From the NCBI GenBank assembly GCA_964106915.2, contig OZ066922.1: a stretch of DNA of 64,000 nucleotides. One strand, given 5' to 3'. Below the pieces are notes generated by a model. The model did not search any database. It had not been told where the DNA came from and worked only from the letters and a program-made list of their open reading frames with translations. Positions 1 through 64,000 of the stretch are shown piece after piece. Every line of letters begins with the position of its first letter. Position 1 is the first letter of the stretch. This DNA is from Podarcis gaigeae (Eukaryota). The position numbers were made by a program, and so were the translations under genes.

Positions 1-2187
1 TAAATTTTTAATACTAGCTCATGCACTATCAAGATTGCCACTCGTGCATATATATTTCATGGTTATGAGTCATGAGTATTTATCTTTATTATATCAAGGT
101 TTACAGCTTTGTAAGGAATCCGTATTTTGCATTCTTTTTATCACAGATTAGCTCGCTGCACTAGATAGACTAGACACAGCTAAATTTTCTGTGACATGTT
201 GTATGTTGTAAATCTTCTGACAACCGAAAAAGGCCCACAGGGTTAAAGTGCATTTGGTCTTGGGCATAATTCATTCATTAATTGTCACATTAGTTTGTTG
301 ATCATGCATTGACCTAGAAAGATGAGTCCATTTACAACTGCATTTCTGTCATTTTATGTATGCCCTTAATACAACATTAATCAAACATAAAAATGTTCAA
401 ATGGATTTTTTTCCATATTACGTGGAATCATTTTTGTCCTTATCCAGCTCAATGTTTGAGTTCCAGATCCCAGCTTTACGATGCAAATCATTCTTTCAAC
501 TTAGCCTTTCTTAAGGAAGGATGGTGGGGGTGGGGTTGGGGTTGCTGGTTGGACAGAGACTGTTCATTTTTGTTGTTCAGCTGCAGTGTTTGTCTAGGGG
601 AAAGCAAGGTCAGCAAATAGTTCTTTCCACGTGCAACAATAAAGAAATTCCAACAAGCCCTGCATCAGAGTCTTCCACTTCACATCATGGTCTGAAGCCA
701 CAGTAAGAACAGTTTCTATACATCCAGAGTCAGCTAGACAAAGTGGAGATGAGCTTAGTAGGGCCAAAATAGATGTGACAAAGCCCAATTAGAAGCTCTC
801 TCTTTCCTTTTTAATAATTAGAAACCTTTTGTTGCTATTTTGAAGATAAGCAAAGCAATGACCTAGGAGAGAAGGTTTAAGCTTTTCCCCCAATGCCTGT
901 TTCTCCGCAGAAATACTTTCCCCAAACTGCTATTAGCTCTGTGAGAGGAAAAGTCAGAGACAGCAAACTGAATATCTGCTTAGGATAGAGGGTCACATGA
1001 GGATAGTGTATGAGAGAAACTAACTTTTAGATCACTGTTTCCATGATCTCCAAATGGGCATCCAAATCATTGATCACTGATCACCACGATAATGTGAAAT
1101 TTGGCCCTTAGATGTAAAATAATAGGGCAGTCATTGACTTTTATCATATAGGAACTTGCAAGGTCCTGGGACTGATGTGGGGGAGTAGGATCTTGTGAAC
1201 CACCCTGAGATATTCAGATGAATGACAGTATATAAATTTAATAAATTATAATAAAAGGATTATGATGATGGTGCATTTTAGTTTACTTGGTTGAAACAAG
1301 AGCATTTAAAGTGTCAGGAGAAGTGATAATTACAGAAAAGGAGAAAAGAAGCACATATATTAAAACTACTTTGGAGCCTATAAAACACTGGAAAATTTGT
1401 AATGCTAAACTAGATCCAGGCATCTCCAACTGTTCTAATTATAAAGAATATACTGGGTCAATAAATTACAACAATTAAAAGTCAATTTGGAAAAGAAAAG
1501 ATCAAAAACTTTTTTTGCAACAGCATGAGCCCAATTTCAAGGAGAAAAAAATTTGTGTGCATACCTGACCAATTAATACATTTTAATGTTATTGCTGAAA
1601 AAAAGTTTATCCATTTCCTCATTTTCTCTGATGCTTGCCTCATCACCATTCCACCCTCCTGACAATTTACATTTTTAAACCTATTCCATTATCACTCGTG
1701 TCCCCTGCTGAGGCATAATTAAAAACTGCACACTTCATAGAGTCCACTGCATGAAAGAAAAAAAAAGAAAAGACAAGAGGAAAAAGTTTGTCAGCTGATT
1801 ACTAAAGGCAGCAAATAGTATATCTTGTCCGAGTATAGGAAGACACTGATTTTAGTGATGTCCAAAGCTTCAGATTAGCGTGGAAAGGAACTACTTATAT
1901 ACCCCTGTTGTGCGATTTTTTGGGGGAGGGGGCAGTCTGGATGATGCCCTGATTCTCTTCCAATTCTCGGAGTCCAGTACCCAGTGAGGGAAAGACTCTG
2001 ACAGAGCAGGTTGTTGAACTAGTCGAATGAGTTTCTTTGTAAGACAATGACCTTGAGCTGGCCACGTAAGAGTCCTCATCAGCATCCCAAAACAATAACC
2101 CAGGCTGCAAATCTCCAGCTAAATGATGCTGCCCTCCAGCCAAATGGTTGGGCCTTCCCTGCACCTAACTTGTAGGTGTTAGAACAA

Positions 2188-2189
<2 letters not shown>

Positions 2190-2257
<68 letters not shown>

Positions 2258-2265
2258 CAGAGAGA
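2190..2265. repeat. (GT)n(GA)n compound microsatellite
   Basis: Direct reading; similar tracts at 3996-4045, 16008-16085 and 60665-60711. Confidence 0.95.
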
Positions 2266-3994
2266 AAGGAAGCGAAGGAAGAAGCAGGCTGGAAGCTGGA
2301 GAGAGACAGACATGCTTGCTTTGTATTGAATCCAAGGTTATGACAATGGAGAAAGAAGATCTTCCTTAATGCTGTCAGCCCCTCCATCTTATGCTCAGGT
2401 TGTATATATGTACCGGTACATAAAATAATATATCATGGTCTCCACGGTCTCCACTGACCATCCCAAGAAAACGGAACCCTGGGTAAGTGCCAGGAATCCC
2501 TGGAATCTCATTGCTCAGAGATTGAGGTGCTGTGTTCAGATAGTCACAATATACTTATGAGTCACTATAATTGATTCCTATAGGCACAAAATGGACATAT
2601 GTGAAGAGCTGAAATGGACAGTCTGCTCCATGCGTTACCACCACCAGAGGTGAGACAGACGGCTACCAAAGAGTAGAGGAGGAAGAAAAGACATCTGGTA
2701 TGGAATTATGCTGCTCTGTCTATCCCAATGGAGGTTGGTCCATTGGCGAAAACCCTGCCAACCTCAGTCTAGCATCAGCCAACTCCTGCACTCAACCCCT
2801 GGCATGCCTTCTTATCTACAGGATATTCAGGGGCTGGCACTCCCTGCCAGGCTTGTCCTTAGTGTTGCCCTTGTAGATCTTAGCAGGGAAGAGGATGAGG
2901 ACAAAACTAAAATTACTTGGCTCCACCTGTCATTGACTCTGGTTCCACCTACTGTCAATCTTCATGCCTTCTGCCCTTCCAGTCCCAGTTGGTACCAAGC
3001 AACACTGGGCCCTACCAGAGAGAGTTCCTTCTCTTGCAAGGCCTCCTAGTTGCAAAACACTGCCCCAAGAAGTTTACCTTGTCATTTCCGTACCAGGCAA
3101 AGGCCTTTTAAAAACCCAGAGTTAAAAAAATGCTGTTTTAATCTTGGCAACTGTCTTATGTTACGGTTAAATGTTGTGGTGTTTAGCTCATTTTATTGCT
3201 TTGTGAATACATATTTTAATTGCTTTATTATTTTTGTGTACTGCAACCTTGGGAAGATGGTTAAGAGGCAGTATAAAAAGCATCTATTATGAATAGTTAA
3301 AGAAGTGGACATTTGGGAAAGCTTTCTATCTGCCAGTATTTATAATGAGAAAGGGCTGTTGTATAAATCATGTGGTTTAGGCTAGAGGGAGGTGAGGAGA
3401 TACTAACTAATGGCAGTTTTAAAAAAGTATGAAGAATAGGTGTGACTTGAAAGCTGCTGCATTAGAAAGGTAAATACTTGCTGATTTGCAGAGAAGGCAT
3501 TAAATTACTCTCTTGCTAAAAATCTATATAAACAAAATTCCAGAATCTTATAAATCACCAGGCAAACTACCTTCATGAACTACTACACACAGTAGTAAGT
3601 ACTTTGTTGCCACAGGTTACGGAGACCTTCATTTCTAACTGGCAATCTAAGGTCTATTGAGTATGGTCATCTGCTAGAAAGGTTGCTCTTTGGCAACAAA
3701 AGAACAAAGGCACAGTAGAGTTGCACACAGTTATCCATGTGTGCAGGATAACAAAATCACAACATATAATTCCTCTCCAGTTTCACTGCATATATTTACT
3801 AGACGATGCCAGTTTATAGGAAAAGTGGTGGAACTAATCAGTTTTCTTATTGGGAAACACTTATTTACTATTTAAGTGTACGCATTCAATCTCTCCAGGG
3901 ACTGCTTTTTATTATGGTTGCATTGAATGTTTGCACATGGGCATTGTTTCAAAAGAGAAGTCTTCACAAACCCACACCCCTGCTCATTGTTGTC

Positions 3995-4045
<51 letters not shown>

Positions 4046-4112
4046 GATACCCATGTCTGTCCACTGTTCCAATCAGCAGCTGCTTTGGTGCAACCCTACC
4101 ACAGTCCAGCTG

Positions 4113-4400
4113 CATAGAATCATAGAATTGTATGGCTGGGAGGGATCCAACCCTACAAAGGAGGAATCTCAGCTAAAGAATCCCTGACAGATGTCCCTCC
4201 AACCTCTGTTTAAAAACCTCCAATGAAGGAGAGTCTACCACCTCCCAAGGTAATTGAGCAGATCTTACTGTCAGAAAATTCTTCCTCATGTTTAGTCAGA
4301 ATCTCCTTTTTCGTAATTTGAATCCACTGGTTTTGGTCCTACCCTCTGGAGAAGCAGAAAATAAGCTTGCGTCATCTTCCATGTGACAACCCTTCAGATA
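4113..4400 (-). mobile_element. CR1 LINE 3' fragment (duplicate at ~9773-10070)
   Basis: catagaatcatagaa is the reverse complement of the CR1 (TTCTATGA)n tail; followed by typical CR1 3' sequence. Confidence 0.8.
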
Positions 4401-5641
4401 TTCTCCTAGGAATTTCTCCTAGGAATAGTGATCCCATGTCGTAAGCATGAGGACATCGTAACATCACCTAGCCAATCAAATGTGGTTCCATGGCAACCTC
4501 ACAAAGCTAATTCAGTTTGAGGGCAGTGCTTTCTGCATTATGCAGCGTGGCCTTATTTTGAAATGGCAGCGTGAGGAGAAGGAGGATCACATCCCAATTT
4601 CCTGCTATGCTGCAAATATGTTCACCCGTCCCTCATTTAAGTCCCCTGAGAGTGTGCAATTCAAAGAGATAGAATATTGATGAAAGTGCTGTCCCCCTTT
4701 TTGCTCAACTCTACATTTTATCTCCAAACTTAGCTAACATTTATACAATATTATACTATTGCTATTAATTAAGGGGCACATTTCGCATGTAGGTACGTTG
4801 CAAGGTCTAGTTTCTAGTTCCAAATCAAATGAAGATGTAGTCATTTAAAGTCAGGGCATAGTCTATATACAAGCATACGTGTCCTGTCAATTGCATTCCT
4901 GAGAGTAAGATTATCCTCAATAACTGGTTGTATGATTTGGTGTAAAATATTTAACTGAGAACTGTAAGTCATTACAGTGGGCATGATTACTCCGACAAAG
5001 CAGTCAGCATAATAAAGAAGGCAGAGCATTTCTGTTACCAGTCCAGCTGTTGAAATCCAATTACAGTAAGATCACATCTTGCGCATTCGGGGTGGGGGTA
5101 TATAAAGCCAAAATCACATGTAGTTAAAACAACCCCCTTGCCTTCCAGAGGCAAGTGGCAAGTCATGAGTAAATTATCGTGAAGGTATCCAGAGCCTGCA
5201 AGAGTTTCACACAGACCAGTAAGCAAGACTTAAAAGCTCTTTTTGCACAAAGTTTTCCCAGTGCAGAAACGACTTTAAAGCTCCCAACCTTATGTGCATT
5301 TAATTTGTGCACTATTAGCCAGCCAGCCACTAAGTGCATACAGCTGTGATCACGCAATATACATGTGTTCAAGTTGCAATCCTACTGTAATCACTTTCTT
5401 AGGACTGTTATTTTAGACTTAAGGAAAGCCTGCCTTACTTTATCTAGCTGTTTATCAAGATCATGTGGATCTGTGCAAACACAGTTGAAGTGCATGGTTT
5501 GGCTTCACACAATGGATCTCTTTATGCATCAGGATGGTAGCTACTGGCATGGAGGTATCAGTCATGTATTATTGTAAACAAAATCTTTCCCTTTTTCCCT
5601 TATGGGGTATCCAAGAGCCTGTATAGAGTGGGTTCTCTATC

Positions 5642-6178
5642 GGTAGGAAAAAATAACAGAGGCCAACAAGAGAATATTGAGAAGCAAAACAGCTAGTAAG
5701 CCTGATCTTTATTGATCTGTTGCAACAGGGTGCTCCCCGAACATGCAGGAAAGGAGGATGACCCAGAACAAAGGTGTGCCCGCCTTTATATAGACATTTT
5801 AAATTCCCTGCCCTGGAGCTCAAAACCACCTCCCACAAACATCATACCTACATCACAGAAAAGGTGGTCTACAACAGAAATTTGAATGTTGTTGTTTTTC
5901 CTGTCTGCCAGGTTATCTGATAATGCCTTATCTGATTGCCTTTCCTGGTAGTCTGTCACTCTTTGAAATGGTGATTACTAAATTCCTGTAACAAGGAAGG
6001 TTTTTTTCACCTCCTCCCTCCTTGCAGAGAAACATTTGGTCAGCTTGGGAGTCAAAATGGTTTCAGGACTGTCTTCCTGTGCTGCTTCAGACATGTGGTT
6101 TATATATTTATGTACATGTTTGCTTGGTACATTTATGAACATTTATTATATATCTAAGACCTTAAAGTTCTAATCACA
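5642..6178 (-). mobile_element. Probable solo LTR (537 bp) of an unrelated LTR/ERV family
   Basis: Minus-strand TATATAAA (5785-5792) followed by AATAAA (5708-5713); right end tcaca; imperfect 5-bp TSD ctatc/gtatc; left end is gg rather than tg. Confidence 0.5.
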
Positions 6179-6910
6179 GTATCAGTCAGTCAACTTCCTA
6201 TATGGGGCTTTAACTGTATGAAAGGCTGGGATCGCAAAGAATAGTGCTTAAACTAAACAGTGGCAGGGGGTGATCAGCTTCCTTATACTTTTTGTGGAAA
6301 CCTTACCTTTTATTTTTCAGAAAGCTGTAGAGGAGCTCTGATCAGGCCAAGATTGAGGACTGCCAGACGGTGAAATTTGCAGATTTCATTAGGGGCTCCC
6401 CAACTCCCCACAATAAACTGAGCACTAACAAAGAACACACAAATAGCCTTCATTATAGCAATTTGGAATGTGACAGATATGGTTGAGCAGCTGGAGACTA
6501 AACCAAATTAGTGTCTGACATACAACTACACTTCGGAAATGAACAGGGGTTCATTTGCTATTACTATACTTAAAGTCCATTTCAAAATATCTAATTTATT
6601 TTTCAAATAAGCTGGAATGTAGGTTCACATTAGCATTGCCTGAGTAGCTAGGGATATATGGTAGTACTGTATTTAAGCTGTGGTTGCTTATAGAAATCAG
6701 ATACTGGGAACTATGATTTGAAGCTTTTTTTTCCATACCTTTTGGCTTGCCTCCTGACTTTTCTGCACGCATGAAGTGTGAAGGCTGGTAGTAACATGAA
6801 CAAAAGTAATCATAAGCAAACACATAATGATAATACCTATAATAATTCTCCCTTTTATGCTATCATTTCTATTAACATTGTCCCTATTTGGTGCCTCTAA
6901 TGAAAACAGT

Positions 6911-7263
6911 AGGGACGCGGGTGGTGCTGTGGGTTAAAGCACAGAGCCTAGGACTTGCCAATCAGAAGGTCGGCGGTTCGAATCCCCGTGACGGGGTGAG
7001 CTCCCGTTGTTCCGTCCCTGCTCCTGCCAACCTAGCAGTTCAAAAGCACATCAAAGTTCAAGTAGATAAATAGGTACCACTCCAGCGGGAAGGTAAATGG
7101 CGTTTCCGTGTGCTGCTCTGGTTCACCAGAAGTGGCTTAGTCATGCTGGCCACATGACCCGGAAGCTGTACGCCAGCTCCCTCAGCCAATAAAGCGAGAT
7201 GAGCGCCGCAACCCCAGATTTGGCCACGACTGGACCTAATGGTCAGGGGTCCCTTTACCTTTA
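6911..7263 (+). mobile_element. Sauria-type SINE, full length
   Basis: tRNA-like head with B box ggttcgaatcc; (accttt)n tail; 14-bp TSD ctaatgaaaacagt (6897-6910, 7264-7277). Confidence 0.92.
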
Positions 7264-10200
7264 CTAATGAAAACAGTGTTGCCCATATCAGAATGTGCCA
7301 TTCCATCAGCAAGTGGTGAATTGTCATGTTAACTTCTACGTAATCTCTGAAAGGGCTGAGTGACAACCATGATTGGGAGGGGTGGGTGGGAGAGGAAAAC
7401 CCTAGTATTTTCAAAATGACCCCCAGGAAAACCTTTTGGAGGGTATGGGGGAAGTGCATTGAGGAAGGAATAGAAGCTGGTCTCTCTTTTTTCTTTCCCA
7501 TGCCCTGCTAGTTCTGTCATAACAATTCAACAGCATAATCCTTCTTTCAGCAACAACACACCTATGAAATATATAAGGGAAACGAAAATATAGATTTGCA
7601 GAGAGGTGCAAATTATAGGTCCGTGCTGCTATGAAAGCATGCTGCTCAATCTACACACCGTGAAAAGTGACATTAATGATTTATGTAATCACCAGAGACT
7701 AGAATTAAATAGCCCTGTTAAAAGTGTTCTAGGGTTTAGAACCCAGAGTGTGCTTTCAGTATTAAGACTTGTATGAAAGTGTGCCATGGATCCAAAACAC
7801 TGAACTTGTGACTACTGCTGACATTTTACTTTAAAACAAACTATTTTAAAGAGCTGGGGAGAGGGTTAAATGATGTATTAACAGAAGTCAAAAGCATCAC
7901 ATAGTTTGATGGACAAGACTGGNNNNNNNNNNNNNNNNNNNNNNNNNNNNNNNNNNNNNNNNNNNNNNNNNNNNNNNNNNNNNNNNNNNNNNNNNNNNNN
8001 NNNNNNNNNNNNNNNNNNNNNNNNNNNNNNNNNNNNNNNNNNNNNNNNNNNNNNNNNNNNNNNNNNNNNNNNNNNNNNNNNNNNNNNNNNNNNNNNNNNN
8101 NNNNNNNNNNNNNNNNNNNNNNNNNNNNNNNNNNNNNNNNNNNNNNNNNNNNNNNNNNNNNNNNNNNNNNNNNNNNNNNNNNNNNNNNNNNNNNNNNNNN
8201 NNNNNNNNNNNNNNNNNNNNGTAGATGGCATACATGTTTTATTTCTAAAGTAAAGAATAGGAAGTGCAACCTTACACAACATATTCTTGAAAGCTTTGAA
8301 CCTATGCACTATGTTGCTGAGCCTACAACACAGGCTTACAACACAGTAGTTTGTTGTTTATGTTGCATTCCAGTAAAGCTAAAAAGAGTGTGACTGGACC
8401 AAAGCTTGNNNNNNNNNNNNNNNNNNNNNNNNNNNNNNNNNNNNNNNNNNNNNNNNNNNNNNNNNNNNNNNNNNNNNNNNNNNNNNNNNNNNNNNNNNNN
8501 NNNNNNNNNNNNNNNNNNNNNNNNNNNNNNNNNNNNNNNNNNNNNNNNNNNNNNNNNNNNNNNNNNNNNNNNNNNNNNNNNNNNNNNNNNNNNNNNNNNN
8601 NNNNNNNNAAGCAACACTGGGCCCTACCAGAGAGAGTTCCTTCTCTTGCAAGGCCTCCTAGTTGCAAAACACTGCCCCAAGAAGTTTACCTTGTCATTTC
8701 CGTACCAGGCAAAGGCCTTTTAAAAACCCAGAGTTAAAAAAATGCTGTTTTAATCTTGGCAACTGTCTTATGTTACGGTTAAATGTTGTGGTGTTTAGCT
8801 CATTTTATTGCTTTGTGAATACATATTTTAATTGCTTTATTATTTTTGTGTACTGCAACCTTGGGAAGATGGTTAAGAGGCAGTATAAAAAGCATCTATT
8901 ATGAATAGTTAAAGAAGTGGACATTTGGGAAAGCTTTCTATCTGCCAGTATTTATAATGAGAAAGGGCTGTTGTATAAATCATGTGGTTTAGGCTAGAGG
9001 GAGGTGAGGAGATACTAACTAATGGCAGTTTTAAAAAAGTATGAAGAATAGGTGTGACTTGAAAGCTGCTGCATTAGAAAGGTAAATACTTGCTGATTTG
9101 CAGAGAAGGCATTACTCTCTTGCTAAAAATCTATATAAACAAAATTCCAGAATGTTATAAATCACCAGGCAAACTACCTTCATCAACTACTACACACAGT
9201 AGTAAGTACTTTGTTGCCACAGGTTACGGAGACCTTCATTTCTAACTGGCAATCTAAGGTCTATTGAGTATGGTCATCTGCTAGAAAGGTTGCTCTTTGG
9301 CAACAAAAGAACAAAGGCACAGTAGAGTTGCACACAGTTATCCATGTGTGCAGGATAACAAAATCACAACATATAATTCCTCTCCAGTTTCACTGCATAT
9401 ATTTACTAGATGATGCCAGTTTATAGGAAAAGTGGTGGAACTAATCAGTTTTCTTATTGGGAAACACTTATTTACTATTTAAGTGTACGCATTCAATCTC
9501 TCCAGGGACTGCTTTTTATTATGGTTGCATTGAATGTTTGCACATGGGCATTGTTTCAAAAGAGAAGTCTTCACAAACCCACNNNNNNNNNNNNNNNNNN
9601 NNNNNNNNNNNNNNNNNNNNNNNNNNNNNNNNNNNNNNNNNNNNNNNNNNNNNNNNNNNNNNNNNNNNNNNNNNNNNNNNNNNNNNNNNNNNNNNNNNNN
9701 NNNNNNNNNNNNNNNNNNNNNNNCTGTTCCAATCAGCAGCTGCTTTGGTGCAACCCTACCACAGTCCAGCTGCATAGAATCATAGAATTGTATGGCTGGG
9801 AGGGATCCAACCCTACAAAGGAGGAATCTCAGCTAAAGAATCCCTGACAGATGTCCCTCCAACCTCTGTTTAAAAACCTCCAATGAAGGAGAGTCTACCA
9901 CCTCCCAAGGTAATTGAGCAGATCTTACTGTCAGAAAATTCTTCCTCATGTTTAGTCAGAATCTCCTTTTTCGTAATTTGAATCCACTGGTTTTGGTCCT
10001 ACCCTCTGGAGAAGCAGAAAATAAGCTTGCATCATCTTCCATGTGACAACCCTTCAGATATCTGAAGATATATATTTCTCCTAGGAATAGTGATCCCATG
10101 TCGTAAGCATGAGGACATCGTAACATCACCTAGCCAATCAAATGTGGTTCCATGGCAACCTCACAAAGCTAATTCAGTTTGAGGGCAGTGCTTTCTGCAT

Positions 10201-11300
10201 TATGCAGCGTGGCCTTATTTTGAAATGGCAGCGTGAGAAGGAGGATCACATCCCAATTTCCTGCTATGCTGCAAATATGTTCACCCCTCCCTCATTTAAG
10301 TCCCCTGAGAGTGTGCAATTCAAAGAGATAGAATATTGATGAAAGTGCTGTCCCCCTTTTTGCTCAACTCTACATTTTATCTCGAAACTTAGCTAACATT
10401 TATACAATATTATACTATTGCTATTAATTAAGGGGCACATTTCGCATGTAGGTACGTTGCAAGGTCTAGTTTCTAGTTCCAAATCAAATGAAGATGTAGT
10501 CATTTAAAGTCAGGGCATAGTCTATATACAAGCATACGTGTCCTGTCAATTGCATTCCTGAGAGTAAGATTATCCTCAATAACTGGTTGTATGATTTGGT
10601 GTAAAATATTTAACTGAGAACTGTAAGTCATTACAGTGGGCATGATTACTCCGACAAAGCAGTCAGCATAATAAAGAAGGCAGAGCATTTCTGTTACCAG
10701 TCCAGCTGTTGAAATCCAATTACAGTAAGATCACATCTTGCGCATTCGGGGTGGGGGTATATAAAGCCAAAATCACATGTAGTTAAAACAACCCCCTTGC
10801 CTTCCAGAGGCAAGTGGCAAGTCATGAGTAAATTATCGTGAAGGTATCCAGAGCCTGCAAGAGTTTCACACAGACCAGTAAGCAAGACTTAAAAGCTCTT
10901 TTTGCACAAAGTTTTCCCAGTGCAGAAACGACTTTAAAGCTCCCAACCTTATGTGCATTTAATTTGTGCACTATTAGCCAGCCAGCCACTAAGTGCATAC
11001 AGCTGTGATCACGCAATATACATGTGTTCAAGTTGCAATCCTACTGTAATCACTTTCTTAGGACTGTTATTTTAGACTTAAGGAAAGCCTGCCTTACTTT
11101 ATCTAGCTGTTTATCAAGATCATGTGGATCTGTGCAAACACAGTTGAAGTGCATGGTTTGGCTTCACACAATGGATCTCTTTATGCATCAGGATGGTAGC
11201 TACTGGCATGGAGGTATCAGTCATGTATTATTGTAAACAAAATCTTTCCCTTTTTCCCTTATGGGGTATCCAAGAGCCTGTATAGAGTGGGTTCTCTATT

Positions 11301-11837
11301 GGTAGGAAAAAATAACAGAGGCCAACAAGAGAATATTGAGAAGCAAAACAGCTAGTAAGCCTGATCTTTATTGATCTGTTGCAACAGGGTGCTCCCCGAA
11401 CATGCAGGAAAGGAGGATGACCCAGAACAAAGGTGTGCCCGCCTTTATATAGACATTTTAAATTCCCTGCCCTGGAGCTCAAAACCACCTCCCACAAACA
11501 TCATACCTACATCACAGAAAAGGTGGTCTACAACAGAAATTTGAATGTTGTTGTTTTTCCTGTCTGCCAGGTTATCTGATAATGCCTTATCTGATTGCCT
11601 TTCCTGGTAGTCTGTCACTCTTTGAAATGGTGATTACTAAATTCCTGTAACAAGGAAGGTTTTTTTCACCTCCTCCCTCCTTGCAGAGAAACATTTGGTC
11701 AGCTTGGGAGTCAAAATGGTTTCAGGACTGTCTTCCTGTGCTGCTTCAGACATGTGGTTTATATATTTATGTACATGTTTGCTTGGTACATTTATGAACA
11801 TTTATTATATATCTAAGACCTTGAAGTTCTAATCACA
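11301..11837 (-). mobile_element. Duplicate of the probable solo LTR
   Basis: Same sequence within duplication copy 2. Confidence 0.5.
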
Positions 11838-12568
11838 GTATCAGTCAGTCAACTTCCTATATGGGGCTTTAACTGTATGAAAGGCTGGGATCGCAAAGAA
11901 TAGTGCTTAAACTAAACAGTGGCAGGGGGTAATCAGCTTCCTTATACTTTTTGTGGAAACCTTACCTTTTATTTTTCAGAAAGCTGTAGAGGAGCTCTGA
12001 TCAGGCCAAGATTGAGGACTGCCAGACGGTGAAATTTGCAGATTTCATTAGGGGCTCCCCAACTCCCCACAATAAACTGAGCACTAACAAAGAACACACA
12101 AATAACCTTCATTATAGCAATTTGGAATGTGACAGATATGGTTGAGCAGCTGGAGACTAAACCAAATTAGTGTCTGACATACAACTACACTTCGGAAATG
12201 AACAGGGGTTCATTTGCTATTACTATACTTAAAGTCCATTTCAAAATATCTAATTTATTTTTCAAATAAGCTGGAATGTAGGTTCACATTAGCATTGCCT
12301 GAGTAGCTAGGGATATATGGTAGTACTGTATTTAAGCTGTGGTTGCTTATAGAAATCAGATACTGGGAACTATGATTTGAAGCTTTTTTTCCATACCTTT
12401 TGGCTTGCCTCCTGACTTTTCTGCACGCATGAAGTGTGAAGGCTGGTAGTAACATGAACAAAAGTAATCATAAGCAAACACATAATGATAATACCTATAA
12501 TAATTCTCCCTTTTATGCTATCATTTCTATTAACATTGTCCCTATTTGGTGCCTCTAATGAAAACAGT

Positions 12569-12921
12569 AGGGACGTGGGTGGTGCTGTGGGTTAAAGCAC
12601 AGAGCCTAGGACTTGCCAATCAGAAGGTCGGCGGTTCGAATCCCCGTGACGGGGTGAGCTCCCGTTGTTCCGTCCCTGCTCCTGCCAACCTAGCAGTTCA
12701 AAAGCACATCAAAGTTCAAGTAGATAAATAGGTACCACTCCAGCGGGAAGGTAAACAGCGTTTCCGTGTGCTGCTCTGGTTCGCCAGAAGTGGCTTAGTC
12801 ATGCTGGCCACATGACCCGGAAGCTGTACGCCAGCTCCCTCAGCCAATAAAGCGAGATGAGCGCTGCAACCCCAGATTTGGCCACGACTGGACCTAATGG
12901 TCAGGGGTCCCTTTACCTTTA
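12569..12921 (+). mobile_element. Sauria-type SINE (in duplication copy 2)
   Basis: Same element and TSD as 6911-7263. Confidence 0.92.
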
Positions 12922-15900
12922 CTAATGAAAACAGTGTTGCCCATATCAGAATGTGCCATTCCATCAGCAAGTGGTGAATCGTCATGTTAACTTCTACGTA
13001 ATCTCTGAAAGGGCTGAGTGACAACCATGATTGGGAGGGGTGGGTGGGAGAGGAAAACCCTAGTATTTTCAAAATGACCCCCAGGAAAACCTTTTGGAGG
13101 GTATGGGGGAAGTGCATTGAGGAAGGAATAGAAGCTGGTCTCTCTTTTTTCTTTCCCATGCCCTGCTAGTTCTGTCATAACAATTCAACAGCATAATCCT
13201 TCTTTCAGCAACAACACACCTATGAAATATATAAGGGAAACGAAAATATAGATTTGCAGAGAGGTGCAAATTATAGGTCCGTGCTGCTATGAAAGCATGC
13301 TGCTCAATCTACACACCGTGAAAAGTGACATTAATGATTTATGTAATCACCAGAGACTAGAATTAAATAGCCCTGTTAAAAGTGTTCTAGGGTTTAGAAC
13401 CCAGAGTGTGCTTTCAGTATTAAGACTTGTATGAAAGTGTGCCATGGATCCAAAACACTGAACTTGTGACTACTGCTGACATTTTACTTTAAAACAAACT
13501 ATTTTAAAGAGCTGGGGAGAGGGTTAAATGATGTATTAACAGAAGTCAAAAGCATCACATAGTTTGATGGACAAGACTGGNNNNNNNNNNNNNNNNNNNN
13601 NNNNNNNNNNNNNNNNNNNNNNNNNNNNNNNNNNNNNNNNNNNNNNNNNNNNNNNNNNNNNNNNNNNNNNNNNNNNNNNNNNNNNNNNNNNNNNNNNNNN
13701 NNNNNNNNNNNNNNNNNNNNNNNNNNNNNNNNNNNNNNNNNNNNNNNNNNNNNNNNNNNNNNNNNNNNNNNNNNNNNNNNNNNNNNNNNNNNNNNNNNNN
13801 NNNNNNNNNNNNNNNNNNNNNNNNNNNNNNNNNNNNNNNNNNNNNNNNNNNNNNNNNNNNNNNNNNNNNNNNNNNNNNNNNNNNNNNNNNNNNNNNNNAC
13901 CAGTAGATGGCATACATGTTTTATTTCTAAAGTAAAGAATAGGAAGTGCAACCTTACACAACATATTCTTGAAAGCTTTGAACCTATGCACTATGTTGCT
14001 GAGCCTACAACACAGGCTTACAACACAGTAGTTTGTTGTTTATGTTGCATTCCAGTAAAGCTAAAAAGAGTGTGACTGGACCAAAGCTTGTATTTTTATT
14101 TTTAAATCAGCCTTAGCATAAATTCTGTCCTCATTATGCTGGAGACAGTGCTGTGCTAAGGATAGGCATTCTAGCCAGGCTAGAAGGGTATTTTAAGACA
14201 GAAAGGAAATCAATGATCATTGCATCATATTGATTCAAGAATTACTTAGCAGTATTTGGAAGCAAGTAATTTATTCTTTCACACCTACCTAGTTAAACTG
14301 CTGTGGTGGGGCTGTTCTGACTGACTGATTCACCCCAGAGCCCAACGCTAATCTGAGGGGAATTATCCTTTTGTATTCGAGCTTGTGTATAGGAGAAGCG
14401 TTTTGTTTTTTTATTGTCTCTGTAGTTTTCTGAGGTGAAATATTTGTCAGCTTACACTGGGGTGACTAAAAATAAAATAGGCTATACTGCTACAATGCAC
14501 ATTTACCTGGGAGCTAGTCTGATTAAATTTACTGAGGCTTACTTCTGAGTAGAAATGCACAGGATGAAATTCTTAACTTTAGTAACAATTCACATGTTAT
14601 TAAGTGCATGGTTACATCCTTGTATGATGAAGTTAACCTACCATTTTCATGTTGTAAGCTGTTTTGATAAGTTAACTCACATGGAAAAACTGGAAGATGC
14701 GACATCAAAATGCCGAAGTAAGTCTGGGGCAGGTGAGAACCTAACTTAGCATTTTCTCCAAAATGGAAAGTTTTGATTTTGGCTCTTGTTGACACTTAGC
14801 CTCTGGCAGAGACAGAGCATCTCCATTTGCTAATGTAAATTCGTACAATGTTCTCATCCTTTTTCTTAAGTGTTTAGCTTTGGAAACAAACTGAAAAGTC
14901 CCATGCAATATTTACAAGCTATCAGGAAGTATAGTCATCTCACAAAAACATTCTTCACATTTATGAACCTTATACAATCTCATGGATTTTTTTTTATAAA
15001 ATTGAGTATGTATACAATAATGAATTAATTAACTGAAGAAATAAAATTCTATGTATCCATTTATGAAAGGATTATTATAGTATTTAGAGTACAACATTGG
15101 CTGTAGGAAACCATCTTGTAATAATTTTGTATTCAACTAGCCGTTGAGATTCACTGGGAGTTCAAGGATTGCAAACAATGGAAACTTTATTGAAATTGCT
15201 GTATTAAAACGAATGGGATAAAACTCATTTTACAATTATTTAGGTTGATATCCTATACTTACCTACTTGAGAGTAAGTCCCAGTGACTTCATGTGTGCTT
15301 ACCTCTGAGTAGACATGTACTGGCTTGCACTACACACTATTTTCATTTTATTGATTCAATATATGTGCACATTGATTTTCAAGAGGAAAAATGTAGTTTA
15401 TAAATCTCTTATCAAACATACAAGGATCTCCACAAGAGGCACAAAGCGGCCACACTCTACAGACAAACTGAAGTCTCCCACAACACCCTTTTAGAAACAA
15501 TTGTGTGATGCAATGTTCTGACAAGGAAGGCATCTAACAGGTGAAACCTCTTCCCTGCTCTTTGTTTGTTGTCACCTTCTGCTGGAAGCTGTGACTCCCA
15601 TGGACTAGTGAATGTATATCTCAGCTCCCCAAAGAAAATTAAAGAGCCACTTCAAGCAGAGACTACACTCTGCCCAAACACTGGGGGACGGACAGACCCA
15701 ATGCTGCCTCCATAGAGTCCTTTCCCAAAGAACTTTCCAGATTTTGCTCTTTGCTCTTCTCAAAGCTTAGGGGCTCTGGGATATGCCACCCAGCTATAGG
15801 GGCACTTACCTAAAAGCTTACTTTCCCCAAGTACTCAAAAGATGCCAACATTTGATTTTTAAAATCTGGTACCTGGGCAGGGTCAGGAGACTGTTGTATT

Positions 15901-16015
15901 GTTATTTGATCAGAAGGCAGGGCAGTAGCAGAAGCTGTCTCTGACTGATGCTGATGCTTCTGGCTGATGCTGGAAAACATTGTGAACTGAGCCTACACTT
16001 GAAGGGATGTGTGTA

Positions 16016-16087
<72 letters not shown>

Positions 16088-16402
16088 GCCATAGCTGACT
16101 TTAACATTCTAGTACCTTAATTTGTGTACATGGGTTATACAGTTCAAGAATGCACCATACATGAAAATGCAGGTGCTGATCGTTACTGGATAAAGAATCC
16201 AGTTTTAGGGTGGGTGGGTTTTAAGCTGGCAATCAGCAGACACTTCCGCTTTTCACACAATATATTTTAGCAACTAGCACAAAGGAATTGCTTTAAAGAA
16301 AAACACACACAACAAAAATAGTGAACTCAGACTTTTTTCTGGTTTGTTGGCAACCCTGTTCTCCCAGATATCCACAGTTTGTACACATACTGAATTTTTG
16401 CA

Positions 16403-16595
16403 TCATAAGAACACAAGTGCCTGGCTGGATCAGACCAGGGGCCTGTCTAATCCAGCTTCCTATCCCTCATAGTGACTAACCACATGCCTGTGGGGAACCC
16501 CCAAACAGGACACGAGGGAAAGAGCCTTCTCCTGATGTTGCTCCCCAGTGACTGGTTGCATTCAGAGAGATTCTGCTACTGTCTCTGGAGGTATC
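16403..16595 (-). mobile_element. CR1-type 3' end relic
   Basis: cataagaac..gctggatcagacca.gg.c..tcta.tccagc motif. Confidence 0.55.
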
Positions 16596-17120
16596 CTCCA
16601 AACTCAGCATTTTATTCTGATTTGCCATTAACTTCAAAGTATTGCCTTGGTGGAGCCCAATTTACATTTATATTAGGAAATCATATCCTAAAATAGTTTT
16701 ATCTATATAGCATGTTCTCTGTTCAAACATATTGTTACCCTCAGCCATCTTGACTAATTTTTAAAAAAACCAAGCACAAGTAACGAGCACTACTGTTAGA
16801 GCTCCCTCCAGTACCCATTATAAAACGTGCATTATTCAAGTTGTAGAGGAAGAATTTTAATCTGTCAGCTTCGAGTTTCTGAAAGTCAAACTTTCACTGA
16901 AATGAAAACACTGCTTAAATGTGAACAATAGGAAAAACTGTGGGGTTTTTTGCCTTTAATTCTCAAGTTCTCAATCTGGAGTATTATTGCTATAATTAAA
17001 ATTGTTTTTGTTAACAAGATGTTTTGGAAATATGCTGCATAGCAGTGGCTTTTGCAGTTCTTGAAGGCAACAGAACATGCACGTACAGGTCTTGGGAACA
17101 TGCCATTTGTGTTTCAAATA

Positions 17121-17362
17121 CAGTGGTACCTTGGGTTAAGTACTTAATTCGTTCTGGAGGTCCGTTCTTAACCTGAAACTGTTCTTAACCTGAAGCACCA
17201 CTTTAGCTAATGGGGCCTCCCACTGCCGCCGCACTGCCAGAGCACGATTTCTGTTCTCATCCTGAAGCAAAGTTCTTAACCTGAAGCACTATTTCTAGGT
17301 TAGCGGAGTCTGTAACCTGAATCATATATAACCTGAAGCATATGTAACCCGAGGTACCACTG
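17121..17362 (+). mobile_element. Tc1/mariner (pogo/Tigger-like) MITE, family A
   Basis: TIR cagtggtacct..ggtta / taacc..aggtaccactg; TA on both sides. Confidence 0.9.
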
Positions 17363-17830
17363 TACGTTAAGTGACTTTAGCCCTAAGTTACCATAAGTAT
17401 TCTAGACCCTTTCTGCATTGATGCTCAAATTATTTTCACTGGGGGAAGAGTTTACATTCTGAATGGCAACCGTCCTCTGAAGACCCAGGCAGACCAGTGG
17501 GTGTCTCTTGTCTGTCTCAGGTGTTCCCTGCAGGCTTGCATGGGTGAGACAGCTGCCAAATATTGCCATGTCCACCATTGCTGCTTGTCTGAATGCAAAG
17601 ATGGGCAGGCTGGAAGGAGGACACAGTGACGGCTGGGAGCTCCCATCATGAAAACAATCTCTTTCACGCAAGCCTGCAGAGACCACCTGCAGCAGCTAGT
17701 CACCTGCTGGTCTGCCTGCGTCTTTCTCTTCACAGTAGGGTATCTTAGAAAGAGGATGTAAATATTGATTTAAAGCTTAAAAACAATGCCTCACTTGAAG
17801 GCACTTGAATAAATGCACTTCAAAACCTAT

Positions 17831-18227
17831 TGTGATGGGATAATGAGCTGCTTGTGCGTAAAAGCTTGATCCCGCTGGGGTTTGGCCGGTCATCCAAACC
17901 CAGGCACTAACGGAGCCCCCAAAAGCATGACTCCGTCAGTCGCTGGTAGAATCTGACAGTGGGCGTCTACGGAACTTACGCCAACATAAAAGCTGTTTGA
18001 CGGACATGCGCTTTCGTGACTCTCTGCGTGACAGTTTCCGGCGAAGGGAGGGAATTCCTAAAGGGGGTCTAGTTACCTCTTCACTATTCTCACTAGAAGC
18101 GTCTGAGAGCCTCCCCTCCGCTGTAACTCCTGCACTCCCCCTGCTGGTTCCTGCTTCTGCTGCAGAGTCTCTCCTACTCTGCTGGAGCCTGTCCAGCACC
18201 TCTAACTCCGATGGCAGTTCCCTGACA
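17831..18227 (-). repeat. 3' LTR (397 bp)
   Basis: Direct repeat of 22919-23315; preceded by cctat; adjacent to the polypurine tract. Confidence 0.97.
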
Positions 18228-21200
18228 TCCACCTCCCCCCCAGGCCCCCCTTCACCCCCTCCCGCCTCCTCTCCCACTGGCGGTGAGGGCGGAAAGCCCC
18301 TGAAAGAGCAATCCTCGTCATCAGAGGATTCAAACACTTCTAGCCACGGCGTCCCATCTCTCTCCCCGTCTTCTTCTTCTTCGTCGGAGGCAGCTTCCTC
18401 ACCCACCCCTGACTCTGGGAACCCTTCAAACTCTCCCTCCTCATCGGTGGTCCCAAAGTGTTCCCTTCTAAATCGTGCCACGGGTTGCGGTTTTCTTGGG
18501 AAACGCTGATGAAATGTTTCTATTAAGATCTCGTCATTCACTACCTCTGCTGGCACCCAAGTGTTTTCCGACTCTACTTCCCCCTCCCATTCTACCAGAT
18601 ATTCCACCTGATTCCCCTTCCACCTGGAATCAATGATTCCTGCCACGTTCATGTCGCGCTCTCTCTCTTCTATCACGAGCGTTTGGGTGGCCTCTCTCTC
18701 ACGCTCCCCCCACTCACGTCCCTCTCGGTACGGCGACAGTAATGACCTGTGAAATACTGGGTGTAATTTCATGTGACTGGGCAGTCTGAGTTTGAATGCT
18801 ACTGGGTTGACCTGCTGTATGACCTCAAAGGGTCCCAATTTCTTGGGTCTCAATTTCTTACTCCCACCCTTGAACGGTAGTCCTTGGGTGGACAACCACA
18901 CTCGGTCTCCCACCCTTATGATTTCACCTTCCCTCCTATTTCTGTCTGCTTGCTTCTTATATTCTTCCTTGGCTCTCTCTAAGTTAAGTTGAAGCTGACG
19001 GTGGATCGCTTCCATCTCTTCAAAAAAATGTTCCGCTGCCGGCACGCTCCATCTCTCCCCCCCCTCTCCTGGGAATGCCCGGGGATGGCACCCATAGTTT
19101 GCCAGGAAAGGACTCATCCCTGTGGACACATTCTCCGCGTTGTTGTAGGCAAATTCGGCCAGCGGTAGCTTATCTACCCAATCATTTTCTCTGTCCTTTA
19201 CATAACACCTCAGGTATTGTTGCAAAATGCCGTTTGCCCTTTCCGCTTGCCCATTAGTTTCTGGGTGTCGGGCAGTGGAGAAATTGAGTTCTACTTGCAG
19301 TAAGCTCATAAGTTTCCTCCAGAACCTGGAAGTAAATTGTTTGCCTCTGTCACTGACCACCCTCAAGGGGGCGCCATGCAACCTGAAAATATGCTCTACA
19401 AACAACTTGGCGGTCTCCTCCGCTGTAACCGCATGTGAACAGGCTATAAAATGACACATTTTGGTTAATAGATCTACCACCACCATAACAGCTGTTTTGC
19501 CTTTGGATTTTGGCAGGTCCGTCATAAAATCTATGGATACTGCCTCCCAAGGCCTTTCTGGCGTGGGTAAGGGTTGTAATAGCCCCGCTGGCGCCACCCT
19601 CTCTCCTTTTGCTCGCTGACACCTGTCGCAACCCCTAACATATTCCCGCACGTCCTCCCTCACCTTGGGCCACCAAAACTCCCTGGTAACCAACCACATG
19701 GTTTTGTGCTGTCCAAAATGTCCCGCTGTGGGGCTGTCATGCAACTGCTTGAGTACTCTGCCCCTCAGTTCCCCATCTGGTATGTACAGTGCCCCTTTGT
19801 AATACAACGCCCCGTTCTTTTCTTCAAATCCCCCTGTGTTCTCTTCTGTCCTCCTGAGTTCTCTGAGTTTCTCTTGGGCGTATTCATCGTTCTCCGTACC
19901 TTCCATCAGTTCCCTTTGCCCCACCAATGCCGCCCCACACACCCAGCGGTCTTCGGAGATTACATGCCTTGCCTCAGGCGCTCCCTCCCCCTCTAAGTAC
20001 TCAGGTTTCCTGGAAAGGGCATCCGCTCTCACGTTCTCTGAACCTGGCACGTAACGAATCTCAAAGTGGAATTTGGAGAACTCCTGGGCCCATCGCACTT
20101 GTCTCTGGTTCAGGACACGGGCTGTTCTCCAATATTCCAGATTTTTGTGGTCAGTTCGGACTTGAACCTTGTGTTGCGCCCCAATCAGCAAGTGCCGCCA
20201 TTTCCGAAATGCTTCATGAATGGCGAGCAGTTCTCTGTCGTACACTGTGTAGTTCCTCTCGGATTTGTTCAATTTCCGCGAAAAGAATGCACACGGTCTC
20301 CATTCCGACGTATCCTTTCCCGGCTGGAGAAGCACGGCCCCCACTGCTCGGTCTGACGCGTCAGTCTCCACTCTCATTGGTTGTTGTAGATCCACGTGCA
20401 GAAGCTGTTCTTCCGACGCAAACGCCTGCTTTAGGCGTTCGAACGCCCGCTGCGCTTCTTCCGTCCAAACAAATTTCTTTTTGCTACTAAGACAATCTGT
20501 GATGGGCGCGGTCAAATGGGCAAAGTTTTTGATGAACTTCCTATAGAAGTTTCCGAACCCCAGGAACCTTTGCACGTCCTTCTTGGTCTTTGGTGTTTTC
20601 CATTCCAGTACCGCTTGAACCTTGCTGGGATCCATGGCCAATCCCTTGTCAGACAACCGGTACCCCAGGAATTCCACCTCCCTAGTATGAAACTGACACT
20701 TCTCCAGTTTCACCCACAGCCGGTTTTCTCGCAGTTTGCTCAGTACCTCTCTTACATCTCGCACATGCTGCTCCTCATTCTCTGAGTACACCAGGACGTC
20801 ATCTAAGAACGCTACGCAGTTCTTGTAGAGCAATGGCCCCAGGACGTGATTCATGAATGATTGAAAACAGGCGGAGCCTCCTTGTAATCCGAAAGGCATA
20901 ACGAGGTACTCAAACGCCCCCAAGGGGGTGAACATAGTGGTCTTCCACTCATCCCCCTTCCTCACACGTATCAAGTTATATGCCCCCCTAAGGTCCAGCT
21001 TGGTAAAAATCTTCCCTTTTCTCACCTGTGTCAGAATGTCATCAATTCTAGGCATAGGGAAAGTCACTGGTTCTGACACTGCATTCAGGGACCTGAAATC
21101 ACACACAAGTCTGGGCTTGCCCGTGTGTTTTTTGTCCACAAAGAACACTGGACTGCCCCCCACCGCTCGTGACTCTCTGATGAAACCTCTCTTGAGATTC

Positions 21201-21862
21201 TTGTCAATGAACTCCCTTAACTCCTGCATCTCACTGTCTGACATTGCATACAGCTTCCCCACTGGCAATTGTGCTCCTGGGAGTAAGGTAATTTGACAGT
21301 CAAAGGGTCTGTGCGGGGGCAATTTATCCGCTTCCTTTTCGCTGAATACGTCAATCAAGTCAGCGTATTGTGGTGGCACCTTCCCCTTGTCCATCACTTC
21401 CACCCCTGCTAGAGTGGTCCTGCTGCCTGCCTGGGCCTCTCCCTCCTTGCAGTGTTCTAGGCAATGTGCTGATCCAAAGGAAACCACGCGCTGATGCCAG
21501 CCTACTAGCGGATCATGTAGTGCCAGCCAGCTCATTCCCAAGATAATAGGGGCTCCTCCCAGGGTGGCTACGTTAAACGCTATCAGTTCTGTGTGCCGTG
21601 CCACCCTCATTATCATTGGTACAGTCTGTTGGCTCACTTCTCCTCCCAACAGCTCCCTCCCATCAATCGTGGTAACCTGCAAAGGCTTACTTAATGGGAT
21701 AGTCTGTATCTGGTGCTCAGCTGCAAACTCCTTACTCATGAAATTACATGAGCTACCTGAGTCCAATAGCGCTCTTATCTTTAGTGGGTGTCCGTTTGCC
21801 AGTTCCAGCAACACCTCTATCACAAGTGCTGGTCTTGGGGGTTCCGGCGTGGGCACATTCAC
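17936..21862 (-). CDS. pol: Pol polyprotein (protease, RT, RNase H, integrase, GPY/F, chromodomain, acidic/basic tail); probably expressed as Gag-Pol by -1 frameshift
   Basis: Protease LLDSGS (21755-21763); RT MPFGL and FLDD (20798-20809); RNase H TDASD/RELLA/TDHKNL/ADALSR; integrase HHCC and D-D-E (SIDF, SDRG, QAER); LGPFEV; YLVEW..NTW chromodomain. No ATG start; the frame is open upstream to 21931 and is -1 relative to gag. Confidence 0.97.
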   Translation of the reverse strand: MNVPTPEPPRPALVIEVLLELANGHPLKIRALLDSGSSCNFMSKEFAAEHQIQTIPLSKPLQVTTIDGRELLGGEVSQQTVPMIMRVARHTELIAFNVATLGGAPIILGMSWLALHDPLVGWHQRVVSFGSAHCLEHCKEGEAQAGSRTTLAGVEVMDKGKVPPQYADLIDVFSEKEADKLPPHRPFDCQITLLPGAQLPVGKLYAMSDSEMQELREFIDKNLKRGFIRESRAVGGSPVFFVDKKHTGKPRLVCDFRSLNAVSEPVTFPMPRIDDILTQVRKGKIFTKLDLRGAYNLIRVRKGDEWKTTMFTPLGAFEYLVMPFGLQGGSACFQSFMNHVLGPLLYKNCVAFLDDVLVYSENEEQHVRDVREVLSKLRENRLWVKLEKCQFHTREVEFLGYRLSDKGLAMDPSKVQAVLEWKTPKTKKDVQRFLGFGNFYRKFIKNFAHLTAPITDCLSSKKKFVWTEEAQRAFERLKQAFASEEQLLHVDLQQPMRVETDASDRAVGAVLLQPGKDTSEWRPCAFFSRKLNKSERNYTVYDRELLAIHEAFRKWRHLLIGAQHKVQVRTDHKNLEYWRTARVLNQRQVRWAQEFSKFHFEIRYVPGSENVRADALSRKPEYLEGEGAPEARHVISEDRWVCGAALVGQRELMEGTENDEYAQEKLRELRRTEENTGGFEEKNGALYYKGALYIPDGELRGRVLKQLHDSPTAGHFGQHKTMWLVTREFWWPKVREDVREYVRGCDRCQRAKGERVAPAGLLQPLPTPERPWEAVSIDFMTDLPKSKGKTAVMVVVDLLTKMCHFIACSHAVTAEETAKLFVEHIFRLHGAPLRVVSDRGKQFTSRFWRKLMSLLQVELNFSTARHPETNGQAERANGILQQYLRCYVKDRENDWVDKLPLAEFAYNNAENVSTGMSPFLANYGCHPRAFPGEGGERWSVPAAEHFFEEMEAIHRQLQLNLERAKEEYKKQADRNRREGEIIRVGDRVWLSTQGLPFKGGSKKLRPKKLGPFEVIQQVNPVAFKLRLPSHMKLHPVFHRSLLSPYREGREWGEREREATQTLVIEERERDMNVAGIIDSRWKGNQVEYLVEWEGEVESENTWVPAEVVNDEILIETFHQRFPRKPQPVARFRREHFGTTDEEGEFEGFPESGVGEEAASDEEEEDGERDGTPWLEVFESSDDEDCSFRGFPPSPPVGEEAGGGEGGPGGEVDVRELPSELEVLDRLQQSRRDSAAEAGTSRGSAGVTAEGRLSDASSENSEEVTRPPLGIPSLRRKLSRRESRKRMSVKQLLCWRKFRRRPLSDSTSD
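18228..18241 (-). other. Polypurine tract (plus-strand primer)
   Basis: GGGGGGGAGGTGGA immediately before the TG of the 3' LTR on the minus strand. Confidence 0.85.
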
Positions 21863-21919
21863 TACTCCCTGGCCTGGCTGCTGTGCCCTGATGTTGGCAA
21901 CCAGGCGTTGGCTTTTACT
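21851..21919 (-). promoter_or_regulatory. gag-pol -1 frameshift signal with H-type pseudoknot
   Basis: S1 GCCTGGTTGC/GCAGCCAGGC (10 bp, one GU) and S2 GGGCACA/TGTGCCC (7 bp), 6 nt downstream of A_GTA_AAA, within the gag/pol overlap. Confidence 0.7.
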
Positions 21920-22872
21920 TGCTCCTTCATTTCATCCTCCTCCTTCCCCCCAACAGTTCCTGCCATCCCTTGCCATTCCTTCCTTTGCGGACAGACTCTG
22001 GCAAAGTGACCTGGCTGTTGGCAGAGATAGCATCTCTTGCCGCTCTTTCCCTCCTTCTTCCGCCCTTCACTGGTGTTTGAAACTGTGCGCGCGCGCGCTG
22101 CTCCAAGTTCCATCGGCTCTGCTGGCGGGAAAGGCTGCTCCGGAATCTCTGGAATGCGGAAGTCCTTCCAACGTTCCCCCTTTCCTTCCCGCTTTTCCAA
22201 AGCTCTAGCCTCCTGGCGTGCTCCTATGGACAGCGCTGATTTAGTCAGCTGGTCCATAGACTCCGCCCTAGGCGCCCGGGAAAGTTCATCTTTCACTGCC
22301 GGAGAGAGACCTTCTTCAAATAGCATTTGAATAGGTTCACTAGCAAGGTTCCACCCCAGTCTATGAATCAGCATGGTGAACTCAGTCCAGTACTCACGTA
22401 CAGATCGGCTCCCCTGTTTACAAGCCATCAACTCCCTGCGCACCATCCCCTGCTCAATCTCGCTGGAAAACATCAAGTCCATGGCGCGAAAAAACTTCAT
22501 TGTGTCCTTTAAGATTTCATTATTGGCTGCCATCAGGGGGCGAACCCAGTCCCTCGCCCCTCCCTCTAGATGGCCAATCACGTACGCCACTCTAGAGTTC
22601 TCATCGGGGAAGTCATCAAACAGTAGATTGAGAGCATATTGCATCTCTGTTCTAAAGGCTTGATAGTTCCTGGGATTCCCCCCAAATTTCTGCACCAATC
22701 CAGGCACCCTTCTGGCAAGTGGGGTGGTTTTCCCCTTATCTGCATCTTGAGCCCTCCTCTCCTCCAGCCTCGCCGTTTGCAGTGCGAGCTGGACCTCCAA
22801 CGCCCTGTACCTTTCTTCCAGGCTTGGATCTGCTCCAGCTCCAGCTGCCCCGGTTCCTGCTGGTTCACTCAT
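21862..22872 (-). CDS. gag: Gag (336 aa from the first ATG): N-terminal coiled coil, retrotransposon capsid, CCHC zinc knuckle
   Basis: The ORF track starts at GTG 22890; the first ATG is 22872. Motifs KFGGNP, KQGSRSVREY, EPMELG and CYLCQQPGHFARVC (CX2CX4HX4C), as in Sushi/PEG10-like Gags. Confidence 0.95.
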   Translation of the reverse strand: MSEPAGTGAAGAGADPSLEERYRALEVQLALQTARLEERRAQDADKGKTTPLARRVPGLVQKFGGNPRNYQAFRTEMQYALNLLFDDFPDENSRVAYVIGHLEGGARDWVRPLMAANNEILKDTMKFFRAMDLMFSSEIEQGMVRRELMACKQGSRSVREYWTEFTMLIHRLGWNLASEPIQMLFEEGLSPAVKDELSRAPRAESMDQLTKSALSIGARQEARALEKREGKGERWKDFRIPEIPEQPFPPAEPMELGAARARTVSNTSEGRKKEGKSGKRCYLCQQPGHFARVCPQRKEWQGMAGTVGGKEEDEMKEQVKANAWLPTSGHSSQARE

Positions 22873-22905
22873 GATGCCCTCTGCTTGCACAAACAGCTTT
22901 CGGAG

Positions 22906-22916
22906 ACTGTCAGATT
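22906..22916 (-). other. Self-priming type primer-binding site
   Basis: AATCTGACAGT lies 2 nt after the 5' LTR, has no TGG start, and is perfectly complementary to LTR 23038-23048. Confidence 0.75.
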
Positions 22917-22918
22917 GC

Positions 22919-23315
22919 TGTGATGGGATAATGAGCTGCTTGTGCGTAAAAGCTTGATCCCGCTGGGGTTTGGCCGGTCATCCAAACCCAGGCACTAACG
23001 GAGCCCCCAAAAGCATGACTCCGTCAGTCGCTGGTAGAATCTGACAGTGGGCGTCTACGGAACTTACGCCAACATAAAAGCTGTTTGACGGACATGCGCT
23101 TTCGTGACTCTCTGCGTGACAGTTTCCGGCGAAGGGAGGGAATTCCTAAAGGGGGTCTAGTTACCTCTTCACTATTCTCACTAGAAGCGTCTGAGAGCCT
23201 CCCCTCCGCTGTAACTCCTGCACTCCCCCTGCTGGTTCCTGCTTCTGCTGCAGAGTCTCTCCTACTCTGCTGGAGCCTGTCCAGCACCTCTAACTCCGAT
23301 GGCAGTTCCCTGACA
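22919..23315 (-). repeat. 5' LTR (397 bp)
   Basis: tgtgatggga...ccctgaca on the + strand; no mismatch to 17831-18227 found by eye; followed by the TSD cctat. Confidence 0.97.
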
Positions 23316-23600
23316 CCTATTCATAGCAAGAATTAAGAAATTATTCTGAGACATTTTTAATTATTTAGAACCGTCTGTGTTCATGCCAATTTAGCTCTCA
23401 AATAGCAGCTCCTACGTGAAGACATTACAGCAATCGACAATATGTTTGTGCAAATGTTTTGATATGTCCTCCCCTTTTCTTTCAGCAAGAGAGTTACCTG
23501 GAATGTGCGATTGCTTTTATGCCTTTCGTGCATAAAAACGATACCTTGGTGCACACACTATAATGGAGTGAAATTTTAAGCAAATAATGAGGCTCCAGTC

Positions 23601-24190
23601 ACATCCACTCCATACATTTAAAGTACTCTTGTATCATTTTAATGGTCATAGCTTCACTCAAAGAATTCTGGGAACTATAGTTTGTCACGGCTGTGGAGAA
23701 TTGTAGCTCTGTTAAGGGTCTTCTAACAACTCTCATCACCAGTTCCTAGCAAACTACAGTTCCTAGGATACTTTGGGGGAAGTCGTGACTGTTTTAAGCA
23801 TTATAAAGGTAAAGATAAAGGGACCCCTGACCATTAGGTCCAGTCGCGGACAACTCTGGGGTTGGGGCACTCATCTCGTTTATTGGCCAAGGGAGCTGGT
23901 GTACAGCTTCCGGGTCATGTGCCAGCATGACTAAGCATGGCGAACCAGAGCAGTGCACGGAAACACCGTTTACCTTCCCGCTGCAGCGGTACCTATTTAT
24001 CTACCTGCACTTTGATGTGCTTTCGAACTGCTAGGTTGGCAGGACCAGGGACCGAGCAATGGGAGCTCACCCCGTCGTGGGGATTCGAACCACCGACCTT
24101 CTGATCAGCAAGTCCTAGGCTCTGTGGTTTAACCCACAGCACCAACCATGTCCCGTTTAAGCATTATAAAAGTGCTTAAAGTATGTGGTT
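23601..24190. mobile_element. Old fold-back element interrupted by a Sauria SINE
   Basis: Left arm catacatttaaag..ctgggaactatagtttg is an imperfect inverted match to caaactacagttcctagg..[SINE]..gcttaaagtatg. Confidence 0.6.
23808..24154 (-). mobile_element. Sauria-type SINE, full length
   Basis: Reverse complement of the 6911 element; 15-bp TSD tttaagcattataaa (23793-23807, 24156-24170). Confidence 0.9.
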
Positions 24191-24487
24191 GGTTTGAAAA
24201 CAAACAAAACCTGTGCATTTTCTACAGCAACAGTTCAGAATGAAAGTTTCCTTCCTGAGACGTAAAATAGAAGTCTAGAAGGTGGTATGTCATATTCCCT
24301 TATACACTTGCTGTAGCTTGAGGCCAACAGAGGTTCTTATTTCTCTTCTCTACTGACTGCTGAAATCCCAATGCATGCCTGGAAACAGGTTGAAGTAGAA
24401 CCTGTCAAGGCAGGTCCTTAGCCAGAAATGTTGAGAGAGGGAGCTCAGAGCGGACTGGGAAGGGACATCCACGTTCTGCCGTTTCTG

Positions 24488-24830
24488 TATTTATTTAAAT
24501 TATTTATTAGCCCCTCTTCAGCCAAAGCTCTCAGAGTGGCTGGCAAAGATAAAACAATCACTCACAATAAATATCAACAATAAAACAAATCGCTACAGAG
24601 CATGTAAAATTTTAGCACAGAAATAAAAACAACTAAAAGGGCCTGGACAAATAAAAGTTTGTTTTCTTCTCAATGCCAGGAGAGGAAAAAGAAAGATAGT
24701 GTTGAGTGAACCTCCCAGGGTGCAATGGACTGAAAAGGCCCCATGTCTGGGCCCTGTCAGGTGCCTCATTTCAGGTGGAAGAGGAATCTCAATGTCTGGG
24801 CAGCTACATGGGAGAGTCAAATGTCAGCTT
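24488..24830 (-). mobile_element. Degenerate L2-like 3' end
   Basis: tatttattta tail followed by agctctcagagtggct motif. Confidence 0.45.
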
Positions 24831-24962
24831 CTGGCAATAGTCACAAAAATCAATATGAAGGAGCAAAAATTCCAGATACAAAGTGATCTAAATGTTCAGG
24901 TACAAACAGAATAATATTTCAGTAAAAATAACAAAGTTAGTACCTACCAATCTGAAGGACAA

Positions 24963-25145
24963 GGGACGTGGGTGGTGCTGTGGTCTAAACCACAGAGCCT
25001 AGGGCTTGCCGATTGAAAGGTCGGCAGTTTGAATCCCCACGACGGGGTGAGCTCCCATTGTTCAGTCCCTGCTCCTGCCGACCTAGCAGTTCAAAAGCAC
25101 ACCAGTGCAAGTAGATAAATAGGTACCACTCCGGCGGGAAGGTAA
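24963..25145 (+). mobile_element. Sauria-type SINE, 5' half only
   Basis: gggacgtgggtggtgctgtgg...gggaaggtaa, then similarity ends. Confidence 0.85.
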
Positions 25146-25311
25146 CAACAAAAAAGGCCAGTGACTTCCTAAACTGAAAATTCAAATGTGGAGCCTGGAA
25201 AAGCCTTTCCCCCTACAATTCCTCCCCTTGATACAGCTAGGTCTGGTGTCCCCAAAACAACAGCTCTCCTGGCCCTTATTCTGAGATTTAACTCCTTCCT
25301 AGGGTTGGGAG

Positions 25312-25644
25312 GGGACGCAGGTGGCGCTGTGGGTAAAAGCCTCAGTGCCTAGGACTTGCCGATCGAAAGGTCGGCGGTTCGAATCCCTGCGGCGGGGTGC
25401 GCTCCCGTCGTTCGGTCCCAGCGCCTGCCAACCTAGCAGTTCGAAAGCACCTCCGGGTGCAAGTAGATAAATAGGGACCGCTTACCAGCGGGAAGGTAAA
25501 TGGCTCGCCAGATGCAGCTTTGTCATGCTGGCCACGTGACCCGGAAGTGTCTCCGGACAGCGCTGGCCCCTGGCGCACCAGATGGGCGCACCAACCCCAG
25601 AGTCTGGCAAGACTGGCCCGTACGGGCAGGGGTACCTTTACCTT
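25312..25644 (+). mobile_element. Sauria-type SINE, CpG-rich variant subfamily
   Basis: A/B box head; tacctttaccttt tail; 12-bp TSD tagggttgggag. Confidence 0.9.
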
Positions 25645-25673
25645 TAGGGTTGGGAGAGAAATCCTTTTTCAAA

Positions 25674-25798
25674 GAATCATAGAACTTTAGAGTTGGAAGA
25701 GACCCTGAGGATCATCTAGTCCAACCCCCTGTAATGCAGGAATATGCAGCTGTCCCTTTGGGGCTCGAACCTTGGCATTATCAGCACATACTCTAACC
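25674..25798 (-). mobile_element. Short tRNA-head/CR1-tail SINE-like element, hit by the hAT MITE
   Basis: gaatcatagaa CR1 tail plus reverse B-box-like ctcgaacc and ctctaacc. Confidence 0.55.
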
Positions 25799-25934
25799 CA
25801 GACATAGGCAAACTCGACCCTCTAGATGTTTTGGGGCTACAACTCCCATGATCCCCAGCTAACAGGACCAGTGGTCAGGGATGATGGGAGTTGTAGTCCC
25901 AAAACATCTGGAGGGCCAAGTTTGCCTATGCCTG
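25799..25934. mobile_element. Palindromic hAT MITE (136 bp)
   Basis: Whole element folds back; 8-bp TSD ctctaacc. Confidence 0.9.
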
Positions 25935-26696
25935 CTCTAACCCTTTGGGTCACCTTTAAAGGTGAATCTACCTAATTCTCACTTTCTGAAACACTATGAA
26001 AACCGAACTATAGCCATTATTGTAACAATAATGGGTGACAGCATCTTAGCACATTATTTTTTTTAACTTGTAGTCTAGCACTTTCTTGACACATTCTTGT
26101 GAAAGGCACCGGCTTAGTCACTGTCCAGACAACTGCTTAATGAATAGTGTCATCCTAAAGCTCTTCTGTAGTTTTGTACGATCAGACTGCGATGAAGGGT
26201 GCAATGCACTGCGTCTCCTGACAGCCACTGCTCAGCAATAATCCTTGGATCCACAGCTGGAGAGGACAAACACATTGCAGAACTAACAGCTGGACTCTAG
26301 TATTCAAAACACCATATACAGGTCCAGGGTGCAGTTTATCCTGGTGGTGTGGCTGTCATGGGAACCCTGATTGTATCCACCATGAACAGGTAAAGTGAGA
26401 AAACCTGGACCACAGATGAACCCTTCTTGAGCATTACTCATGTGAAGTGGGCAAGCATGGTGAACTGAACAGGAGGAAGGGGGACTAATGTGGAAGGAGC
26501 TCCTATGTGCTCTGGAGGTTGTCATGTTACTGCTGAAGTTACTGCGGCAGGATCAGTGCTGAGGTGGCTCCCACACTGCCTATATAGTGGCACTACTGGC
26601 CCATAATCTGTGGCTGGAACTGAAATATTTATGGGTGTAGCACCATAGCACAGAGAAGCTTTGTCCATCCTAAATTTGCCTTAACAACTGGCAATA

Positions 26697-26922
26697 CAGT
26701 GGTATCTTGGGTTAAGAACTTAATTCGTTCTCGAGGTCCGTTCTTAACCTGAAACTGTTCTTAACCTGAGGTACCACTTTAGCTAATGGGGTCTCCTCCT
26801 GCTGCTGCACTGCTGCCGCACGATTTCTGTTCTCATCCTGAAGCAAAGTTCTTAACCCGAGGTACTATTTCTGGGTTAGCGGAGTCTGTAACCTGAAGCG
26901 TCTGTAACTCGAGGTACCACTG
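26697..26922 (+). mobile_element. Tc1/mariner MITE, family A
   Basis: Same TIRs and body; TA TSD. Confidence 0.9.
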
Positions 26923-27822
26923 TACCATTTTCTACATGGAGTCTAAATCCAATAGTCTTGCCCAGTGTTTTATGTCGCCTAGAGGACATGGTGAATCGGC
27001 ACAGAATAAATGCAATTTAAATAAATAAGCAAATGCATTCTTGACAGCTTTCAAAAGCATCTCAAAAAAGCCTAAATTCACCTCAGAATTCTCTCTTCAA
27101 AAGCCTAGTCTAAATATTATATTGCCGTAACAGATTGTTAGAGTACTGCATGAGACATGCTAGACAGCTCTATTACATTATTAATTGTCAAAGCTGACAA
27201 GAGCAGCCCTGTCAGAAATACTAAAAAATCATATTACTGAACTAAAATAATTTGACACAAGGAACTAACATTATTTTTTCTTTAAAAAGGCGGCACAATC
27301 TAGCACAACTTTGCATGTTTCATATCTGCAATGTATTTTGGAAAGTTCTGATCACTCTGCATTTGGACACTTCTTAAGTTATTGTATCCAAATATTGCAC
27401 GACTGGGTCCTTTGATCTCTTATGCTTGGCGTCATTTCCTCCCATACTACCTCACAGGGTTATTGTGGGGATTAAATATACACCATGTACACCACCTTGA
27501 GCTTCTTGGAGAAGAGGTGGGATATAAATGCATTAAGTAAATAAATAATACAATATAATACAATTGGATGCCGTTTTGCACCAGTGATTTTACCCACTGA
27601 TTTTCAAAACTGCACTTCTTTTTCTTTCTTGGAATTCCTGAGCAAGGGTCAACATGCAGCTGCTAGTTCTTTGCATTTTCGTTTAAGTTAGAGTCTGATC
27701 TAATGTTCCTGTGGTTGTTTCAGTCTCTAGGTCTGAAATGCTTAAATACTTCCTTGTGTAAAAAAATATATTCTCTGCAGCTTGGGAGATGGCTAGCCTA
27801 GAAGGGTTACCTTGACATACTA

Positions 27823-28050
27823 CAGTTGTACCTCTGGTTACAAACACCTCGGGTTACAAACACTCCGCTAACCTGGAAGTAGTACCTCGGGTTAAGAACT
27901 TTGCTTCAGGGTGAGAACAGAAATCGTGCAGCGGCCGCATGGCGGCAGCAAGAGGCCCCATTAGCTAAAGTGGTACCTCAGGTTAAGAATGGTTTCAGGT
28001 TAAGAACGGACCTCTGGAAAGAATTAAATTCGTAACCAGATGTACCACTG
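27823..28050 (-). mobile_element. Tc1/mariner MITE, family A
   Basis: Inverted copy; TA TSD. Confidence 0.88.
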
Positions 28051-30866
28051 TACTTTGGTTGTGTAGGACATATTGTATTCAGATTTCAATATCCCATCAG
28101 AAGCTTGAATAGTTGCAGTTCAGAAACAAATTTATCAGGTGTAGCTGCTGATCAGGTATAGCTACTTAAACTTATAATTGCTCTGATCAAGCTATAGTGG
28201 TACCAGATGAACATGATGCATGTGATTAGTAACATGCAAGAGTGACCAGTATGTGGCATATGCATCTCCACACTTCCAATGCGCAGCACAAATAGCCATG
28301 GGCATATCTGACTTAAACGTACAGAAAACCTGCTACACATAGACTAAGTAAAGAATATTTTCTGCAATGTTTCTGAATGAATTTGACAGGTAGCTAGTAT
28401 AGCTTTTAACCTCCTAAAGGGTACATCTGATTCCATTTTTGGTAAGAGTAATTTATTTCTATCTAGAACATTTTATAATACGAGATAAGGAGTGTTTGGG
28501 GCTATGCTTTGGAAAGTTTAACTATCTCTTCTGCGTTACAGCTTGATTTCCCACCAGCACAATTATATGCATGTCTACTCAGGCACAAGTCCCATTGAAC
28601 AATCCTATACATCTCTATTCAGAAGAAAGAAGTAATTCCCATTAAGACTGGGTTCAGATAAGTAAGTATAGGAGTGAAGTATTACTATGATAAATTTAAA
28701 TGGCATTAAGGAAACATACAATGGTATATATTCTTAAAAGGAAGTGGCCATTCATTCATCCTAATCCATGAATTTAAGTGCATTCCATATATTGCATTTA
28801 AAGATTACTTGTTCTGTGCTAAATCTATTTCAGGAAATATACATTAACCTAAACTTGTTTCCCTTTCTCTCTCTCACAATTATATATATGCTAATGAAAA
28901 TACCCAGTTACCAAGGTTAACAAATTATTGCCTCATTAAATCTTCTGGGACAATTCATTCGGTCAAGAAGGCCAAGAAAGAGATTAATGATTTTACCTTT
29001 GATGCAAACAGGCTATAACAGGAAAACAAAACAGAATATTTCCTTCCCTTAGTAACATATTTAAGTTTTGTAAAAAGAAAGTAAAAGAGAAATCCACATC
29101 TCCCCACCACACACTTGAACAGCAGATTTTCATGCTGTATCACAAACTCTGCCACTATCCGTTTCAAAATCATTTACGAGAAGCTGTTGTTTAAGAAATA
29201 AAAGCCCAGAACTGTTTCGGGTGTGTAGAATTATTTGTGTACTTCTTTCAATCTTGGTTTTATCCTGTATCCTTTCAGGGTCAGTTAGCACCAAGATGTA
29301 TCACTTTTTGTTTGTTTAGATGTGACTAGTTTTTACTGAAAGCATTAGAGATAGTTAAAGCCAATTAAATTTGGATTTTCCACCCATCACCATTCAAGGA
29401 ATCTGCATAATTAGCAACAAAACAAAACAAAACCCTTCTACATCTCACACATCAGGAGGCTTGAGATGTTGCACTTTTGCTACCATTTCATGTGCAACTT
29501 CTATAATACTGATGTGCTAATAGCACACTTTCAGTGCGATGTGCATTTAAAAAATCTTGCATGCTAAAATGCAAAACCAAAACCCACAAACTAATTAAAA
29601 CAAGCAAAGCTTTACATTCATTTACATTAGAATGTCAAGCAAAGTTGGTTGCATTTTTAAAAAAGGCTTTCCTACAATACAATAGCTGTGCCGTTAGCTG
29701 ACATATCATCAGGTAATAAATGCACTATATACAACACTTTAAGAAATGGGTTATAAAGTATATACACCACATCATATAGACTAGGGGTTGTCAACCTGGT
29801 CCCTACCGCCCACTAGTGGGCATTTCAGGATTCTAGGTGGGTGGTAGGGTGTTCTACAGCACAAGCTGAATCCTCCTTCCATCGAGTGCTGGTAAGGAAA
29901 TTTTACCATCAAGAAAGATGCATTAGTGGACTGTACAATCTGTAAACGCGGCTAACCATTACATGTTCATCATTACGAGGTAGGGAAACAGGGAAGCTCA
30001 CAAATGACCACGGAATAACATATTAGAAAGACTAAATCCCAAATCATGTCAAGCATATTGATTCTGCATCAGGGCATTTTTGTGTAGAATGAAATTTTAA
30101 TCAAATGAAGATAAGAAGATACACACTGCTTTTTTTCTATATGCATACCCTGTTCTCTCAATCCTATTAAGTTTTGTTATGTGCGACTCAAGTCGGTTTT
30201 ATAAACGCTACTGAGTTTCTCTCTGTGATGACATACAACTGCATGGCGAAAAGTCAGTGTGAACACGACTGCCTGCACAGTGACCTGGTAGTCATTTTCA
30301 TGACTGCACTTCTGGTCAAGGAAGAGAGATATGTGTATGGCCTGCATGATTTACACTGACTTCAGATGTGATTACACAGAAAAATTGAATAGTGTGAACT
30401 GGCCCATGCAGTGAGGAGTCAGCATTTGGAAATAATTGATATAAGAAAACTGCAGTATTTGACAGTGACAGCTGACAATACAGCAAGAATCAACATTTGT
30501 TGGCATCTAACAGCTGCCATCTGACATTAAATGAGAACATTTTTTTTTCCTGTGCCAGTTTTATTCATTAAACCAATGAGTATCTGTCTTTCAAAATAAG
30601 ATCTTGAAATAAGAATCTGAATGTCAAATCTCAAGGTCAAATTTCATTTTCAAAATCAGAAATCAAAGCTTCATCCAAGTTTCATTTCCTCCCACAATTC
30701 TGTTTTGCATGTATACTGGATTAATATATTCAAAGCATGCTGAACATAGTGAGTGGACATGCCCCTAAGCCTGTGGTTTGGGGGAGCCTTTTTTAATGGG
30801 TAAGTTAATGTTTCTGGCCTGTTAGTAGACCCAGCTGAAGAAACATACACAGAGACTCCAGTTCAG

Positions 30867-30867
<1 letters not shown>

Positions 30868-30907
<40 letters not shown>
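30868..30907. repeat. (GT)n microsatellite
   Basis: Direct reading. Confidence 0.95.
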
Positions 30908-30909
<2 letters not shown>

Positions 30910-33900
30910 GCTGTCAAATAAAATGCTTGCTATTGTGCTTGTCGGCTATTTGGTACAGAAGACTAAGTCAGTCCCTGCTCCTTCTCCCAAACAACAGATG
31001 GAAGCCAAACTCTATAGAGGTACACAGAGGAATAGTCCTATTTGCACCCATGATTTGCCATTTAGCTAGCAATATGCAGTTAGCTTGGCTTCTATGCACA
31101 TATAACCTCTAACTAGGCTTGGGCAAGAGATTTTACACCTTGGGACACAGGAGCCAACTACTACGGGCCAAGGTCCCTTCAGCTTCCCTCCAAGAAATGT
31201 TTGAGGGGGTTGTGCCTCCCCAAAGTTCATGAACACTGCCATTCAAATGTCGTGTGTGTGTCATGTCACGTGATCAATTATGTCGGGCGAGGCTTGCCTG
31301 GGCCACTCCAATATTTTATACAAGTTGGCACCCCCGCTGGGTTAATATACAACGTTGGAGGGAATGAAGAGCAAAATGAAAACTGCCCAAGGAATTATCA
31401 AATGGAGAGAGAAGGGAAGTTTATCGTCAGTAGCCAATTTACGAGCACTAAACCATGACTTTAGATAAATGATAAGATGCATTTGACTGAAGCCAAATCA
31501 ATACACCAGCAGGCGAAACAAATAATTGGATGTGCCAGTAAAATCATCCCAGGAAGCATCTAAGTTAACTATGGAACTTGTTAACCATGTTTTAGTATCA
31601 TGGACCCACTGGCTCTCTGTCTCCCAATCTCATCCTCATTAACTACCATTCCCTTCTTCTACTTTTCTGGAACTGTCATCTCTTCTCTTAGAAAGCAGTC
31701 ATCTGCTGTGATCTCCCCCACCCCATGATCTTCCACTCACTTTCACCTACTTGGTTGTATTGAAACCTACCCCCTTCTGACTGGCTTTGCACTGCTGTCC
31801 TCTTCTTTGAACGTTTTTCCACATTTCACCTTGAAGACTGCAGTGGTTGGGCCTTCTCCTTCACAAATTCTGGCAGTTCTGGGCCCTGTTCAATAACCCT
31901 ATCCTACCATTTCTCAACTTCTCAAGAAGAAAAGGCAGAGCTAGTCTAAGGCCAGCCCAAGACATTTAGCTGCACAAGGCAAAGAAGAAGAGGATATTTC
32001 TTCCATAACATGTATAAAAAACAGCCAGACTATTTCAATTCTGGTGATGGGATGGAGTTCTCCACCTACAGGTGGCAGCAGACTAGTTTAGGAGGAACAA
32101 GGCAGGATATGTGGCTCAAACAGCCCTGTCCACTCTCTGTCTGGAGCAGTTGCCTCCCTTTGCCTAATGCTTGGGCTGGAGATTGTTGGAATAAATATTA
32201 TTAGAACAATATTTTTCACTTATATTTTTCATTTTGAAGAAGCAATCAGCAGGTTCATTTGATTTATTTTCTCCTTATCATGCATCTGTTCTTCACAGAT
32301 GCCTCTGAACAGATTTTGTCAACAAAATATTTTGGTTTCAGAAGGTAAATAACAGTGCGACAGAATCATCCCCCTATTATGACAGCACCATTAGCAACAT
32401 GTAAGGCGTTTGAAGTTCTGAAGCTCACAGGTTCTGGTTTAAAAGCAAGCAAACAAAAGCATTTCTCAATTGCTATAATCCAAATAGCTTGCAATTCTAC
32501 AAAGCATAGACCCCTGAAATAATTGAGGCTATATACAAGTGTTAATTAGGATAGTGATCTCATATAAATGATTTTGGTATGCTCACACAAGCTTAGAAAA
32601 AGGTTAAGAGCAACAAAACTCCTTGTTACTCTCCAAGCAATAGAACTGCAAGAAACAAACCACAGTGCTCATCTCCAAACTAGTAATTTGTTCTGTGTGC
32701 CGTGGAAGAACTCTGGTGCACCTGAAAGACTAAAAAGCCTGTTCTAAGAATTAGAACTCCCTTTCTTGTTTCCCAGGCTTCAGGTCGGGCATTTGCAATA
32801 CTCCATACACTTGCAGGCTATAGTTGCTATATAATTTTCTCTTTATGAAGGAACAGGTTTGATGAATTTGAAGATGAAAATGGTTACCTGGGCAAAAGTG
32901 ATACAAAGAGCATCCATGTCGCTCCCTGTTTTGTTTTTTACATTGTTAGCTTCATAGTCAGCAAACTCAGAAAAATGAAGTCTTAAAAGAATCGATCCCC
33001 TGATGCAGGCTTTACAGAAGGCAGCATTCTCACAATTCAACCCACATTTACTGAGAAGCCAACCTACTCTCAGGACCATAGGCGCCAACTCTATGGCTCC
33101 CTGGTCTCTCCCTTCCCCAATAAAATATTTAGGGGGCCACGCCCATTATCTTCTGCAAGCTGACCCTTCTCTCCCTTCCTTCCTTGGGCAGACACCTCTC
33201 CACCAGCTGTGCATCACTCTCTTTTCCTAGCTTACCTTCCAGATTTTGGCACTATTTCCAAGTGTGTCTGAGCTGGGGCAGCTGGGGATAAGCAGACAGG
33301 TAGGCAGGCTGGTAGGAGAGGTGACCAGGTGAGCGGAAGAGGGGTAAGGGATGCCTATGCCCAGTTGAACATGGAGGAGGAAGGTGCACTCCACAGAAAT
33401 GTGGGGGCATGGGTGGGGAAAGAAGTGCAGGCATAGAGTGACCCCCATCCAATATTTTGTTCAAGCTGGTTCAAGTTTTGTTCAGGTCCATCCTGGGAAC
33501 GAGAAATTTTAGGTATATTCTGCAACTCAGGGACCCCAGCAATTGGGAATCAGTGCTGAGTTTTGAATTGAAAATTCATGGTTGTTAATAGGAAGAAGCT
33601 ATGTTTCTCTTTGACTAGCATTAGTACTTCTATCACAATAAGCCATGCACCAGGAGTGCTGGAAAATATAGTTTCTTTCAGTGCTTATCTTGAAACTGAA
33701 GGCTGGGGAGTGGCTTGTGGGTGACTATGCAATTGGAAAGGGAGCTTACAGGTACATTTGGTTGCTAGTGAGATCAGAATCTATTTAACTCTGATTAGCT
33801 AGGAATAAAGTACACTATACAGAATCATATAATTGTATGTATACATGCATATAAACATACACTTACAAGTATGTGTGCAAAACAGCTCATGTTATTCTGA

Positions 33901-35379
33901 CTCAGCCCAAGGAACCAGAGGCAGGGATGAGGGGTGCCGCTCATCACTAGGATTTAAAAAGAAGTTTGCCCCAGTGTGTGAAAAGGTGCTTACTTAAGCC
34001 ACACTAGCACTCTCGGAATTTCTTTTCCATTCTTTATTTTAGTCATTTGGGAGACGTCTGCAAAGCATTCTTAAAAGATTCATAGCAGAGATGAGATTGA
34101 AGCAGACTTGTGCTTGGAAACTGCATTAATTTTCTTCACAATACATTTATTACATTCTGCTTCCTTGATCAGAATCAGTTGTCACCCTACCCTCAGCTGC
34201 CCTCAGACTTTCTCTCTTTCTTTCCTTTAAAAAGTGGTTCTGGGGGCAGGAGCAGGGCTAGCCCACTCATTAGCCTTGGTGAGGCAGTTGCCTCAGGCTG
34301 CAGGCTGGGTACAACTGGGAGGGGCGGCAGATCCAGGACCCTGAGGAAAATGCTGTTTGCCCCCTCTTGCACTTGCCAGCCACTGGGAAGAGCAGGGGCG
34401 GCACTGTCGCTGCCTGCTTTTCTCCAACCTCTTTTTTTCTTCCCCATCGCCTTCAGAGCACTGGACTGAAGAGGTTTAAAAAGTCACTTGTATAGGTTCC
34501 TGCACTTCAGACTTTCTCCAGTGTCAGCACTTTACCAGATCTTTCTGCTGATAATGCAATTGTTGTTTCCCCCCTTAGAAATCAATACATGAGACATTTT
34601 CAGAAGATCTTCTCTTATCAGATCTATAGATTGCTCCAGAAATCATTTGCTCTATAGCTTATGCAATATTTTTTTCTAGACACCACATGCTCTCAAATAA
34701 AGGACAGCAAAGTCAAAACTGAAACAAAGATAAAAAAAAAAAAACCAACAACAAAAAACCACCAAAGCAAAATTCAACTAATGCATCATTTTGACACATT
34801 TGTTGTTTAGCCAATGGTGCACATTCTGCTATTCTGATAATAAATGTATACTGTATTGCAGGTTTAATGAATGCTCCAGGCTACTGCAATTGTTAATATA
34901 CTTCTGTGGAACATTCCTGTGCCAAGGCAGCATCACAGAGTTGTCTATTTAAAGTAGCTGAGAAGAAATTTGAATGGGGAAAAAATTTAATTTGAGTGCA
35001 GCTGTCTCAATGAAGCTTTTGCAGAGCATCAATAGAGAGCTGCAGGGAACGTGGCAAGTGAAGAGTGGCAACTGCTGGGTCAGTCAATTAAAGTGGCGGC
35101 ACTGATAGGGACTTCTTTTAGATGTCAAACTCGGTATAATGATGTATGGGAAACACTTGATTCCTTCTTAGTTGCTCTAGCTGCAGAATTGAGAAGCAGC
35201 CCTTGATTAAAAGACTTAATTCAAGGCGTGACAGAAGCTTTGCTAAGTATTGTATTCTCTGACTCAGAGAAGGCTGAAATTCCTCATGGAAACAGGATAG
35301 CAAAGTCATTTGTTATATAGGGAGCTGTCGCAGCATCACACCTTTCTTCACTGCCCAGATCGTGTGAGAAGCCCTAGGT

Positions 35380-35702
35380 CAGGGCAGGGAAACATACTTT
35401 TCTGCACAAACCTCTGGGTGCCACATGCCAGTGTTGCATGGGGACAGAGTTAAAAGTGAGAGAAGCAACGACTGCAAATTCTACCTTTGTACAGTAGTCT
35501 AATTTCCACACACACCCTCCTCTCTGTGCTCCATCTAGGTGAGCAAATGGCATTGCCGGACTTCAAGGGCACAGGTAAAAATGGTCAAGGAGGATGCAAA
35601 GCAGAGCTGTGGAGGGTGTGGCCAGTGAGAGAGTCATTAGGGTCAGAGAGAGAGTCTTGCGGGGCTGCATTTGATCTCTGGGCCTGAGGTTCCTTATTCC
35701 TG
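35380..35702. mobile_element. Old hAT (Charlie-like) element
   Basis: caggg...cctg ends; degenerate 8-bp flanks ccctaggt/ctctagac. Confidence 0.5.
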
Positions 35703-35729
35703 CTCTAGACAGTTTAGGAGGAGACAATA

Positions 35730-35956
35730 CAGTGGCACCTTGGGTTAAGTACTTAATTTGTTCCAGAGGTCCATTCTTAACCTGAAACTGTTCTTAACCT
35801 GAGGTACCACTTTAGCTAATGGGGCTTCCAGCTGCTGCTGTGCCGCCGGAGCATGATTTCTGTTCTCATCCTGAAGCAAAGTTCTTAACCCGAGGTACTA
35901 TTTCTGGGTTAGCTGGAGTCTGTAACCTGAAGTGTATGTAACCCGAGGTACCACTG
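35730..35956 (+). mobile_element. Tc1/mariner MITE, family A
   Basis: Same TIRs and body; TA TSD. Confidence 0.9.
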
Positions 35957-36633
35957 TACTGACAAACCTTGGGAAACCAGGTTCAGAGTCATATTTTGAA
36001 TATTTTAATGCCTGTTTTAACTGTTTTTTAATCAACCATTTTAATGTTTTGTTTACATTGTTGAAAATTACTTAGCAGTGTTTTGTTTTTACAGTTAGGA
36101 AGTATACAATTTTTATTAAGTACATAATATTGTTTATATTGTATGTGTGAATTAATTGCATTGTAACCACAATGAGACCTGAGGGTATAGGGAAGTATAC
36201 AAATAATAATAATAAGTTGCTTTAGCATGCGGTGACTCATAAATTTAATGATGGGGATGGGGATGAACATTGCTGCAGATTCCATTCTGCTGGAGCAACA
36301 CAACTACTAAGCCTCCGCAGAACATCTGTATAGCAATGCATAAAGGTAGACTAAAGAGCATTTTGATTCTAAGTTGTCCCCCCGCCCAAAGCACACACAT
36401 TATATTTACAAGTGGAAATTACAAACCAATTAAAGCAACATACACACCTTAAGAAGAAACAGAAAAATAAATTAAATAATCAACATAGATAGGTAGACAG
36501 GGATGAAAAGTATGTTGTTCACCAGTATGTAGATGTGCAGAGATTATAGTTCTTCAAACTTGGGAGGTGGCAAGATGAAACAATTTCTATTTGTGGCACA
36601 CAAGTTCCTTTCCCCACCTGTATTGCTCTAGGC

Positions 36634-36769
36634 CAGTGATGGCCAGACTTGGCCCTCCAGCTGTTTTGGGACTACAATTCCTAGCATCCCTGACCACTGG
36701 TCATGTTAGCTAGGGATGGTGGGAGTTGTAGTCCCAAAACAGCTGGAGGGCCAAGTTTGGCCATCACTG
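36634..36769. mobile_element. Palindromic hAT MITE (136 bp)
   Basis: Fold-back structure; 8-bp TSD ctctaggc. Confidence 0.9.
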
Positions 36770-38355
36770 CTCTAGGCAGTCCTTGGCAATTTGGATATAC
36801 CACACACAATAACTTACTACACCATCGACTTAAAACAGGTATGCTGAATGGAAAGCAAGAGACAACAGCAGGTCTTGCCCTCCAACCTCCATATGTCCAA
36901 CCAAAACATGTAACTGTGTACATAGCCTGCACGCATATTACTTGTAATATGGCTCCCTCCATGTGACTGGGGACCTTTCCCCAGCTCATCCTAGAGGACA
37001 GAGGGCATGCCCATTCCTCTCTCTTGCAGATCAACCAACCATTACCAGCGTTTTCCTTTTTCCTGGTGCTGTTTCTCCTAAATGTACTCCCTTGAAAAGT
37101 CTCTTTGTCCTGTCTTTCTCCTCCCTCCCTCCCTCCCTGTTCTCTGCTGCTTACAAAGGGAAAGTGGACACTCCTACTCATCCTGATTTCCAGCCCCGGT
37201 CCTCATCTAGTCCACTTGGGCTGAGTTCCAGCCAGCTGGCAGTGGGCCACACTGTCTCAGTCACTATCTCCTCCCGAGTCACATTGCTCTTTTAATTTCC
37301 CCTAAAGCTCCCAAGTGCAAGGGTAACTGTGGCAGAAAAGATTGGCTAGATCCAGCCACCTGGCATCGCTTGAAGTACCAGGACAGCCGGGGGTGGGGTG
37401 GGGGGGTGGGGGGTGGAGGGCCAGGACCTGAGGCCTGATACTAGTCTTTGGTGCCAGATCTGGCAGGCCTTCTTGTTGTCATCCCTTCAAAGGAATTCAT
37501 TTTCTGATCTGGACTATAGTGTGACAAAATCATAAAGCACATTTTGAATCTCTTCCCCCCCCCCTTTAAAATGAAACTGGTAAGAATCACAGGAAATGTA
37601 TTTATGTGTGGCTTCTTGTCGTCTTTTGAATCAAAGGCAAAAAAGGACCACAATAATTCTTCCATACAACTTATTAGCAAGCTTGATTCTCATCTCTGTC
37701 TTTTTTAGGCCACTTCATGGGAAGAATGTTTACAGCTAGATCCTAGTCTGTCTTGGTGCATTCGAAAGCTGCCTTCTTCAAATTATGTTTTCAAACTAAC
37801 CACGGCAACTCCTGATTATATGTCATAGCTTTTTTATGAAACTCAACATTTAAGCTAAAAAGCAACTGCTTCGGATTCATACCCAAATAATTTGTGTGCC
37901 TTGCCCTTTGCTTCCTAACCTCAGGGATTTTAACCTTTTAAATGGTTTTAACGTTTGCTTGCCTGCTGTCTCCACGGACTATATGGACATCTACAATACA
38001 CAATGAAATTACCTCCTCTCCCAATTTGTATTCTTGCATCCATGTGACATTAACAATCTCTGCAGTAATAAGACTACATAAAAAAGGTCAGAAATTGCCA
38101 TTGGCAAAGAAGAAGCTCAGCTTGATTACTTATAACATACAATGCTAAGCAGCTCGTATAACTGCTCCTATGATTAATGACTTATTGATTACCAATATGA
38201 AAGCTTGCTGCATTTGAGGGGGGAGAATCCATCTTATTTTTCATAAAACAAAAAAGTCATTTAAGTTATCTTACTATATGATTCCCTTTTCTCATTGCTT
38301 AGCCTTTCTCTTATAATCAGTTCATTCATTTATTTCTTTTTAAAAGTTCCATATA

Positions 38356-38611
38356 CAGTGGAACTCAGTTTCTGAATGTCTCCATTAACAAACATTTTGG
38401 TTTTTGAACGCCGTAAACCTGGAAGTAAATGCTTCAGTTTTCGAACATGCCTCGGAAGTCGAACATGCTACCTGGCTGCCGCTGAGTGCAAGATCCTGAG
38501 GCCTACCTGTCTGCTATTGAGTTTTCGGTTTCCAAAGTTTCAGAACTCGAACGGTCTTAGAACTCAACGGTCTTCCGGAACGGATTATGTTCAAAAACCA
38601 AGGTAGCATTG
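38356..38611. mobile_element. Tc1/mariner MITE, family B (diverged)
   Basis: ta-cagtggaact...aggtagcattg-ta; internal ttcgaa-type repeats. Confidence 0.7.
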
Positions 38612-40392
38612 TAACAGCCTCCACCTCTGCCTCAGCTGCCTCACTCTCACTTAAATTTTTGCTTGCTTAGCCCCCAACCTGCCCCCACTTCTTCCTCTGA
38701 CCTGTCTTCTGTATGCTACCATCATTCTCCTTTCTTGGAACCTTCCCACTCTGATGCTTCTCGGAGGGGCTCCCTAGCTGTAGCCTCCCACTCTTCCTCC
38801 TCGTCTAGCCAGTCCTTGACACCTAGTCACCAGTTGTGGGTGGCAGGGCAGGGCAGCTTTGTTGATCTGGCCTTCCAATGCTGCATGTTGCTATCAGCTG
38901 TGGTACCAAGAGGGAGGGCCCTAGTAGCAGAGAGCTCAGCGTGGGCACAGTGGCAGAGCCAATCCAACGCTCTCTCCATGATGCCTGCACTGTACTGAGT
39001 TAGTCACCCACAGCTTTCCCCTTTCCCTTCTGCCTCTCAGTAACCAACAGTGATGGACAGCATAAGAAAGACCTGCCTCCCACTGCCAGCTGCTACTGCT
39101 ACTTCTTCCAAATAGCCCAGCCTCTACTGCTTCATTGGAATCTTTGCAGAAATTCGGGAAAGCTGACTCAGGGGGGTTACAGCAGAAGCAGTGTCAAATG
39201 CAGACATTATTTTTAAAAGTGAGTCAGGCTGAACAAATTAAGATGGGAAGATCGGGGGAGTGACAAGGTGAGGCCAAGGGGGATGATACCATAAGAGATG
39301 GGAATGGGAAAAAGAGACAGAGTGCAATGAAGACAGGGTGAGAATGAAGGAGTCCAAGGCCAGAATGACTCATTGCTAAGTAACAGCCTGACAGCCTGCT
39401 CGAAGTGTCCCTGGAAGTTCATCTGTGGAGAGGTGAACTTATCAGACGTTTAATCAAAGAATGAAGAAAAAAATAGTGACTTATGAAGGAAGGGTAGTTC
39501 TAGTGTTATACTGGCAGAATGTTAAAACACCTGTGCACAGATAGATGAGAACTTATTTCAGCCTTGGGCAAATGATGGGAAAACAGTACTATATAATAGC
39601 TTTTACAGATATGGTATGTGAAAAGACTGTATAAGAAAGGCTTATGTTCCTTTATTTTTTAAAAAATGTTTCTCCAAATCCAGATTACAGGTTAATTTAG
39701 GATGACTAAGGCTATTTTTAGGCATCAAATGTGCTTATCATATCAAGGCCTAAAGCTTCTTTTCTATCAGCATTTATTCATCTTTAGCATAATAATGTAT
39801 TATTATATATAATAATCTAATATTTATATTCTGCCTTTCAGCAAAGCTTTGAGATTGGTTTACAAAACCAAGATACAAAATCTGAAATAAAGTACAGCAA
39901 ATTACAGTATGTTAAAAAAGCTTGGAGAATAAAAAAATGCTTTTGCCTGATGCCAAAGAGACAACAGTGTTCATACCACTTAAGTGTTTCTTGTCAGAGA
40001 ATTTCACATATAGAGTCTCATCACTGAGAACGCTCCTTCTTTGCTTCCAATCACCCTACCTTGGGGCACCTTTATGAAAGCTTCTGATGACCTCAACACA
40101 GACACATTGGTATAGGAACAGGTCTTCTTTCAGGGACTAGGCTATGTACAGCTCTGAAAGTAAGCACCCATACATTGAGTTGCACCTAGGTATGCATCAG
40201 AAGGCACCATTGTTCTTTCAGTACCAGAAAATATGTTTTTACCAGCCTTGTATGTCCCCACCAACCTAGCTGTTGTTTTCAAAGGCAGCACAATGCAGTA
40301 GTCCGTCCTAGATGCTATTCACAGAAGAGCTCCTTCCTTCCTCTGGAGGAAATGTGGCCCCAGAAAAGCCTTACTTGACTTCTAATGCTATA

Positions 40393-40629
40393 CAGTCAAA
40401 CCTCGGTTGTCGAACATAATCCATTCCAGAAGCCTGCTGAGCTTCTGAAACATTCGACAACCGAGGCTTCTGATTGCTTGCAAGAGCTTCCTGCGCTCAA
40501 GTGGAAGCCATGTCGGACATCCGACTTCTGAAAAACATTCAAAAACTGGAGCTTTTAATTCCAGGTTTTTTGGCGTTCGGGAGCCGAAACGTTCGAAAAC
40601 AGAGCCGTTTGGGAGCCGAGGTTTGACTG
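40393..40629. mobile_element. Tc1/mariner MITE, family B-like
   Basis: Perfect 14-bp TIR cagtcaaacctcgg/ccgaggtttgactg; TA TSD. Confidence 0.85.
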
Positions 40630-42217
40630 TACGTGTATGTCCTGTACAGTGCAATACCTTAATGTTTTAAAAATAAGCTATGCTATTTTGGCTACATAGG
40701 GATCAGCACTTAAGAGAATGAATTCACTTTTAGAATGTGAGGTTTTCATTTCCATATACCTTTTATCTGTCCAGAATAAATTATGTACGTTTTGTTCCCC
40801 AAAATGGAAAAGATCAGAACCAGCCTCTTGGGTTGTTGGCCATACTAAGGCATAAACTTAAATCAGGCTCAGATGTGTTTAGGTGTGTACCAGATAACTA
40901 CTTAGAGATTAATTATTTAGAAAAATGGGGGAAATATTGGGGGGGGGGAGAAGAAGAAGGGTAGTTTCTGTGTTAGAAGAAGCAACACTTACTTTTCAAA
41001 CATTAATGTGTCATAGTGTATGACACACACACCACACACCAGCACTAGCAGTCATGTATGGCTGATAGGGGTGTTAAAATAATTTCATGGAGGACAAAGG
41101 GGGAAGGAGGAGTGTGAGAAAGGGATTGTCAGGACGAAATCATGCTTCTGTACATGGACGACTGAGTGCTGGAAATCGCAGGTCAGGTTCCATGCTGATG
41201 AAGCTATTTCTCTAGTTGACAACTGTCAAGTAGATGTCTAAGGAACCCATGAATATTCAAGTACTGTTCTGTGGCACATTTAGCATTTTGAAGCCAGGAA
41301 AATAGAACTCATGTAATATGAAAGGACTGCTCCATGTCGCCTTGTAGCAAATGTTTCCATTAAGATGATATATGGACAAATTCACACCTTCATCTGCTCA
41401 GAGTGCCCTACTGTATTTTCAATCAGCTGCATTACTTTGCTTTGAAAGCATTACCGTTGGTCTACATTGGCCTTCCCGATGGGAGGATCTCAAAGGCTAG
41501 TGTTATAGTCAGTGTGTGGAATTTCTTTTAATACTGATAGATGTGGGTGAGTTCCAAAACTGAGTGCACTTTTTTCTTTTTTTGCAATGCAATCAAATCA
41601 TCTGCTAGAAGGAACTTTCTAAAGGCAAGATGTCCCCCATAAATTACTATCAGGCCTCCAAGTGGCAGTCAGTTGCTTCAAGCATCTTTCTGCTCTTCAA
41701 CTCAGATAATTCTCAATATACAAACCAACAACGGACTGGTCATTGTTCAGACAAACTCAAAAGCAGGTGGGGTGCAAGAGAAGAGAGCACCAAAGGAGAA
41801 TGAACTGCCAAATCAAAAACAATTATGGGAACAAACACACACACATTTGATCCCATTCTTTACACCCATTCTGGGAGGTGTCAGGGGCATGGAAGAGCCT
41901 CCCTTGAACTGCCCCCAACCTTCTCTCTACAAATGCTTCTTATTTGCCCTGCCTGCTGTTGACATGCCAATGGGGGGCACAGCTGTGAAGATTTCTGTGG
42001 CTGCAGAGATAATTCCTCGGTTACTGGACCTCTACTTATGTGTGAACGCACATACTTATAATCAGCTTGAATACCTCCAAAAATAAGTTCCCCCCCAAAA
42101 TCCATGTTGGGGCAATAAAATAGATGTGTTTTGCCAAAAGAAACTATACCAATACATTTTCCAGGATTACTTACGTACGTGATTTAAAATTTACAAAAAT
42201 ACTGACAATGCTTCAGT

Positions 42218-42544
42218 TTACCTGAAGGAGCATCTCTACCCCCATTGTTCAGCCCAGACACTGAGGTCCAGTGCCGAGGCCCTTCTGGCGCTTCCCTCAC
42301 TGTGAGAAGTGAAGTTACAGGGAACCAGGCAGAGGGCTTTTTTCGGTAGTGGCGCCCACCCTGTGGAATGCCCTCCCATCAGATGTCAAGTAAATAAATA
42401 ACTACCTGACATTTAGAAGATATCTGAAGGCAGCCCTGTTTAGGGAAGTTTTTAATGACTGCTGTTTTAATGTATTTTTAATCTTTTGTTGGAAGCCGCC
42501 CAGAGTGGCTGGGGAAACCCAGATGTGCGGGGTAGAAATAATAA

Positions 42545-42592
<48 letters not shown>
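42218..42592 (+). mobile_element. L2 LINE 3' end with (ATT)n tail
   Basis: ccctgtggaatgccctccc ORF2 end; gaagccgcccagagtggct 3' motif; (att)n tail at 42546-42592. Confidence 0.8.
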
Positions 42593-43968
42593 GAATGATT
42601 TCAAGTTAACTTTTATTTGATATTAGATTTACAAAATGGTACACATGTGAGACCATTGATTTTTGTCATTTTATAGTATTTCTAAATAATAGCTCTGAAA
42701 CAGGATATTGCCAGCATTCAGAATCTGGTGAACTTTTAAAATTTGGATTTTGAATGCCTAAATCAATGTCAACGTTTCCAATTTTGGCAGAGTACATGAT
42801 GAAAGGGCCTTGTAATCGAACTGGCAATGTTAACATTTTTAGTGAGCAATACATCATACTGTATTGACTGGAAGTGAAAATCAAAGAGCTATTTTTGACT
42901 GCATGGGATTGCCCATTCAAAGGTCAGGAATGTGACAGTTCTACACTACAGCTACAAAGAAACAGATGTAACCCCACTCTTTTATACTTGTATGACAGTT
43001 TTCATTTGCATTGAAAGGGAGACAGGACTGTGGCTGAATAAGGAAGGAGCATGGATTAGTAGCTGGCAGTGGAAGCTGCATTCAAAGAACGCTAAATAAC
43101 TCTGAGAATAAATTACCTTATTACCCAGGAGTCACAGATAGAGGTTTGTTGATTGTAGCGTCACATTTAGGACTACATGCAACCAGACTGAGTATGAATG
43201 TGAGAAACAAAATGGATAGAATCTATCCTTTGACTGCATCTTTTCATACAAGATGAAAGCATATTTCCAAGACACAGTTTAAACAGTTGGCCTGTTAACA
43301 AGCATCTGTCAGCAATGATCTGGTAAATTTTAGGACATTCAGCTATGGAATATACCTCTTGAAGTTATGTAAATTTTACTTTTGTATGGTAAGCTAGTTT
43401 CTACACAAACTCTCATCCCCCTCTCTACACTCCATCCAGGTAAGCAAGGGGCATTAGGAGATTGCAAGGACGTATTCCAGCCGGGTAGAAACAGTCAAGG
43501 AAGATGTGGAACAGAAGTGGTGATGGGTGTCCCCTGAGGAGACAAGGTGTGGCTGAGGAGGGTGCGTGGTCTTGGAAGAGTCCCAAGGGACAAGACAGAG
43601 CAGCTTTGAGTCATTGGGCCTGAAGTTCCCCACCCTTGAGTTATGAAGATGCTTATTATTCATTACCTATATCAGTCACATGGGTATTGACAATATGGAT
43701 GCACTTGAACCTGGGGGGAGGACGTTACATCTTACAAATTTTTCACCTCAAATAAGATATATTAATCTGTGAGAATAACTGCCTCACATTTTCCTTAAGG
43801 TCAATTTCTGTCCCCACCCAATCCTGTAAGAATAATTACTCTTCATAGCTTTAAACCAGTTTTTACCAACATGGTGTCCTCCAGATCTTTTGGATTACAA
43901 CCATGGTAGCTCAAGGCTCATGGGAGTTGCCATCCAAAACATCTGGAAAGCATCAGGTTAGCTTAAAT

Positions 43969-44104
43969 CAGCATTTCTCAAACTTGAGCCTCTAGCTGTT
44001 GTTGGACTACAACTCCCATCATCCGTAACTAGCAGGATCACTGGTGAGGGGTGAGGGTAGTTGTAGTCCAACTAGAGCTGGAGAATCAAGTTTGAGAAAC
44101 ACCA
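43969..44104. mobile_element. Palindromic hAT MITE (136 bp); related relic adjacent at ~43857-43960
   Basis: Fold-back structure; TSD gcttaaat/gcttaaac. Confidence 0.8.
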
Positions 44105-47100
44105 GCTTAAACTTTTGCAAGGTCAGTTGTGAACTGGTCTCAGAAAATGCAATTCCTATCTATCCCTTTACACATGAAATTTCCAAGCATACCTATTTGT
44201 GTATGTACACCTTGCTGCAAAGAATATACGTAAGTTCTTCTTTTTCTATTTTACAATGAGAATATAAATTCTTAAGGAATAGCAGCAAGCCACAAAGTGT
44301 CTCTGATGCCATAATTAGTTTTTCCTCATTTGAGTCAACTTCTATCATCAGACAATCCCTACTGATTGGAACAGACTTGTCTGTTATTCCTTCGGCTTTA
44401 TTTATCCCTGTTATTCCTGTGGCTTATTTTTCCCATGGCACTATTTATTTTTTACACTTATTACATATCAGTGATTTTAGTTATGGAAAACATCTAATGC
44501 CATTTATTTATCTCCCTTGGGCTGCATCCCACATTGCTAGAGAGAAAGGCAGCTCCTACAACCTTCCCATACCTCATTTCTGCAGCTCCCTGGATGCCTC
44601 CACAGAGGGTTTTGGGGGGAACTTACTGAATACTGCAGGCTGTGTCTAACAGGGCTCCAGTGGGAAGCATAGTAGAATCCTGCATGGCTCCATTTTGTGT
44701 AGGTGTGCAATTTGTGCAGTTCTGCAGCCCTGTAGGATGCAGCCACAATGTAAGTAAGGACCACCAACACTCTGGTGAAGCTCTTTGGTGGAGGCAAGGG
44801 GCTGAAGGCAGGAAGAGGGGAGATGAATTGAAAGAGCTTATTTCTGCTTGTGCAGTCTTGGATACAGAACCCTATGCTTTTATTAGCAACTTAGAAAGCT
44901 AACCACTGAACTATGTAGCTCAGAATCGTCTACACTGATCTCCATGGTTTCAGACAGGGGTCTCTTCCAGAACCTATCTTCAGAAGCCAAGGGTTGGACT
45001 TTGGACCCTCTGCATGCGACATTGATGCTCTACCACTGAGCTGCAGCTCTTCTCACATCAGCTGTCTTGATCTAATATATTCTCAGTTCCCTTTGTTTTG
45101 ATCTTTATCTTCCACGGTGCCGTTTCAGATGCTTCTGTCAAAATGCACAGGCCTATTCTGAACAATCTCAAATGAACATCAGGTAGAATCTTCTGCCTGC
45201 TTCTGAAGCAAATGTTAAGTATTGTGTTTACAGCAGCACTAATTATAGGATATATAAATATGAGCATTTATTCAGTATATTAGCCTTTCTGGTATTTTCA
45301 TACTAGACCAGATGGCTATGGGAGATTTTCAGTTAATTAAAACATTTCCTGTATTGCTCAGATGTACAGCTATAAAGGATGTTTTTAATTGTATACAATG
45401 TTGAAATATATCCCTTTTCAACAATTTATAGAGACTGGTGCTCCCTGCCATAATACATTTTAGCTGTAGATGTAATAGTACAGGGACAAGGTGGTTGGAT
45501 TGGTCAGGGTAATCACCTGCGCTCTGGACCCTTGCCCTTCTTGGCTGATAAAAACTAGTAGGAAGGGGACAGCTGGCTGCGCCAATCATCTGATTAATGC
45601 TTCCTTGTGAAAGGGAGTGGTTCCTGCCTGCTTGGAGGCAGTAGTAAGACTCTCCATGGATTCAGAAAATCTAAGTAATTACCAGCCACTTGCCAATCTC
45701 CCTTTCTTGGGCAGTGATGGGAAGACAGGTGATCAGTGCCACCTCACCAACCACTATAGCTAACACAGCTTTGGGATGTCATATACTTAAAGTTGATTGG
45801 CTAAGAGGCACCATGAACCTTCACATTTACCACATTAGCACCAGTTAGCTAGAATAACCAGAAAACACTGGGCGCTTTTCTTTTTCTAGATAATGGATCC
45901 CTGAGAAGGCTAGCACTTTAAAGTACCAAATTCTTTAGCCAGTTCATTTGAGGCCAAATTCTCTTAATGTTTTCATTATAGGTTAGTAGCAGAATGTGCA
46001 TTAGGTACACATCAATAAACGGTTTAAGCAGGAAGGATTTAATTAAGATAAACAGGCTACTAAATATTTGTTTCCTTATCTAATAGATATTCTTCTTCAG
46101 ACTGGGTAATACCTTAGTGCGCCTACAAATGATCAGATACAAGAACATAAAACAGACCTTGCGTAGATCTTTATAACCTTGCATAAATTTTGCTGAATTG
46201 GCTGCAAAAAGTCTCTGTGAAGCATGCTACCAATATTTAGCAACCCGTTGATTTTGGCAGAACACTATATATATTTGAAATGCACTCCGGAAAGTGCAGT
46301 GTTACGAACCATCTACAAATGCAGTTTTTGAAAAGCAGCCATATGAGCACCAGTCTGGATGAAGGGACTCCCACCCTTCTAGCATAATAAAATGATTGGT
46401 ATGAAAGGCTTTTCAGATATCTGTATCTTTTAATAATTCACTTTGAAAAGCCAGCAGTAGCTGGAGGCACAGTCTTACAACTAGTGTCAGAAGGAATGGT
46501 CTATTGTCTAAGAAAGAAGCAATCATCTATTGTGTATCAATGGCACATGGGCCCTGGGAATTTTCAAGGTCGTAATTCCTTTCTGGAAGTTGGTTTCATG
46601 CTGAAGAGCCATAGCACATTGCCTAGGCTTATAGGAGGTGTCATATTTGTTGCCTTATAAACACTATGCTTCAAAAGAGTCAGCAGCATGCTTTAGATTT
46701 ACCAAGAAATACATGGATTTTTTTTTTTTAAGTAGAAGCCAACTGAAAGGCACATTCCCCCTAGATATAAAGCAAGATGCAGTTTTCAAATGAATCCCCA
46801 AATCAAATGCAAGCCTCAAAGGCTAGTAAAATGCATATAACTGCAGTTGGAAGTAGTCTGGAAACTGAGATGCTAATAAAAATCAAACTGTGAAGAATTG
46901 GGAGCTGTTCGAAAGAATGCCTTATTTTCTACAATTGCTTTTCAAACAGCTTAAATAAAAGCTGGATCACCTTTGATGGCAAATGCTTTATTCTTAGCTT
47001 TCCTAAAGTAACCATCTCTAGCACACCATTCAAATCACTGACAAACTGTATCCTCTGCAGTTTAGCATGAAAGAAAAATCAGCAACATGAGTGTTTCTTC

Positions 47101-47520
47101 ATGTATTCTCCCTCCCACCCCCAGGGACAAACACATTTCAGTAACAATATTATACATAAGCCATACACTACAAATGTGTTCAAGAGTTGGCAGTCTAAGG
47201 AAGTATAGTAGCTGCTCAGCTGACGCTGTCGTTTGTAAAAAACCAAATGCCAAAACACTTCACAGAATTAATTCAGCAAGACGGCAAGGGCACATATAAG
47301 TAGCAGACAACAGAGTCAAAGACTCCGCTGCAAATGAAAGTACAGTACGCACAAGATTAAACAAATGCAACAGTCCAAAATTAAGCCACAGTCCTTGTGT
47401 ATTAATTAAGCTTCAGGTCTGGCCTCAATATCTTACCCTCACATCTTTAGGAAGCTCACCCTGTATTTCAGTAGTGGGCAGAAGGCAGCTCAGGATCCCC
47501 TGGTGTAATTGGGGTTGATA

Positions 47521-47901
47521 CCGTATTTTTCGCCCTATAGGACGCACTTTTCCCCCTCCAAAAATGAAGGGGAAATGTGTGTGCGTCCTGTGGGGTGAAT
47601 GCAGGCTTCAGGAAGCTATCCGCAAGCCTTGGGAGCCCAAGGGAGTTCCCGCCAGGCTCCCACGGCTTGCGGAGAGCTGCCTGCACCCCGAAGCCTGGGC
47701 GCACTGAGCAGTTGCGCCTGGGCTTCGGATAGCTCTCCACAAGCCGTGGGAGGGCTCCCACGGCTTGCGGAAAGCAGCCTGTTCTGGGGGCTGGGGTCGG
47801 GGGAAGCTCGGGCCTGGGGGAAAATTCCCCCCCTTTATTTCCCCCCAAAAAACCTAGGTGCGCCCTATGGGCCGGTGCGCCCAATGGGGTGAAAAATACG
47901 G
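47521..47901 (+). mobile_element. Tc1/mariner non-autonomous element, family C (GC-rich core)
   Basis: TIR ccgtatttttc.ccc / ggg.gaaaaatacgg; TA TSD. Confidence 0.88.
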
Positions 47902-48037
47902 TAATTTGCAATGTCCAAACATTCTTACAAAGAACCGTCTGAGGCTGCCAAGGCATTCCTGGCTCCTATTTGTCAAACATTTGTCTCTGTACATCCTGAA
48001 AAGATAGCCAAAGATAGCATTTCTTCCTAGGGAAAAT

Positions 48038-48369
48038 AGGTAACGGTAAAGAGACCCCTGACCATTAGGTCCAGTCGCAGACGACTCTGGGGTTGTGGTG
48101 CTCATCTCGCTTTACTGGTCTAAGGAGCCGGCATACATGTGGCCAGCATGACTAAACCGCTTCTGGAGAACCAGAGCAGCACACGAAAACACCTTTTACC
48201 TTCCTGCCACAGCAGTACCTATTTATCTACTTGCACTTTGTGCTTTCAAACTGCTAGGTTGGCAGGAGCAGGGACTGAGCAATGGGAGCTCACCCCATTG
48301 TGGGGATTCGAACTGCCGACCTTCTGATCGGCAAGCCCTAGGCTCCTGGTTTAACCCACAGCGCCACCT
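48038..48369 (-). mobile_element. Sauria-type SINE
   Basis: Reverse-complement match to the other copies, with small deletions. Confidence 0.88.
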
Positions 48370-49873
48370 TATTAAATCAGGGTGCTGAAAGGTTAACAAA
48401 ATCCCTACAGAAAAGAGCCGTCGTTGACTAATACATGTTCATGTTCCAGAGTCTATATCACTTTGATGTACTTTTACCCTGGGGTTAATCTAAAATGAAA
48501 CGGTGTTGTCATCCCTGGAGGTGATCAATCTTTCCTGTTTCTAAAGAGTGTGTGTGTAAGAAAGAGAGAGAGTGTGGAAACCACTACCTACTTTCTACAC
48601 ACTTATCAAGCAAGCAAAACAAAAAGCTACATCTCGCAAACACTGCCTGCTCATAGAGACCATCCATCTTAATAGCTAGCTGTAGTTAGGGACAAGATAT
48701 ATGAGCAGACATAAGGCAAAACAAAGCTCTGAACCAGAAGGATGGCAGGATTTAAACAAGAAAAAGAAATTTGTCAACACAAATTTGTTGGTTGGAATTC
48801 TTTGGGGTTGTGCACATTGACACTGCTATTTTGAGCAAATCTCTGTTTACCCTTGGATGCCAATTATTGTGGATTGGCTTAGGGTTTTGCAGCCTTCATA
48901 ATAATCAAGGCACTAAGGGTACGCTGGCTTAACCCTTGCACCAAGTATATATTTCCATGGGAGTTGGGGGGCGGGGCGGACTGGAAATAAAAAATTGCTA
49001 ACAGAAAGACATTTAATGTGATTTGATTATCACAGTGTGCCAGTACAAAACCAGGTTTATGTTGCTAACTCCAGCGTTCCAATTTTTCCAGGTTTCTATT
49101 TTTTTAAAAAAGCAGCAATATTTTTTAAAAAAGCTTTTATAGTTTTGAACATAGACTTGGATATGTGTGGACAACAGTAAAATATTAGATGCTTATGGGG
49201 AACTAAAAGGACTTAAAGCATTAAAGAACAGGCCTTCACTGTTCTCATATACATTTTCATTTCATATTTATAAAAAGTTTATAATATAACCAAAAAAGCT
49301 ATATTTAAAAAGAATTAAAAAGGAATATGAAAAAAGAAACTTTCTTCTACTTCCATGTTTTTCCATGTCTTCTACTTCCATACTAAATTCTATAGTCAAC
49401 ATATGGCATTTGCCTTTAAAAAAACACCCGGACCTTATTTCCAGTTTATGTAATTAAAAAAGCAGAATAGTGCCCAAAAGTTGTACCCTTTTGCAAAGTT
49501 ATGGGTAACTGACAGATCATTCAGGCATCAAAGTGAAAACCTGTATATATATTTTTATTATTATTATTTTAAACCCTACCACTTTAGAAATAATGTTCCC
49601 AAAGGTCCTTCAGAGAAGAAATGTAATTCTTATGTCTGGAGGAGTCAGTGGTGCAGAACTAAGGGATGCTGCTGCCAGCTGTTGGTAAACAAATCTAGGA
49701 AGTGCCACAACCTGTATTTGATCAGTATGGAGGCAAAAGAAAAGCAGGATGATAACTATCAACAGTATTCTCAGGCTACCTACCAACAGCTATCAAAGAA
49801 ATAATGACAAATTTATTCGTTTTACTTTGCTTAAACAGATAAGTTTCGCTGTTTAGGGAATCCTACTGTATTA

Positions 49874-50115
49874 CAGTGGTACCTCGGGTTACATACGCTT
49901 CAAGTTACATGCGCTTCACGTTACAGACTCCGCTAACCCAGAAATAGTACCTCGGATTAAGAACTTTGCTTCAGGGTGAGAACAGAAATCATGCTCCCGC
50001 GGCATGGTAGCAGCAGGAGGCCCCATTAGCTAAAGTGGTGCTTCAGGTTAAGAACAGTTTCAGGTTAAGAACGGACCTCCAGAACGAATTAAGTACTTAA
50101 CCTGAGGTACCACTG
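49874..50115 (-). mobile_element. Tc1/mariner MITE, family A
   Basis: Inverted copy; TA TSD. Confidence 0.9.
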
Positions 50116-50244
50116 TAGTTAACTTGAGATTCCATTACATTCAAATGCAGAAGAAAGACCCTCTTGCCTCCATCTCAAGGATTTAATCAGTTCAATGATT
50201 CTTTATTATGAAAAAGAATCTTATTTAAAATTCTCTCTCTCTCT

Positions 50245-50282
50245 CATGCATACATGCACACATACATGCATGCACACGCGCG

Positions 50283-50326
<44 letters not shown>
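50245..50326. repeat. Alternating purine-pyrimidine tract including (CG)7 and (CA)18
   Basis: Direct reading. Confidence 0.9.
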
Positions 50327-50328
<2 letters not shown>

Positions 50329-50613
50329 GAAAAGCAAAATCCTGCCATTCCCTTTCCATTTCAGCCTCCAAGACTGAAACAGTGCTCGTGTTCCTTTGCT
50401 ACTTGACATGCTCTCATTCATATTATACTGTTTAACTACTGATTGTGTATGGCTCAAAGCCATAACAATAATAAATTTACACCCTTTTACGTTTCACCCT
50501 TTTAAGTCACTCCAGGTTTCCCACACTGTTCTTCTCAGAGGTCTAATAGCAACATGCTCACTGAAGGCAAGTTTGGGGGTCAATATTGTAAAGTGAGCTG
50601 AACTGAATGGGAC

Positions 50614-51101
50614 CATAGCTGTCAAGCGTCCCTTATTTGGCGGGACAGTCCCTTATCCCAGCGCCATGTCCCGCTACTGTCCCTTATTGATGATGTCCCT
50701 TAAATTTCCCGGGTTTCAAAGGAAGCAGCTCCCGTTCCTCCCTCCCTGCCGGCCAGAGAGGAGGGAGGCTCCAACTGTGTTGCTTGGCTGCGTTGCTCAC
50801 CCAATAAGAAGTCTAAGAACGACTGGAGGGGGGGGTAGAGCTTGCATGCCTTGTGCCGATCAAATCGGCTGCATTGCCTGGGGACTCGCCTTTCCTCAGC
50901 GCTTCCCAGAGGAGAGCTGACGGTGGTTTTCCTTGAGGCTTGAGGCTTCGTTTGGCTGCTGGCTGGGCTTTCTGCCTTTGGCTTGGAGGGGCTCAGAAGT
51001 TGAACATACCTGTGCCCAGAAAATCCCTTATTTTGGCTGCTGATCCCTTATTATCAAGGCTGCTGGTCCCTTGTTTTCAAATCTGTAAGTTGACAGCTAA
51101 G
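50614..51101. mobile_element. hAT non-autonomous element
   Basis: TIR catagctgtcaa/ttgacagctaag; perfect 8-bp TSD aatgggac; subterminal (g/a)tccctta repeats. Confidence 0.9.
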
Positions 51102-51381
51102 AATGGGACCAAAATCTGAATAGATTTGATAGGGTCGTGCTTTCAGTCTGTATCAAGGAGAAGGCTAGGCTAGAACTCTTCTGCACAATATCTAGTGTCG
51201 CAACTACAGAGTTTGTGACCCAACACCAGTGGTCTGAATTAGTATGATATTGGAACAATGTCATTCCAATGAACTAGACTTTGGTACAGACAGAAATGTG
51301 TGTACATTGATATGCACCAACTGAAATTAATTGTTTTATTATTCAGTGCACCTTGAGCATGAACTAGAAGTACAAGATAGA

Positions 51382-51508
51382 TCAGGGATGGTGAACCTGA
51401 GGTCCTCCAGACATTGGACTACAGCTCTTGCTGTTCCTGGCCCTGCTGGCTGGGGCTAAGGAGTTGAGGTCCAACAACATCTGGAGAAATGCAGGGTCCC
51501 AATCCTTG
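51382..51508. mobile_element. Degenerate palindromic hAT MITE
   Basis: cctccaga..ggactaca..gagttg.gtcc..catctgga core. Confidence 0.6.
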
Positions 51509-52619
51509 AGATACACAAAGTATTTGAGGTCAGTGATTGTTTGGAACTTTGCAACAATGACCCTTTTCCACTCTAGCTGAAGGTCTTTCGTCAAAATATG
51601 GTAGCTCCTGCCTAGAGTTTTTAATTATAATTAATCCAGAAGTGTGCTCTGTCATGGACTGAAAATAAAGGAAAAGAATAGCTACTGTCTGAAAGCCGTT
51701 TTGTTTAACAAAGCATAGTTGAAGTTAGCACACAGGGATTATTCCTAGATCCTCATATAAAATTGAAGCAGCAGAAACTTAATTGGCAGCCCTTTCATAG
51801 CCTTCTATTAGATAGCCATCTTTATATGAATTGTAATGAGAATTGCTTTTAGAGCTAGTAGCATCTTATCTAAACAGCTCTAACCAGAAAAGCTAAAGTT
51901 GCAACCACACTGCCTTGTTTAAAGGAGATAAATATTTTATTATAATTCTTGATTAGTCACCGATTCAGAATAATCATGTCGAAGCTGCCATTTGCTCCCT
52001 AGTAGATTTAGTTATTCCACTGACATTTTTAACCACCGGGAATGCCACAGTTATTTATCAAAAGGAAATAAAGCATGTATCTTCCTGCTATTCCGGTTTC
52101 TCTTGCTCTGTACTGACAGCATGATTATTACAACAACTAGTCTTCCAGCCTTAAATAATTATTAAATAATTAGGAAAAATAAAAAATAGTTTGACTGATA
52201 ATTAAACAGTATAACCGTGAATGCAGGTATATATTGGCACTCAGAAACAAGCATGTTTACTTGAGGAAAATGAAGACATCTAAAGAATATATTTGTGATT
52301 GATTTGTTGTGTGTGTGTGTTTTAAAAACCCTTAGCTACCCACATTACTTGGAGAGTGTTAAACTTGGAAGCATGCAATTTTATTTTATTTTTTGCCTTA
52401 TGCCTCACAATATTTACATATTTTGACATCTTTCTGTGGAGAAAACAAATAAATGGTGCCGAATGCAAAACTGTCAGTTTGCCAAAAAACAAAAAGAAAA
52501 AAAAACAGAGCTGAGCTGAATTTGTATATGCTTTAGTTTCTTGGTGTCCAAATTTGCATGTTTGGAAATGAGGAATCTCTTGCCAAACACATATACAAAT
52601 CACACAGACATCAAAAGTA

Positions 52620-52854
52620 AAGTGGTACCTCAGGTTACAAATGCTTCAGGTTACAAACGCTTCAGGTTACAGACTCCGCTAACTCGGAAGTAGTACCTTG
52701 GGTTAAGAACTTTACCTCAGGATGAGAACAGAAATAGTGCACCGTTGGCACGTGGGAGGCCCGATTAGCTAAAGTGGTACCTCAGGTTAAGAACAGTTTC
52801 AGGTTAAGAATAGACCTCCGGAACAAATTAAGTTCTTAACCCGAGGTACCACTG
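52620..52854 (-). mobile_element. Tc1/mariner MITE, family A
   Basis: Inverted copy; first base mutated. Confidence 0.88.
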
Positions 52855-53536
52855 TATGTCTTTTCTTTTCATAGGAATCCTGGACACTATTCACAGTTTA
52901 GAGAGAGTTGCACAACACCCATCCACCTGAAAGCAGTGCAGCCCCTGAGCTCCTACCACATCCCAAAGGCAAATCTGATTCTTCAGATTTTGGTTTAAAC
53001 TGAGACATGACTGGGCACAACCCCATCGGTCCTCACTTCTAAGTAGTTGCTTCATGTAGTTTCAGATCGTGCCTCCCTCCCCACCCTAGACCCAGTAACT
53101 GCAGTAATCTGGTTCAAATTTAATGGGAAACCTGGGTTATAGAACTGAAGAAATCTTCAATCGCAGCATGCCACGAAATTACAAGTAAAGGCTTAGTGCA
53201 AGTTGGCAGACATCTTGTGCATATTTCAACTTAATAAGCCATGATTCATTAAGTCTGAATCAGGTCAGGGCTTAGGGCAAGGCTCATTTTCATTTATCTA
53301 ATTTATTCAAACAATTTATATACCACTTAAATACAGTTGTCTCCAACCAGTGTGTGAGAAACATAACAGATAAAAATAGTTAAAACTATAAAATCATACT
53401 TCAATTAAATTTTTTGCTGGAATACGAACGTTTTCACTTGGTGTCAGAAATTCAATTGGGCGTGCTGTTGCCACCTGATCTCAACTAGGAGTTCTGCAGC
53501 ATTGGGCCCACAATCCTGAATGCTCAGCTCAGTGAA

Positions 53537-53576
53537 AACAAACAAACAAACAAACAAACAAACAAACAAACAAACA
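53537..53576. repeat. (AAAC)n microsatellite
   Basis: Direct reading. Confidence 0.95.
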
Positions 53577-56043
53577 GTTTCAACAAGGGATGTAAGAGGG
53601 CAGCGATTTCCATTCTGAACTGTGTTTGGCACAATCAACGCTGTTTCCATTCTTCAGGAGTTTGGTTTCCACCAAATGCTGCATTATTTGTTGCGAATGA
53701 ATACTAATTCTATTCGCTTGTCTGATTTCCATTCCTGACCACACTCAAACTGCAGCAATTTCTGCTTTTTTTCATCAGTATTCTCTGAAACCCTCAATTT
53801 CAGCTAAGCCTTTCTGCAAAGGTTCTGTTAGGGCCAATTCTTCTGCTCCCTTAAGTGGCATTGCTGACACTGCTCTGTGGTTGATTCATAATACTCCCAT
53901 ATAACATACTATGGGAAAGAATACAAGGAGCTTCTCAAAAATACTTTTACTTGCAATAATCCGTGTTGGGTAGAGATCCTCCAAGGCTCTCCTTAAATTC
54001 ACTTTGGATCTATATGTTTCCCCGGGGGGTGGAGGAACCCCTCAAATAACAATGCAATCTGAGAAGTTGAAAAGATGGTGTCACTCACCAGCCTATCACC
54101 TCCTGTTCATCTATGCTGTCCCTCCCAACTTACTCCACTTCCCCTTCCGTTGGATGTGGGAGAAGCAACAAGCACAGGTGAGGAAGAGAATGGAGAATTG
54201 GTTTTTCTTTGCTTCTCATCTCATTGCCAGGTCACACATGGCAACATGCTCCATGTGATAGGGCACAGGTGTCTATGGGAGATGTAGTTCTCCAAAGGAT
54301 TCTTGAAATTGCAAAAGATGACACAGAAGTATGTTGCCATCTTCTACAGCAGGGAAGATTAATCTGTGGTTCTCTTGTCTAGATGTTGCTGGACTGCAAA
54401 TCCCATCTTTCCTGCCTGATGGCCATTCTGTCTGGACTGATAGGAAAGTCTGGAGGGCCACACCTGTTTTATTTTTTATTTTGCATCTCCATGCATTAAA
54501 AGAACGTGTACAGCAGGATAATTACACCCCAAAGGATTCCCTTTTATAAAATGAATTTGGTTTGATATAAGATCCATGCTCTTAGTCATGACAGCATTGA
54601 ACCCATTATAACCTCACTTTTATGAGCCTGTTTCCTATTTATTATTTCAGACGGGCAAATTATTCATCACAAGCAATTTATCTGTCACATTTATCATTTC
54701 TTTCTCTTCAAATTTATCCACAAACACATCACATTTTTCACAAATGTCTTCATTAATCAAAACAGGTATGCTGGATACTTTGTGAGAACGCAGCTCATTT
54801 AATGGAGTGTTCTCATTCGGCTGAATTCATAAGAGATATTGGAATTCATAACCGGAGCTGGGCTATTGATTTAAGCGACCTCACGGGGCTTTGCTTTATT
54901 GGACAACTCCCAGGGGTAGGGTGGGAGGAAACAGCATCATGGGACTTAGGCTTCCCTCTGCTTCAGGCAGAGATGGCGCAAAGGCAGGGTCGTTCTTCTG
55001 ATACAATTGTTATTAAAATAGAATAAACTGACAAACTGGAAAAACCGTAAAGGAAAGTGTTGTCGTTTTATTGCTGATTTATCACAAGGCACAGGAACTT
55101 CTTCAGGTGTTACCTTTAAGTGTGAAGAAAGCACATGCAGGCTGGAATGTGGGCTTAAGCATTCTAGCTCTGCCCCCCATGTCATTCCCATGACTTCCTA
55201 GTTCATGGAGGAAGCCTTCTGTATTCAAAGACTCCTCAAACATTTTAGAATCCTGGAAAAGCACAGAACACTTCCCCCCATCTTTTTGCCTCAAGACAAC
55301 CCTGTAAGTTAAGTTAAGCTAAAAGAAAGAGGGAGAGCAAAACTGGTGCAAGTTTACCCAGTGAGCTTTATGACAAGACAGGCATTTGAACCAGACTCTC
55401 CTCTGTCATAGTATGGCTAAAACTCATGCAATCAATCAAGCACAATTTATTTAATTGGGTGAGAACCCAACAGATAAAACACATTTGACAGGAGTCAGAT
55501 ATTACTGTAATCCACGCAGATCAGCTAAGCCTGTCTGCCGAATAATTCATTTTGCTTATTTGAAATTAAGTAAACGGTTTCTTCAACACAGTGGTTTTAT
55601 TGGAGATGGAATTGAGATGACATTTAGAAAAGAATTATTACTAATCTGGCACAATGTGTCCAATTACTGCTCTTATACTGCTTAACAGGTGTGTGTGTGT
55701 GTATCCCCACTGGTTATTTAGAAAATCACCCTTATCAGTGAATTAATATTTTACTATTTGTAAACTATTTTGCTGGTTTGTAGGGATAAATCCACTTACT
55801 AATTTGTGTTCTGCAGGTAGAAAGCATATTTAACCTGATTTTCATTAAAGCTCTTAGCTGAATTGACCATTCTGCTGACATTAGACCTTTTACAGTAATG
55901 AGGCTGAAATAAGATTGGGAGGTTGCTACTGGCAATATAACCCTTTCTCTCTCTCTCTCATTCATATATATATAATCAATCTTATCCAGGCAAGAGAAAT
56001 ATACCTTTTGTGACTAGGATATTTGGGGAAATCAGTACAGTTG

Positions 56044-56350
56044 TTAGAGTATTGTAGTTACAGGCAACTGGCCCATTGTTCCCATCAACACCTTGGCTGC
56101 TGCATTCTGCACTAGTTGCAACTTCTGGCTCAGCTTTAAGGGCAGCCCCACATGAAGTACATTACAGTAGCCCAGCCAGGATGTTACCAGAATGTGCATA
56201 ACTGTAGCCGGGATCTTCCTGTCCAGAAAAAGCAACCAAACCAAAGCCAGGTGTAGGCATCTCTGGCAGTTAAATTCACTCTGGGTTCAAGTGGCAATGG
56301 TGGTTCTAGAAACCATCTACAAATCTGCTCCTTCAAGGGAAGTGTCACAG
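56044..56350 (-). mobile_element. L2 LINE ORF2 relic
   Basis: Translates to HILVTSWLGYCNVLHVGLPLKLSQKLQLVQNAAAKVL, matching the L2 consensus-like SRLDYCN..LQLVQNAAAR. Confidence 0.8.
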
Positions 56351-56501
56351 TAGTACCTGGTGGGGTGGCAGAAACAGAGTGCTACAGTTGTCCTGGCTTC
56401 CAAACACAGCATTTTGCTGGTACTGACCAGAGGCAGAAGGACACAGGTGAGGCATAGGGAGCTCAGCTTTATACAGGCACATAATGGCAAAACTGCTCCA
56501 T

Positions 56502-56556
56502 TGCACTGCACTGCACTGCACTGCACTGCACTGCACTGCACTGCACTGCACTGCAC
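56502..56556. repeat. (TGCAC)11 pentanucleotide repeat
   Basis: Direct reading. Confidence 0.95.
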
Positions 56557-58664
56557 AGTACCAAGCTCCCTGGGCCTTGCCCCATGCCCTTTCCCTCTTG
56601 TAAGCACCAGTGGCACACTGTGCTTGGAAGCTGGGACATCTACTGGAGCGCCACCCTTCCAGAGCAGGTTGTTCTACCAGATCCCAGACTTGGGAACCAC
56701 CCAAACCAAAGAAACTCAATCTTGTCAAGCCATGCTAAAGCTAAAAAAAAGGACTTCAAATAATTGTGGGATCTATTTCCTTTCCCCCTAGAATTTGAGA
56801 TCCAATTGAAGCCAGGTGCAAAAGACAAACACTTAAAATTAAAGAATTCACTAATTTAAGAGTCCACTAATTTGATTTTGGGAAGCAGAACTGCACTGAG
56901 GTTTTACTCGCAGATTGCATGCCAGACCTGCTTCCTTCATTTCAGCAGGATAATTGGGGGTGGGGGTAATTTTGTTGATGTCACAGATCTGCTAATAGAG
57001 TTCTGACCTACCTTTTCCCCATCCCCTGCCTTATGCATTGTCAGTATGCAATTGGCACACTAGAAACCCCAAATAGTCTGATATGCGGTAAAGCAAGCAT
57101 TCAACACCAAAGTACATGCTGACACTGGCATTTGAGGAAGGAGAGCGAGTGCTACATTTTCTTATATCTCTTTTAAAGCATCTAAAATTGCTGAGTGTCA
57201 TCTGCACATTGTAAAAAGAAAAGAAATAAAACAAAAACCCAAAAACCTGAACAGCCTCCAAACTTTTGACAAAGTGCTGAAACATGAAAAAGAGTGGAAG
57301 AAGTGCAAATTCAAAGCTAGTAACCCACTGGCCAAAGTGCTTGGCAATAACTCATCATAAATCATGGCCAAGAATTGCTTCTGTGTTAAGCGCACAAGCC
57401 TTCAGCTATCTGTAGCGCTGCCGATTTATATTACCATTTCATAAGAAACAAGGTGGATAGCACAGCCTGGCTTTAATAGCAGACTTGTCATGATGTCCTA
57501 TGGAGGTGAGAAAGTAGCTATTTGTGAGGAAATAATGATGCAGCTCTACTAAAAAGCTTCTTTCTTCTTAACGTTTTTGTGGGGCTTGAAGCGTTATACA
57601 AGACCGGGGGTGGGGGTAGGAAGAAGAAATAATAGGGTTTTTTAAGTGCCTCTGTGTTTTCAGAGAACTACCTTCATAGGATGCAATCAGTTTGCATTAA
57701 CACACCATCTTCTGACATTTCAGATGAGATAGAGGTAGTTTCCACAGAACATCCTAAGGGCATCAATAGACCTGGGAAAACTACATTTCCCAGGGCTACT
57801 GATGCCTGTTTCTGGCACAGCAGCACTCTGGGACCTGAAGCAATGGTAGAAGACAGTAATGTGTACAAATGGATAATCTCCTTTCCCCCCACCTCCCATC
57901 TGTCCCAGGTAAAATGGGACAAAAAGGGATGTAGATTTACCTAATACAAAATAAAGATTAAATGACAGCCAAGCAGGCTGCAACATCCTTTTATACCAAA
58001 CTGGGTTCCCTGCACCTTATGCATGAACTTTGGGTCAGATACTTTTTCATCTGCCACAGAAGCAAGCCATGCGGGAGTGTTAGTGAGTAATATCTAGCGC
58101 TTAGCACATTACCCCTCATTTAAACGTAATTTAAACCTGTCATACTTACAGTCTGGACAAATGAACACATGTGGTCTGTTTATACTTGGTGGAATATCAG
58201 AAGAAACAACATGTGCAGCTTAAATTTTATATGACTCTGCTCTTTTTTTTTTTTTTTGCTCCACTTCAAGCCTATCATATGTGGACAGAGAGACTACACA
58301 GATCAATTATGTATTTCATGTAGATATGCATACACCTGAAAAAGTGCATCTCTTCATTGACCATGCACTCAGAAAAGAGTATGCTGACTAAACTCCAACA
58401 CGAACACTATCTTGGGTTTTGTTTTTTGTGTTTTTGTCTTTTTAGGATTCATGAATCAAATAAAGACATAAAGAGACAGGAAGAAAAATGCTGCAACTCA
58501 TGAACTGCCCAGGCAACACCTAAGGGTGCATCTGCACCCACACTGGCCTTCCCTGGTGCCCACGGGGTCCAATTCACCTCACCGCTTCCCATAGCTGAAA
58601 TCAGGCTTTAAACAAGCCTTCCATCAAGCAGAAAGCTGTTTTGAAGCCTGATTGCAAAGAGTTA

Positions 58665-59152
58665 CCGTATTTTTCACCCCATAGGACGCACCACCCTATA
58701 GGACGCACCTAGTTTTTTTTGGGGGGGGGAATAAAGAAAAAAAAATATTTTCCCCCCCCCCAGGCACGGGGCTGGCGCGGGGGAAGCCCGAGCTTCCCCG
58801 ACCCCAGCCACCAGAACAGCCTGCTATCCGCAAGTCTTGGGAGCCTCGCCGGTCTCCCCAGGCTTGCGAACAGCTGTGCGAAGCCTGGGCGTGCTCTTCA
58901 GTGTGCCCGAGGCTTCGGAATGCAGTGCTGCGCGGAGCCCGGGAGTGCAGGCAGCTCTGCGCGACCTTCCGAAGGCCGGAGGCTTGGCGCCGGGCTCCGG
59001 AGCGTTGCGCAGAGCTTCCTGAAGCCTAGAGAGGGAGAGCCTCTTGCTCTCCAGGCTTCAGCGAAAGCCTGTATTCGCCCCATAGGACGCACCCACATTT
59101 CCCCTTCATTTTTGGAGGGGGAAAAGTGCTTCCTATAGGGTGAAAAATACAG
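58665..59152 (-). mobile_element. Tc1/mariner non-autonomous element, family C
   Basis: Inverted relative of 47521-47901; TA TSD. Confidence 0.88.
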
Positions 59153-60174
59153 TAACTCTCCCTTTCTTATCTGTGACTTCCTCATGAAAAATGGCCACCG
59201 CACCACAATTCCACTTCAAATAAGCTGTCTGTTGGCATGTATACATGGTTGCAGCATGTGTGCACATGCCTGGTTGCAGCACATACTTGTGGTGTGTGTG
59301 TGGTGCATACAATATGTGTCCATGGGCCAAAATATGATTGGTTTCTGGTTGAGAGCAGAATATACTACCTAAGATAATAGAGTAAACTGCACATAGACAG
59401 ACATTCTTTCTTGTTGCGCTGTAGCAATGCTGCAAATTTCTCTCCAGGAAAACTCAGGACCAACCTAGACACTACTTTAAAGAAAGAAAGACACAATGAG
59501 CTTTTTGGTGCCAATGCATTCCACCCCCCCCCCCAACGCTGATTGCCATATTGGGGTGGGGATGGTGATCTCCATCAGCATCAGGGCTGGAGAGGGAACA
59601 GCCTTCATTCACACATGCTGCTGTCCCAATGATAATGATCTTGGTTGTTGTTGTTTTAAAAAGCCCACAACGCAGACATAGCTGTTAACTATTGTCTTTC
59701 AAATACTAGGAAGCAGGGTGGAAAAAAGTAATAACAATAAAAAGTACTTCCATCTGATGTTAGAAGAATGCATGCTTGAATGCTCCCCTGTTAAAAAATA
59801 CTCCAACAACTTCACATTAAAAGTCTCATGGAGAAGGTTTAGCTAAAATACTATCAACTATTATTGATGTATGGGACATTCCTTTTAGACATGGGACAAT
59901 GTTTGAACATATGACCCCTTAACTGATGTCAGGAGCACCATGTGGTCTTAAGCATCTACATCTTGATGGGAGTATATTTTTGAAAAGGAAAGAGACTCCT
60001 ACCTTTTTAAGGTGTAGATGATCAGAGATCCCTGAAACCTTATCTTGGTTTTCATATTTCATCACCACACAAATGCACACTTTCACAACTTTTCTGTTCT
60101 GGGTATTTCTCTAACAATCATGGGCAGCCAGACTTAAAATGGGCAGTTCAAAAATACAAGTCATGCAAAAGTTG

Positions 60175-60300
60175 CTTATGTTTGATGTTTTACTGTGTTT
60201 TTATATGAGCTGTTAAGTAGCCAAGAGTGATTGGGGAAACCCAGTTAGATGGGCAGGGAATAAATAATAATAAAATTGTTATTATAAATTATTATTATGT
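60175..60300 (+). mobile_element. L2 3' UTR relic
   Basis: gccaagagtgattggggaaacccag..gatgggcaggg.ataaataataat, similar to 42494-42550. Confidence 0.6.
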
Positions 60301-60663
60301 TGGTTAACATAATTGTAAGGAGCAGCAGCAGCAGCAGACATGGTGCCATACGCCAGCACTGGCAATCAGCCCAGAAGTTGCAAGGAAATTGAATGATGAG
60401 GGGAGGACAATGAAGCCGCAGGTGTGCTTGAGCCAGAGGAAGATAAAAGCAGTGTGGGTGCATCTGTTGGAGTGAGTCCCAGGGTACACCCAGAAGGAGA
60501 GCTAATAGTGGGAAGTGGAGGGAGAGATAGCAAGCAAAAGCTGAGCGAACAACACAGAGAGCAGAAATGGAGATGCAAAGTGAGAAAAGTGGTACCTATA
60601 TGTGTGGAGGTAGGAATGGAAGAGAAAAAAGGACATAGCAGGCAGAGAGGTAGATAGAAAGCA

Positions 60664-60712
<49 letters not shown>

Positions 60713-63700
60713 TTGCAACAAAAACGATTGGAGAACAGTTAAAAAGACAACTGACAGTTGCAAGGAACTTACGGGAGACAGAAGAAATTTCAAAAGGCGG
60801 CAGGAAAACACAGCAGGAGTGATAATATAAGAGTCCCCAAAGGGGAAGTTTGGTTCAGCAAAGGGTAATCTGGCCAGTCTGTCTCAGTGGAGGGCCACAT
60901 AATAAGAGTATGTAGTATTCTTCTTAGCAGGGAATGTCCTGTGGTGAGAAAAGCCTCTAGCATGTACCGTAGATGTAAAAGGCAACTCAGGTGTCTTTGC
61001 TAACAAGAGATAACCAGGCATTCTGAGGACACCTAGGAGCCCAAGAAAAGGAACACTTGACAAGTCTGAAAAGTAAATTTAGTATTCCCAGACCCTCCCT
61101 TTCGACACAGATTCCAAGGCTACTCTCCACGGAATAACTTGACAGAAATAATTCTAGATCACGGAGAACCCTCTCCTGACAAGTCGTGTGAAGCTGATGC
61201 CAAAAATATCCAGTATCACTTTCTTAACAGAAACCTTATTGGGGCAAAGCAACATGAATCATTGGTGCCTGACAGTAACATCACCTGTTGGAGATCATGA
61301 TGCCTCTGGTGTGAAGCTGGGCTGTAACATTCGTCTGCATTAGTGTTATCAAATTCCCAGTTCTCTCTATGTAGGCTTCTAAATGTCATGGAATGTGACA
61401 TCTGTGAATGCACAGGTGCATTGCAGCAGTGCATGCCTTGCACACAAATCATAATCACATATCACTAGGCAGTTCTAAATTTCTCTTTTATAAAGCCCCA
61501 ACAACAAGACACACTTGTCTGTAAACCTTGCAGTAAGGTCATTCAAGGAACTACTGCAGAATTGCTGTTAATTGTAATTTTACTGCTTCTTGTATATTGT
61601 ATTTTACTGTATTACAATTTCAATGCCACAGAATTCCACTGAATTCAAATTTCGGGTGTTCCTCCCAAACTCACTATACACCACGTGAATGAAGCTCACA
61701 GACCACTGGTAGTCTGTGGAACACAATTTGGCAACCCCTGAGTTAGATGACCCAAGGAACTGACTCAGTATACAGCAGCTTCCTGTGCTGCTATAAAGTT
61801 GTCACCAGAAAACTTCATTGTATGCACAGCTTGGGTAGTTGCAGGTTCTGACAGCAGGCAGCATTCTTCCCCCCACCCACTTATTCTATTAATCAGCTAT
61901 TGCTGTATTACTTTATAGAGCCTTTGGCACCTTTGTTGTTGAGCTATCTTATATTTGGTTAGATTTGACAAGGGACTCGTTTTGGTAATGTGGTAATTAA
62001 GACTTGAACAGATGTCAGCATTAATAAGAGACACAAATGAGGTGTAGGGAGATGAATGTACTGCTTTAGCTGTGCTGGCGGGCTAGCCATCACTAATAGC
62101 TGTGGATGGCACCGATTCAACAACCCCTTGGTTGAGAGAGCTTTTGGCACAACGTCCTGAAATCAAGTTTATGGACACCAGTGGCAATGGGAAAATGAAG
62201 CAAATAAATGTAAGAAAACACAAAAACTAGATAGCATACGCAGAGCTGAGGACTTTTGTTCTGGCAAGTATAGATGCTCCAGAACCAATGGAGCATTGAT
62301 ACAAAAACACTGATGTCTTTATATTTAGGAAATTACAGTAATGCCTCATTATAAAGTAATTATAGAATGACTTTCCCCTTTGCTTAATTTCCAATATTTT
62401 GCAGAGGTTTAATCTTATTAATACATGTCACAGCAAAATGGTTCTATCATTATAAGTTTAGCAGGCTCCATGCCATGTTGTTGTTGTTTTAAACCCACAA
62501 TACTTTTATAATTCATTACTTATTATGCTGTCATTGTAGCTCAATCTGATTTTACTACCCTGCTTTCAAAAATAATCTCAGATTTTTTTTTAATGCCCCT
62601 CTCAAATCACCCCCTTGTTTCAATCATAATGCAGTTCTAATCAGAATTTCCCACAATCCATTACTGAGACTCACAGTCCATCACTGAGATCACTGCTGCT
62701 CTTTTACCTAGTGTGCCCATTTGCACTTACTCAAGCCTTCACACATGACCAGGGACAGCAGTAGTGCCTGGCATCCCTGAGAAACTGCTTGGACCTGAGC
62801 TTCCTGCCACAACCCACTAGCAACTATTCAGAGCTGCACCCCATCCTGCCAGGTATGTAAGTTGCAATTTAAAAGAAATTTTACAGTGCCTGCAGAGCAT
62901 AGATTGTGACATTGCTCTGGGGTATTGTTGAGAAATCTAAAAATGCAGTCATCTGGTACCATTCAGAAGGATACCTTCTTAGCTTCCCTGTATCTGTGTG
63001 TGATCCTCTGCAAAGGCTTGTCCTCTACTCTGATTTTCTGCCCACCTTATCCTTCCCACAGAACAACAGATTTTTAGCAGAATCCTAAACGTATTGCGGC
63101 CATCTGATACAGGACATGCATGTGCATTTGGGTGTGGGCAGACAACAAGCCAAATTTGTTTCTGCCTTGCAGTGTAAAGCAAGCACAGTATGCCTCTCTG
63201 ATCCGATCGCCAGCTAGTCAGAAGCAGCATCTCCATTTGCATTGGGGCAGGATTGACAAGCATATCAGTGTCAGGAAACAGAGTCCAAACAAAACCCAGC
63301 TGCAATCTGCTTTGGAACCCTGCAAACAACCTGAGTCACTCCCAACAAGAGTGAAGTTTCCCCTTCACTAAGCAAATAAACTGCCTCTCTCAATGAGCCG
63401 TGGCCTCCAACTTGTGGACTGCCAACACAGCTTTCTGGCAGCCAGATGAACATTCTGAAGAAAGGACCAGGTTTTCAAATCACTAATCAAGTGAGATTCA
63501 GTGCATCTTGTATCATGCTGCTCATGTTCAGCAGCTGGCAGAGGTCAAGGGAGAGTACTGGATGAAATGTCACAACATGATAGCATCCTGCCTGCTGGCA
63601 GTGTTGTGGATCAGGTATTAGCAAAAGCTTTAGAGATTGGCCCTGGTTTAAAATGAAAGATGGGTATAGGCAAACAAATTTCACAATATGCTTCCGAACA

Positions 63701-63811
63701 AAACGGTGTGTTTGTATGTGTATGATGCAATCAGCCATGCAGTTATGTTGTTGCTACTATCCTGCTACTCCTGCAGTAGCAGCTAATGCTAGCAGTAAGG
63801 ATATTACTATA

Positions 63812-64000
63812 CAGTGGAACCTCGTGTTACGTACCATCCTCCTTGCAAACGCTTTGGGTTATGAGCTCCACTAACCTGGAAGTAGATGCTCCTGGTTGTG
63901 AGTGGAAGTTGTGTGATGGCAGCGCGGCAGCAGCGGGAGGCACCATTAGTGAAAGCGTGCCTCATGTTATGAGCAATTTCGGCTTAAGAATGGACCTCCA
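63812..64000 (-). mobile_element. Diverged family-A-like MITE, running off the window
   Basis: ta-cagtggaacctc start; body similar to the inverted family A copies. Confidence 0.7.

What the first reader, a model, noticed from the sequence alone, without database searches (positions are those of the whole stretch)
18293..18460. Integrase tail carries two tandem FxGF acidic motifs mimicking host LEDGF-IBD/TND-binding motifs: candidate new integration-tethering system
Seen: right after the chromodomain, Pol has HFGTTDEEGEFEGF (18419-18460) and WLEVFESSDDEDCSFRGF (18293-18346). Both have an upstream F, an S/T-acidic linker with CK2-type S/T-x-x-E/D sites, then FxGF. Known: this is the architecture of IBM/TIM motifs through which JPO2/CDCA7L, PogZ, IWS1 and MLL1 bind the LEDGF/HRP2 integrase-binding domain and other TFIIS-N-terminal domains. 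From memory (please verify): JPO2 DIFNAPSDDEEFVGF, IWS1 DIFGESGDEEEEEFTGF, PogZ LFEGESETESFYGF. HIV integrase binds LEDGF through its catalytic core instead, while Ty1, Ty5 and MLV integrases use short C-terminal peptides for tethering. Inference: this lizard Gypsy integrase docks on LEDGF/HRP2 or Pol II elongation factors by linear-motif mimicry, possibly phospho-regulated, and so targets transcribed H3K36me chromatin. I am not aware of this being described for an LTR retrotransposon.
Basis: partly seen in the sequence, partly recalled or inferred. Interest (0 to 1): 0.92.

Follow-up and report, generated by a model that had tools for sequence, protein, structure and literature searches.

The report
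LEDGF-binding-like motifs in retrotransposon integrase tail
A young, intact lizard Gypsy retrotransposon carries, in the disordered tail of its integrase, two conserved short motifs that look like the peptides host proteins use to dock on the chromatin reader LEDGF; this suggests, without showing it, a new way for a retrotransposon to choose where it inserts.

Summary
Pol (window 17939-21862, minus strand, 1308 aa) belongs to an intact Ty3/Gypsy element with 397-bp LTRs that are 100% identical and a CCTAT target-site duplication. After the chromodomain it has two motifs built as hydrophobic-F, then an 8-9 residue S/T-acidic linker, then FxGF (aa 1128-1148 and 1172-1190).

- **Not chance:** none of 200,000 shuffles of the tail gives two such motifs.
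- **Conserved:** the anchor F, G and F are kept across lacertid relatives whose inter-motif linker is only 22-39% identical.
- **Protein-level selection:** the anchors are kept through synonymous codon changes.
- **Second family:** an Anolis Gypsy family with no chromodomain has one very similar motif.
- **Controls:** about 110 other Gypsy tails have none.
- **PDB:** profile and peptide searches of the whole PDB return the JPO2/CDCA7L motifs fused to the LEDGF IBD as top or near-top hits, with marginal E-values.
- **Structure:** AlphaFold2 predicts a disordered tail. The chromodomain's aromatic cage is eroded.

Binding to LEDGF/HRP2, or to any TND, could not be tested, because no TND sequence could be given by reference. 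Tethering therefore remains an inference. No paper in the library links FxGF/TIM motifs to a retrotransposon. First readers noted the same motif on other DNA of this genome.

The parts
17831..18227 (-). 3' LTR (397 bp, TG...CA). It also encodes the last ~97 codons of Pol.
   Evidence: 100% identical to 22919-23315. LTR ends and flanks read.
22919..23315 (-). 5' LTR
   Evidence: A CCTAT target-site duplication lies at 17826-17830 and 23316-23320.
21865..22890 (-). gag (342 aa: Retrotrans_gag/Ty3 capsid plus a CCHC knuckle)
17939..21862 (-). pol (1308 aa, uninterrupted: PR, RT, RNase H, IN zinc domain, IN core, SH3, chromodomain, tail)
18503..18646 (-). Chromodomain (aa 1073-1120) with an eroded aromatic cage. 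Cage positions read M / W / E where sister families have Y / W / Y.
   Evidence: Pfam PF00385, E 9.3e-9. Compared with P0160 and P0161. Confidently folded in the AF2 model.
18419..18481 (-). TIM/IBM-like motif 1 (aa 1128-1148): predicted helix ending in F1136, linker GTTDEEGE, then FEGF
   Evidence: F72, T75, G83 and F84 of alignment A3 are the only columns after the chromodomain that are at least 90% conserved.
18347..18418 (-). Acidic, poorly conserved linker between the motifs (aa 1149-1172)
   Evidence: 22-39% identity to Podarcis relatives, against 76-86% for motif 1. pLDDT below 50.
18293..18346 (-). TIM/IBM-like motif 2 (aa 1173-1190): WLEVF, linker ESSDDEDCS, then FRGF
   Evidence: Upstream F, G and final F are invariant in 16 motif instances.
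18228..18290 (-). Purine-rich tract directly upstream of the 3' LTR (presumed polypurine tract). It is read as the Gly/Glu-rich stretch of Pol.
   Evidence: Sequence. This stretch is invariant among relatives, as expected for a cis-acting DNA element.

Best explanation
The two motifs are functional short linear motifs of the TND-interacting / LEDGF integrase-binding-motif type. They sit in the disordered C-terminal tail of the integrase of an active squamate Gypsy lineage. The most likely mechanism has four parts. (1) Each motif docks on the IBD-type TFIIS-N-terminal domain of the host H3K36me2/3 readers LEDGF/p75 or HRP2: the helix F goes into pocket 1, the acidic and probably CK2-phosphorylated linker lies on the basic patch, and FxGF goes into pocket 2. 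(2) Two motifs per integrase, in a multimeric intasome, give avidity. (3) The intasome is thereby tethered to transcribed chromatin. (4) This replaces the methyl-lysine reading that the eroded chromodomain can no longer do. Shown here: the motifs exist, they are under protein-level purifying selection, they lie in a disordered region, and known LEDGF-binding motifs are what they most resemble. Inferred: the partner, the phospho-regulation and the effect on integration targeting.
For: Architecture matches the published TIM definition, including linker length and the FxGF that is essential for all known LEDGF/HRP2 partners. Upstream F, G and final F are invariant in 16 instances from the window, Podarcis, Anolis and two unnamed assemblies. 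Motifs are islands of conservation: motif 1 is 76-86% identical to Podarcis relatives and the inter-motif linker 22-39%, while the integrase is 89-95% identical. Anchor codons differ synonymously between the window, L002 and L001 at 6 of 8 anchors for window against L002, with no replacement. About 110 other Gypsy tails have no such motif, and all carriers fall in one squamate clade. A second family in Anolis, which lacks the chromodomain, has LRDIFAAPSDEESFEGF. The motif profile against 177,635 PDB sequences gives one hit, 6emo_A, the LEDGF IBD-JPO2 M1 fusion, aligned on the JPO2 motif. The Anolis peptide alone gives the same top hit at E 0.045. The Podarcis P0062 peptide has the LEDGF-CDCA7L fusion 5yi9_A as top hit, aligned on JPO2 M2. 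The tail is predicted disordered, with a helix ending at the upstream F. The chromodomain cage is eroded in the carrier clade. Common variants among thousands of family fragments in three organisms are synonymous or lie in the linker, within the partial list shown.
Against: No binding test of any kind was possible. All PDB matches are marginal (E 0.045 to 2.3), and the window's own motif 2 alone finds nothing at E up to 10. The lacertid-only profile places the LEDGF fusion only third, among non-significant hits. In some Podarcis relatives the first F of motif 1's FxGF is L or M. The P0155/157/158 family has a weakly acidic S/T linker. It is unknown whether the tail stays on mature integrase. 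There are no insertion-site data. A short acidic-aromatic motif could serve another partner.
Confidence: 0.5

Rival explanations
1. The motifs are true TIMs, but they act on another TND protein (IWS1, TFIIS, Elongin A, MED26 or PNUTS). Alternatively they serve a purpose other than site choice, such as recruiting elongation factors, nuclear retention, or stabilising the integrase.
For: TIMs as a class bind several TNDs, and selectivity depends on details of the helix and on charge. The helix part here is short and variable.
Against: According to the review, FxGF is optional for other TNDs but essential for all known LEDGF/HRP2 partners. The nearest solved matches are LEDGF-bound JPO2 motifs. 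The position at the integrase C-terminus is where known tethering peptides sit (own knowledge: MLV, Ty1, Ty5).
Confidence: 0.2
2. The motifs are conserved for a reason unrelated to TNDs. Candidates are a protease processing site, an intramolecular contact with the eroded chromodomain or SH3, integrase multimerisation, or a different host partner for acidic-aromatic peptides.
For: Conservation alone does not name the partner. The same F...F.GF spacing occurs inside the folded RT domain of many Gypsy Pols (CEF...EFLGF), so the pattern is not unique to TIMs. A Numb peptide also matches SFRGFP.
Against: The full three-part pattern in a disordered region, its presence twice, its recurrence in a second family without the chromodomain, and repeated top PDB matches to LEDGF-binding motifs are not explained by this view.
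Confidence: 0.22
3. This is chance low-complexity sequence, or conservation imposed by a cis-acting DNA element near the polypurine tract and LTR.
For: The tail overlaps the polypurine tract and U3, where invariance is plausibly at the DNA level.
Against: 0 of 200,000 shuffles reproduce the pair. The anchors are kept through synonymous changes. The motifs lie 66-250 nt upstream of the LTR, separated by a fast-evolving linker. An unalignable Anolis tail has the same motif.
Confidence: 0.03

Closest known systems
JPO2/CDCA7L integrase-binding motifs M1 and M2 (PDB 6EMO, 5YI9), bound to the LEDGF/p75 IBD
   Same: Two tandem motifs with the pattern hydrophobic-F, S/T-acidic linker, FxGF. The Anolis element's KRLRDIFAAPSDEESFEGFT aligns with JPO2 KEVADIFNAPSDDEEFVGFR, and Podarcis LQEIFEETDSEEEEFIGF aligns with JPO2 LRRIFIEDTDSETEDFAGF.
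   Different: The motifs are carried by a retrotransposon integrase rather than a host transcription regulator. The similarity is short and statistically marginal. Binding is untested. Whether they arose by convergence or by capture of host sequence is unknown.
Lentiviral integrase-LEDGF/p75 tethering (HIV-1)
   Same: The proposed host partner (IBD of LEDGF/HRP2) and the proposed outcome (integration into transcribed chromatin) are the same.
   Different: HIV-1 integrase binds the IBD through its folded catalytic-core dimer interface (own knowledge; review), not through a linear FxGF motif in a disordered tail.
C-terminal tethering peptides of MLV integrase (BET ET domain), Ty1 integrase (AC40) and Ty5 integrase (Sir4)
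   Same: A short peptide in the disordered integrase C-terminus is used as a host-factor handle. Ty5's handle is phospho-regulated (own knowledge; the Ty1 case is in PMC7459421, listed).
   Different: The motif class and the presumed partner are different. None of these uses a TND or IBD.
Chromoviruses (Ty3/Gypsy with a chromodomain that reads methylated H3)
   Same: The Pol architecture is the same, and a Pfam-detectable chromodomain follows the SH3. The element nests among such elements in the integrase tree.
   Different: Two of the three aromatic cage residues are lost in this clade, and the whole domain is lost in the Anolis family. The FxGF motifs are an addition not seen in about 110 other tails.
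JIL-1 kinase DFxGFDE motif bound by the LEDGF domain of Drosophila JASPer/P75
   Same: An acidic FxGF motif in a disordered C-terminal region docks on an IBD-type domain of an H3K36me3 reader, which shows the interaction mode is conserved across animals.
   Different: This is a host kinase, not a mobile element.

Membership tests
TND-interacting motif / LEDGF integrase-binding motif (TIM/IBM) | Lies in an intrinsically disordered region | tested here: met
   In the AF2 model made with alignment A3, the chromodomain has pLDDT 88-94 and the tail 41-55.
TND-interacting motif / LEDGF integrase-binding motif (TIM/IBM) | Short helix carrying a conserved F/V/L/I anchor upstream of the linker | tested here: met
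   The upstream F is invariant in 16 instances and is usually preceded by V/I/M or an aromatic residue. A predicted helix at aa 1128-1136 ends at F1136, and there is a helical turn at 1175-1177, both at low confidence.
TND-interacting motif / LEDGF integrase-binding motif (TIM/IBM) | Flexible acidic linker of 8-16 residues rich in D/E, G, S/T | tested here: met
   The linkers are GTTDEEGE (8 residues) and ESSDDEDCS (9 residues).
TND-interacting motif / LEDGF integrase-binding motif (TIM/IBM) | FxGF (essential for all known LEDGF/HRP2 partners) | tested here: met
   FEGF and FRGF are present. G and the last F are invariant. The first F is L or M in motif 1 of three Podarcis relatives.
TND-interacting motif / LEDGF integrase-binding motif (TIM/IBM) | CK2 phosphorylation of linker S/T that raises affinity | not testable with these tools
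   Only the consensus S/T-x-x-D/E is present (T1138, T1139, S1179, S1180). The S/T pair after the F is conserved; T75 in A3 is at least 90% conserved.
TND-interacting motif / LEDGF integrase-binding motif (TIM/IBM) | Physical binding to a TND/IBD | not testable with these tools
   No TND or IBD sequence could be supplied to complex prediction by reference.
Chromovirus (chromodomain-bearing Ty3/Gypsy) | Chromodomain at the integrase C-terminus | tested here: met
   PF00385, E 9.3e-9, aa 1073-1120.
Chromovirus (chromodomain-bearing Ty3/Gypsy) | Three-residue aromatic cage for methyl-lysine (group I type) | tested here: not met
   Cage positions read M / W / E, against Y / W / Y in sister families P0160 and P0161 and most other tails.
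Active LTR retrotransposon | Identical LTRs, target-site duplication, open gag and pol | tested here: met
   Transcription was not shown, because no RNA run holds the sequence.

The most novel reading that the evidence does not exclude
A squamate lineage of Gypsy retrotransposons gave up chromodomain-based chromatin reading. Once or twice independently, it acquired linear-motif mimics of host LEDGF/HRP2-binding peptides in the integrase tail. It would thus arrive by a different interface at the same H3K36me3-reader tether that lentiviruses use. The tandem pair resembles the two JPO2/CDCA7L motifs, so capture of host coding sequence is not excluded.
Probability: 0.42. Interest if true: 0.88.

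Novelty: new variant of a known kind. Interest (0 to 1): 0.76.

Why it matters
Integration-site choice by tethering is known for lentiviruses (LEDGF), gammaretroviruses (BET) and yeast Ty elements. No vertebrate LTR retrotransposon has a defined tether, and no mobile element is known to use a TIM/IBM linear motif.

If the inference holds, this would be:
- a case of convergent use of the LEDGF/HRP2 hub through a completely different interface;
- a natural example of motif mimicry in the TND interactome;
- an evolutionary swap of targeting modules, from chromodomain to linear motif, in one clade.

It would also predict gene-body insertion of an apparently active, high-copy lizard element, which bears on squamate genome evolution. 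The hypothesis can be tested directly with peptides and recombinant domains.

Tried and rejected
- **PDB, whole tail:** a search with aa 1125-1200 found nothing at E up to 10.
- **PDB, window motif 2 alone:** nothing.
- **PDB, lacertid-only profile:** only non-significant hits. The top one was a Numb peptide sharing SFRGFP, judged chance because its upstream context differs.
- **ESM Atlas feature search of the tail:** only unnamed clusters at 0.76-0.77, which is uninformative.
- **Search for more relatives of the Anolis tail:** only the two clusters already known.
- **RNA evidence:** no run on record as RNA holds the element, so expression is neither shown nor excluded.
- **Pfam on ORFs flanking the insertion:** nothing, so the genomic context of this copy (genic or not) is undetermined.
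- **Primary papers:** Sharma 2018 and Cermakova 2021 are not held. The review PMC9987994 was used instead.
- **SUMO-interaction motif and gamma-ear (FGxF) readings:** considered and rejected on pattern grounds from my own knowledge. There are only two hydrophobic residues before the acidic run, and the G follows x rather than F.
- **Single against double origin of the motif:** the careful tree separates the Anolis family from the lacertid clade, but an AU test does not reject one clade (p 0.164). This is left open.

Full report
**What is there**

The finding lies in the 3' part of the pol gene of a complete Ty3/Gypsy LTR retrotransposon on the minus strand.
- The LTRs (17831-18227 and 22919-23315) are 397 bp, start TG and end CA, and are 100% identical. 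They are flanked by a CCTAT target-site duplication.
- gag (21865-22890) and pol (17939-21862, 1308 aa) are open.
- Pfam finds protease, RT, RNase H, integrase zinc domain, integrase core, the Tf2-type SH3 and a chromodomain at aa 1073-1120.
- The tail after the chromodomain reads through a purine-rich tract and about 97 codons of the 3' LTR.
- By these criteria this is a very young insertion.

**The observation**

Taking in the upstream hydrophobic residues, the two units are:
- ARFRREHF, then GTTDEEGE, then FEGF;
- WLEVF, then ESSDDEDCS, then FRGF.

Six of the eight phenylalanines in the 184-residue tail are motif anchors. Shuffling the tail gives two F.GF in 4 of 10,000 trials. It gives two complete units (upstream F, acidic linker, F.GF) in none of 200,000 trials.

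**Conservation**

- *Close relatives.* Three Podarcis muralis Pols (P0001-P0003) are 89-95% identical in the integrase but only 60-68% identical over the chromodomain and tail. Motif 1 is 76-86% identical and motif 2 is 58-63% identical with invariant anchors, while the linker between them is only 22-39% identical.
- *More distant members.* An exhaustive HMMER search with the chromodomain plus tail found further members: P0004, P0006, P0008, P0062 and P0068. Three of these are from Podarcis and two are from unnamed assemblies. All keep units of the same form.
- *Sister family.* The Podarcis family P0155/157/158 is 54-59% identical in the integrase. It has a more degenerate chromodomain followed by FFDDWLF, then TPTLSAST, then FQGF.
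- *Twelve-tail alignment.* The only columns after the chromodomain that are at least 90% conserved are the F, T, G and F of motif 1.
- *Sixteen motif instances.* Aligning them gives invariant upstream F, G and final F.
- *Codons.* Between the window and the natural DNA of two relatives (L002, L001), the anchor codons differ synonymously. For the window against L002 this holds at 6 of 8 anchors, with no replacement. The constraint therefore acts on the protein, not on a DNA element.
- *Family fragments.* Contigs from runs of three coded organisms hold thousands of fragments of the family. The common variants listed in the motif region are synonymous or fall in the linker, though that list is partial.

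**Distribution**

About 110 other Gypsy Pols retrieved with the integrase have no such unit in their tails, and nearly all of those with a recognisable chromodomain keep the Y/W/Y cage. They come from amphibians, fungi, algae and many unnamed assemblies.

All carriers lie in one well-supported squamate clade. Within it:
- The lacertid carriers form a clade with 100/99 support.
- A high-copy Anolis carolinensis family (P0257/P0258, clusters of 46 and 75 members) has lost the chromodomain altogether. It has a single unit, LRDIFA[AE]PSDE[ED]SFEGF.
- In the careful tree the Anolis family groups with a non-carrier (P0160), which suggests a second acquisition. An AU test does not reject a single clade (p 0.164).

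**What it resembles**

The review of the TFIIS N-terminal domain defines TND-interacting motifs as follows (PMC9987994):
- a short helix anchored by F/V/L/I;
- a flexible 8-16 residue acidic linker rich in G/S/T, often phosphorylated by CK2;
- an optional FxGF that is essential for all known partners of the LEDGF and HRP2 domains.

Each feature that sequence can show is met here.

As an unbiased check, I searched all 177,635 distinct PDB sequences.

| Query | Result | E-value |
|---|---|---|
| 16-instance motif profile (A2) | single hit, 6emo_A (LEDGF IBD-JPO2 M1 fusion), aligned on DIFNAPSDDEEFVGF | 0.15 |
| Anolis peptide alone | same chain, top hit | 0.045 |
| Podarcis P0062 peptide | 5yi9_A (LEDGF-CDCA7L fusion), top hit, aligned on JPO2 M2 | 1.3 |
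| Lacertid-only profile (A4) | 5yi9_A is third | 2.3 |
| Window's motif 2 alone | nothing | up to 10 |

Individually these matches are marginal. That such chains come back repeatedly as top or near-top hits is unlikely by chance.

AF2 with the family alignment folds the chromodomain confidently and leaves the tail disordered. It predicts a helix ending at the upstream F of motif 1.

**Mechanism**

The best-supported reading is that these are functional TIM/IBM-type motifs. The most likely role is docking of the integrase on the IBD of LEDGF/p75 or HRP2, which would tether integration to transcribed, H3K36-methylated chromatin. Two motifs per integrase, in a multimeric intasome, would add avidity.

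The chromodomain has lost two of its three cage residues in the carrier clade, and the whole domain is gone in Anolis. This fits a change of targeting module.

The partner, the phospho-switch and the effect on site choice are all inferences. I could not run a co-fold, because no TND sequence is available by reference here. Rivals are set out in the Rival explanations section:
- another TND, or a purpose other than targeting;
- a partner unrelated to TNDs, or an intramolecular role;
- chance or DNA-level constraint, which is largely excluded.

**Novelty**

Searches of the paper library found no description of such a motif in a mobile-element integrase. The search terms were FxGF, TND-interacting motif with transposable element, chromovirus with H3K36me3 or tether, and LEDGF with retrotransposon. 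The ten papers holding 'FxGF' (nine listed) concern host proteins or unrelated topics.

Tethering by C-terminal integrase peptides is known, and LEDGF as a tether is known. The combination is new, so I rate this a new variant of a known kind.

First readers of this scan noted the same motif on other pieces of this genome. Those notes are unchecked and are not independent evidence.

**Limits**

- There are no binding data, no insertion-site data and no RNA evidence.
- The host species of L001 and L002 are unknown.
- Only natural copies were aligned.

Noticed in passing
window 17939-18290 (minus strand): Pol reads through the purine-rich tract and about 97 codons of the 3' LTR. The basic C-terminal end (RRKLSRRESRKR...LLCWRKFRRRPLSD) is conserved at protein level in P0001, P0002, P0004 and, more loosely, P0068. 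U3 therefore does double duty as coding sequence, and the basic end may be a nuclear-localisation or nucleosome-contact element.
   Followed up: partly
P0160 (Podarcis muralis sister family), C-terminal tail, seen: A sister family without FxGF has an intact Y/W/Y chromodomain and an acidic tail ending in PRRSARLKAR. This resembles the HMGN nucleosome-binding core RRSARLSA (own knowledge). Different chromatin-contact motifs may be evolving in the tails of this squamate clade. A first-reader note (s1-692063) saw the same thing elsewhere in the genome.
   Followed up: partly
window 18503-18646 (minus strand): The chromodomain cage positions read M / W / E instead of Y / W / Y. In the P0155/157/158 family even the W is replaced (AREG/AKEG).
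   Followed up: yes
window 21862 (minus strand): The gag stop codon and the first pol codon share base 21862, and pol is in a different frame. Pol expression therefore presumably needs a ribosomal frameshift at the gag-pol junction.
   Followed up: no
P0156 and P0184: NCBI gene models named vomeronasal type-2 receptor 26-like (Podarcis) and protein-glutamine gamma-glutamyltransferase E-like (Pelodytes) contain Gypsy integrase domains. These are probably chimeric annotations of insertions in or next to host genes.
   Followed up: no
window 17117-17332 and 26693-26908: A 216-bp direct repeat, 90% identical, brackets the element at a spacing of 9.6 kb. It may be an older repeat family or a solo LTR pair into which the Gypsy element inserted.
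   Followed up: no
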